The position numbers and the translations under genes are program-made. From Octopus vulgaris (lineage: Eukaryota): a DNA stretch of 64,000 nucleotides. The stretch spans positions 46,810,001 to 46,874,000 of the forward strand of contig OX597837.1 of assembly GCA_951406725.2 (NCBI GenBank), given 5' to 3'. Position 1 is the first letter of the stretch, and each line of letters begins with the position of its first letter. The notes beneath the pieces were generated by a model. That model saw only the letters and a program-made list of their open reading frames with translations, was not told where the DNA came from and made no database searches. Below are positions 1-64,000 of this stretch, in pieces.

Positions 1-1980
1 TCTTGACAGTCTGTCTGTTATTTGATTGTGATTTCATTTTGTTAATTATTATTTTCGTTAATTAATTAAGATTAGTTTTCTAATTAGTTTTGAGACACGG
101 TATGTGTATGTGTTCATATTTTCTGGTTTCTCTGCTACTTTATTTAAATAATGATTTGGATGTGCACAAAGCAGTGGGAGGCAACGCCTTGCTCCATCAT
201 CACCGAAACAAACCAACCCTGCACTCCCAATCCATCCTGAATTATTTTGTTAACGCGTCTCTGTGCAGCCAGCTGCCCGTTTGTGCAACCATGGGATACC
301 AAACAACTACTGAACACGTATTCAATATAACTGATTCTATTGTTAATCTCTTCCTGATTAAAAGCACTCTCATTATTTCTTGTGATATTGTCTTTGTGTG
401 TGTGATACATAAACATGCATCAACACACATCCATTTGCATATCTACATACATGCATGTGTAGATTCGTCAACGTTTGTTTTGCACTTGTTCTGGTGTGTT
501 AATTTCATTACAACTTCATCCCCGGCCCTGTTTGTCTATATACACCCTGTAGGGTTTTGTCAATGCTAGTCAAGTTTTAGTTGCCCTCTATCTATCAGGA
601 GATTCATAATTAACTTAAATATTTACTACTAGAGTAGGGCTGTCCCTTTTACCTCTCCTACTCTCTATTAACCATGTCTGAGGAACCGAATTCTTTGTTG
701 GCATCTGAGTCCTGCACAGCTTACATTGCTACCAAGTTAAATTCAGACAAGTTTGGCCAGTCAGAATTGAACCTAGCATCCCCAATCTGCCAGGTTTTAA
801 TGTTTTGATTTCCCTTTGCCTGCTCTATTCAGACTCATCCACCCTCTCCAATCTGTCAGAATTTACAATTTTGATGACCCACCACCCTCCAATTTTTTCA
901 GAATTTACAAATTTCATGATTGTGGTTAAATTAGAATTTTTTTGGATGTTGATGTCAGAGTTGATTCATCTCCTCTTCCTCCCCCGCTGTCCCTGTCATC
1001 ACAGCAATTTTTTTCATAAATAATTCTCAGTTCAGACAAGCTCAGCCTCCTAACCAATTATTGGCAGTACCAAAAGATAAGATTTTTTTTTCCTTTTTGT
1101 TTTTTTATATCACAACTCTGCCTGGTCTGTTTGAATGTTTGTGACTATATAATACGTATATCTATCTTACATCAGTTAGAAGCAGTTTTGTCTTGTAGAC
1201 ATAAATAAGCTTAAACCTGAATCTGTCTGTCTGTCCTCTGCTATTTCATAGAGAAACTTTACTTACCTTAGACGAAGATATTTAAATGATTTTATAGCTA
1301 AGGTTTCTGTCTTGCTCTTTTAATTTCTACAATATTCCAAAATGTTCATGTAGTACTTGGGTATTTTGCATTCATAAGGGTTATTTCATTATTAATATTG
1401 TTGTTATTATTACTGTTTGTTTTTTTAAAATGTTTTTCCAGTAGTTAATTAGCTAAAAATGCCAAGATTATTTTTGATTTGATTTCTGCTGTTTTGGTTT
1501 GTTATTATAATGAACAGTCACACAAATGTGTACACCTTACGCACGTGCACACACACACACACACACACACACAAGCTCATATGCATACAAAGCTAGATTT
1601 TAAAATTAATTTTATTACTGCTTAATTTTGGTTTGTTTAGCTAAAGAATATAAATTACACCCACTAACGCATACATTTGACGTTTTTTTGGTTTTAACCC
1701 TGCAAAACTCTGTCCTCACATTGTAATGTTTTTGTTGTTCACCAATAAGCTGTTTCTTCTTCGTCCAGACATTTCAAGTCTCCTCAACTTATTTTTTATT
1801 ATTAAATTTCATTTTCCAATAATTTTCTCTCCTGGCTTTGAAAACAAAAGAAAAAAAAAATTTTTTTATTTTGACTCGTTTTTGTTTTATTTTCTAAATA
1901 CTATTTTTTGATTAATGCTCTGAGACATATTTTTCCTCTTTTTCCCTTCTTTCACTTTGTTTATTCTAATGATTTTATTA

Positions 1981-2014
<34 letters not shown>

Positions 2015-5000
2015 AATGCTTTTATTTGCTGTTTTGTTGATCCCTCTTTTTCCCTCTCTCTATCTCACATGACAACCTATTGTTTAAAAATGTTTTGTGT
2101 TTGTCATGAATATTTTGTCGAAATTTGGGAAATAATAAGAAAAATAATAAAGAATGTCGAGAGTAAATTCTTTCTTTTGTGTTCCTTAATGTCACCGCTT
2201 GGTCTTTTAGTTCTGACAGGCAGAAATGCCTTGGATTGAGTTCTTACATCCTTTTATGCTTTGCATTCAAATCCTCTTCATATTAACGAAGGAAACCGCA
2301 ATGAGTCAACAGGGAAACTCTTATGGAAGCAGTATCAAATTCCTCCTTCAAGCAATACCCAAAATGGCTTGTCTGGTGCTGTAGTCTGGGCTATGGTACT
2401 CCGGGAAACAAGATGAACCGGTCATTGCTAGATTGGGGAGCATCATAGCCATGTGTTGAGAAGGATTCTTTGGGCTTTGAATAAATGTAACAAAAGGAAC
2501 TGTTAACCATTTTCCTTACTTTCTAGAGGTAAGCAAATAGGAAATAACTGTTGCTACCCAAGAACAAAAATTGTGTTACCCAGTGTTATATAGTCTGTGA
2601 GTTCAAACCATGCCTGGAAGTCACTTTAATTTCCATCTTTTTACAATTGATGAAATAAAGTACCAATCAAATACTAGAATTGATAGGCAGAAAAAGAGTA
2701 GGTAGAAATTCAATATGGGGCCCAATATAAGCCATAGGGGCAGATGTCATGGGATCACAGACTGGGAATATATATAATCTTCAAATGTGGCAGATACACA
2801 GAAATTAACAGTAAAAGTACACATGAAATAAATCTTCTCATCTGTTCAGGAGACACTCTAGAAATAGTAACTTTAGTTTCTCAGCAGTCTATAATTTGCA
2901 GTGAAGGTGGGTGTTCTAAAAGCACAGCTACCAGAGTAAGAAAGAATCTTTATTTGTGTGAGGAGAAGATTGTATGACACTGTATTGTCTGGTCTACAAG
3001 TCAAACTTTTCAGACCAAAATTGACAGCCAAAAAGGGATGGGTTCACTTTGGGGATCAAAAATTCCATGTGAAATGCAGCAGCATTTGGAAAGATAGCAA
3101 TGATGTTTGAATGTTGACACTACAAATACATTGTATACTATGTCGACTTGCTACGAGAAAATGCAGTATTTGTATTTAAAGTGTTGTACTGCACGGTAGT
3201 GGGGTGTGGACCCTGAATAAAGAGGATTTGTGAAGGCTGGAGAGAGAAAGAGATGACTTTGTTTCACTGGTTGTGTGATGTTAGTGTGAACAAATGTCAA
3301 AGCACAAAACTGGATACAAGACGGATCAAACGGTGTAAGAGAAGAAAAACTGTGCTGGTAAGTGATACCTGTGGAAGGTGTAAGTTGTATAAAGAAGTGC
3401 TAAGAGTTCCAAGTAATCAGAAGTTCTGGAAAAGGATGAAGAGGTGAAGACTAGTCACAAGAGTCTGACACAGATGTAAGAGACAGCAAAGGATTGCATC
3501 AAATGGTCAAGTGTTGATGGACAAGACTCAGGCAAGCATGGTAAAATGGATATAGTAATGGTGGTGGTGGTCATAATTGGCATGCATCTGTCTCCCTTAC
3601 CATCTCCCATCTTTATTGTTACTCCTCTCTCCCTCTCATATATCTCCCCACTCCCCTTTAATTCATTATTGGTATCCATAAAGATCCTAGATTGGCAGAG
3701 TTGTTAGTGCCAAGCAAAATGCTTTGAGATACTTGTTCTGGCATTTTGCATTCTCCATTCAAATCCTGCTGAGGGCAGTTTTGCTTTTCATCCCTCTGGG
3801 GTAAGTCAAAATAAAGTACCAGTCAACTACTGGGGTTAATTTAATTGACTGACTTCTGTCTTCAAAGGCTTTGTTCTTCAGTTAGAAACATTTATGAACA
3901 TCTGTCTTCCATCTTTCTTCTGTCACTCTCTCTCCTCCCCCCACCATTGTAGGATGTTTCATGTTCAGACTTTGATCTCCTTTGCTCATGCTACTTCTAT
4001 CCAGCCTCTTTACCAACAACCATCACATAACTGTCTCTCTCTTATCATCTTCTCATGTTGGCTCTCTTCCTACCAAGTAATATGAGTTAATAGTACAAAT
4101 AAATGGAGACAAAGCAGGCAAGAGAGGTCCTTTTTTATTATTATTGGGGAAGAAACAGATGCAACACAGGGTTCTTAAGGGGGCTCTTAAGTGTTGCTAA
4201 GATTATGGTAACCTCTTTAGTGCTGGTACCACGGTAAAGTGTACCCAGGACATTCTGTAAAATGATTGGTGATAAAAGGGGCATCCAATTTAAGAAATCA
4301 TCCCATATAAGGTAATATATGATCATGATGAGATCCAAAGCCTATTTAGGAGAGTAAGTCCAAATGAGAATGCACTGTGGCAACCCATTCAATTCATACG
4401 AACACTGGAAAAGTGGGCTTAAATGATGATGAAGTAAAACCTCAAATTCTTACAACTACAAGCAAATGGTACATCTTTCATTGCAGCTGCCAGGGTATTG
4501 TATGGACATAGAATGAAATATTGCCACATTCATAGCTTCCCCACTTGTGAGGTCACATGAAAGATGTGGTGTACACAGGAGCAGCTATGATTCCTTGCCA
4601 TTGCCTACATGGTTATGTACTCCATTCACGTGATGTCAGTGTCTTGGAGACAAATTCTTGTCTTGCCATTGTGATGTATGTCTTCATTGTAAGAACCCAT
4701 GACAGGGAGTATTACATCTCAAAAGGAAATGGGATTGCAAGTCAACTGTCATCACACACATATATTATCATCCTTTTATGTCTACTTTCCATGCTGGCAT
4801 GGGTTGGACAGTTCAATAAGTTGTAGGACAACATCTTCCAATGTTTCATATATTGGTTTCAAATTTTGGTACCAGGCCAGTAGTTTAGGGGTTGAAGGGG
4901 TAAGTCAATTAAATTGATCCCCAGTGCTCAGCTGGTACTTGTTTTATTGACCGAGAAAGGATGAAAGCAAAGTCAACTCTGGCAGAATTTGAACTCAGAA

Positions 5001-5151
5001 CATAAAGACAGACAAAATGTCACCAAGCATCTTGTCCAGCATTCTAATACAGAATAATATTGGCCCAACAGCTTTGACCTATGGACACTAACAACATGCT
5101 GTATTAATCTGAGTGAAACAGAGTTCAGTTAACAAGATACCTCTAATTATG

Positions 5152-5255
5152 TCACCTGACAAGACGCTTCTGCAGCAAGAGGTGCACCACAACAAGTTGT
5201 TTAGTTTCCCACCCATGAGGGATCGATGCAGGATGTGTCAAAACAATCATTGTGA
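5152..5255 (+). ncRNA. Decayed hammerhead, same family as 17861
   Basis: TCAC-CTGACAA-GAC...CCCACCCATGAGGGATCGATGC...GTGTC-AAAA-CAATCA-TT-GTGA. Confidence 0.55.
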
Positions 5256-5445
5256 ACAATAAAGTTTCCTGTGTATTCCATTTTTCCATCTCCATCGTTT
5301 GTTTTATACTCAATGTACACTGAGGATCCCCTGAAGCAGAACCAGCTACAATTATGTAATTATTGTGGATGACACCAGGTAGCCATAGACAGTGTATGTG
5401 CTTTACCAGCATACTACTAGGAAACATACCCAACACTTAAATATA

Positions 5446-5837
5446 TCTATATATATAAAGCTGAAGTTGTCTGTGTATGGCAGGTTTGGTAGCCTTCAAC
5501 TAACACTATCTCCTCCGAGACCCTGCAGCGCAAGTTGACCAAAATTGAGAGTATGATAGAAGAAGACTTGCTCTTCCTTCCGTAGAAGAAAAAATTCAAA
5601 TCAGACCATGTTAACACCAAAAATTATTTACATCAAAAAGGTGCTTTTTTTTCTATGAAAATCCCTATTTTTTACGATTTTTTTCACTGCTGTGTTGCCA
5701 TTTTTCGGTGTATTTCAACCAGAAAAATGTTCACTTAAAGAGAATAACAAGCTACATAATGCAAAATTTTTACTTTTCAAAAGTTCCAATTCTAAAGGGT
5801 CGAAACAAACCCGAGCAACGCCGGGCGATACTGCTAG
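5446..5837 (+). mobile_element. Non-autonomous Helitron
   Basis: A|TCTATATATATAAAG 5' end, subterminal hairpin CCCGAGCAACGCCGGG, CTAG|T 3' end. Confidence 0.8.
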
Positions 5838-6162
5838 TACGTATAAAAAATATATATTTACACACACATTCATATACCATCATCATCATCATCATCATCA
5901 TCAACATAATAATTTTATGTCCACTTTCCATTCTGGTTTGTTGGTTCATTTTGTTTCCTTTATATAATTAACAAAAGTATCTATCTTATAAACATCTGAA
6001 TATACACAACCTCATTTTACTATTTGATGACTCACTTAAGATCCTCCTCCTCTTTCCATCATCATCATCATCATCTTTTTCTTCTTCTTCATTGCACATC
6101 TCTCTCTCTGTCTCTCTTAAGCGAGGTTGGAGAGAAAATAAAGTCAACAATTATTTAAATCA

Positions 6163-6203
<41 letters not shown>

Positions 6204-6535
6204 ACACACACATGCATGTGCATGAAATGTAGTACTGAGTGTGGAACGTGACTTAATTGTTACATTATTGACATACTCCTATCACCCTCATAACACCTGC
6301 CAGCTGCTTTTCTACACACACACACACACACGCATACACAAAGACCCCACACACATTCATGCTTACACATGCATGCACATACACACATGCACACATCACA
6401 CACATGCATGTCCATACACACATGCACACATCACACACGCAAGGATTAGTTGTAAACTAAGAACTCCAGCAGTATAAGTTAAATTTACTTCTTTTAGTCT
6501 TCGAAAAAGACTGCAAGTTCTGCTTTTGCACAAGA

Positions 6536-7215
6536 ATGGTAACCAGAAACAGACTTAGAAGTTTCCCAGCCTCAAAGACAACTAAAAATGGTGATACATC
6601 TTTAAAAGGACCGGAGCAATTGTTAGATTTGACAAGGAAACTGGAAATGATATATGAAAAAGCAAGACTTTCTGGTATTGACATTAATGCGGTTCCCTGT
6701 CTTGTTAGATCCCATCTGCAACTTGCTGAAGAGAGGAAGCTGACAATGGTTCCATGGCAACGGAAGAAAACACTACATCACATCATCATCATTGCGTTCA
6801 CCCTTTGTCTTCTTCTTTCACCGACATTTCAGGATTGGCTTCAGAACTCACCCTGTTTGCTTGAAAACAATGAAATCCTGATGGAAGTTTTGAGACCAGC
6901 TTCAAACTGTGAAGAACTGTGTCTTGGAATGGATTCGGTGCCAACAGAATTTAACATCAGCACAGAAAAATTCATGCAAAAATATGCATACACTGGACAT
7001 CCTGTCTTGATCAAAAATGCCACCACAAACTGGACGGCTCTGAAGATGTTCAATTTCAACTTCTTCCATAAACTTTTTAGTTCAAGACTGAGCCATTTGG
7101 AAGAATGCATGTTTTTCCCATACAACACTAACTTTACAAGTTTTGCTCAGTTCTTAGGAATGCCCCTGGCCAGGGCTCAGTTTAATCCTGGTCAGTTACC
7201 TTGGTATGTTGGATG
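6536..7215 (+). CDS. JmjC/cupin-like (putative 2OG-Fe(II) dioxygenase) membrane-anchored protein, coding exon 1 of 4
   Basis: 227-codon ORF (MVTRNRL...hydrophobic IIIIAFTLCLLLSPTF...KFMQKYAYTGHPVLIKNATTNWTA...PWYVGW). It ends at a TG|GTAAGT donor (phase 2) that matches the next exon. Confidence 0.9.
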
Positions 7216-8080
7216 GTAAGTAACTCAGGATTTTCATTGATTTATATTTCTATAGGTGCTGGCACAGGTGTGGCTGTGTGGTAAGAAGTTGGTTTCCTAG
7301 CAACATGATTCCAGACTGAATCCGACTGTCTGGCACCTTTGGCAAATTGTTGTCTTCTGCTATAGCCTCAGGCCTACCAAAGCTTTGTAAATGGATTTGG
7401 TTGGTGGAAACAAAAAGAAGCCTGTGTGTCGTGTGTGTGTGTATATTACTGTCACTTTGCCTTGGCATCACCAAGCAAGTGGTGTCCCTCGTTTCCAATA
7501 TTCTGTGAAAATATGTCTGGCCATGCAGAAATGTTGTGTTCCTTGGAAACAGGTGAACATTGGCCACAGGAAGGGTATCTAACCATTGAAAATCTGCCTC
7601 CAACAAATTCCACCCAAATCACGTATGCATGGTAAAGTGGGTGTTAAAATGATAATGATGGTAATGAGAGTATTTTGATTTGTTGATAGAGCCATGTAAA
7701 AACACACACACATAATATACAGTCTGGGCCTAAAGTCACACACAAAATAAATTCAACACACTCGGGAATTGTCAAAGACATGCTTCAATTTTCTTAAATT
7801 GTATAAAATAAATAGAATAATAATGAATACACACGTACATGAGGAACAAAGTGAATAACGAGAATTCTTCCCATTTTTTAGGCCAAGGCCTGAAATTTGT
7901 GGGAGAGGAGTAGTCTATTGCATCGACCCCAGTACTCAACTGGTACTTGTTTTATTGACCCTGAAAGGGTGAAAGGCAAAATTGACGATGGTGGAATTTG
8001 AACTCAGAACGTGAAGGCAGATGAAATATCACTAAGCATTTCACCCAGCATGCTAATGATTCTGTCAGCTTGCCAGCCTG

Positions 8081-8082
<2 letters not shown>

Positions 8083-8130
<48 letters not shown>

Positions 8131-8191
8131 AATAATAATAATGATAATAATAATAACAATAATAATAACAATAATAATGATAATAATAATG

Positions 8192-8225
<34 letters not shown>

Positions 8226-8246
8226 TAATAATAATAATAATAATAA
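8083..8246. repeat. (AAT)n microsatellite
   Basis: Directly visible. Confidence 0.95.
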
Positions 8247-8415
8247 ACTTTTACTACTCTGGGCAGAAGGCCCGAAATTTTGGGGGAGGGGCCAGTTGAA
8301 TAGATCGACCCCAGTATGCAACTGGTACTTAATTTATCGACCCTGAAAGGATGAGAGGCAAAGTTGACCTTGGCAGAATTTGAACAACTCAGAATGTAGC
8401 AACGGGCGAAGCACC

Positions 8416-8463
<48 letters not shown>

Positions 8464-8987
8464 GTAATTAACATAAATAATTGTCAAATGTATTGGTGCA
8501 TGACTTTTGTCCTACTCTGTAGAATAACAGATCTTTCGTCTCTTATGAGGGGAAACATTCCTATAAAAACTGTTTGTGGACGGGAGGTGACTAAGTTATT
8601 TTCAAAAACATTGTTGGGACAGCTGTACTTAATAATTTGACTGTAGAATGGAGGCAAAGACTTCAGAAAGTGGAGTCTTTAATAATTAATACTGGCTGGA
8701 CATGTGCAGATTCTTTAGTTTGCTTTAGTCTTCGTTGGTTGACAAACTTTGGTGCATTTGTTTTATTCTTTGTCTTGTGTTTGTTTGATATATTGTTCTT
8801 ATAATTTAATCTGCTGCTTTTTAAATGCTGTGCTGTGAGGGAGTTCGAAGTGTGTCAGTGATTTTCATGTTGCTCCAGTCCACTCAGAGTATTCCTGCAA
8901 TGGACTGGGATGCCATCCGGGTGAGGAACCCAGCTCTATGAGTTTAGATGATATGGAAAGGAACTTTATTTCTTTTTACTACCAGGC

Positions 8988-9000
8988 ATATCATCATCGG

Positions 9001-9041
<41 letters not shown>

Positions 9042-9100
9042 CCATCACCACCACCACCACCACCACCACCACCACCATCACCATCACCATCATCATCATC

Positions 9101-9148
<48 letters not shown>
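8988..9148. repeat. (CAT)n/(CAC)n microsatellite
   Basis: Directly visible. Confidence 0.95.
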
Positions 9149-9255
9149 GCCACCACTACTTTGCAGGAAGGTGAATCTAAGAAATAATTATTACTACAGA
9201 GTAGGGAAAAGGTAGCCTTCATGCTGCTTTGAGAAATTATTACTTTTGGAAAATA

Positions 9256-9475
9256 TGAGGGGTTGCTAAAAAGTTCCTGGCTTTAAGGGTATTGTGAAAG
9301 GCATGGCTGGAGGACCAATCTTTCAAGTTCTTTTACAGGGTTTAGAAAAACTAAAGGACCACTGCAATTAAGTGTGTGAATCTGAAAGGGGAATATGTTC
9401 AATGATAAAATCCTAATTAACTGCTTCTCCTGTATTTTCTCTTATCCAAAGCCAGAAACTTTTCAGCAGCCCTCA
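9256..9475. mobile_element. Mariner-derived MITE
   Basis: TIRs TGAGGGGTTGCTAAAAAGTTCCTGGCTTT / AAAGCCAGAAACTTTTCAGCAGCCCTCA, TA at the left end. Confidence 0.8.
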
Positions 9476-9798
9476 TTTAAATTTATTGCATAACTAATCC
9501 CCTAATCGGGATTTGATCCTCTGCTAAAACTACTTCCGTGTCTTCAGTCCATTTTATATCCTTGTACACATGTTGAATATATAAATTACACAGTAGAAAT
9601 TTGATCAATGTGTTCACACGACATACTTTGCAAGACTACCAAAACACTCTCTACTGACTACTACTACCAACCTCCACTCTTTATAAGAGTTCAGCTAGTC
9701 CAGTCTTCCAATCCCCCAGGGGTGTCAATGACTCTCACCACAACAGTCATTTAGTTATATTTTGTTCTTAAAAGTAATTTTCTTTTTCTTCTTCTAAG

Positions 9799-9934
9799 GA
9801 GCAATTGTGATCCAGAAATTTCTGTTGAATTGAGGAAGCATTATGAGAAACCTTATTTTCTGCCAAGGGATTCAGAAGCAACTTCAGTGGATTGGATTTT
9901 TATGGGTGGATTCGGCAAGGGTGCTCACATTCAT
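9799..9934 (+). CDS. JmjC-like gene, coding exon 2
   Basis: Polypyrimidine tract plus AG acceptor at 9797-9798. Encodes (W)SNCDPEISVELRKHYEKPYFLPRDSEATSVDWIFMGGFGKGAHIH. GTAAGT donor, phase 0. Confidence 0.92.
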
Positions 9935-11317
9935 GTAAGTATCAGGACTTATAGGACTTCAGTAATTCTTTTAGCAGAGCTCATTCTGTTGCAGGCATTT
10001 AAATCCTTCTCACACGTATTCATCCTTGGCATTAACTTGTGTCCAAAGTACTTAATCTGTAGCGAGTGATTGAGCATCTTCATCCTAATGGTGTGATGGG
10101 TGCCTGTGGCAGACGTGGCTGTTCAGGCCAAGGGTGGTATAGAGGAACCAGGGGCATTTATTGCAGGGGAAGGTTGGCAGGGGATGAGGAAGTGTGAGTT
10201 GCACTTTGTCACTTCAACGGCTGATCTCTGCCTCTTGATGATGTACAGTAAACAGCATCAAATTGTATTCGTAACTTTAGATTACTTTTTAATTTTTACT
10301 GTACCGTATTAAAAATAAAAATTATTTGTTTGTAAGCTTAAAATAGGATTTTATTAACCATGTATTATAGAAAATGCATTCATAAATAAAGTACAGAACT
10401 GGGAATGGTTATTATTGGCCTAGCCTAGCCTAGAGACAAGTTAAGTCATTTTTCAACTTAAGTCGTGTCTCCTGGAAGCAATTAACGGCGTAGGATGAGG
10501 GATGCCAGTACATGAACATTGCAAAATGACTTATCTCTAGTATCGGCATGTCTGCCACTGCAAGGGAGAAACGAATACACTCTTTTGAGTCAGAAGTTAG
10601 TCATGAATATATTTATAGATGGAAACACGAAGTAGATGTTGCAGTGAATTAAGATTCATTTTCTGCAGTTGAAAACTGCATTAACAAAGGACCAGAAACA
10701 GCCTGGTTTTATGCAAATTGGAATTTCAAAGATCTTTTCTTGAAAATCTTTGGTTTAGTAAAAGTTACATAGATATATAATTACTTCTTAAATACCTTGC
10801 TCTGTTAAATTTAGACATATACATGTGTGTACACACCACATACACACACATTTATACATGTATAGACTTTATGTTAGTGAGTGGAAGTTTTTATTCATAA
10901 CAATTAAATTTGGTCAAACATGACAAATGTGATGATGATGATGTTCCCATCATCATCATCGTTTAACGTCCGTTTTCCGTGCTAGCACAGGTTGGACAGT
11001 TTGACTGGAGCCTGGGAAGCCAGGAGGCTGCACCAGGCTCCAGTCTGATCTGACAGTGTTTCTACAGCTGGATACCCTTCATAACGCCAACCACTCTGAG
11101 AGTGTTGTGGGTGCTTTTTATGTACCACCGGCACAGGTGCTGGGGAGGCTGGCAGCGGCCACGATCGGTTGATGCTTTTTACGTGCCACCGACACAGGTA
11201 TCACAACGTATCACAACTACAATTTCCATTTAAACAATATGTTTCTGTAACTTCAAGTGACAGTCTTTAATCCTCATCTTGTTCTCAACAGTTGCACCAT
11301 CCTCATTCTATTTATAG

Positions 11318-11450
11318 ATCGATGCAGTAAAACGCCCATCATGGCAAGCTATGATAGCTGGTAAGAAAACATTTATGCTTATTGTTCCTCCGGAGTGTGA
11401 ACATTTATGCAAATATACTCTGAATGTTACCATGGAAACTGGAGATATTC
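11318..11450 (+). CDS. JmjC-like gene, coding exon 3
   Basis: TTTATAG acceptor. Encodes IDAVKRPSWQAMIAGKKTFMLIVPPECEHLCKYTLNVTMETGDI and completes the H-x-D motif across the splice. GTGAGT donor, phase 1. Confidence 0.92.
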
Positions 11451-12199
11451 GTGAGTCACTCTCATTTTTCACTTTGTTGTTCTTGTCGTTATTGCTTCAT
11501 ACAAACATTAGTAACAGAGATAATACCTTGCAGTATTTGTTCTGGCTTTTTATCTTCTGAATCGAAATCCCACTGAGGTTAACTTTGCCTTTCATCCTTC
11601 CAGAGTCCATAAAATAAAGAACCAGTCTAGTACCGCCAGATGGTACTAACTCCTTTCTTTAAACTTGCTGTCATTGTACCTAAATCAGAAACACAATCAT
11701 CATCATCGTTATCGTTTAACATCCGTTGTCCATGCTGGCTTGGGTTGGACAGTTTGACCAGGGCTGGTAAGCTGAGGGACTGCACCAGACTCCAGCCTGA
11801 TTTGGCAGGGTTGCCCTTCCTAATGTCAACCACTCCAAGAGTGTAATGGGTGCTTTTGTGTGCCACTGGCACATGTGACAGTTGCATGACACCAGTATCT
11901 GTCGCAACTACAATTTCACTTGGCTTGACGGGCCTTTTTCTCAAGCACAGCATATTGCTAAGGGTCTTGGTTATTTGTCATGGTTTCTGTGGGACCCAAC
12001 ACTTGAAAGGTGCTTCTTACATGGGTACCAGCTACATGACACCAGTATCGGCCACATTACCTCCATGAGGCCCAACACTCAAAAGGTGCTTTTTACATGC
12101 CACCAGCATGGGTGCCAGTCATGTGACACTGACAACAACCACAGTTATGATTTCACTTGGCTTGACAGATCTTCGCAAGCATGACATATCACCAAAGGT

Positions 12200-12990
12200 C
12201 CCGGTCCCTAGTCATTGCCTCCGTGAGACCCAACACTTGAAGATCATGCTTCACCACCTCCTCCTGTGTGTTCCTAGGTCTCCCTCTACCCCGGATTCCC
12301 TCCACAGTTAGAGATCGGAACTTCTTCACACAGCTGTCCTCATCCATATTCATCACATAACCATACCAATGCAGTCGTCTCTCTTACGCACCACATCTGA
12401 TGCCTCTTATGCTCAACTTTTCTCTCAAGATGCTTACACTCTGTCATGCATGCTTACTGACATTGCACATCCAGCAAAGCATACTGACTTCATTTCTTTC
12501 AAGCCTATGCATGTCCTTGGCAGTCACAGCCCTGTTTCACTGCCATGTAACATAACTGTTCACACAGAGGCATCATACAATCTACCTAACAGAGGAAGGA
12601 ACTCTCTGAATATTGTCCAGCCTTTTCTTATTCTAGCAGTTATGGTCTTGAAGCATCCATCTCTGCTACTGACTTGGTCACCTAGGTAACAGAAGCTATC
12701 AACTACTTTTGGGTATCCTCCCTGGCATTTGGTGCACATTTTTAGTGTTAATTGTACCTGTGCACCTTCCACACATGAAAACTATTTTCCCTGTTAATCT
12801 TTCTCTGATATAGCTGTACCTCTTATGTATTCATAGCTTATACCAGGTGTATCTTATGGAGTTTTCACCTATGCCTTTCCTACATATCGATCGGGGCCAT
12901 TTTCCTGAAGTGATTTGTGATTTGTCTGCTTTCTTACTTACTAAGACTTTGGTTTTTGCTAGATTAACTCTAAGGTTCTTTGAGTCTAGA
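12200..12990 (-). mobile_element. RTE-clade LINE RT C-terminal fragment
   Basis: VVDSFCYLGDQVSSRDGC..TITARIRKGWTIFREFLPLL..RLYDASV. A related degenerate copy lies at ~2950-3540 on +. Confidence 0.75.
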
Positions 12991-13089
12991 CCTTGCTACA
13001 CCACCCCAAATTATTATACATCACAAAGACCATTAGATAGGAAAATCAACAGAGCACTGTAAAACAAAATGTTTTGTGATATTGGTTCC

Positions 13090-13895
13090 TGTAATTTACA
13101 TTCTGAGATTTTCATGCTTTAGGAATGGTCTTTTGTCACTTGAAGACCAACCTCGTTCAGGGCAATTGTTGACCTCCTGAATGAATGAAAACAGCATGGA
13201 AATTCATGAACTGATCTTGGAGGACTGTTGCTGAACAATTGAAGAACCTGTTGATATGACTGGTGTATCCTGGATCTCCAGCCAAAGAATTTTGAGCAAG
13301 GAATTGTGAATGAAAAATGTTGCAGCAAAATTTGTGCCTCGCTTGCTCATGGAAAGTCAAAAGCAATCACAACTGAAATAACAGTTGGGAGTTGATCTGG
13401 ACCTTTTTCCAAAGGTCGTCACTGGCGACAAAAGCTGATGCCGTAGTTACAACCCAGAAATGGAAGCAGCAATCAAGGCAATCGAAGAATTCAATGTCAC
13501 CATGTCTCAAAGAAGCACGTCAAGTGAAGTCCAATGTCAAGACGATTCTGATTTGTGTTATTGATGCAAAAGGAATTGTCCACAACAGAATTTATTCCTC
13601 CTGGTCAAACCAAGTGTTTTACTTGGCAGTTCCGAAGTGTTTACAAGATGCAGTGAGACAAAAATGCTCTGACCTGTGGGAAAGTGGAGAGTGGTGGTTT
13701 CATCAGGACAATGGGCCTGCATACACCCCGCCTTGAGTGTAAGAAGGTTTTGCCAAAAATGGCATGACCTTGCTTACCCACCTTGCCTATTCACTCAAAC
13801 TTGCTCCCTGTAACTTTTTTCTGTTACTCCAAATGAAAAAAGTTCTTAAAGGGAAGCGTTTTGCAGATGTGAAAGAGGTGTTAAAAGTTCCAGGA
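13090..13895 (+). mobile_element. Mariner transposase pseudogene (JmjC intron 3)
   Basis: AAKFVPRLL, KSNVKTILICVIDAKGIVH, WWFHQDNGPAY, YSLKLAPCNFFL..MKKVLKGKRF, with frameshifts. Confidence 0.88.
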
Positions 13896-14116
13896 CTGCT
13901 TCAAGACTGACAAGACTGATAGAATAAGTACTAGTCTTACAAAGAATAAGACCTGGGGTTGATTTGTTTGACTATAGGCGGTGCTCCAGCATGGCTGTAG
14001 TCAAATGACTGAAACAAATAAAAGAATATATTTTCCTGTGAATTATGTGTTATCATGAATATGTGTTGTGCTTATAAATCTGTGAATATTTATATTTATT
14101 TCCTTTTGTCTTGTAG

Positions 14117-14202
14117 TCATATTGGACACCAATCAGTGGTATCATTCTACTTACATCCATCCTGAAGAGGTGAGCATTGCCATCGGATCAGAGTATGACT
14201 GA
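14117..14202 (+). CDS. JmjC-like gene, final coding exon
   Basis: TTGTAG acceptor. Encodes (L)ILDTNQWYHSTYIHPEEVSIAIGSEYD*, including the distal His (WYH). Phase is consistent; total ~344 aa. Confidence 0.92.
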
Positions 14203-14731
14203 AGTGATCTTATTTCTTGTGATTGGCTGAAGATCAATGCCAACCACATTGGACTTCATAACATTGTATTTCGTCTGCCATTACGTTCTGCGTTCAAATT
14301 CTGCCGAGGTTGACTTTGCCTTTCATCCTTTCAAGGTCAATAAATTAAGTACCAGTTATGCAATGGGATCAATGTAATCAACTTAATCTGTTTGTCTGTC
14401 CTTGTTTGTCCCCTCTGTGTTTAGCCCCTTGTGGGCAGTAAAGAAATAGGATTTCATAACAAAGGATAACAAAAAAAAACAAAAAAAAAGAGGCAGGACC
14501 AGAAAAGATGGATTTAATAAATTATAAAATATTTATTTGTTTGTTTTCATTTTTTCATGGCCCTTAGATGTGTCCTTTATTGTTGGAAATATGGTTGTGG
14601 GGTTAAGAAGTTCACTTTGGAACCATGTAAGTTCAGAGTGAATGGCATTTGTGCTCGTGTCACCTGCTGATGATTGGAGTTGACCAATGTTGGGTGAGTG
14701 ATGAAATTTGATTGATGGGCAACCGTCCAAC

Positions 14732-14765
<34 letters not shown>

Positions 14766-15484
14766 AAACACATCGATTTTTGAGTAGGCTTTTCCATCCT
14801 GGTATGGACTGGACATGATTTCTTTAGAAACTATTCTATGAAAGGATTCCCTTCCTGATGTCATCTTGTTTTTTTTTTGCCCAAAAGGTGTCAATGTGAA
14901 GACATGCTGAGACAACATACACAAGCATATGTATGTGTTTGTGTGAGAGAAAGAGAGAGAGAGAGAGTTGACAAATAGAATTAAAAAAGCTCTAAAGTTA
15001 CAAGGTAATGCGTGACTAATTCCAAACAATATGAATAAAGAAGCGTTACATTTGAGAGGATAATCTGAATGCCAAAGGGTTAAAATAACAACAAGTACTG
15101 AAGTCATTGAGAATCTTTTAAGATTATTTGGTTTATTGAAAAAGAAAAAAGAAAAAAGAAAAAGCTGTTATTTACAATGTCAGACAGATTCCAACTTTAG
15201 ATTAAAAAAACTGTTTCTCGTTACTTTTCCATCACTAATTGTGTTTAGTATGAAACGGTAACAATGTCACATTTTGCTGTTTTGTCTGATATTTTCATCA
15301 CATTTCAAACAGCAAAAGTAGCTTGTAATAAAAACCACCAATTCTGTTGTTTATTCCTCTTCTTTTTTTCTTTCACCTGACTTGTGCAGGTAAACGGAAT
15401 GAACTGTGGATCTGTTGGTCATGTTGTTCTGTTACATTTTACTCCAGTGGCTTCACATGACACTTTTAAATATGACTCCTTCTG

Positions 15485-15536
<52 letters not shown>

Positions 15537-15541
15537 GCTCA

Positions 15542-15563
15542 TCAGGCAGTATATTTTAGACAT
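15542..15563 (-). CDS. ZNHIT1: ZNHIT1 exon 6 (final coding exon)
   Basis: CATTTAG acceptor. (R)CLKYTA* matches the conserved RCLKWT C-terminus. Exons sum to 495 nt (164 aa + stop). Confidence 0.9.
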
Positions 15564-16014
15564 CTAAATGAGTAAGAAAATAAAATTAAATTACAAGTTC
15601 AATCATAATTTCCCATCAAACTTTTAATTAACTTCATCCTTAGAATGTGTATTTTACAAATATTTACACCTCTTCATTTTGAATGGTTTACTCTTTGATC
15701 ACCTTCAGCTGTCATAGCCTTAGATGTAGACATAGCACTCAACGAGATTTGCACCCACCTGCCTACCCACCTACCTAGATTTTTAAACTAAAGATAGTAT
15801 TTTTTAATATCAATTTAGAAATAAAGCAGCGAGCTGGCAGAATCGTTAGCAGACCAGAAAAACTACTTAATGGTATTTCATCTGTCTTTATGTTCTGAGT
15901 TCAAATCCTGCTGAGGTTGACTTTGCCTTTCATCCTTTCAGGATCAATAAAATAAGTATCATACGAGCACTAAAGTTAATGTAATTGACTTAACCCCTCC
16001 CCTCAAAATTGGGA

Positions 16015-16440
16015 AGGTAGAAATAATGCAGTGGGTTGTGTAGGAATACTCTTAGTAGAAAAGTGGGAAGATAAGATAATTGAAGTAGTCAGAGTATGTG
16101 ATAGGGCAATCAAGCTGAGACTTATCAGAGATAAATTAATAGTTACATTTATTTCTGCCTATGCCCCACAGTCTGAGTTGGTTGAGGACCAATTTTCCGA
16201 GGTCCTTCTGCATGTTACCTCAACAAGAAATGACAGAGATGTTATTGTGGCAGGGACACATTGGGCAGCATTCTCATGGATTCCATGGTGTGCATGATGG
16301 TATTGGCTTTGGCCCCAGGAATGAGGAGGGAACAAGGCTACTGGAATCCTGTGATGCAATTGATCTCAAGATCTGCAACACAAACTTCAGAAAACCAGCC
16401 AGACACCAAATCACTTATCAGTCTGGCGGACATATAAGCC
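16015..16440 (+). mobile_element. RTE-clade LINE AP-endonuclease fragment (ZNHIT1 intron 5)
   Basis: VGILL...ISAYAPQ...GHIG...GFGPRNEEGTRLLE..DLKICNTNFRK...ITYQSG, frameshifted. Confidence 0.8.
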
Positions 16441-16732
16441 CGTGCTGGAGCCACAGGAAAAGCACTCAGTCCACTCTGCGAGGTGGGTGGTGTCAGGAAG
16501 GGCATCTAGCCATTAAAACCATGCCAAAACAGACACAGAAGTATAGTGCAGTCTTCTGCCTGGACAGTTCCTGTCAAACTGTCCATGGAAAGTGGATGTT
16601 AAACAATGATGACAATGATGATGAATGAACACACACATAGATATACATATATATACATATATACACACACGTATATAGCGAAAGAGAGACGAATTACAGA
16701 AAAAAGAAGAAATTAAACCTGATGAAACTCAC

Positions 16733-16813
16733 CGTGTGTCTTGATGTGTTCCAAGACACTTTGTACAACAGTAGCGTGCCCCACAGGATACACACTTGTA
16801 ATTAGATGGAAAT
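16733..16813 (-). CDS. ZNHIT1: ZNHIT1 exon 5 (HIT zinc finger)
   Basis: Follows an AC acceptor. FPSNYKCVSCGARYCCTKCLGTHQDT(R), GTGAG donor. Confidence 0.93.
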
Positions 16814-17530
16814 GTTATAATTGTTAAGGTGCTTGAGTGATACATATGTAAATGATAATAGTAATAATAATAATAACAATAACAAGAGCACTCAGAGAGT
16901 GCAAATCTCCACCAAAGCAACACCAATGTCCTCTCAATGATTAGCCGGAGATGATTTTTAAAATGAGAAGATCTGAAATAAACTCAACTGCTCTCACAAA
17001 CGTGAATACTAAAAATAAACTGGACTGCTCTCAACATTAAAGTAAAAAAACTCAAAAAATAATCCAGAATCCTTGTCCGGTACTTGATCAATCCCAGTGG
17101 TGGTCATGGAATGTGAAGGTGGGTGTGCTGGCTGTGTTTGAAATGCTGTGTGTGTGTCATCTGCAATGGGAACACGAACAGTTTTTTCTATGAAGGCCTT
17201 TTTTAGTCTATCCACTGATAGGGTCTTTACGACCATCAAGGTCTATAGTGAAAAATTTATTCATGCATCTAAGAAAGTGGAAAGGACCTGTATGTACCTG
17301 TACAGGTGCCATACAACCTGCACAAAGGCGTTTATACATCCATATCTGTTAACGGTTATTTTTAATACTTTCTCTTGCTGTATTGTGTGTTTGTTTCATT
17401 TTTGCATCTGTGATTTCATTATTGATTTTCTCTATATAAATAAAGATATGTCCTTAAATTTGCTGCTTTTCTTTACACGAAATGAGAAGATACCTTGCAG
17501 ATCTGTTATTTTAATGAGTTATGTGTATTT

Positions 17531-17635
17531 ATCACCCAAAGAGACACATCTGCACAATTAGATGCTCCTGAACCAGTGTTGAGGGTCCCACCCATGAGGG
17601 ATCGATGCTGGATGTGTCAAAACAATTGTCGTGAT
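17531..17635 (+). ncRNA. Decayed hammerhead, tandem copy of 17861-17960
   Basis: ATCAC-CCAAAGA-GACACATCT...GGATGTGTC-AAAA-CAATTG-TC-GTGAT. Stems retained, core mutated. Confidence 0.7.
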
Positions 17636-17860
17636 TAATAAAAATTCTTGTATCTTCCATCTTCTGTCTCTCATTAACCAAATATGTGTGTGTGTGTGTG
17701 TGTGTACAAGTATAGACATAAGAAATACTGTGTGTGTCTTTGTATACATACACACACACAAATATGTACATACATATATATATTTAAATACACATGTGTA
17801 TATTTATATGAAATGAGAAGGTACACTGAAGAACTGTTATTTTAGTGAGTTATCTATTTT

Positions 17861-17960
17861 GCACCTGAAGAGACACATCTGCACCATCGGATGCGAACCA
17901 GTCGTTAAGTATCCCACCCATGAGGGATCGATGCTAGATGTGTCGAAACAATTGTAGTGA
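17861..17960 (+). ncRNA. Type-I hammerhead ribozyme, intact core
   Basis: CAC-CTGAAGA-GACACATCT...AGATGTGTC-GAAA-CAATTG-TA-GTG. Stem I CAC/GTG, 9-bp stem II, palindromic stem III. Predicted cleavage after A17956. Confidence 0.85.
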
Positions 17961-18193
17961 TTCGTAAAAATTCTCCATCTTCTGTCACTCATTAACCAAA
18001 TATGTGTGTGTCACTGTAACTTAGTGGTTCAGCAACAGAAATTGATAGAATAATTACTAAGCTAAAAAAAAATCCTGGGGTTGATTTGTTTGACTGAAAC
18101 CCTGCAAAGCAGTGCCCCAGCATGGCCAGAGTTAAGTGACTGAAAGGAATAAAAGACAAAGCTGAAAGAATGAAACGGCAGGTAAAAGGATAT

Positions 18194-18282
18194 CCACAAA
18201 TGGCACAGAAGTGCTTTTCTGGAAATTTCGATGGTGGAACCACAGCAGAGAAATAATTTGGTGTCTTTTTGATGGCCATTTG
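18194..18282 (-). CDS. ZNHIT1: ZNHIT1 exon 4
   Basis: QMAIKKTPNYFSAVVPPSKFPEKHFCAIC(G). Ends at the U12 donor ATATCCTTT. Confidence 0.93.
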
Positions 18283-18520
18283 CTGCAGAAAAGGAAAAAC
18301 ATAGATTATCGATAACTGGCAAAAATGAAGTTAAGCAAATGATTTAATATATTTTTTATGAATCAAGGATAAAGCAGCAGAAAGACAGATAAAAATAGAA
18401 AGATATCCATATATACGGTTAGTTCTTTTTCTTGTATCATATATATATATACACACATACGTATCTCAAAATAAATGCAGTAACGAAAGGGTTAACAAGA
18501 AACAACAGAAGACTTCTCAC

Positions 18521-18603
18521 CTCTTCTTCCAACAATGCATTGAAAGACTTTTTGCATCTTTTCAGTTGGTCCACTTTGTTCTTCTTCTTCTTACGTCCAA
18601 TTC
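18521..18603 (-). CDS. ZNHIT1: ZNHIT1 exon 3
   Basis: TTTGCAG acceptor, (G)IGRKKKKNKVDQLKRCKKSFNALLEEE, GTGAG donor. Confidence 0.92.
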
Positions 18604-18769
18604 CTGCAAACAACAATAATGATATATGGATATATATATATATAGCAAAATTTAGATTCAGATGGACATGGTACTAAAGTTAAAGGCACCAGAATTTGGT
18701 GTGGTATTATCCATATAAATCAAATGGGGTGATTATAATCAAAATAAGCAACAAGGATATCCAAGGTAG

Positions 18770-18857
18770 TGTAGTACAATCGTTTCATGCTACTTCATTT
18801 TATTAAACAGTGTAAATATTACATCAGTTTTAAAATGTTGAGCAATCTTCAGCCACA
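18770..18857 (-). ncRNA. Type-I hammerhead with extended stem II (sense to ZNHIT1 intron 2)
   Basis: Minus strand: TGTGG-CTGAAGA-TTGCT...AGCAT-GAAA-CGATTG-TA-CTACA. Confidence 0.72.
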
Positions 18858-19303
18858 TATAGAATTTTTTAATTAAATGGACAATGTACATTTTTATACT
18901 TATTTCATTTGTCAATATTACAAAGACGGTAGATATATAGACAGAGAGGTTAATTTCATCATTAAGAACATGGTGGTAGTATGTTCTTCTCCATCTGTAG
19001 ATTTTTTATCACTGAGTTCACTTTGTTATTTAGATCTCTACCCTCTATATATCTACCCTCAGGGACCTTTTGAGCTGGATGGGTTACTCGACCAGAAGAA
19101 AATTCTAACTGGGCCCCACCTGCAAGGTCATGCGCTGTTTATCTTGATATGAGATTACTATGTCGCGTATATATGGTTGTGATGCATGTGCCTGGTGTAC
19201 CCTTATCAGACGGGTAGTCATGATGGGTATACTGGGCTTCGTATATTTTACCCCAGTGTCATTTTGATGGCATGCACTGCTCTCTCAATAATAATAATAA
19301 TAA

Positions 19304-19864
19304 GGCACTACGACAATACAGCCAGGCTTGTCCATTGGACACTTTGCAACAAGTATGGACTTGACAGAGCAAAAAATTAGTACGACAACAAACCTGAAGG
19401 CATCGTCGAAAATGGAAATGCAAAGATCCTATGGGATTTTATGATTCAGTGTGACCATGAGATAGAGAATGGGAAGCCAGACATAATCTTAATTGAGAAA
19501 GAAAACAAACTATGCTGGATCATAGATATAGCATGCCCAGCTGACAACAAGGTATGTGATAAGGAAGAAAGAAAAGTTGAGAGATATGACAGGTTAGCTT
19601 GGGAAGTTAAGCAGTTGTGGTCGATGAAAAAGGTGGTAGTAGTACCAATAATTGTTGGAGCCATGGGAACAATGAGCAAAAATCTCGAGATGTATGTGGA
19701 ACAAATAGGGGCTGCAATAAGGGTAGAGCACTTGCAGAAAACAGCACTGCTAGGAACTGCTCGAATACTCCAGAAGGTGCTTGAAAAATAAGAGGTGTTA
19801 CCTTAGTTCACTGGTGACACTGAGAATGTAATACATCTCCAGCATTAGAAGCTGTGCAAAGGCA
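19304..19864 (+). mobile_element. R4/Dong-clade non-LTR retrotransposon 3' end (restriction-like endonuclease), in ZNHIT1 intron 2
   Basis: RHYDNTARLVHW...KILWDFMIQCDHEIENGKPDIILIEK...IIDIACP...K..RYDRL...LQKTALLGTARIL with one stop. Flanked by (TAA)n on both sides. Confidence 0.85.
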
Positions 19865-19879
19865 ATGATGATGATGATG

Positions 19880-19943
<64 letters not shown>

Positions 19944-19947
19944 CAAC

Positions 19948-20124
19948 CAGAATTCATAATATCCATGTATTCTTCAAATTTGGGTGCCTTCTTACTCATT
20001 TTCAAATCCGCATGTGGATCAGCTTGGAAGTTGTCAGACTCGAGGGCCTCCAATGCTTTCCTTGCTCGCCGTTTCCGAGCAGCGTCATCAAGAATACGTT
20101 TCTTGTCAGCTTCACGGATTCGAC
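19948..20124 (-). CDS. ZNHIT1: ZNHIT1 exon 2
   Basis: (G)RIREADKKRILDDAARKRRARKALEALESDNFQADPHADLKMSKKAPKFEEYMDIMNS contains the family LEALExDNFxxDPHA motif. AG/GT boundaries. Confidence 0.93.
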
Positions 20125-20589
20125 CTAAAGTTTGGGTGAAGATAACACAACAGAAATCAAACAGTCATTTTGTGATCGTTGAAAGCTTTACCATCTTCTG
20201 GTCACATAGAGTGAAAACCTTGACTAACATCTTTAACCATCCCTTGACACATTAGTTATTGTAGTCCACTCTGCTGAGTGGTTGGTGTTAAGAAGGGCAT
20301 CTAGCTGTAAAAATCCTGCCAAAACAGTTGCAGAAGTCGGGTGCAGGCTTCTGCCTGGCTGGATCCTTGTCAAACCAAGCCACCCATGACAGCATGGAAG
20401 GCGGACTTTAAGCGATAATGATGAGGAGTCCTACATAAACAGTTTGAAATTAAAAGTGAGATAATCCTGGGGCTGGAATATATTTGACAATAGGTCAGTC
20501 AACTCATCATTGTCATCATTTTTGCATCCATGTTCCATACTGGCACAGACCGGATGGTTTAATATATATATATATATATATACATATAC

Positions 20590-20735
20590 ACGACAGGCTT
20601 CTTTCAGTTTCCGTCTACCAAATCCACTCACAAGGCTTTAGTCGGCCCGAGGCTATAGTAGAAGACACTTGCCCAAGGTGCCACGCAGTGGGACTGAACC
20701 CGGAACCAAGTGGTTGGTAAACAAGCTACTTACTT
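20590..20735 (-). mobile_element. Second tRNA-derived SINE family (copies also ~7265, 27865, 40555, 46935, 47670, 51670, 51800)
   Basis: GGTTCCGGGTTCAGTCCC B-box, CACCTTGGGCAAGTGTCTTCT core, microsatellite tail. Confidence 0.75.
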
Positions 20736-21235
20736 TTCATGATCAATTATTAGAGCACTCAATTTTTTGTTTCTTATTTCTTTATTGCCCATAAGGGACT
20801 AAGAGCACAAGATTTGTTGTTTCTGCGAACCTTCCATAGATGCATATATAAAATATACATCTAAGATTTCCTTTGGATTGATTCGGGATCGCTGAGGCTT
20901 ACTTTTGCCTGTGGATTCCACAGAGAGAATATTCTTTAATAAGATACCTATAAATGATTTTGTAAAGCGAGAATGTAGTTTTTAGTTGGTTTTTCTGTAA
21001 ACACACGAGTCACAAAGGTTTACGTTCCGAGTTCGAACCACGCCGAAGTCTACTCTATCTTTTTATTCTCTAGTAAAGAATCAAAACGATTAAATAAACC
21101 CTGGATATGTTGGTTTGAACATTATTTAATTAAATTAACAGTTCTATTGTATTTGCAGTGATTTAGTGAAAAAAACATAATTTACAAAAATAAACAAAGA
21201 AAATCAAATAATCATAATTAATTATAATTACTGAC

Positions 21236-21278
21236 CGGATTCCTTTTTCTCTCCTGATGATTTCTTGGGAAAAGCCAT
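21236..21278 (-). CDS. ZNHIT1: Zinc finger HIT domain protein 1 (SRCAP/SWR1 subunit Vps71), exon 1
   Basis: ATG at 21278, MAFPKKSSGEKKES, G|GTCAGT donor in phase 1 matching exon 2. Confidence 0.8.
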
Positions 21279-21690
21279 TTCGATTGTTTCTCTTTAGCAA
21301 ATTCAAACAATCCAAATAAAGTAATTTTTGCTGATTTTAATTAAAATTTCGGTTTTTCTTCGAAGTTTACAAAAATACAAAAACTGCGATTGCGGTGAAG
21401 CTGAGAAATAATCCTCTTCAGAAATAACTTCCAGGCAATATAATCCCAGTTACTTAGTTTGGAGGAAACATTTTTGTTAAAAAGAATATGACCCTCTTTT
21501 CTTGGGTAACTGTGCTTGGTATTTCTTTTCAAGAATTAGTTGTAAAATTTGGATTATCTATAAATAAATATAAGAAAAATAATAGTCGTTAGAAATTTCA
21601 TGGCGGTGAAAATGTATTTAGATAATTACAATTAGTTAAGAGTTGTTTCCCCTGTCATATGTTGAGCAAATTTTCCAATTGTGACGAGAG

Positions 21691-22075
21691 ATGTTCAGAC
21701 TTGCGCTGAGGTTGAGGCATCTCTGGCTTTATCTGGATGGTGAGCGGGTGTGGTCTCCGTTCGTTGACGAGATTTTACCCAGGTTCACCTCTTTTGGTAA
21801 ACTGGAAAGCTCGATCAGGCGTAGACCAAGGCTGGGAGCTTGGTAAGCAGAGTGTCGACAGGTGCTCGTGCTTCCCCCGCGAACGAGCAATGTAGACAGA
21901 GGGGACTCCACCCCGGCGTACTATGGAAGGCTGGTAGACGGCAAGTGTAATGACGGCCCGGGGAAGACTCTAGGTTTCGATGAAAGTCAGCTTGCCAACC
22001 TGCATCGAAGGACTTTCGGCCCAGGACCTATGGACAACTTCCAGAGGTCCCTCGATTGGGCAAACATTCGACATA
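21691..22075 (+). mobile_element. L1/Tx1-like LINE ORF2 C-terminal fragment
   Basis: GC-rich island. One reading frame with a single stop: ALRLRHLWLYLDGERVWSPF...W*AECRQ...[15 protein letters not shown]. Family assignment is from recalled motifs. Confidence 0.5.
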
Positions 22076-22426
22076 AATACCATAAATGTCAAAATACAAG
22101 ACGTGCATTTATTTATGTTTCTGAAGAAGATCATCGATTTCCGCAAAAATTTATTATTATTTTTTTTACATATGTGTGTGTGTGTGTGTGTGGGGGGATC
22201 TTTTGAAGTCGGCGTAAAAGCGAAAGAGACAGAGAGAGAGCAATGGTGGTGGTGTGTGTGTGTGAGAGAGGTTATGTATGTATGTATGTATGTATGTATG
22301 TATGTATATATATGTATGTATGTATAGATATATGTATGTATGTATAGATATATGTATGTATGTATAGATATATGTATATATGTATAGATATATGTATATA
22401 TGTATAGATATATGTATATATGTATG

Positions 22427-22458
<32 letters not shown>

Positions 22459-22490
22459 TGTATGTATATATATATATATATATGTATATG

Positions 22491-22523
<33 letters not shown>

Positions 22524-23345
22524 CATCTATATATACATCTATGTATATATATCCATCTGTTTATATAAAATGAGATAGGGGTTGAAAATTCAACCCACCA
22601 TGGGATAATATATATCCAATATACTGCCAGATAGGTACCCAACAAGACTAATACATAGATGTTAAAAATTGTCATATATATATATGTTTATATGTGTGTG
22701 TGTAAGCTGGCCTCCGTGCCGGTGGCATGTAAAAAACACCATTCAACCGTGATCGTTACCTGCGTTACCTTACTGGCAATTGTGCTGGTGGCACGTGAAA
22801 AAACATTCGAGCAAGGTCGTTGCCAGTGCCACTGGACTGGCTCCTGTGCATGTGGCACATAAAAAGCACCATTTGAGCATGGCTGTTGCCAGTATCACCT
22901 GACTGGCCTCCATGCCAGTGGCACGTAAAAGCACCCACTACACTCTTGGAGTGGTTGGCATTAGAAAGGGCATCCAGCTGTAGAAACTCTGCCAGATCAG
23001 ATTGGAGTCTAGTGCAGCCATCTGGTTCACCAGACCTCAGCCAAATTGTCCAACCCATGCTAGCATGGAAAGCGGACATTAAACGATGATGATGATGATA
23101 CATCTATGTATACATATATATATTATATAAACACATCTATGTATGTATGAATATATATATATATATATATACAAATTGAGATAGGGGTTGCAAATTCAAC
23201 CCTCCATGGGATAACATATATCCAATATACTGCTAGTGAAGTACCCAACAAAGTTAATACATAAATGTTAAGAATTGCGATGCAATTAATTCATTTACTG
23301 TATTACATGGGCAAAGGTAAAATTATTTTTACCATAAATTAATAA

Positions 23346-23778
23346 TACAAAATAAGAAAATGGAGAAATACATCCAAATCATTTATCAACTACCAGATAA
23401 TACCCAATCATATACTTTATTAAACCACGACATAAGAACATTAGGGTTAAACATAAAAATATATAACAAAACAGCGTACATGAATGAGTAATACAATACA
23501 ATAAGTACAATCATTATAAGAGGGTATAAATAAATAAATATAAATAGATATAAATATAAATATACACTATATTTATATCTATTTATATTTATTTATTTAT
23601 ATCCTCTTATAATGATTGTACTTATTGTATTGTATTACTCATTCATGTACGCTGTTTTGTTATATATTTTTATGTTTAACCCTAATGTTCTTATGTCGTG
23701 GTTTAATAAAGTATATGATTGGGTATTATCTGGTAGTTGATAAATGATTTAGATGTATTTCTCCATTTTCTTATTTTG

Positions 23779-23781
<3 letters not shown>
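23346..23781. repeat. Near-perfect ~435-bp palindrome (arms ~210 bp)
   Basis: TACAAAATAAGAAAATGGAGAAATACATC... is mirrored by ...GATGTATTTCTCCATTTTCTTATTTTGTA, centre ~23565. Confidence 0.92.
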
Positions 23782-23815
<34 letters not shown>

Positions 23816-23872
23816 ACATCTTTATATATATATATATATATATATATTTATTTTAAGCAGCAGAAAAATCAA

Positions 23873-23922
23873 CAAAATCTGTTACTCTGAGTTTCTCGTT
23901 GCCGTTCATCAGACAGTTTTTG
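23873..23922 (-). ncRNA. Minimal type-I hammerhead ribozyme
   Basis: Minus strand: CAAAAACTGT-CTGATGA-ACGGCAACGA-GAAA-CTCAGAG-TA-ACAGATTTTG. Confidence 0.75.
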
Positions 23923-24189
23923 CTAGAATGGAACATATATATTAATTCAATCTATACTCTTACAAACGCTACACCTTTAAAAAGAAATGGACTTGTTTGA
24001 TTGGCCCTTATATCGTTGCCAGAGCTGCTAGCTGGCTTCCATGCCGGTGGCATGTAGGAAGCACCATTCGAGCGGGATCGTTACCAGCATTGCCTTACTG
24101 GCACCTGTGCCATTGATGTGTGTAAAAAGATTCGAGCGAGGTCGTTGCCTGTACCGCCTGACTGGCCCCCGTGCCGGTGGCAAGTAAAA

Positions 24190-25030
24190 GCTATATGGAG
24201 AGAGATCAGGGTGGAGACTGGCCAAAATCACAGAAGTGCTGAATGCAGTATTCTTGGAAAGGGGCCTGTAAAAGAGCTATTGATGGATAATAGCATAGTT
24301 TTTCACCCAAAGCAGCTGAGGGGGATGCTCAAAAGGTAAAACATGAGATGCTTTCTCAGAGCTGCATACAGGCCCGGTGGAAACTTGATTGTGGAATGGC
24401 ACCAATGTATGACTGAGAGGGGATGAATCTCTTCCATGAAGACAGTCTTTTGGTACAAGATGTTACCCAGGGTGGAGAAAACTGAAGAGTCAGACCTGCC
24501 AAGGGCTATATTCCAGTACAGATGAAGACACCCAAGTGTGGTGTTGTTGCATTTGTACTGGTCAGAGACGAAGGGTGGGCAAAGTCCCTGAATGCTCAGA
24601 GCATAAAACAGTGGAAGAAAGGAAGGGTGGTCACAATGAGTACTCTGAATAATGTATCAGTGGATGGAATTCTGTGTTATGTCTTGGACACTTGAAGGGT
24701 GAATAACTCCTCTAATGATGAAGGAGAGGAAGAGGCTGGCCCTGTGACCCTACAGAGACCTAATGGGAATGTCACTCTGCCCAGATGGATGGATGATTTT
24801 GAAATAGAATCGAGGAGCAGCAATCTTTAGATCAGAGGAGCGTGTGGAAGAAGGATGAGTGACTGGGAGGGAGAGGAGGTGACATATTGAAGGTACCAGA
24901 AGTGGGAGGTTGAAAAGAGTCTCTTTTCTTATGGGTCTGTGACAAGGGAAAGACATTTGCTGGGAGGAGACCTTTTTGGCCAGAGGTTGGGGAGAGCTTA
25001 CATGTGAATATACAACTGTGAGGTCTTACT
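24190..25030 (-). mobile_element. Degenerate Penelope-like reverse transcriptase fragment
   Basis: Minus translation APRFYFKIIHP...DIPIRSL resembles the PLE PRFYxLPKIHK...PxRPIVS motif. Frameshifted. Confidence 0.5.
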
Positions 25031-25543
25031 GATTACCCATAACCCAATGCTTTGGGGGTGGGGCTGGGTGCCAATTGCAACATGAGGTAAGGGTGACTTT
25101 TATTTTATGCTTTACAACAAAAGCTGTAAATTCTGGAGGTATGAGAGGTAAATATATATTTATGTAGCCATGTGACTTCCATAAGGTTACAGCTGTTTCG
25201 CAATGTATGGTGAGCATTATACACTACAACTGTATATTCACAAATTAATGGCATTAATTGTGAATATACAGTTGTAATGTATAATGCTGAGCTTGCATAT
25301 TAAATGCAAATAAATACGTGTAATTTCTTCCATACTGAAATTAATTTTACATGGAAAAGGTTGCAAAATGCGCACAACCCTTTAGAAGTCACAAAGTCAT
25401 GTGGTTAAATACATACATACATACAATATATATATATATATATATATAGTGTACTGCTTTGTGATGGTAAGATCAACAAAAAGAAAAGTACATCTTTTAG
25501 TGAGAGATACATGTTATTAGATAAACGCAGCACGTATTTTTAT

Positions 25544-25623
25544 GAGCTGCTAATAGTTTCATGTGATGAAAACAAATCAGCATTTTATAACATGTCTGGT
25601 GTCTTCATGCAATCTTCAGACTC
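25544..25623 (-). ncRNA. Hammerhead with mutated cleavage site, in the left arm of a fold-back
   Basis: Minus strand: GAGT-CTGAAGA-TTGCATGAAGAC...GTTTTCATCACAT-GAAA-CTATTAG-CA-GCTC. Confidence 0.6.
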
Positions 25624-25902
25624 TCCGAGAATTGTGTGAAGGCCCCAGACATGTTGTAAAATGCTATCTGAGTTGTTTTCATCAAATGAAACAATTAGTA
25701 GTTCATAGAAATATAAACTGTGTTTATTAAATAATAATAATAATAAAAATAATAATAATAATAGTAATAATGATAATAATAATAATAATGATAATAATGA
25801 TAATAATAATAAAAAATAATAATAATAATAATAATTATAATAATATACACACACTCACATATATGTATACACATATATATAAACATACACATATATAAAC
25901 AT

Positions 25903-25998
<96 letters not shown>

Positions 25999-26495
25999 GT
26001 GTATATATATACATGGGAGTAAATGTGCTAAGCAGTGTTTACGTGTAATCCCAATTTAGGTTAGTTGAAATATGTTTGTCACATATTTCAACTGAACTGC
26101 AGTGTTTATGCCTTCAGCAATCGAAATATGTGACAGACATGTTTCAACTAACCGAAATTGGGATTTTACATAAACACTGCTCAGTGCATTTACCCCAATC
26201 GTGCAATCTACTAGTGCAAATCAGTCAATATGTTGGCTGAATTATATATAAAGCCATAATCTTTGTCAGTTCGTTCAGGATTGTCCCTCTCAGGTACACC
26301 TGATTGACAAGAGTTAACTAACTTGGAACATCGATGACTAAGATTCCTGAGAGAAGCTGACACTGAATGAACGGAGTGTTTTCACACCTTTTTAACCATA
26401 AAAGAGATTTATTCTCCAAGGTAACTGCTGTGTATTTTCCTTTAGCAGTTGAAATATGTGAGAAACATATTTCAACAAATCTAAATTGTGATATA

Positions 26496-26536
<41 letters not shown>

Positions 26537-26946
26537 ATATCATCATCATCATCATCATCATCGTTTAACATTCGTTTTCCGTGCTAGCATGGGTTGGACG
26601 GTTCGACTGGGGTCTGGGAAGCCAGGAGGCTGCACCAGGCTCCAGTCTGCTCTGGCAGTGTTTCTACAGCTGGATACCCTTCCTAACGCCAACCACTCCA
26701 TGAGTATAGTGGGTGCTTTTTACGTGCCACCAGCACAGGTGCCAGTCAAGGCACCGCTGGCATTGGCTATGCTGATACTGTTAGAGTATTACACTAAGGA
26801 TGGAATACTCAGCCACTTATATGTTATTTCAAGAATTAATGACTTGGTTGACTGGACATCTGAATCCTCATCGCCAAGCGAGGGTGATTCACTACCATGT
26901 CACCCTCATTAAACACTAAAAAATGATTTATAAGTAAAAATTATTC

Positions 26947-26992
<46 letters not shown>

Positions 26993-27964
26993 TGTGTGTA
27001 TATATACACATTCACATATATGTAATTGGGTGTGGTTCATAGGCAAAACAAAAGAAAAAAATATTACTCAACTAAAAAATTATACAAACAAAATAGGTCA
27101 CATAACTCTGGGTTTTGTATAATACTAGACTTGTTGTCATCAGATATACCTGTTAATGACCTGGGATGGACACAAGCCTGTTCATCCTATACGTCAACCC
27201 TTTCGTTGTCCTGTTATTGTTCCCGCTTATACGTCATTGTCATGTCAACTTAGACCTACCCATTGCTCATTTGTTGTCATCAGATTTCTGTTCCAGTGCA
27301 TTTTTCAATATAGTTCCGTCATTCATTCTCAATTCTTGGTCCAGTCACCTTAACCTTCTTGTTTAGTTCCTGCTGTATTGTTCTCCAGAGTTTTCTTGCA
27401 TTTTCTGATTAAGTCTCTGTATGTTGCCTGGAGATTTCTCAGCAGACGCATGATAAAGTACATCATTTCTGCTCAGGGGTTATGTTTTACTACCACAGAA
27501 AACAAACATTGAACTCTTGTTTTAGTTTTAGTTTTTATAATGACTTTTTTTTTGTTAGTTTTTAAATTCCTAAAGCTGGCAAATCCACCAAATGCTGCCC
27601 AACTTTTCAACTTCAGATGTGGAACATCCTGCCACTTTGCTCATTTATATGTAGGAACATCTTTTTTAAAGTTTTCACCATTGAAACCCCTTTGATCTTA
27701 GATAGTCACATATGTGCACTTTTCACATTAAATCATTAATAAGTTTTCCTCTTTGTGTCTTAACAGAGTTTATACATGTTTTCAAACAGATTAATTGAAA
27801 AGGACATGAACTCATATTAGGCATTGAGATGATGTTATGAGTTGGATTTTGTCAAAGACATTGCATGGTTCCAGGTTCCGTTCCACTGTGTGGCACTTTG
27901 GGCAAGTGTCAGATTAACCGAAGCCTTGCGAGTAAATTTGGTAGATAGAAACTGAAAGAAGCTC

Positions 27965-28010
<46 letters not shown>

Positions 28011-28587
28011 CATGCGTGTTTGTGTCCCACCACCACTTCACAACTAGTGCTGGTGTGTTTATGCCCCTATAACTTAGTAGTTCAACAAAAGTGACTGATA
28101 AAATAAGTAGCAGGCTTATAAAAAAACAAAAATAAAAGTACAGGGATCAATTCATTGAACCAAAATTCTTCAAGGTTGTTCCCTGGCCTAGCAGCAGTCT
28201 AATGACCGAAACAAGTGAAACATTGTTGAAGAGCTGAAAACAAGGTAATTTCTACTCTTCTCCTCTGGAAGCCATCTACTCACAATACCAGAGGGCGCAC
28301 ACTCTCCTACCCTGGTCTAATCTCCAGGGATACAGGCATCCAGCAACAGGACCTCCGTAATGCTATGATGGATCGTGAAGTCTGGCGTAACATAGTAAAT
28401 TCCATTGTCTCAACCACGGTCGAACAATGATGATGATGATGAAAGAAGATATTATTACTATTACTAGCAGACTGAGTGTCCACATAAAGGCTACCTTGAT
28501 GACTCGCAGTAAATAGAGTAATGAGAAATGTGAAGTAAAAGTAATTAGACACACTTTAACTAAAAGAAAAAAAAATAAGGATAAACA

Positions 28588-28639
<52 letters not shown>

Positions 28640-28686
28640 ATCATCATCATCATTTAGCGTCCATGATGATGATGATGATATATATA

Positions 28687-28749
<63 letters not shown>

Positions 28750-29279
28750 TCATGTCAGGAGTAGATGCAATTTTGATATTTTGATATGTGGGTTAGTTTA
28801 TAAACCTGTCTTTATTGTGTAATACATTGAGGGTATTGTTGGAGAATAAGGTTAAGGAAGAGGTGGAGAAGAAGGTGATAAAGTGGAGGTTGGAGGGAGG
28901 AGAGGAGTATAAGGAGTAGTCAAATAAAGGTGATAGAAGGGGGGGAGGAAGGAAAAAGTAGCTGACAGAGTGAGGGAGGGAGGAGATGCGAAGAGAACTA
29001 GGTGAATGAAAGAGATGCAGGGGAGGAAGGGGGGAGCAGGAAGAGGAGGTAGATGATAAGGTAGGGGTGTAGCTGAGGGAGGAGGAGGAGGAGGAGGAGG
29101 AAAAGTGGGTTGAGGAGGGGTGGAGGGGAAAATGAAGGGAAGGCAAAGAGGTGAATTATAAGAGATAAAAGAAGAAGGGAAAGAGGGGGAGAATATGGGA
29201 TTGGAGAGGGGTGGGTGGAGAATCACAGAATCACAGATGTGTGTGTGTGTGTATATATATATATTGTCCGTTGATGCAA

Positions 29280-29462
29280 CGAAGACCGTCTAGTCATCCT
29301 GGGGTGGAGGTGGGCTTGCTTTGTGAGTCCACAGATGGCTAGTGAGGCTAATCTGTGCCCGAAAGAGTCTTTGACAGTATGGACAGGGAATAGTAGCGCC
29401 TGCTAAAGGGTTGTTAGCTCTGTTCTTCCTGGCTTGCCTGCAGTCTTCTGCAGCAGCGATTC
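29280..29462 (-). mobile_element. RTE-BovB-like LINE 3' end
   Basis: C-terminal zinc knuckle CPYCQRLFRAQISLTSHLWTH. Confidence 0.7.
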
Positions 29463-29465
29463 TAT

Positions 29466-29517
<52 letters not shown>

Positions 29518-29702
29518 ATAAGGCTTACAGAATCCTGAGCATTGCATGAATGAGCCGAAGAGTCATCATGGACAAGTTTATATGAACATGTTTGCCTCAG
29601 TTTCCTTTTCCCCTTTAGGAACACATTCACTGGAAATGCAATTACATTTACATATTTTCTAATGACCATACATACTTGTGAACATAATAAATAAATGTGG
29701 AT

Positions 29703-29818
29703 TACCTACCTACCTACCTGCCTACCTGCCTACCTACCTACCTACCTACCTGCCTACCTACCTGCCTACCTACCTGCCTACCTACCTGCCTACCTACCTA
29801 CGTACCTGCCTGCCTGCC
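29703..29818. repeat. (CCTA/CCTG)n tetranucleotide repeat
   Basis: Directly visible. Confidence 0.93.
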
Positions 29819-30450
29819 AGAACAACTGCCATACTAATGACCACTCCCAACCAATTCCTCTCCAGAATATCAAACCTTTGGATTTCCCTCCTTGATTGTC
29901 TTAATTTTGTGGTGGTCAGCTTATGAATTCCCAAGAACATTCATTGCATTGGTTGTCATAGAGTGGGGGGAGGGTCATTAAGAATATAAAAAGAGGGACA
30001 GCAGAAGGAATTGTCCTGTCAATTCTGAAGATATCACCTGAAGTATGAAATGAGTTGGTTGTTTGCATTGTCAGGGACTTGTTATCACCAATCACAAGCA
30101 TGTGGTGTGTAACATCGTGAAATGCTACAAGGACAAAATATATTTTTAGCTCTTCTTTAATGAGCCATTTTATGTTTTCTCCTTCTAAGCTCTTTACGAA
30201 GATGACTAATTGACATAGTCGTTAGAGTATTAAATAGGTTGCTTTGCAGTAATCAGCCAAACCCTGTGCACTCTGAGTTCAAATTGCGTTGGTGATAGTT
30301 TTCAGGATCGACAGGTAAAGTACAAGTTTTTACTCTGTCGTTCAATATCTTCTCTCTCTCACTCTTTCCCTTTTTTGTTTGCCTATTTCCGTTAGAAAGC
30401 AAATGGGTGGAGTCAGACCTGGAGGCGGATGGGATTCACCAGGTTAAAAG

Positions 30451-30711
30451 GCGGCGAGCTGGCAGAATCGTTAGCACGCCGGGCGAAATGCTTTGCGGTA
30501 TTTCCTCTGCCGTTACGTTGTGAGTTCAAATTCTGCTGAGGTCGACTTTACCTTTTATCCTTTCGGGGTCGATAAATTAAGTACCAGTTACGCGCTGGGG
30601 TCGATAAATTAAGTACCAGTTATGCACTGGGGTCGATGTAATCGACTTAATACCTATGTCTGTCCTTGTTTGTCCCCTCTGTGTTTAGCCCCTTGTGGGC
30701 AATAAAGAAAT
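30451..30711 (+). mobile_element. Full-length tRNA-derived SINE with target-site duplication (many other partial copies, e.g. ~3695, 4880, 7880, 14280, 15825)
   Basis: A-box-like TGGCAGAATCG, B-box GAGTTCAAATT, internal duplication of GGGGTCGATAAATTAAGTACCAGTT, AATAAAGAAAT tail, TSD AGGTTAAAAG at 30441-30450 and 30712-30721. Confidence 0.85.
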
Positions 30712-31620
30712 AGGTTAAAAGATACTCAAGCCATACTGCAGGTCACAACAGCATTAATAAGATCCCGATCAAAGAGATGAGGGCTCAAGGACAGAAGGAA
30801 GTAGGAAAGCCCTTACTAACTGCTACACCCAGTCTTTCCTCCCCAGATTATCAGCCTTTTGGAATTCCCTTCTTAACTATCTTAATCTTGTCAGTTTGGC
30901 AGTTTGTAGCTATTCAAGAAGGACATTCTCTGCGTTCATTGTCAAGATTTCACAAGTCCCAGGGGGCCCGTGAAAGCCATGCGCACATCTTCTTTCCCCA
31001 GACTAATCCTCCTCCAACAAGAAAAGTAGGAGTTGAGGTGATGTAAGATATTGAAGCTTGATAATCTGATTAAAAAGGGGGATTAATGGATTTATTTCTT
31101 ACCTTTAATGTCTATGACATATGGTTGTGCTAAGAAAGAAAGAAACAGAGCTTTCTCTCTCACTTTGTAGACACAAACACTTACACACACACTCTCTCTC
31201 ACACAGACACTCATAGATACATACAAACATATGTACATACATACCAACACATACAAACATATGTACAAATACACCAACACACATACATAAATACATACAA
31301 ACAGATATACATACACACCAACACACACATACACACGCATGCCCAGACAGTCACACACACACTATCCCACCCACAGAAGAGAGGAAGAAATAGTTGAACG
31401 AATCGTAGAGAATGACTGAGAATGACTCAGCATGTTTTATAAAACCGAGTCTGGTTTGTGGAATCCTGCTGAGGTCCCTTTTATCTTTTCAGTAATGGCA
31501 GATATGGAGAACATTTCACTGGCAATTGTAAATGGAGCAGAAAATAGCAAAGAGATACGAATAATATATTAGTAGAAAGGTGAATTCCAGGGTGCACTTT
31601 AAATACGACACACACACACA

Positions 31621-31841
31621 TGAGGGGTGCTGAAAAGTTCCTGGCTTTGAGGGAATCACAAAAGGCCTGGTTTGGAGGCACAACCTTCCGTGTTCTTTTA
31701 CGGAGCTGAGAAAAACTGAAGGGCCACTGCAATAAGTGTGTGAATCTGAGAGGGGAAAACACATTGAATAAAATCACAATTAACTGATCCTTGTCCTGTA
31801 TTTCCTTTAACCCAAAGCTAGGAACTTTTCAGACCCCCTCG
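31621..31841. mobile_element. Mariner-derived MITE (same family as 9256)
   Basis: Same TIRs and interior; ends CCCCTCG|TA. Confidence 0.8.
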
Positions 31842-32203
31842 TATATGTAAATATATATGGATGTGTGTACATATATACATCAATTATGCCCACACACATT
31901 CATATATATGTGTATCTGTATGTGTATCTGTGTGTGTGTGTGTGCACATATACACACATACATACATATAATATATGCTTCACATATTCTTTATTTTTTT
32001 AATGTTTCAGTCATTTGTCTCTGGCCATAGTGATGCACTGCCTTGAAGGGTCTTAGTTGAACAAATCGACCCCAGGACTTATTGTATCGGTCTCTTTTGT
32101 TAAACTGCTAAGTTATGGGGACGTAAACATACCAGCACCATTTGTCAAGTGGTGATGGAAGGACAAACATAGACTCAAAGACACATGCACACATATATAT
32201 CAG

Positions 32204-33051
32204 TTATTTAAAGGTCACAATACATGTATTAAAGCGCTACTAATAGTTTCATACGGTGAGAACACTAAAACATATTCTTCAGGCACAAACCACATATCTT
32301 AACGAACTTAAGAAATGGAATAAGAGAAGAAACGCGAAAAACTGAGAAGGCATTAAGTGGAAAATGCAAACAGTAAACAATGGAAACTGAAAAACAGAGA
32401 CTAGAAATAAAAAACTAAAAAATAAAAAGGTAAAAGAGCTACCCTCCCCCTTCGACCCTAAATGATAAGACTGGAAAGATACCAAGTCAGTCAGGAATAG
32501 GTGGAATTTTCCAATTTTTCAAAATATAATTATACATATGCACGCAACCACTGAACATTTCTGACCTGGAGTTCAACAGAGAGTTAGGGACCTAAAGACC
32601 TGAACAGGATTTGAGTTTTTTCAGCCAAACAAAGCCTACATTTATTTGATTCATTTACATAAGGTATGGGTTTCTCAATTACTTTCCTTTTAATCACATC
32701 CGGTGTTTCATAATCTTTCAACTTAGTAGCTTTACTTTTGTCCCTATGCCAGAAGGAGGTTGTGTGGTTGGCATAGCGATTTGTAAATTCACCTTCACAT
32801 AATCCAGTTTAGGTCCTCTTATCAGTTGTATTATTATTTAGGGTTGCTGTAACTACTACCTCACATATGATAGATTTAGTCATACACCATTTTCTATATG
32901 CTACTTTCTTAGTTTTTTCGTGTTTCTTCTATAATTCAATTTCTTTAGTTCGTTATGATATGTGGTTTGCACCTCAAGAATATCTTTGAGTTTCCTCAAC
33001 ACATGAAACTCTTAGTAGCATTTTAAGAGATGCATTGTGACCTTTAAATAA
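32204..33051 (-). mobile_element. Truncated Penelope-like element: GIY-YIG endonuclease remnant bounded by inverted hammerhead-bearing pLTRs
   Basis: Minus ~32888-32600 translates as CMTKSIICEVVVT...KRT*TGLCEGEFTNRYANHTTSF...KCRLCLAEKTQILF. ~110-bp inverted repeats at 32204-32316 and 32939-33051. Confidence 0.8.
32234..32286 (-). ncRNA. Type-I hammerhead in a Penelope pseudo-LTR, intact core
   Basis: Minus strand: GTGC-CTGAAGA-ATATG...CGTAT-GAAA-CTATTAG-TA-GCGC. Confidence 0.82.
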
Positions 33052-33340
33052 ATAATATTAATCTCTCACCAGACAGAATGCTTTTTTTGTTGAATTTTCT
33101 ATCACAGATCAATACATTATATATATATATATATATACACATGATGGGATTCTTTCAATTTCCATCTACCAAATCCACTCGCAAGACTTTGGTTGGTCTG
33201 GGGCTATACAGTGGGACTGAACCAGGAACCATGTGGTTGGGAATTTATGGAAATTTTAAAATTTCTTTTTAAACATTAAACTCATGCATTTGTTGAAACT
33301 TGTCCCTCCTCTGCCATCGTCATTTTATGTTCGTTACCTC

Positions 33341-33439
<99 letters not shown>

Positions 33440-34558
33440 TCTGATCAATAAGTATCCAAACTGTTGCCATAGTAACGAAGCTAAAGCACACAGAGTGAAG
33501 CTGCTTGGCACAGACTGACCTTGAACTCTCCATCACGTGACAGACCAGCTGAGTGCAGGCAAATTTGTGTTAGTTCACTGGAGCCTACCATCAGCTTTAA
33601 AAGAGGAACCTTTCCCACTACTCTTCAGTGAGGTGGGATGTGTGGTCGTGTTTGGATCTTGGTAGAGAGGAAGTTTATTTTGCAGGTAACTTCAGGTAGT
33701 CTTTGGCACATTACATCCTTTCCTATCTTCCAGTTGAATCTATGTCACGTATTTGTTTTCTTGTTCTATTCAAGTACAAATTGCATGAGAAACCATTATA
33801 TATGTTTTCTGATAGAATCAATCAAGATGTATTCAACAGTTTTGCCGCGTTAATGCTCTTTATCGGGTTGAATAAATCATCGCATTCAATTCTACCTGGT
33901 TTTCTCATTTTCCCTTTATCTGCATACACACACATATATTGGAACCCAAACCAGCTGAATTCTTCAGCCAACCATTCCGTTATACAGACATCCTTAATAA
34001 CGAAGATAACTCATTGCAATACACACTTATACTTGCACCATGCTGATTAGTTTGTCTCTCCTATTTCACTCAGAAAGTCATTAATGAGTCTGAGACTATG
34101 GCAGAGGATAACCAAGGCATCATACGAATCCAGACCACTTGGTTGCTAAACTTACATCTTAAGCACACAACTATTCTTACAGAATATTGGGTTCTAATCT
34201 GAATGTAAGCTGTGTACCTTTAATTCTTTTGAAACACTACCTGAAAAAAAAACAGCAAAAAAACCCCAGTTCTTTAAAGTATCCAAACCCAAGACTGACC
34301 ACCACCACCACTTCCTTCCCCTGTTCCATCATAATCCCATTCATTATCAACACAACTACAATTACCATCTGCATCACCACCACCACTACTACTACTACCA
34401 CCACCACCACCACCACCAATGCCACTGTCACCTCCCACCCATCTTCACTACGGTGCAGCTTTCAAGTCTTGGACTGTTCAGTAACTATTCTGGTCGGAGG
34501 AACCGTCTCAGGTGACTCTGCTCACGATACATGTATTAAATAAAGATGAGGTCTTTTG

Positions 34559-35080
34559 ATTCTATGATACAAAACCACCTGTCCGAAAGTGTTTAGAGAT
34601 AAACGAATACTTTTCATCGTAATTAGTTGGTATATAAGGAAACTCGTTAAGCAATGTTTCAAATACCAGCTTAATAATAATAACGACGAAAGTTGTTTCG
34701 CTTAAATACCCCGAATTCCTTTATTGTTCTATCATACAAAACTGTCCGTTTTAACGTTTTATTTATGTTTAAACTGAACCAATTTACCATCATTTTACGT
34801 AAGAATCTTGTTTTTAAGTCATGTTCCAAACAACAGCTTAATGGTCTAAATATCTGATTAACATCACTGAGACAGGTGTGAGAGGAAGGGAGGCAGTGAC
34901 ACCCAGGCAGGTGACCTGGTCAGAATGTTTACAACAGCGGGGACTTAATGGAAAGGTAGTGTGATGTATTAAATCTACAACCTAAGAAGAGGAACTGTTA
35001 TCTACGGAATTTAACTCTTAAGGCTTTGGTTTACCACAGGTTTTAAAAGAAAACGGACAGGTGGTTTTGTATCATAGAAT
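34559..35080. mobile_element. MITE with perfect 27-bp TIRs
   Basis: ATTCTATGATACAAAACCACCTGTCCG (34559-34585) and its reverse complement (35054-35080). Confidence 0.78.
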
Positions 35081-35405
35081 TTCCCCAAGTGTTGTGCAGA
35101 AGAAACGTGTTCGAAACCACATGTGGAGGTGAAGACAACTTCATAACAACACAGTCTTTGTTTTGCCCATTAGGTACGTAGGCAAGGCATGAATGTCGTC
35201 ACTTACACAGTCCTTGATGTGTATAGTTTAAAAATAAAAGGGTTTGAGAGAGAGAGAGATGGAGGGAAGAGGTGAGGGAGAAACGGATAGAGAGAAAGAA
35301 TGTGTATTAAATTAATAAAATAGAATGAAATCAAAGTCTAGGAGATGGAAGAGCAACGACTGAGAGAAAGAGAGAGGCATCAAAGAGAAAAAAGACAGAA
35401 TAAAG

Positions 35406-35437
<32 letters not shown>

Positions 35438-35479
35438 CAAAAGAATATAAGCAATAGAAAGAAAGATGTCTCAGATAGT

Positions 35480-35760
35480 TTGAAAGGGGTGGGGATCCAC
35501 GCACGTCGCCGCCGCCGCCGTCCGACACTTCTGCCTCTCTCTATTCCTCTTCTTTCATTAACACTCAGACTTGGTCTCTCTCTCTTTTTACTTACAAAAA
35601 GTCTGGCTTTCTCTCTATTTCTCTTTCTAGCAAGTTAATGGATGAAATACTTTTTCTAATTTGCTTTTATTCTGCGCCTTTTATTTCCTAAAGCAAAAAA
35701 AGAGAGAAAGAAAATAGAAAATAACTCTAAAAAAAAAGACCCAAACAAAAGGTAACTGTT
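35480..35760 (+). promoter_or_regulatory. Candidate promoter / non-coding first exon (possibly of the SH2D4-like gene)
   Basis: Isolated CpG-rich patch (CACGCACGTCGCCGCCGCCGCCGTCCG) between GA- and CT-rich tracts, with a possible donor AG|GTAACT near 35751. The SH2D4 ATG exon has a splice acceptor and so needs an upstream exon. Confidence 0.35.
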
Positions 35761-36441
35761 TTCCTTTTTTTTTCTGTATTTTCTCTTTATTTTAAAGGCC
35801 TAACTTGAATTTATTATTGTGAAAGAAGATTTTAATCCCCAACAAATACAAAGACATTACGAAAACTGTTGTTAAATACACAAGAAAATATAATATCAAA
35901 AGGAAGAAAGTGAAGGAAAATATAAAATTATAGAAACAGATAAAGGAAGACAAATAAATGATAAAAAGATATATAGAAAGGAATACTTACTATCAATCTT
36001 CTTCCAAGCAATATAAGACACTTGTGGATGTTATTGTTTTAAATTAGAAACCACTATTTTGGTTTTATGTGTCCGATTTAAAGCGACAGTAAGTACGATG
36101 AGTTTTTTAAAAGTTTCATGTTTTCTGGTTCACCTCAAAGCAAACGACGCACCAGCTTTAATTAGGTACCATAAACATTTACATGTGTGTGTGTGTGTTG
36201 GGACAGACAGGGTGTATAGAACTCGGTATGTAAGTGCGTATATGTATGTATATATATCTTTTTATTAGGCTGTAAAGTTATGTGACTCGAGCGAGGCCTG
36301 AGAAATTCCCTGCCTTGCATTTATTAGACACACACGTTTGTTTTGTTTTGTAGATTTCTGTATACGTGCTTATTATATATACACCTACACAAACCTATAG
36401 GTAGACACATACACATATATATATATATACACACACGGGCG

Positions 36442-36491
<50 letters not shown>

Positions 36492-36498
36492 CACACAC

Positions 36499-36633
36499 AC
36501 ATATTAGAGGGAAACCACTATGTGGACACCCTTATGCTAGAAATAGATCCGCTATGGTCTTACCACTAAGAAGACCATAGCGGATCTATTTTTAGCATAA
36601 GGGTGTCCACATAGTGGTTTCTCTCTAATATGT
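36499..36633. repeat. ~135-bp near-perfect palindrome
   Basis: AAACCACTATGTGGACACCCTTATGCTA...TAGCATAAGGGTGTCCACATAGTGGTTT. Confidence 0.9.
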
Positions 36634-37035
36634 ATATAATACAATTTTACTGAACGTTCAGTTTTTTTACATGCTAGACCATTGGTGTGAAATCGATGTT
36701 AATTAAATTAATATATAATTTCTCACCCTCATTTTAAATTTATATACATATATGTATATATGCGCTTCTATACGCGCGCATACTTTCTATGTATGTACGT
36801 ATGTATGTGTATATCTATCTGTCTATCTTTACATGTATGCATCCCCCGACTTTGTTTCCTCATAACTTTGATTAATATCCATTTTCTGAAAGTTATGAGG
36901 AAACAAACTCCGATACACACGTGTGTAGGCATACCGTATATGCATAAATGTATGGGTTAAAGTTTACTTGTTATGTGTATGACCAAAACACTTTAGTGAT
37001 GTAAACAGAACTGCATTGAACTGTTGGCTTAAGTA

Positions 37036-38949
37036 CAGATGTGTGCCCCACCGACATTGTTACCTATTTTCCCCTTCATAACTTTTAGGAAAATGGATAT
37101 CTTTTAATGAAATTTTATACAGATACCTTTCAAACGTCATAGATTGCGATTATAAAGAAATTTGTGGGGAACATTTTTTCCGAGGGGCTGGGGAAGGAGT
37201 TTTGAAAAAATGGAATTTCTGATCAGAAAGACTAAATAAGTTGGAACTACTTACTCCGTTTTAACAGTGATTTTTTCACCCCCAATTTATAAAATTTCAC
37301 CACAACCTTCGAAATAATGGAGACATCGTTTTATAATAAAAAAAGTTTTGAAAATTTTTGCACCCCCTCCCCATTCCTCACCAACCCACTCCAACTTACA
37401 AATCATGGAAGGAGCCTTTTCGGTAAAATAAAGAAAAATTGTAAATATTTTCAGAGGAAAAGGTGTACGATTCAAGGGAGATTTGGCTGTTGTTTCTAGC
37501 CTATCCCAAACCACCCTGTTTTCACTCTGACATGTATTGATGTTCCTTTAATATTTTCTCCCATTAAACACATTCTTATGGAACGATGATGCGGAAGTAA
37601 CACACGCGGGGCCCATTGGTCGGATATAAGCAACAAAAACAAAACAAAAATTGTAATATAAATTTTTGTCCCTACCTCAATCAAGCGAGGCCATGTGTCT
37701 GTGTGTAAGAAAAGAACATTTTCTAACAGAAAAGTATGCGGGTAGACTTCCTTTTGTACCCCCCAAAAAACCACCAACAATCGGGGGCAGGGAGTGAGGT
37801 TGCCAAAAAATCATAATTTTTCCCAATTTTTTTTTATAGCATATAGAAGTATAAAAGTATTTATGGGGAGGAAAAAACCTGCGAGAATGATAAAGTAACG
37901 GGGAGGGTGGTCTTGGGATGTGCTAGAAACAACAGTCCCTTAAATCACTCACTTTTCCCTCTGAAAATATCAGCAATTTTTAAAAATATTTTTCTTACCC
38001 TCTCTTGGTTTTGAAGTGCAAAAAAATATTGGCCAAAATTGGCCCTGAGTGGGATGATGAGGGAGTAGGGTTGTAGACACACAAATAAGAAAGAAGAAAG
38101 CAAAGGACCACTGATGAGGTCACAGAAGTGTGACGAAAGAACTCTGGCCGAAATAAGATTAATGTAAAAAATACAATAAAGCTGAAGCAAATTAACACCA
38201 AATATATAGTGCATGTGTTTTTATTGGTTAAACTCACAACATGACCATCCCTAAATACAACAATATCTGTTTCAACACATGATTTCATATCAAGAGTTTT
38301 GCAAAACAAATATATAAACATAACTTTTTAAAACCTTTTTTCATAAAAAGATGCCCCCCCCACCACCCATCATTTCAAAGTCTGTGGTTAAAAAAAAATT
38401 GGGAAACCCCTCCATCAAAACAGAGTAGTTCCAGCTTGTTTAGTTTTCCTGATCCGAAACTCCTCTCCTCATCCCTTCGGAAAAAATTTTCCCCATAAAT
38501 TTCTTTATAATCGTAATCTATGCGTTTGAAAGGTATTTGTATAAAATTTTATCAAAAGATATCCATTTTGCTGAAAATTATGAGGGAAAAAAGTCGGATC
38601 ATATGAATTTTCCAAAACTCCTCTCTCCGCCATTTCGGAAAAATTCTTTCCCATAAATCCTTATATACTCTTAATCCACCCTCTGGAAGCCATCTGCTCA
38701 CAATACCAGAAGGCGCTCACTCTCCTACCCTGATGTAATCTCCAGGGATACAGGCATCCAGCAACAGGACCTCCGTAATGCTATGATGGACCGTGAAGTC
38801 TGGTGTAACATAGTAAATTCCATTGTCTCAACCACGGTCAAACAATGATGATGAGGAAGCTGTTTTTGTTGAAAATTTCGTTAAAAAGTATCCATTCTTC
38901 TAGAAGTTATGAGGCAACAAAGCCAGTGGGGGGGGGGGGTACACATCTG
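37036..38949. mobile_element. ~1.9-kb non-autonomous DNA transposon with long inverted arms and TA flanks
   Basis: TA|CAGATGTGT...ACACATCTG|TA. 37070-37265 is an inverted match to 38415-38590. A LINE 3' end is nested at 38678-38853. Confidence 0.7.
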
Positions 38950-40849
38950 TAGGTATGCCAAACGGTTTAGATTGCACAGTACAGTATAGACCAACCCCCA
39001 CCTGACATTCTGGTAACATTGATATTGTCAGAAGGTGTAGAAATGTAGTTTCCATTCTACAGCTGAAGGCGGGAATATTCTGTAGTAAATGTAGTGTTAG
39101 TGCATGTGCGTCTATATATATAAAACTTATATATATAGGTGGAGGTTAGATGAATGAAAAGTCTCCTTAACTGAGGAGTTTCTTAATGTGTGTCATGTCT
39201 TATCCTCTCTCTATCTCCCTTCATCATTTATACTCTCAGCCCCTGGGACCACCCATGACAATTGAGCAGCATTACCATTATATCGCACCATTTTGAGGAC
39301 AATAGGTTTCCTCTTGTGTCTTTGATAACTTGTCATTTTAAAGGCAAAGAACTGCCAGAATCGTTCAGTTTGTATTTCGTTATGGTTTTGTATCATGAAT
39401 ACATGTAATTATATATGGAATTATTATCTCTGTTGGTAATAAAAAAAAAACTGATTGTAATCTTTAAATAAATAAATAAATAAAAGCGGTACCAGTTGAG
39501 TACTGGATTAAGGTAATCAGCTTGCCCACTCCCTAAAATTGCTGACCCCGTGTGCCAGAATTTGAAACCAATAATCTTATCATTTAAAACTGTGTATCAA
39601 ATATAAATTAATTACTAAAGATTGCCATTAATTGTTATGAAAAGATATTCTCAACATGATAGCAAAGACTATTAAAATATATGAAAGCAAAGTTGTAACA
39701 AAATAAAAAAAAAAAAATAATCTAAATGCTAAATGGAGTTCAGAATCACCATCTGTGTTATTGTGTTATGTCTTTTTATATAATAATTCTATACACCTTT
39801 TATATAACCTTTTCTTGTTTACAATGACTGATAGACAACTTTTATTTATTAGACTCAACCTATTTTCCTTTTTACAAATGTCCGTAATTTTATTTGACTT
39901 TAATAAACTTTCTCATGCTTAACATGTAGATTTGTAGGTCAGTGTGACTGTCTTTATCTCATTTTCTGGGTGCCTCTTCACTCAGAAAGTAAAACATATT
40001 CACACCCACACACACAACATGCAAGTGTCTCTCTCTGAATTTATATATATATATATATACTAGGTTGTCTCTTTTACTTGTTTCAGTCATTTGAATGCAG
40101 CCATGCTGGAGCACCGCCTTTAGTCGAGCAAATCGGCCCCAGGACTTATTCTTTGTAAGCCTAGTACTTATTCTGTCGGTCGCTTTTGCCGAACTGCTAA
40201 GTTACGGGGACTTAAACACACCAGCATCAGTTGTCAAGCGATGTTGGGAAGACAAGCACAGACACACCAACATATACACACGCACATACATATATATATA
40301 TCTGTATGTATGTCTTTAAAATAAAGCTGGACCTCTTCCTGTCAGGTGTCCCAGATGAACCAACTTCACGGCAGGAGGTGCAGATGAGGGCAGCTGCATC
40401 AAACTCTCTCATGCACCAAATGTCAATTGCTAAAAAGCATTTGTGAAGCAAAATCATGTAGCAACACTGAATGGCGGTGCCCCAGCATGGCCACAGCTCG
40501 TGAGCTGAAACTAGATGAAATGAAATGAAAAACAAATTAAAATATACATATATACGACGGGCTTCTTTCAGTTTCCATCCACCAAATCCACTCACAAGGC
40601 TTTCGTCGGCCTGAGGCTATAATAGAAGACACTTGCCCAAGGTGCCAGGAAACTTCTGAATGTTTTTAAGCTAAATATTTTAATATTTCATTGAACTCAC
40701 CTGAAAGGTAACACAGTTAAAACTCTGGCATTGCTTAAAGTGGTCGAGCATTTCTTCTTTGTTCCTGACTAAAAATAGATTCATCTTTCATGGAAGAAAC
40801 CTCAATTCGGCATGGCGCAGCGTGAAGAACAAACGGTTGCCCTTTATTG

Positions 40850-41300
40850 ACATTTGAAATAGATAACTAAAAATTTCATATTCGCGTAGTAATACTATTC
40901 TTTTTTTTTTAAAAAAAGGAGAAAATGCTACAAAGAGTTGCTAAAATATTTGTGAAGTTTGTAGCCAAAGATAAAAACAACTGTTTGAAGGTGGTTTGCA
41001 AGATTTAAAGCTGGAGAGTTTAGCTTGGAAGATGACAGTTGCAGTGGAAGACCTTCAGAATTGGATGAAGATGTTTTGAAGGCAAAAATCGGAGAAAACT
41101 CAAATATCACAACTACAGACCTTGCAGAGGAGTTGGCAGTTTCTAAAAGTATGGCTCATGAACACCTTGTGAAGCTAAGATACATTTCAAGATTTATTAG
41201 AAGCAATATCATGAGGTTTGGTAAAGGAAAACTTAAAACAAGATATTGGCTGATAATTAAGGGGGTCGTCCACTGGCAGACCATTGATAATGAAACAGGG
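40850..41300 (+). mobile_element. Mariner transposase N-terminal fragment
   Basis: WFARFKAGEFSLEDDSCSGRPSELDEDVLKAKIGENSNITTTDLAEELAVSKS (HTH region). Confidence 0.8.
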
Positions 41301-42064
41301 GAAAGTTTTATCATGTAGTACTATAGTTAAATATATTAAACAATGTTGCTATATTGTATACAACTAAAGTTTAGGGTTATTCAGAGGTTTATTAAGAAGA
41401 ATATTATAACAAAAGGATAGAAATTTATGAATTTAATTAAATTCTATGTCTTTGTGCAGCTGAAGATTGCTTGCATTTTAAATTGATGTAATGATTGCAT
41501 TATTCAATTAAATATCTTCATCATAATTTAATGTCTGTTTTCCATGCTAGCATGGGTTGCTATGGAGACTGCACCAGGCTCCAGTCTGGTTTGGCAGTTT
41601 TTCTACAACTGGATGCCCTTCCTAATGCCAACTCTGTGAGTGTAGTGAGTGATTTTTACGTGCCACCGGCACAGGGTCCAGAGGGGGCTGGCAAACGGCC
41701 ATGATCGGTTGGTGCTTTTATGTGTCACCAACACGGACGCCAGTCAAGCAGCGCTGGCATCTGCCACGTTCAGACGGTGCTTTTTATGTGTCACCGGTAC
41801 AGGTATCCTAACTACAATTTCCATACGATTTTTATTTTGATGTTGATGAACTTGACACAATTAGTCTCCTCAAGCACGGCAGGCCGTCCTGTGAACCATG
41901 AACTCACTTCATCATTTAACGTCCATGTCGGGTCTTCAAAGTCACAGCATATCTCCAGAAGTCTTGGTCTTTTGTCATAGCCTCTGTGAGGCTCAACGTA
42001 CGAAGGACATGCTTGACCACCTCGTCCCATGTCATCCTGGGTCTAACTCTACCCCAAATTCCTT

Positions 42065-45750
<3,686 letters not shown>

Positions 45751-46571
45751 CTCTGACACTGTCCTCCATCAGTTTGGTGATGCAGTCAGTAAGACCGACT
45801 GGATGGTAAAAGATTGGTGATGTGCAGTTACCATTTTCGAACAGGGGAATGATGCTGGCAATTTTCCTCTGCTCTCTTTTGTGATGACCAACTTCTCAAG
45901 ATTGGTTCTGTGACAATTTAATGACACAACCACAGGCACAAACCTAAAATTATAGTTTGGTGTTTAATATCTACAGATTTTATGCCGGTTCAGCGGAAAT
46001 GTTTTCTTTCTGATTTCTCCTACTGTGCACGCTTTCATTTCTGTGTCGTAAATTATGTCTGGGTATTCCTACATTTTACAAAAGTTTCGACAAAAGCATT
46101 CCTTCGGTACTCTTCCACATTAGCTAGATACTTACCCGAATCTTCAAGTATAACTTTTATATCTTGATCTCTATATACAATAATTTCTGTAGATTGCATT
46201 GTAATATTCTGAATACGACACAAACTGGAATGTGTATATTTATATGGCAAATTGTATGTGTGTGAATGAATGCGCGTCAGTTTGTCTCTGTTTATGTATG
46301 AAGGGAAATGAATGTCCCAGTGTAAATGCACCTTATGTCTTGTTGATTTGGTGACCCAGTTATTTGTCAAACCAACTCAACTCGCATGTGTTGTACACAT
46401 GTTAGTCAAATTCATAAAGAACACGCATTAGACATGTTGCCTCTAACATACAATATGTATATGCAAACATGCAAGTACACACATGCAAGTACACACATAC
46501 ACATACACATGTATACATATATGTGCAAGTGTGTGTGTGTATGCATATTCACATGCACACATACACAAATG

Positions 46572-46646
<75 letters not shown>

Positions 46647-47183
46647 GCACAAAGGTGTGTATGTGTATACATATATGTGTGTGTTTTTATGTGTATATAC
46701 AAGTATATCCATGCATATATATATATGCAAATATATCTTGATACACACAGACACACATAACTTTTACCTTGTTCCAGTCATTAGACTGCAGCCATGCTGG
46801 AGCACTCCCTTGTAGTGTTTCCTTGAACAAATTGGCCCATTATTCTATTGGTCTTTTTTGCCAAGCTGCTAAGTTATGGGGTAGCAAACAAACCAAGACT
46901 AGCCACCATGTAGTCAAATACACCACACACACATGTTGGGCTTCCACATAGTTTCTTTCTACCAAATTCACTTGTGAGGCATTGGTCAGCCTGGGGCTAT
47001 AGTAGAAGGCACTTGCCTAAGGTGCCATGCAATGGAACTGAACCGAAGACCACATGGTTGCAAAGTTACCTTCTTAACCACACAGCAATGTTTATCTGTG
47101 TCTACAGGCAATGCACACGAACATGTGTGTGTGTGTGTCTGTGTGTGTGTGTGTGCATGTGTCTGCTTCTTGTCATCATTTAA

Positions 47184-47404
47184 CCCTTTCATTACTGTAT
47201 TTATTTTGGGATGTTTTGTGTTTCTTTCAATTACTTTAAATATAACAAAGAATTTAGTAAAATAACTTAGTTATCATTAAACTAGTGATAGGAACATAAA
47301 TTGTGACTAAGGTTTGGTGGAAGATTTTAATTCAAAACTTATGAAAACAAGACATTAATACTACAGAGCCAGAGTCGGTTTCAGCTGGGTTGGTAACGAA
47401 AGGG
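47184..47404. mobile_element. piggyBac-like MITE
   Basis: TTAA|CCCTTTCATTAC...GTAACGAAAGGG|TTAT. Confidence 0.7.
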
Positions 47405-47627
47405 TTATGTCATTTTCCCTGCTGGCATGGGTCAGACAGTTTGAGATGAGGTGGTAAGGTCGGGAGCAGTTACAGGTTCTATGGTCTGTTTTCACATGGC
47501 TTCTACAGCTGGATGCCCTTCCTAACGCCAACCACCCCGTGAGTGTAGTGGGTGCTTTTTACGTGCCACCGGCACGGGGACCAGACGAAGCTGGCCATGG
47601 TCGGATTGTGCTTTTTACGTGCCACAA

Positions 47628-47667
<40 letters not shown>

Positions 47668-49299
47668 AGAAGTGGCTGTGTGGTAAGTAGCTGGTTTACC
47701 AACCACATGGTTCTGGGTTCATTCCACCTGCATGGCACCTTGGGCAAGTGTCTTCTATATCCTCTGGCTGACCAAAGCCTTGTGAGTGGATTTGGTAGAT
47801 GGAAACTGAAAGAAGCCCATCAAATATATGTATATATGTGTGTGTATCTGTGTTTGTTCCCCCAACATCGCTTGACAACCGATGGTGGTGTGTTTACGTC
47901 CCTGTAACTTAGTGGTTTGGCAACAGAGAGCTAATAGAATAAATACTAGGCTTACAAAGATTAAGTCCTGGGGTCGATTTGCTCAACTAAAGGCGGTGCT
48001 CCAGCATGGCCACAGTCAAATGACTGAAACAAGTAAAAGAGTATACACACGCACTTTCATATAGTAGTGTGTGTGTGTGTGTGTGTGTGTGTGAGGATAT
48101 CCCCCACCACTGCTTGGCAACCGGTATTGTTGAGTTTACGTCCCCGTAACTTAGCGGTTTGGCAAAAAGGATCTGATAGAATAAGTACCAAGCTTGAAAT
48201 AAAAGTCCTGGGGTTGATTTCTTTGACTAAAATTCTTCAAGGCAGTGCTCCAGTATGGCCATAGTCTGATGACTGAAACAAATAAAAGATGTAATTTGAA
48301 AAAGATTTGTTTACTATTTCTCGCAGTCCAGGCGACCACCACTCCTCTCCCTGCAATCCCAGGGTTTACGTGGAATGGGAAAACAATTTTCTGTTTAACT
48401 CTTGAGTAACCTCTCCAAATGACTAACTACATCAAGGAGTGTCACTAATTCTGGTAATTTCTCTAAAATGGTTTAATGGTATGTTTTTTTTCCATAATAA
48501 TGATATTCGGTTGTTTGTTTCATTATGTTTTTTTTCTCTTTTTATCTTGTTTTCTTTTTTATCTTTGTTGTTGCCATTGTTGTTAGATAACAAATAACTC
48601 ACTCTCACCCAGAAAGAGTGATTAACATTTTTCGTGGTGACAAATAGAGTTCAAATATTTGTTAGTGTAGTAACCTTGGTATTGGTGGTGGTGGTGGCTT
48701 TAGTAATGGGTAGAGGAAGAGGGGAAGAACACACACACACACTCGCATAATGATTGGGGTGGACACATTGAGAGAGTACATTTGTGTGGTTTGATTGGGT
48801 GTTGAGAAAAACAAAATTTAAAAGAAAAACTCGGTGGGAAACGATTCCTTTGTTATTTGATGGAATAAACAATAAAAAGACTTTTGGTACATTAAACTTA
48901 TCTAAATGTGTGGAGTTTGTAATTATTTCTAGAGTCTTGGTTTGTAAAGTGGATGAGAAGTGAATGGAGTTTGTAACTCCTGTTTTATAGTTTATTTTCA
49001 TTATGCATGCAGACACACGCTCCACACACACACTTCTTCATTAGTAGTACTTGTACTAATACTGCATTTATTTTGAAAACTGTAAGATGGTGATAAAGTT
49101 ATAAAGGATTATAAGGTATTTGATTTCTGTTGAAATTATGTGTGTGTGTTATTTTGGGCATTTTTCTGAAGCCAAAACAATGCAATTGTTTAATACTATT
49201 ATCTGAGGTTTCAATATTTCAGGGTTAGGACCCCTTTAGGGAATCTATGAAGAAAAGGTGTTGATAGACATCAACGACCAACACTTTTGTCTCTAAATA

Positions 49300-49914
49300 T
49301 TGCAGATTACTGGCAATCCCAAAGAATGTGCAGAAATCATTGCTGGATGCTATGCAGGCATCTTTACTGTCGAAGATCAAAATGTTCCATCTCCATCACC
49401 TCTGACCCCGGACTCTATAACTACTATGAAATTTACACCAGCAATGCTACAACGCCACCTTAAGAATAAACGTAGCTATGCCTCTCCTGGTCTTGATGGT
49501 GTTACATACCTACTTCTCAAACGCAGTGGGTACATTCTTCTAAACCAACTTTCACTATTCTTCCAATTCTATCTTGACAATGGTGTTACTCCAGAACAGT
49601 GGAAAATTGCCAGTGTTATCCCTCTGTTCAAAAAAGGTGACCGCGCATTGCCTGTCAACTATCGTCCCGTTAGTCTTACTGTCTGCATCGCCAAACTGAT
49701 GGAATCCTGTGTCAGGGAAACCCTCTGGAACTTCTGGAAGTCTCACAGCCTCATCCAGCCGTCACAATTCGGATTTATTCCTAACTCCAGCTGCTGTAAT
49801 CAACTCATCGAGTTTCTTGAGGACGTTACCCGAATCACTGATCACGGATCCTGGGTGGATGTTGTTTACCTGGACTTTGCTATGGCTTTTAATTCTGTGC
49901 CACACAAAAGATGA
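49300..49914 (+). mobile_element. CR1-clade LINE reverse transcriptase fragment
   Basis: SPGLDG, WKIASVIPLFKKGD, NYRPVSLT, QFGF, VDVVYLDFAMAFNSVPH. A short related remnant lies at ~45760-45870 on -. Confidence 0.92.
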
Positions 49915-51914
49915 TCACACACTACACACCTTCCTTCCAACCGCTGCTGTAAAAAGCAGAAGTGAGCTAGAATGTTAAAACTTAGTGTGCATGTACAGCA
50001 GAGGTCAGTCTGGGTCAAGTGGCTTCACTCTGCATGCTTTAGCTTCGTTACTATGGCAACAGTCTGGATACTTATTGGTCAGATCTCATTATTTCCATTC
50101 CTCCATTTTGTCATTACAAATATGTTCCTTTCAGTAAGCACCCCCTCTCTCTCTCTCTCTCTCTCTATGCCTCTCTCTTTAACTGTCCAGTTGACCAAAT
50201 GATAACATTCTCTTTCTCCTACCTCTCACCACTACCACACTCCTTATTACTCTTCCCTTTTAGTCCCTTTCTTCAACAAACCATTTAACCTCATCACATT
50301 ACGGAATTCCCTTTCATTTACCTCTTACTGCTACCACATTCCCCTCTGTTAAATACTCTCCTTTCTCTCTTTGCCTCTCCCTTCATCTAACCCCTTCAGC
50401 TCAATATTCATAAGGGTCACTAAGCATCTTGATATTACAGCTAATATTCTATCACCAAAATTCTTCCCCTGCCGTCTGTTTGAGGTGTAATATCAAGGCT
50501 CACACTTGTACTTCATCCATGCTTTATATACAATACTTTGTGTATTCATACCTGATTTTCCTCTGTTACTTCTTCAAACATTGGATTTTTACTTGGCAAA
50601 GCCAGGGAATGAAGGACAGTGGCCATAATTCAGGGCTTCACTGGTCAGAAGAAAGGAGGAAATTCCTCATGTCAGAGACCTGGTTCAAATGATTGCAACA
50701 AAGTGAACTCTGTTAAAGGCGCCCAAAGGCCAGATGGACATTTCATCCTTTTGGCATTCAAATTATTCCATCAAATGTTATGATTATTTATTCACATACT
50801 TCTTTATTAATTATGTGTTATCTTGTAGCTTTGGGATTTCAATGAAGTGATTGTTTATTTGTTAGAATGACTTCTTAGGATTGATAAGAAAGGCCAAATC
50901 TGGCAAGTTTGAACATAAACTAGGAAGGCCATTTGGGCCAAATATGGCTGGTTTAAATATGGCTGAAACAAGACAGAATTACAAGGAATTACATGAGTCT
51001 AGTATAGCTGACCATTGTTAATTCAGTGTTGATTTCATTCATTGTCTCAACAAACTTTCTCAAAAAATTGAAATTCTTGGAGGTTTAATGAAAAAAAAAA
51101 AAACCCCCAAAAAAAACAACAGCTTAATTGTTAAAAAATAGTGGTTTGCTGTTAATTCATTACAAATGAAGTCATTGCTGAACCAACTCATCGTCAAACC
51201 ATTTTATTACTGAGAGACTAATTAACAAATTACAAATCAATTAATTACCAATTTGTACTAATTGCCAACTTAAACCCAGCAAGTTTAGTTCTTATTAAGC
51301 TCCAGTGCTGTGAACTTCAGCATGTATCATTAATTAACTCCTAGCTGCTTAAGCTTTCACTATTGAAGCCCTTCACAATGAAGAGTGTTGTGAAGCAAAG
51401 AGAAGGTTTAACATAATGGTTGTTTATTTTCAATAAATTTAGCAAAGCTAACACTGACTTAATGTTTTGGCACTGCAAACAATAAGTTGACTGATGTAAA
51501 GCCAAAACTAACAAATGATTTAGTGACATGTATTCATAAATCACCACATAGACACACTGCACTTTATTAAGAGTGAAAGGTTTGATTTCAAAAACTATTT
51601 AATATCTTTGTGGTATTTCCTGTAAATTAAAATAGGTTGTTTCTTTTTCTGTTTTTGCAATATATTTCAGCAAAGAAGTTCACTTCCCAACCACATGGTT
51701 CTGGGTTCAATCCTACTGTGTCGCACCTTGGACAAGTGTCCCATGGCTTTGTGAGTGAATTTGGTAGATGGAAACTAAAAAAAGCCCACACATGCAGGCA
51801 TAGCTGTGTGGTAAGACTTTTGTTTCTCAACCACATGGTCCCAGATTCAGTCTCACTGCATGACACCTTGGGCAAGTGTCTTCTACCATAGCCTCAGGCC
51901 AACCAAAGCCTTCA

Positions 51915-52345
51915 TCATCATCATCATCATCATCGTTTAACGTCCGTTTTTCATGCTAGCATGGGTTGAACGGTTCGACCGGGGATCTGGGAAGCCAGGT
52001 GGCTGCACCAGGCCCAGTCTTATCTGGCAATGTTTCTACAGCTGGATGCTTTTCCTAACGCCAACCACTCCGTGAGTGTAGTGGGTGCTTTTTACGTGCC
52101 AGGGGAGGCTGGCAATGTCCATGATCGGTTGGTGTTTTTTACGTGCGATCGGCACAGAAGCCAGTCAAGGTGGTGCTGGCATCGGCCACGTACGGATGGT
52201 GCTTTTTAGGTGCCAGGGTAAGTGGACAACTGCTACAATCGGTTGGTGCTTTTTATGTGCCACCGACATGGAAGCCAGTCAAGGCAGTGCTGGTATTGGC
52301 TACGTACAGATGGTGCTTTTTACATGCCAATGGCACAGGTGTACA
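51915..52345 (-). mobile_element. SINE with RTE-type (TGA)n tail and internal ~50-60-bp tandem units (copies ~10950, 11700, 22705, 26545, 41520, 47410)
   Basis: (CAT)n-CGTTTAACGTCCGTTTT...CTACAGCTGGATGC...GGTGCTTTTTACGTGCCA recurs across the window. Confidence 0.7.
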
Positions 52346-53914
52346 TTAAATAATGTAAACTTGGTGGCTATGACTGGAATGTCTTTGACCATGGGCCTGT
52401 CCAATCATGTTGGACCTTTAGGGCTAAACAACATGTCACAGGGCAGAGAAGAAAATTTTTATTGTCACTCTGTACCACATAATAATTAACCGTGTTGTCG
52501 TTTGGCATTATGTAATAATTAACCATAGAATTGACAGAGTTGTTAGAACACCCAGGTAGAATGTCTTATAGTATTTGCTCCAGTTTGCTGCATTCTGGGC
52601 TGAAATCTCATCGATTAACTTTGTCTGCCATCTTTTTGGGGATTGATAAAATACCAGAACTTTCTAGGAGTTTCTTCCTCCTTTTCACACTTTATCTCTC
52701 TTTCTTTCTGCAAGAAATCATCTGGGTTCAGTCCTGGAAAAGGATGGTTTAATATTCTCAAGACGCATCATATGTCATGACTGACATCTTATCTACAACT
52801 TCATTAGGAACTAAGGGCCCAAGGAAGGAAAGAAGTACCTGCAGTCTGGGCCTTCACCTAGGTGGAGATAGAGCACAGAAGCAGCTGTAGATATATGAAT
52901 TGTCATTAGTTATTTGGTTGATCACCTATGTACCTTATACCTACTTCATCTCCAGTTACATGACAATAACACCACCAAATTCCAGTTAATTATATTACTC
53001 TGTACTACCAAACATACTTACGTATACAACCCAATACTACTAGTAAACAGCACGTGGACTAATGACTTCTCAACCCATTTCCCATTGGTTCAGTCACCCA
53101 TGATCACATTTTTAGAGCAACCAACTATATTAATTGTTGACTGGTTGCTATAGAAACCTTATTTGCACCAGTGAAATACTATAACCATTAAAACAAGATT
53201 TGATGGACACGGATATAAGATAAAATTCCATTGACCCACATACACAGTCACTCATTCTTGCACACACACACACACACACAGTCACTCATTCTTGCACGCA
53301 TACACACACACACCAACATACACAGTCACTCATTCTTGCGTGTGCACACACACACACACCAACATATGCACACACACACACACACACACACACCAAACAT
53401 ACACACACAGTCACTCATTCTGACACGTACACCTTACCCTTCCATACTGCTTTGTTGTTGAATAGCCAGCATTCTGCTGGTCCGTATATCTCTTACATAG
53501 TAATAAATTATTTAATTCCTTTTGTATAATTTTCTATAGAAAATTATGCAATGTGCTGAACATAGAAATAAGTTGAAGTTGACATACATAATATATGTGT
53601 GCATGCATGTGTGTGTGTGTGTGTGTATTCATTATTAGGAACGGCTGCAATATTGGTTCTGAACAGCATTTTGTATAGCTTACTTAATGTGGATATACTT
53701 TTGAAGACCACAAAAATACAGTATCCATTTTGAGAAAGCCTCTCTCGTTGGCATTAAGTTTTCAGAAGCACTGAGGTGTATCACAAGCAGGTAAAAAGCA
53801 TCTGGTAGCAATGGTGGAATTGCTCAATCATGATTTGTGTGTCTTTGCACATTATTCGGAGCAAATATCTACTACCAACTGCATGCTTTGCCAAGTGTCA
53901 CTTCTATTGATATA

Positions 53915-54170
53915 ATCATCATCATTGTTCGACCGTGGTTGAAACAATGGAATTTGCTATGTTACGCCAGACTTCATGGTCCATCATAGCATTATGGAGA
54001 TCCTGTTGCTGGATGCCTGTATCCCTGGAGATTACATCAGGGTAGGAGAGTGTGCACCCCCTGGTATCACGAGCAGGTGGCTTCCAAAGGAGAAGAGTAG
54101 AAATTACCTCGTTTTCAGCTCTACAACAATGTCCAGCAAACTGGACTCTCCTACCTTTCACAAGAGATGA
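53915..54170 (-). mobile_element. RTE-like LINE 3' end with (TGA)n tail; sister copies at 28222-28445 (+) and 38678-38853 (+)
   Basis: RRVQFAGHCCRAENEVISTLLLWKP...LSYPDVISRDTG...AMMDHEVWR. Three near-identical 5'-truncated copies. Confidence 0.8.
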
Positions 54171-54250
54171 CACAGGTAGTATAAAACAAACAGTGATTAA
54201 CATGTCTAAGCATGCTGTTGATAGTGTGCTGGAACAAAAACAATTGCAGT

Positions 54251-54512
54251 GTTGAAGGTGTTTATAAGCCAATTGAAAACACACAAAAACCGTTCGATTC
54301 ACTTCAACATTTAAGTTTAATTTGTCAAAATATTTTCGTCGCTTTGAGACCGCGACCTGTTCACTGACAAAACTTTGTGCTGCACGAAGTTTTGTCAGTG
54401 AACAGGTCGCGGTCTCAAAGCGACGAAAATATTTTGACAAATTAAACTTAAATGTTGAAGTGAATCTAATGGTCTTTGTGTGTTTCTTAAATGGCTTGTA
54501 AACACCTTCCAC

Positions 54513-54513
<1 letters not shown>
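54251..54513. repeat. ~260-bp palindrome carrying mirrored hammerhead-like motifs
   Basis: Inner arms are almost perfectly complementary around ~54381. Confidence 0.92.
54391..54441 (+). ncRNA. Hammerhead-like motif with G3-C8 swapped core (identical mirror copy at 54321-54371 on -)
   Basis: TTTGTCA-GTGAACA-G-GTCGC(GGTCTCAAA)GCGAC-GAAA-ATAT-TT-TGACAAA. 7-bp stem I, 5-bp stem II, palindromic stem III. Confidence 0.62.
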
Positions 54514-54567
<54 letters not shown>

Positions 54568-54727
54568 AGGGTAGAAATTGATATTAATCAATTAAAACCA
54601 GTAGATTAGCATATTTAAAAAATCCAAAGATTAAAAATGATAATACATACAAAATTAAGAGGAATGTCTATCAAAAGTGGTCATATTAGGAGTCCACTTT
54701 GGTGGTCATTCCTCTTAATTTTGTATG

Positions 54728-54766
<39 letters not shown>

Positions 54767-54832
54767 CTAACTTTTATAGATTAAGGTACCTACCTCTAAA
54801 GTTGGAATTAAACATGTTGTTGAATATTCTAA

Positions 54833-55039
<207 letters not shown>

Positions 55040-55043
55040 TAGT

Positions 55044-55093
55044 CACTGCTGACGAGCCTTCAATTTTACAGGCAAAACTAATCTAGTCCAGGG
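55044..55093 (+). ncRNA. Hammerhead with G12A substitution in SH2D4 intron
   Basis: CTG-CTGACGA-GCCT...AGGC-AAAA-CTAATCTAG-TC-CAG. Confidence 0.65.
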
Positions 55094-55808
55094 ATCTAGC
55101 TTCACTTATGAGGTGGTTATCTCCCCTGTCAGTATATGAAAATGTGCTTTTTTCCAGTTCTAAGGGTTTTAACTCTTATTTATAGCAATGTATGTGCTGC
55201 TCAGCACCCTCAGTCACAATTAGTGTTGATTGAACATTTCCATTTTGGTTTTATATATATATATATATATATAAGGACAGCACAGCAATACTCAACAACT
55301 CATGATGTTGTGCATTGCTGTCTGGGAGATATCTTATGGTAGTAGAATAGTATTTTAACTGCTATTTCTAAATTTTGGTATCTGGTGAAGCAAATTTTGC
55401 TGAACCCTAATTATAATTATGCTCATAATTATAGAATTTTTGTATAAGTTTACCAATAATGGTTCTTTTAACATACCAAACTACTTGGTAAAATTATTAA
55501 TTATTAATTGATTAATTAATTTTACCCTTTATTATATATATATATATATTTGTGTATTAAGTCTAAAATTGGTTTCATGTCAACGAATACCTTAAACAGT
55601 TATCAAGTTTATCATATGGAACATCAGCATTCATCTCCATTTTGTTTTTACCCAAAATGGAGATGAACACCAATGTTCCCTGTGATCGGTTTGATAATTG
55701 TAAAGATATCCGTTAGCATGGAACCAATGGTAGCCTTCATACACAGATAAAGAATCTTTATCTACCAATGCAGTATTGAGCACTCATTCTCATTGTTCGA
55801 TATATATA

Positions 55809-55844
<36 letters not shown>

Positions 55845-57571
55845 CATCATCTGCAGCCAGTAGTCGTAACTATGATTATTCGTGGCTTGAGATTCATAGA
55901 CTGTCCAGCTTTCAGTGCCATACAGCAAGGAAGAAAGCACCACAGCTTAGTATACTTTATATGTATATATATACTAATAAGATGAGAAAAGAGAGAGGTG
56001 ATTAATAAATTATTTATTAATTAAAAATTTTACAAGCATCTCTTACAGCTGTTTCAATTCCAAACCTTCAGAAAATTAATTTAATTAATTTTCTAAAGGT
56101 CTGGAATTGAAACAGCAGTAAGGGATGTTTGTCAATTTTTTAATTAATAACTAATAATTTATTAATTGCCTCTTTATTTTCTCAATTATTATTATAAGAA
56201 ATAAATATATATAAACCACCGTTTCTATAGTTACCTTGCAGTTGAGTATTAAATGTGATGTTCAATATTCTTTGTATAGGTAACTAACCAGTACTTTCAT
56301 ACGATCTTGCTATCCCTGAATGAGGTTTATAGCCTTTAATTGTGCTTCTGTATACATATATATATACATTATTTACATAGGACAGATATGTGTCCTCATT
56401 TTGTTTGTTGTTACCACAATGTTTTGGCTGATATACACTCCAGCCTTCAACAGCTGTCCTGGTGGCATTTTGAATCCAACCCTGGGATTCTTAAATGGCT
56501 AACATGACTTTTGAAGTCAAAGCCCTTTTTAAAAATTATTCAGATGTCCTCATTTCTTTACAAGAGGCAATAAATGAGTTTGGCACCAACATTGCTTCCA
56601 GGGCTAATGGTATTCTTTCATGTCTCTCTATGGTCCAATACTAACATGCTCCTTCAAGAATTTTGAATCCAACCCTGGGTTCTCATTCCTAAGGTATTTT
56701 TTTGCTGGTATCATCATCATTATTATTATTATTATTTATTCAAGGCACTCTTAACCACTACGCTGTATGCCCGTGGGCAATTATAGAGTGACTTTTAGAG
56801 CTTATAAACCTAGTATTTTCTCTTTTCTTAATACTGGTTCCCATATTCTACTCCCGTATTCTACCCTGGGTCTGCTAAGGGGGTCATTGTGTCCTGGCAT
56901 ATGTGTTCCCCTCTTTTACTTATTTATTTACATTGTTTTGAATTAATCATGCATTGTCTTTTAGCTTTGAGATTCTAACGATGTAATTGTATAATTTTAC
57001 AATAACATTAAAGATTATGTGGGAAAGGCTGGACCTGCTTCGTTTCAATGGAAAACAGGTAGAATATTTGAGCCAGGTATCAAGTATTATACTTATTTAT
57101 TCTCAACATTTTGAATTCATTGTGTATTATCTTGTAGCTTCAAGAGTTCAAATCATGCGATTATTTACTTTTAGAATGACATTGTGAGTGGTCAAGATTT
57201 TGCTGGTTTGAACTTAAAACAGGTAAAATATTTGAGCCAGGTGTGGCCAATTTAAATGCTGAAGGGTTAAATCCCATTTTACTGCCTTCAAAAAGGATAT
57301 AGATAATATAAGAAAAAAAGGTAGGATGGGCATGGATGGCTGGATCATAGGTCTACTTGACAAAGGCTGATTTCTTCTTAAATAACACAGCTACAGTCAA
57401 CATTACTGCTGTCACCAACTCCACCATGACCATCACCCCACTACACACACATACCCACTGTAATTATGTTCATAAGCAATAAACTTCAGTGTTTGCAGTG
57501 ATTAAAAAAAAAACCCAAATTCTGTCCCCTGTCCCCTTATAAATGTAAATTTTTATTGCTGTTGTTTGCAG

Positions 57572-57653
57572 GAACAAGTACGTCGATGGAAATATAATGA
57601 AGAAAGATTTGAGAAAGAATTCAAGAAACGACCAAAGAAACCACCAAAACCAG
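57572..57653 (+). CDS. SH2D4: SH2D4-like second coding exon (gene presumably continues beyond the window)
   Basis: TTTGCAG acceptor. EQVRRWKYNEERFEKEFKKRPKKPPKP continues the KMRE-EQxRRW motif. GTAAGA donor. Confidence 0.9.
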
Positions 57654-57854
57654 GTAAGACAATCTCCTGGAATTGTTGTTGTTGTCACTGTTCATGTTGT
57701 CTGATATTTGGGGCATTTTAATCAGCCCTTTTGTTTAACCCCTGCCAACATCAGCCTGGTTTCAGCCTCTAGACACTTACTCTTTGTTGATTCATGATTA
57801 TACCTCAACTGATTTATACATCCACAAATACAGATTCATACACACATGCTTGTA

Positions 57855-58584
57855 CACACACACACGTACATATATGTTACACACACACACACACACACAC
57901 ACGTACATATATGTTACACATACACACACACACACACACACGTACATATATGTTACACATACACACACACACACACACACGTACATATATGTTACACATA
58001 CACACACACACACACACACGTACATATATGTTACACATACACACACACACACACACACGTACATATATGTTACACATACACACACACACACACACACACG
58101 TACATATATGTTACACACACACACACACACACACGTACATATATGTTACACATACACACACACACACACACACGTACATATATGTTACACATACACACAC
58201 ACACACACACACGTACATATATGTTACACATACACACACACACACACGTACATATATGTTACACATACACACACACACACACACACGTACATATATGTTA
58301 CACATACACACACACACACACACGTACATATATGTTACACATACACACACACACACACACACGTACATATATGTTACACATACACACACACACACACGTA
58401 CATATATGTTACACATACACACACACACACACGTACATATATGTTACACATACACACACACACACACACACGTACATATATGTTACACACACACACACAC
58501 ACACACACGTACATATATGTTACACACACACACACACACACGTACATATATTTTACACATACACACACACACACACACACGTAC

Positions 58585-58617
<33 letters not shown>

Positions 58618-58658
58618 GTACATATATGTTACACATACACACACACACACACACGTAC

Positions 58659-58693
<35 letters not shown>

Positions 58694-58697
58694 GTAC

Positions 58698-58730
<33 letters not shown>

Positions 58731-58800
58731 GTACATATATATTACACATACACACACACACACACATGTACATATATGTTACACATACACACACACATAC
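57855..58800. repeat. Minisatellite, ~34-40-bp unit GTACATATATGTTA-(CA)n
   Basis: About 25 tandem units with variable CA length. Confidence 0.95.
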
Positions 58801-60686
58801 ACATGTCAAAGTGCATGCACATGTGTGCATGTATGGACCTCTGTATCCACCTCCATGAATACAGATGTACACCCACACACGTGGCCCCACACCCATTTCC
58901 AGGGCCTTGTCCTAGACTTGTCCTAGGCAAGGTAGTAGTTATTCTCTCAAAAGGAAGTACAACATAAGTTAATTAACCAAGTAATTATAATAATATAAGA
59001 AAAGGAGAGAAAAAAGAAAAAGCTATTTTTCTTTCAAGGTACGGTCAGTGAAAGCATAACAGCACTGGTGACCCTGTTAAGGGTCTCTGAGGCCCATTGA
59101 AGGAAGGTGGAGTAACCTGGCTCAAATCCTTGCAACAGAGTGGACTCCTTCAAAGGTACCTAAGTACCAAATGATGGTACCTAAGTACCAAATGCCACCT
59201 AGTGTTAATTAAACTAGGTGGCAGTCTATCACCTAAACAGGTACAGGTATATGGAAAGCTACTCGAACATTAGGGGACAAACTGCTGGGGGTTACACCCT
59301 AGATATGCTGAACCCCAGTTGGCTCTAGAGGCTGCCATATTGTAAATTCTTCCATTTTTCTTACTTTCTCACCTGATCCTCCTTACATACAGTCTGCTTC
59401 CCATAAGTTTGGGTCTTGGTATAGGCCGAGAGGGACCACCTCGCATCCAAGGCCATTTTGTTTCTTTACAAATCCACGATTTGTTCTGAAACAAGTAAAA
59501 GAATAAAAGAATATGTGTAGCGATACAAGAGCCAGAGCTGAAGGGACGGAGTAATATACTGAACACAAGTTATCTCCCTTGAACTATTGTATTAGAATAT
59601 TGAGTAAAATTTCGTGAAGCATTGTTTGATACGAAAGAGATTTATTGTCTGAGGCTGGAATAATGTGAGACGATAGTTTGTTTTGTACCTTCTTGTTCTG
59701 TTCTGCACTTACACTGCAAATCCCTTTAATGTGTGTATATATCATTATCATATGTCCATTTTCCATGATGGCGTGGGTTGGACAGTTTGACAGGGGCTGT
59801 CTGGGCTCCATGTCTGTTTTGGCATTGTTTCCATCCTCTCTGTGAGGCCCAAAGTCTGAAGATCTTTTCCCCATCACTTCCTCCCTTGTCTTCCCACGTC
59901 TACCCCTTCCACATATTCTCTCCACAATTAGAGATTGCTATCTTGTGATGCAACTGTTTTCATGTCACCATAAACACTATTCAATTTTCAACAGATCCAC
60001 TCTGAAATTATCCTATTCCTCCCCGCCTGATATAGAGTGTATTGTTACCCCATCCTGATTCCTACTACCTAAATATAATCATAATATTGGTCAGTGCAAG
60101 GGCAATACTAACACTGACCATCATAGCATATACCATGCCCATAACCTCAACCTTATAACCAGCATTTACCAGGATATGAATATCCCCGACACCAAGGGAG
60201 GTTGGAGTATGCCTGTCTTTCTCTATCTATATACCTACACGGAACATTTTCATATTAGCTAATCACTTAATTCTATTCCTTCCACATGACTGCAACATTC
60301 AAAATACTGTCTAGATTTACCTGGGATTATACCCAAGGGCCTATACCCTCACAGAAGTATGGACTAACCTCCATACCCTCTGGAAGAAGATGTGAACTTT
60401 ATTCTCCTGTCTATATTCTTCCATCTACTGCTTTACTCTTTACTCCTTTATCTCCTATTTTATTCATTATTTTATTCCTTATAGACAGTGAATCTCCCTG
60501 TCTAGAACTTTCATACCTTCTCACTCTGTCTCTGATGATGGAATACCCAGTGTATAGACATGCTAGCCTATCACTTGGGATATCCCAGAAACAGCTGTAA
60601 GACTTCAAATTTACCTTACCCTAATTAATTATTCCAACTGACTTGAGATACCTGTGCTGCCTTGGTTTTTGTTGTAATTTTTCTTC

Positions 60687-60763
<77 letters not shown>

Positions 60764-60958
60764 ATAATAAATATTAGGGAATAAATCCAAATTTACAAGG
60801 AAAAATCAGATTTAAGATAGAATCCAATTTTATAATAAAATATTATATTATAATAAATTAGAGACAAAACCACTATTATGCAAATCAAACAAAGAAAGAC
60901 TTAAGCCAATACATAAAATATAAAATAATTTATATAAATTAAAATTTAACAAATGAAT

Positions 60959-61010
60959 AACCACTACGATCGTTTCGTGTCAGCACATCTTAGACATTCT
61001 TCAGGTGGTT
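60959..61010 (-). ncRNA. Type-I hammerhead ribozyme
   Basis: Minus strand: AACCAC-CTGAAGA-ATGTC...GACAC-GAAA-CGATCG-TA-GTGGTT. 6-bp stem I, palindromic stem III. Confidence 0.82.
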
Positions 61011-61826
61011 TCTAAACCTAAAATATAAAATATAATCAATATTTTTACGATATAAATATCTATATAATCTAAATAAACTCTATTATTAAATATGATTATA
61101 TCGAAATCGACTATAATGTTAAATATTAACTTTAATTTATAAGGTAGAAAAACCATATGCTAATATCCATTTTAGTCTATATCTCCTTATATAGATATTT
61201 GAAATAACTAATATATATAAATTATCAATGAAAATATATATAAAAATATTGTAATCAAGATCTAAAATAGACTCTATAAACGATTGTATATAATGAAAAC
61301 CTAATATATTTAATTTCTCATATTTAAAGATGAAATAGCTAATTTCAAAAACAAAAAATATATATATATATATATACACACAAGCTCATGCACCTATATA
61401 CATGTATGTATATAAACACATCCAAATACGCACACAAACTCACACACACACATATACATCTACACACACACATAAACATATAGACACTGATATATCCATA
61501 ATGCAGCCCTACACCTCTACACATCACCTATTCATACTCACACACACACACATACAATCACTCATTCATAAACATATACTCTCAACAGGACACTAACACA
61601 GAGGAGAAATAACATCCAGTATCCGCAGATACTCAACCACATACTTATAGAAATATTTCATTCTTAGTAAAATAGTATTAAATACTATATACTATATACA
61701 TGTAATAAACATATATAAATACGTAAACAAACACACACACACATATATATCTATACACACACAAATTTAGTAAAATAGTATTAAATACTATATACTATAT
61801 GTATATAACATATATAAACACGTAAA

Positions 61827-61865
<39 letters not shown>

Positions 61866-63661
61866 CTATACATACACAAACACATACAGACACGGACATG
61901 TTCTAAATTCAGCCATATACCTCTACACATCAATTATGCACACCCGCACACACACGCATACAATCACTCATACATAAACGTATGTACACTGCACTACACT
62001 AACACATAGAAGAAATAACATCAATAGCCACATATACACAACCACAAACTTATAAGAATATTCCTTACTCAGTAATATAGTATCAAAATACTATAAGTAC
62101 TAATCAAATTATGAATGGGAAAAATTATCTAATATAAATTATGCTATTATATTAGACATGGCCTAAACCATCTTAATTCGAAACCTATCTATTTATCAAA
62201 AATGTATCTAAATTATTTAATAACTAATAACATATAAAATTACGATAAATAGATCATTACATGAACAGCAAGATTAACATAAGGAGAATATTATTACTCA
62301 TAAGGCTAATACGATATTAACAATTTGGAGATCAAAGAAAACTTACCTTCTTAGCGAGTTATAAACTATGAAGTAATTTGAATCACAATACATGTTAAAC
62401 AGCGTTTAAGAAATTACGTTAGAAACAGAATAGAATAAAATATTGAATTCTTTGCGCGTGAGGAACCAACGTTATTAAAGATTATGAATGGAATATTATA
62501 TGTTTATCATTGTAAAAGGAATGAATTCACAAAAAATAAAATCTCTCAATACTATAGTATTCAATAATAAATAAAACAACCATTATAAACGCAACCCATC
62601 TAATGATCAAAAAACCACCCATTACGAAATACACAAAAACAAACCTATATAACAATCCCCCCAGATATCATAAATCACCTCCCACACCCCCCATCACATA
62701 CAAACTAGTACTCATAACAAATACATCCATACCAATTAAAAATTCACAGTACAACCACACACACGTACACACAATTATACAAGAAAACATCCAAACATAT
62801 ACATGCACATACACACATACACACACCCACACACATACACGCACAAACACACATATACACACATACACAACCCCATACATACACACACACATTCTCATAC
62901 ATTCACACACACATACACACACACATATACACCCCCCGCCACACCCATACACATATACACACACATACATATACGTTTATGAATGAGTGATGGTACCCGT
63001 GCGCGTGCGAGCATGCACAAGCAATGTGCAGAAGTACAGGATGCACTATAAACATATCCGCGTCTACATGTACCCATGCATAACAGATACAATATGTGTG
63101 TGTGGATCCGTAATGCATTTAGATAAGTTTATATACAATCGAGTATATTATACTATAATATTTATTAATGGCTATGATGGGTGAAAATTGATACAGGGTG
63201 AATTGGATGAATAGGAGCCACTTGTTGTTAGAATGTATAGGGGTGGATTAGTGTGGTTATCCCCCTACATATTGTGAATGTTTCCAATACCTTAGTATCA
63301 TAGTTTGGGATTAGTGTTCATGGCAGATCTATCTATGCTGGTTGGGGATTGCGGTGTAGCCATGCATACATATATATATATATATAGATGTGTGGGAGGG
63401 TGTCCGTGTACATGCATGTGCATGTGCGTTTGTGCACGTGTACACATGTGAATGTGCAAGTGGGTGTGTACACAATTGCACATGTACATGCATGTGCTTA
63501 TACATGCACTTGTACATGTGCATGCTCCCACGCACGCACTCTTGCACCCGTAGTGGTTATTCATTTGTTAAATTTTAATTTATATAAATTATTTTATATT
63601 TTATGTATTGGCTTAAGTCTTTCTTTGTTTGATTTGCATAATAGTGGTTTTGTCTCTAATT

Positions 63662-63697
<36 letters not shown>

Positions 63698-63844
63698 AAA
63701 AAAAATAAATATATATACACATAAAATTAGAAAAAAAACAGCTTTTATCAATTCAAAACGAACAATTAAATTACACCATCTAGAAGATTAATTGTTCATT
63801 TTGAATTTTTTCCTTGTAAGTTTGGATTTTATTCCCTCGAATAA

Positions 63845-63889
<45 letters not shown>

Positions 63890-64000
63890 TTGGTAGTTTG
63901 TGTGTCTGAAAAAGAAGCACTCTAAAATATTTGAGCAGTAATGTTATGTGTAGAAGTTTGATTGTTGTGGCTAATTAGAGAGTGACCGTTGGTTTGACAC

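What the first reader, a model, noticed from the sequence alone, without database searches (positions are those of the whole stretch)
54251..54513. Candidate natural G3-C8 core-swapped hammerhead, present identically on both strands of a fold-back element
Seen: TTTGTCA-GTGAACA-G-GTCGC/GCGAC-GAAA-ATAT-TT-TGACAAA (54391-54441) with an exact mirror on - (54321-54371). All three stems fit hammerhead geometry. The core reads GUGAACA instead of CUGANGA, one extra G follows A9, and the cleavage triplet would be UUU. Known: C3-G8 is a tertiary Watson-Crick pair, compensatory swaps partly rescue activity, and an extra nucleotide after A9 occurs in some viroid hammerheads. Inference: a double compensatory change suggests selection for activity, and standard CUGANGA searches would miss it.
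Basis: partly seen in the sequence, partly recalled or inferred. Interest (0 to 1): 0.85.

Follow-up and report, generated by a model that had tools for sequence, protein, structure and literature searches.

The report
Octopus retroelement hammerhead, swapped G3-C8 core
The fold-back is a head-to-head insertion of two ends of a Penelope-like jumping gene; its hammerhead-shaped RNA motif has the core pair C3-G8 swapped to G3-C8 in about 5,000 copies while sister families keep the usual pair, so it is likely a natural form of a self-cutting RNA so far found only as a lab mutant, though cutting is untested.

Summary
The motif, its coordinates and its exact mirror are real. It is the minimal type I hammerhead of the terminal repeat (pLTR) of a Neptune-type Penelope-like element (PLE), in a genome that is most likely Octopus vulgaris. 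G3 and C8 are the family norm: 5,498 copies, 93 of the first 100 G3+C8. An older related family also has G3-C8. Sister PLE families, one found by protein homology alone, have the same scaffold with canonical C3-G8, so the double swap is real and compensatory.

The extra G, the UUU triplet and the copy on both strands are ordinary PLE features. In the full fold-back the hammerhead stems do not form, so this copy is probably inert.

Activity is unproven. No copy begins at the predicted cut site (0 of 30), and about 195 dispersed copies carry a mismatched G3.G8 core. Natural U3-A8 cores are in print; nine paper searches found G3-C8 only as a laboratory double mutant with partial activity. Three key papers could not be read.

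Verdict: new variant of a known kind, interest 0.5.

The parts
54220..54384 (-). Left arm: inverted copy of the PLE end (pLTR from about 20 nt before G3, plus the optional tail present on this arm only)
   Evidence: blastn to the family end from L018: 94.6% over 166 nt; one-sided tail as described in PMC8557442
54378..54512 (+). Right arm: direct copy of the PLE end, stopping at the shorter of the family's two 3' ends; the arms overlap in TGCTGCA at the fold-back centre
   Evidence: 95.6% over 135 nt; family 3' ends cluster near +121..+128 from G3 and from +184 on
54391..54441 (+). Minimal type I hammerhead motif: stem I 54391-54397 with 54435-54441, stem II 54406-54410 with 54420-54424, loop II 54411-54419
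54398..54405 (+). Core G3 U4 G5 A6 A7 C8 A9 and the extra G before G10.1
   Evidence: family state; canonical counterparts
54425..54434 (+). G12 A13 A14, palindrome AAUAUU (A15.1 to U16.1; predicted dimer stem III), U17; predicted cut after 54434
   Evidence: register matches the PLE consensus in PMC4209133 Fig. S3
54321..54371 (-). Identical mirror hammerhead motif (U17 at 54328)
54491..54512 (+). Likely start codon and first codons of the PLE ORF (inferred); in L099 the element continues into the ORF
54516..54562 (.). (TA)n at the right end, the target type reported for Neptune-type PLEs
   Evidence: PMC8557442
38105..38149 (+). Copy of sister family B with the canonical core CUGAUGA in the same scaffold (internal control)

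Best explanation
This is an inverted insertion of two ends of a Neptune-type Penelope-like retroelement, and its pLTR carries a minimal hammerhead whose core pair reads G3-C8 where sister families read C3-G8; it likely remains a slow self-cutter in the parent element's RNA, while this copy is predicted to be inert. Shown: the element identity, the G3-C8 norm in two related families, canonical sister families, and masking of both hammerheads in the computed fold-back. Inferred: positions 3 and 8 still pair, so G12 (base) and the 2'-OH of residue 8 (acid) can be placed as in other hammerheads. Stem III would be supplied by two copies pairing through AAUAUU, or by help from the element's protein, and the RNA would be cut after U17, in the leader ahead of the ORF start. 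Inferred for the locus: reverse transcription began at one of two sites inside the ORF start, ran to the 5' end of an uncut transcript and folded back at a short TGCA-type overlap. Cutting is probably not required for copying.
For: Parent element: copies extend upstream through a microsatellite-rich 3' UTR into an ORF end with RT motifs, a CxxxCxxC linker and a GIY-YIG domain (Pfam PF01541 at 23.1 bits, cut-off 22.6). In L097 the ORF stops at 5786 and the core starts at 6830. Family state: 5,498 matches with positions 3, 7 and 8 free; 93 of the first 100 are G3+C8 by hand count. Only 24 matches have neither G3 nor C8, and 2 of them are C3-G8. No difference of 3% or more at G3 or C8 in contigs of 4 runs with 4 organism labels. 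Non-circular control: family B was found through RT homology (P0002, 55% identity) and has the same scaffold at the same place with C3-G8. Between the window's own A and B copies only positions 3, 7 and 8 differ in the core, while the next 72 nt align no better than shuffles (644 of 1000 score as high). 1,149 matches to the shorter-loop scaffold, 71 of the first 100 C3-G8 by hand count. In 29 hand-picked rows the 3-8 pair is GC 12, CG 11, UG 5, unpaired 1, and stem II has a G-C/A-U exchange. An older family (77% identical downstream) keeps G3-C8 with another loop II, another N7, a purine-pyrimidine pair in place of one U-A pair of stem I, and the palindrome AAUU in place of AAUAUU. With positions 3 and 8 masked, the 22 rows of this lineage form one side of a branch (92/91). 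C3G/G8C partly rescues a PLE hammerhead in vitro (PMC11167929). U17 in 132 of 133 family A arms avoids a G3-C17 trap.
Against: No cleavage data exist. 0 of 30 copies chosen by a downstream anchor begin at the predicted cut (+34..+40 from G3); 14 begin at -29..-20 (2 of 192 arms at +37 in the larger, biased set). 195 copies have G3.G8 against 45 with G3.A8, so a predicted-dead core was copied many times; 6 of 12 readable ORF-linked 3' pLTRs are G3.G8. G3 is computed to pair with U17 at 0.67 in the monomer, which competes with the active fold. The double-hammerhead dimer (-25.4) is not the computed dimer minimum (-30.6). PLE minimal hammerheads are poor in vitro even with the canonical core (PMC4209133), and the Anolis one needs protein and is dispensable for insertion in vitro. 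Core conservation in the older family is partly imposed by my search patterns (less so). The branch support of 92/91 is below the tool's bar, and the rows were hand-picked relatives.
Confidence: 0.6

Rival explanations
1. The fold is kept for a non-catalytic job, such as binding the element's protein or shaping the 5' leader; the G3-C8 form cuts negligibly in the cell.
For: All short copies that span the motif came from uncut RNA and none starts at the cut site. G3.G8 copies are mobile. The youngest family B copies carry A9C. Hammerhead mutants do not impair PLE insertion in vitro.
Against: The 3-8 pair is a feature of the active conformation, and it is what was preserved by a double change. 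G12 and the palindrome are also kept.
Confidence: 0.25
2. The hammerhead is dispensable, and the swap arose by two neutral changes in a master element, then spread by descent.
For: Thousands of copies descend from few masters, so counts are not independent. Mismatched intermediates exist and spread. Only two G3-C8 families are well documented, and keeping both bases between them has probability about 0.6 at the flanking rate.
Against: Two transversions hit exactly the two paired bases and restored complementarity, while the other core bases stayed fixed against family B, whose flanks are unalignable. Compensated stem and palindrome changes occurred inside the G3-C8 lineage.
Confidence: 0.12
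3. The feature is a MITE-like fold-back DNA element or a microRNA-type hairpin, and the hammerhead look is chance.
For: A 130-bp near-perfect hairpin next to (TA)n. Rfam gives only sub-threshold miRNA hits and no hammerhead.
Against: Arms are variably truncated copies of one end, many copies have a single arm, and long copies lead into an RT and GIY-YIG ORF. Rfam also misses the canonical sister hammerheads, so its blank says nothing.
Confidence: 0.03

Closest known systems
Minimal type I hammerheads of metazoan Penelope-like elements (Cervera and de la Pena 2014, PMC4209133)
   Same: Place in the pLTR; extra nucleotide between 9 and 10.1; G10.1-C11.1; palindromic stem III; U17 common; opposite-strand pairs close together.
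   Different: Core pair is G3-C8. The 56 representatives in Fig. S3 read CUGA or UUGA, none GUGA; the only core covariation named is U3-A8.
Natural U3-A8 hammerhead cores (Perreault et al. 2011, PMC3088659; Schistosoma Cercyon PLEs, PMC4209133)
   Same: Compensatory change of the tertiary 3-8 pair in nature.
   Different: U3-A8 needs two transitions and keeps a purine at 8; here two transversions put a pyrimidine at the general-acid position.
Engineered C3G/G8C double mutants (Anolis Poseidon PLE hammerhead, PMC11167929; review PMC8495972; G3-C8 remark in PMC3884650)
   Same: Identical core state; singles dead, double partly active.
   Different: Those are laboratory controls; this is a natural lineage of thousands of copies.
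Neptune/Nematis-type EN+ PLEs (Craig et al. 2021, PMC8557442)
   Same: RT, CX2-5CxxC linker, C-terminal GIY-YIG, 5' truncation, inverted adjacent copy, one-sided tail, (TA)n neighbours.
   Different: Neptune versus Nematis was not resolved here (no reference sequences); the copies seen have broken ORFs.

Membership tests
PLE minimal hammerhead (type I) | Lies in the pLTR of a PLE | tested here: met
   ORF-linked copies L061, L097, L099, L100
PLE minimal hammerhead (type I) | Stems I and II around the core, G10.1-C11.1, extra base after A9 | tested here: met
PLE minimal hammerhead (type I) | Palindromic 15.2-16.2 region and NUH triplet | tested here: met
   AAUAUU then U17; AAUU in the older family
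Hammerhead ribozyme, consensus core | Literal C3 and G8 (CUGANGA) | tested here: not met
   G3 and C8 in 93 of the first 100 copies; hence filed as a variant, not as a consensus member
Hammerhead ribozyme, consensus core | Watson-Crick complementarity of 3 and 8; U4 G5 A6 A9 G12 A13 A14 A15.1 U16.1 present | tested here: met
Hammerhead ribozyme, consensus core | Self-cleavage after N17 | not testable with these tools
   No run on record as RNA and only contigs were listed; genomic 5' ends show no peak at the site
Rfam hammerhead families | Match to a covariance model | tested here: inconclusive
   No match, but canonical sister copies L191 and L198 give none either
EN+ Penelope-like element, Neptune/Nematis type | RT followed by a CX2-5CxxC linker and C-terminal GIY-YIG | tested here: met
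   RT supported by motifs and by 36 homologues; Pfam RVT_1 only below its cut-off for P0002 and absent for the family's own pieces
EN+ Penelope-like element, Neptune/Nematis type | 5' truncation, inverted adjacent copy, optional tail, microsatellite neighbours | tested here: met
Neptune clade proper | RT phylogeny with named Neptune and Nematis references | not tested
   No named reference sequences were at hand
Non-LTR retrozyme | Tandem direct repeats with a hammerhead in each unit | tested here: not met
   This locus is an inverted pair; one family locus, L005, is a short tandem array
MITE | Fixed terminal inverted repeats at both ends of every copy | tested here: not met
   Single-arm and variably truncated copies

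The most novel reading that the evidence does not exclude
Octopus carries a natural, working G3-C8 hammerhead lineage, and its cutting acts as a gate on retrotransposition: transcripts whose 3' hammerhead cuts lose the priming site for long copies, which is why dead G3.G8 cores are over-represented on ORF-bearing copies (6 of 12 against 3.5% overall). One genome then holds a natural allelic series (C3-G8, U3.G8, G3-C8, G3.G8, A9C) that tests what PLE hammerheads are for.
Probability: 0.25. Interest if true: 0.72.

Novelty: new variant of a known kind. Interest (0 to 1): 0.5.

Why it matters
The C3-G8 pair is a key result of the full-length hammerhead structure, and the G3-C8 swap is the standard laboratory rescue control. 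A natural lineage that fixed it would show that evolution accepts a pyrimidine at the general-acid position. It also shows that descriptor searches on CUGANGA or UUGANAA miss whole families, here about 5,000 copies in one genome. The function of PLE hammerheads is an open question; sister families that differ at exactly this pair, plus a mobile mismatched subset, make it directly testable. The locus itself is one ordinary, probably inert, insertion.

Tried and rejected
Rfam scans found no hammerhead here or in canonical sister copies: uninformative. Sequencing runs: no RNA holder listed; only contigs could be laid, so RNA ends, splicing and expression were not testable. My first generic hammerhead scans printed nothing, at least because A9 was required; the family B motif was then read by eye. 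A structure-database search of the EN piece gave nothing. The host exon found no Pfam or Atlas hit; its SH2D4 likeness is recalled only. A larger sample for the 5'-end test was not available, so it rests on 30 unbiased loci. The tree of 12 ORF ends is star-like and cannot say whether G3.G8 is one subfamily; all six such loci are on contig C16, so they may not be independent. The family labels by downstream motif mis-sort some rows (38 of 217 unassigned), so only the A, B and D counts were used. I first read TTTCTCAG|ATG as a splice acceptor; a transcription start fits the extra-G signal better, and neither is shown. Papers not held: Lunse et al. 2017 (PMC5785218, about 150,000 PLE-linked hammerheads by my recall), Hammann et al. 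2012 (PMC3334697), Martick and Scott 2006 (PMC4447102). They or their supplements could already list natural G3-C8 cores.

Full report
OBSERVATION. The 51-nt motif is at 54391-54441 and its exact mirror at 54321-54371. It sits in an inverted repeat centred on 54381 (104 nt per arm, 96%) that folds as one hairpin at -197.6 kcal/mol. Against the family end the left arm spans 54220-54384 and the right arm 54378-54512, followed by (TA)n. In one arm stems I and II form well; in the whole fold-back their pair probabilities are 0. Stem III is a single pair as a monomer and is better read as the palindrome AAUAUU.

WHAT IT IS. The arm is a dispersed repeat: 1,935 first-look candidates, 553 exact copies of a core-spanning 41-mer and 6,375 of a downstream 25-mer. 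Longer copies run upstream through a microsatellite-rich 3' UTR into an ORF end. Thirty loci found with that ORF end show RT motifs, a CxxxCxxC linker and a GIY-YIG domain in broken frames (Pfam GIY-YIG just above cut-off). This is the layout of Neptune/Nematis-type PLEs (PMC8557442, passages). The same paper describes the inverted adjacent copy and the one-sided tail seen here; 19 of 30 sampled arms (17 of 28 loci) have an inverted partner once three (TA)n-only hits are dropped. In L099 the pLTR continues into the ORF, whose likely start is about 94 nt after G3. A homologue named Octopus vulgaris by NCBI (P0002) matches the genome at 100%, which gives the likely species.

IS G3-C8 THE FAMILY STATE? 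Yes. With positions 3, 7 and 8 free there are 5,498 matches; of the first 100 listed, 93 are G3+C8, 3 T3, 1 C3, 1 G8 and 2 T8 (hand count). Only 24 matches have neither G3 nor C8, and 2 are C3-G8. Contigs of four runs under four organism labels show no difference of 3% or more at either base (run types are not on record).

IS THE SWAP COMPENSATORY? The best test is family B, found by RT homology (55%) and not by motif. Its pLTR has the same scaffold and register with C3-G8 and an A-U pair where family A has G-C in stem II. The window holds a B copy at 38111: only positions 3, 7 and 8 differ in the core, while the following 72 nt are no more alike than shuffles (644 of 1000). A shorter-loop pattern gives 1,149 matches, 71 of the first 100 C3-G8 (hand count). 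Further families have CUGAAGA or mostly UUGAUGA. An older relative of A reads GUGACCA; it was first seen in a search that left 3 and 8 free and then collected with a pattern that fixed C8 (127 matches including some A copies). It is 77% identical to A downstream and differs in loop II, N7, one stem I pair and palindrome length. In 29 hand-picked rows the 3-8 pair is GC 12, CG 11, UG 5, other 1; 0 of 500 shuffles reach the covariation score, but the rows are related, so this is not a probability. With 3 and 8 masked, the 22 rows of the G3-C8 lineage form one side of a branch against 25 others (92/91, below the tool's bar). C3-G8 is taken as ancestral because it is the published PLE consensus, not from a rooted test.

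HOW IT LIKELY WORKS. G12 acts as base and the 2'-OH of residue 8 as acid (PMC11300833, passages), so the base at 8 can change if it still pairs with 3. G8C alone lowers the rate about 100,000-fold and C3G partly restores it (PMC8495972, passages); the same holds in a PLE hammerhead, which also needs the element's protein and is not needed for insertion in vitro (PMC11167929, passages and section 3 part 2). I infer a slow ribozyme that works as a dimer through AAUAUU or with protein help and cuts after U17 in the leader. The double-hammerhead dimer computes at -25.4 kcal/mol, above the dimer minimum of -30.6. U17 is found in 132 of 133 family A arms, while B and D are mostly C17. A G3-C17 pair would trap the fold (0.98), but G3.U17 still computes at 0.67.

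RESULTS AGAINST A NEEDED ACTIVITY. Of 30 copies chosen by a downstream anchor, 0 begin at the cut site and 14 begin 20-29 nt before G3. Of 33 short copies that begin at AGATGCAG, 16 have a G just before it where the element has C (enriched even without fold-back cases). This suggests full-length cDNAs of a capped, uncut transcript (inference). G3.G8 occurs in 195 copies against 45 for G3.A8, on several loop backgrounds, and in 6 of the 12 readable 3' pLTRs among 30 ORF-end loci, all six on contig C16. This fits a dispensable ribozyme. It also fits a gate in which dead cores favour long copies, but the loci may not be independent.

COMPARISON WITH PRINT. PMC4209133 (main text parts 1-2 of 4; supplement parts 1-2 of 3) describes the extra base, the palindromic stem III, frequent U17 and a U3-A8 variant; none of its 56 representatives has GUGA. 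PMC3088659 (section 8) reports natural U3-A8 only. PMC3884650 (passages) mentions a G3-C8 variant only in its laboratory work. Also seen: PMC6765202, PMC6155905 and PMC11014351 (passages), PMC2920678 (part 1 of 2) and bioRxiv 10.64898/2026.07.22.740005 (part 1 of 5). Nine searches found no natural G3-C8 core. Three key papers were not held and could change this. Two unchecked notes of this scan describe G3-C8 motifs behind PLE RT genes in other genomes, so the swap may recur.

VERDICT. The feature is real and is a new variant of a known kind. The fold-back, extra G and UUU are ordinary for PLEs, and this copy is probably inert. The lineage-wide G3-C8 swap beside canonical sister families is the finding. 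Activity is untested (about 0.6). Interest 0.5.

Noticed in passing
window 54867-54973 (+): Exon with AG/GT borders and a start codon at 54875, about 350 nt after the element; the 33 residues resemble the N-terminus of SH2D4A/B (recalled; no Pfam or Atlas hit). If the element lies in the upstream intron, the pre-mRNA would hold a 130-bp duplex, a likely RNA-editing substrate.
   Followed up: partly
window 38105-38149 (+): Canonical CUGAUGA hammerhead of sister family B, with its pLTR flank.
   Followed up: yes
L128, L149, L150 (family B): Very young PLE family with open frames up to 1,312 residues and near-identical copies; its youngest copies carry C at position 9 of the core and U17, older ones A9 and C17.
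   Followed up: partly
L160, L161, L165, L197, L217, L219, L221, L235: An older family with mostly U3.G8 (wobble) cores in the same scaffold; 7 of 10 rows in the tree.
   Followed up: partly
G000 contig C16: ORF-bearing family A copies and G3.G8 cores cluster on this contig (19 of the 30 ORF-end loci fetched).
   Followed up: partly
family A 5' boundary, 20-24 nt before G3 (window centre 54378-54384): Short copies start here, often with an extra G; the upstream sequence looks like both a branch point with acceptor and an initiator.
   Followed up: partly
L005 464-2150: Array of about nine family A ends, mostly head to tail and separated by (TA)n, like a nascent retrozyme.
   Followed up: no
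window 56009-56155, 55596-55701, 54640-54733: Three more inverted repeats close by (73, 49 and 36 nt arms), not examined.
   Followed up: no
window 52071-52329: Two 114-nt tandem units with 47/67-nt subperiod.
   Followed up: no
L094, L095, L096, L101, L102: Near-identical blocks of about 9 kb on C7, C27 and C31 that contain a family A copy with a deleted core; likely a segmental duplication or a larger mobile unit.
   Followed up: no
L097 87-809 (-): A 240-residue frame that looks like the RT start of a different PLE family (recalled likeness; no Pfam hit).
   Followed up: no
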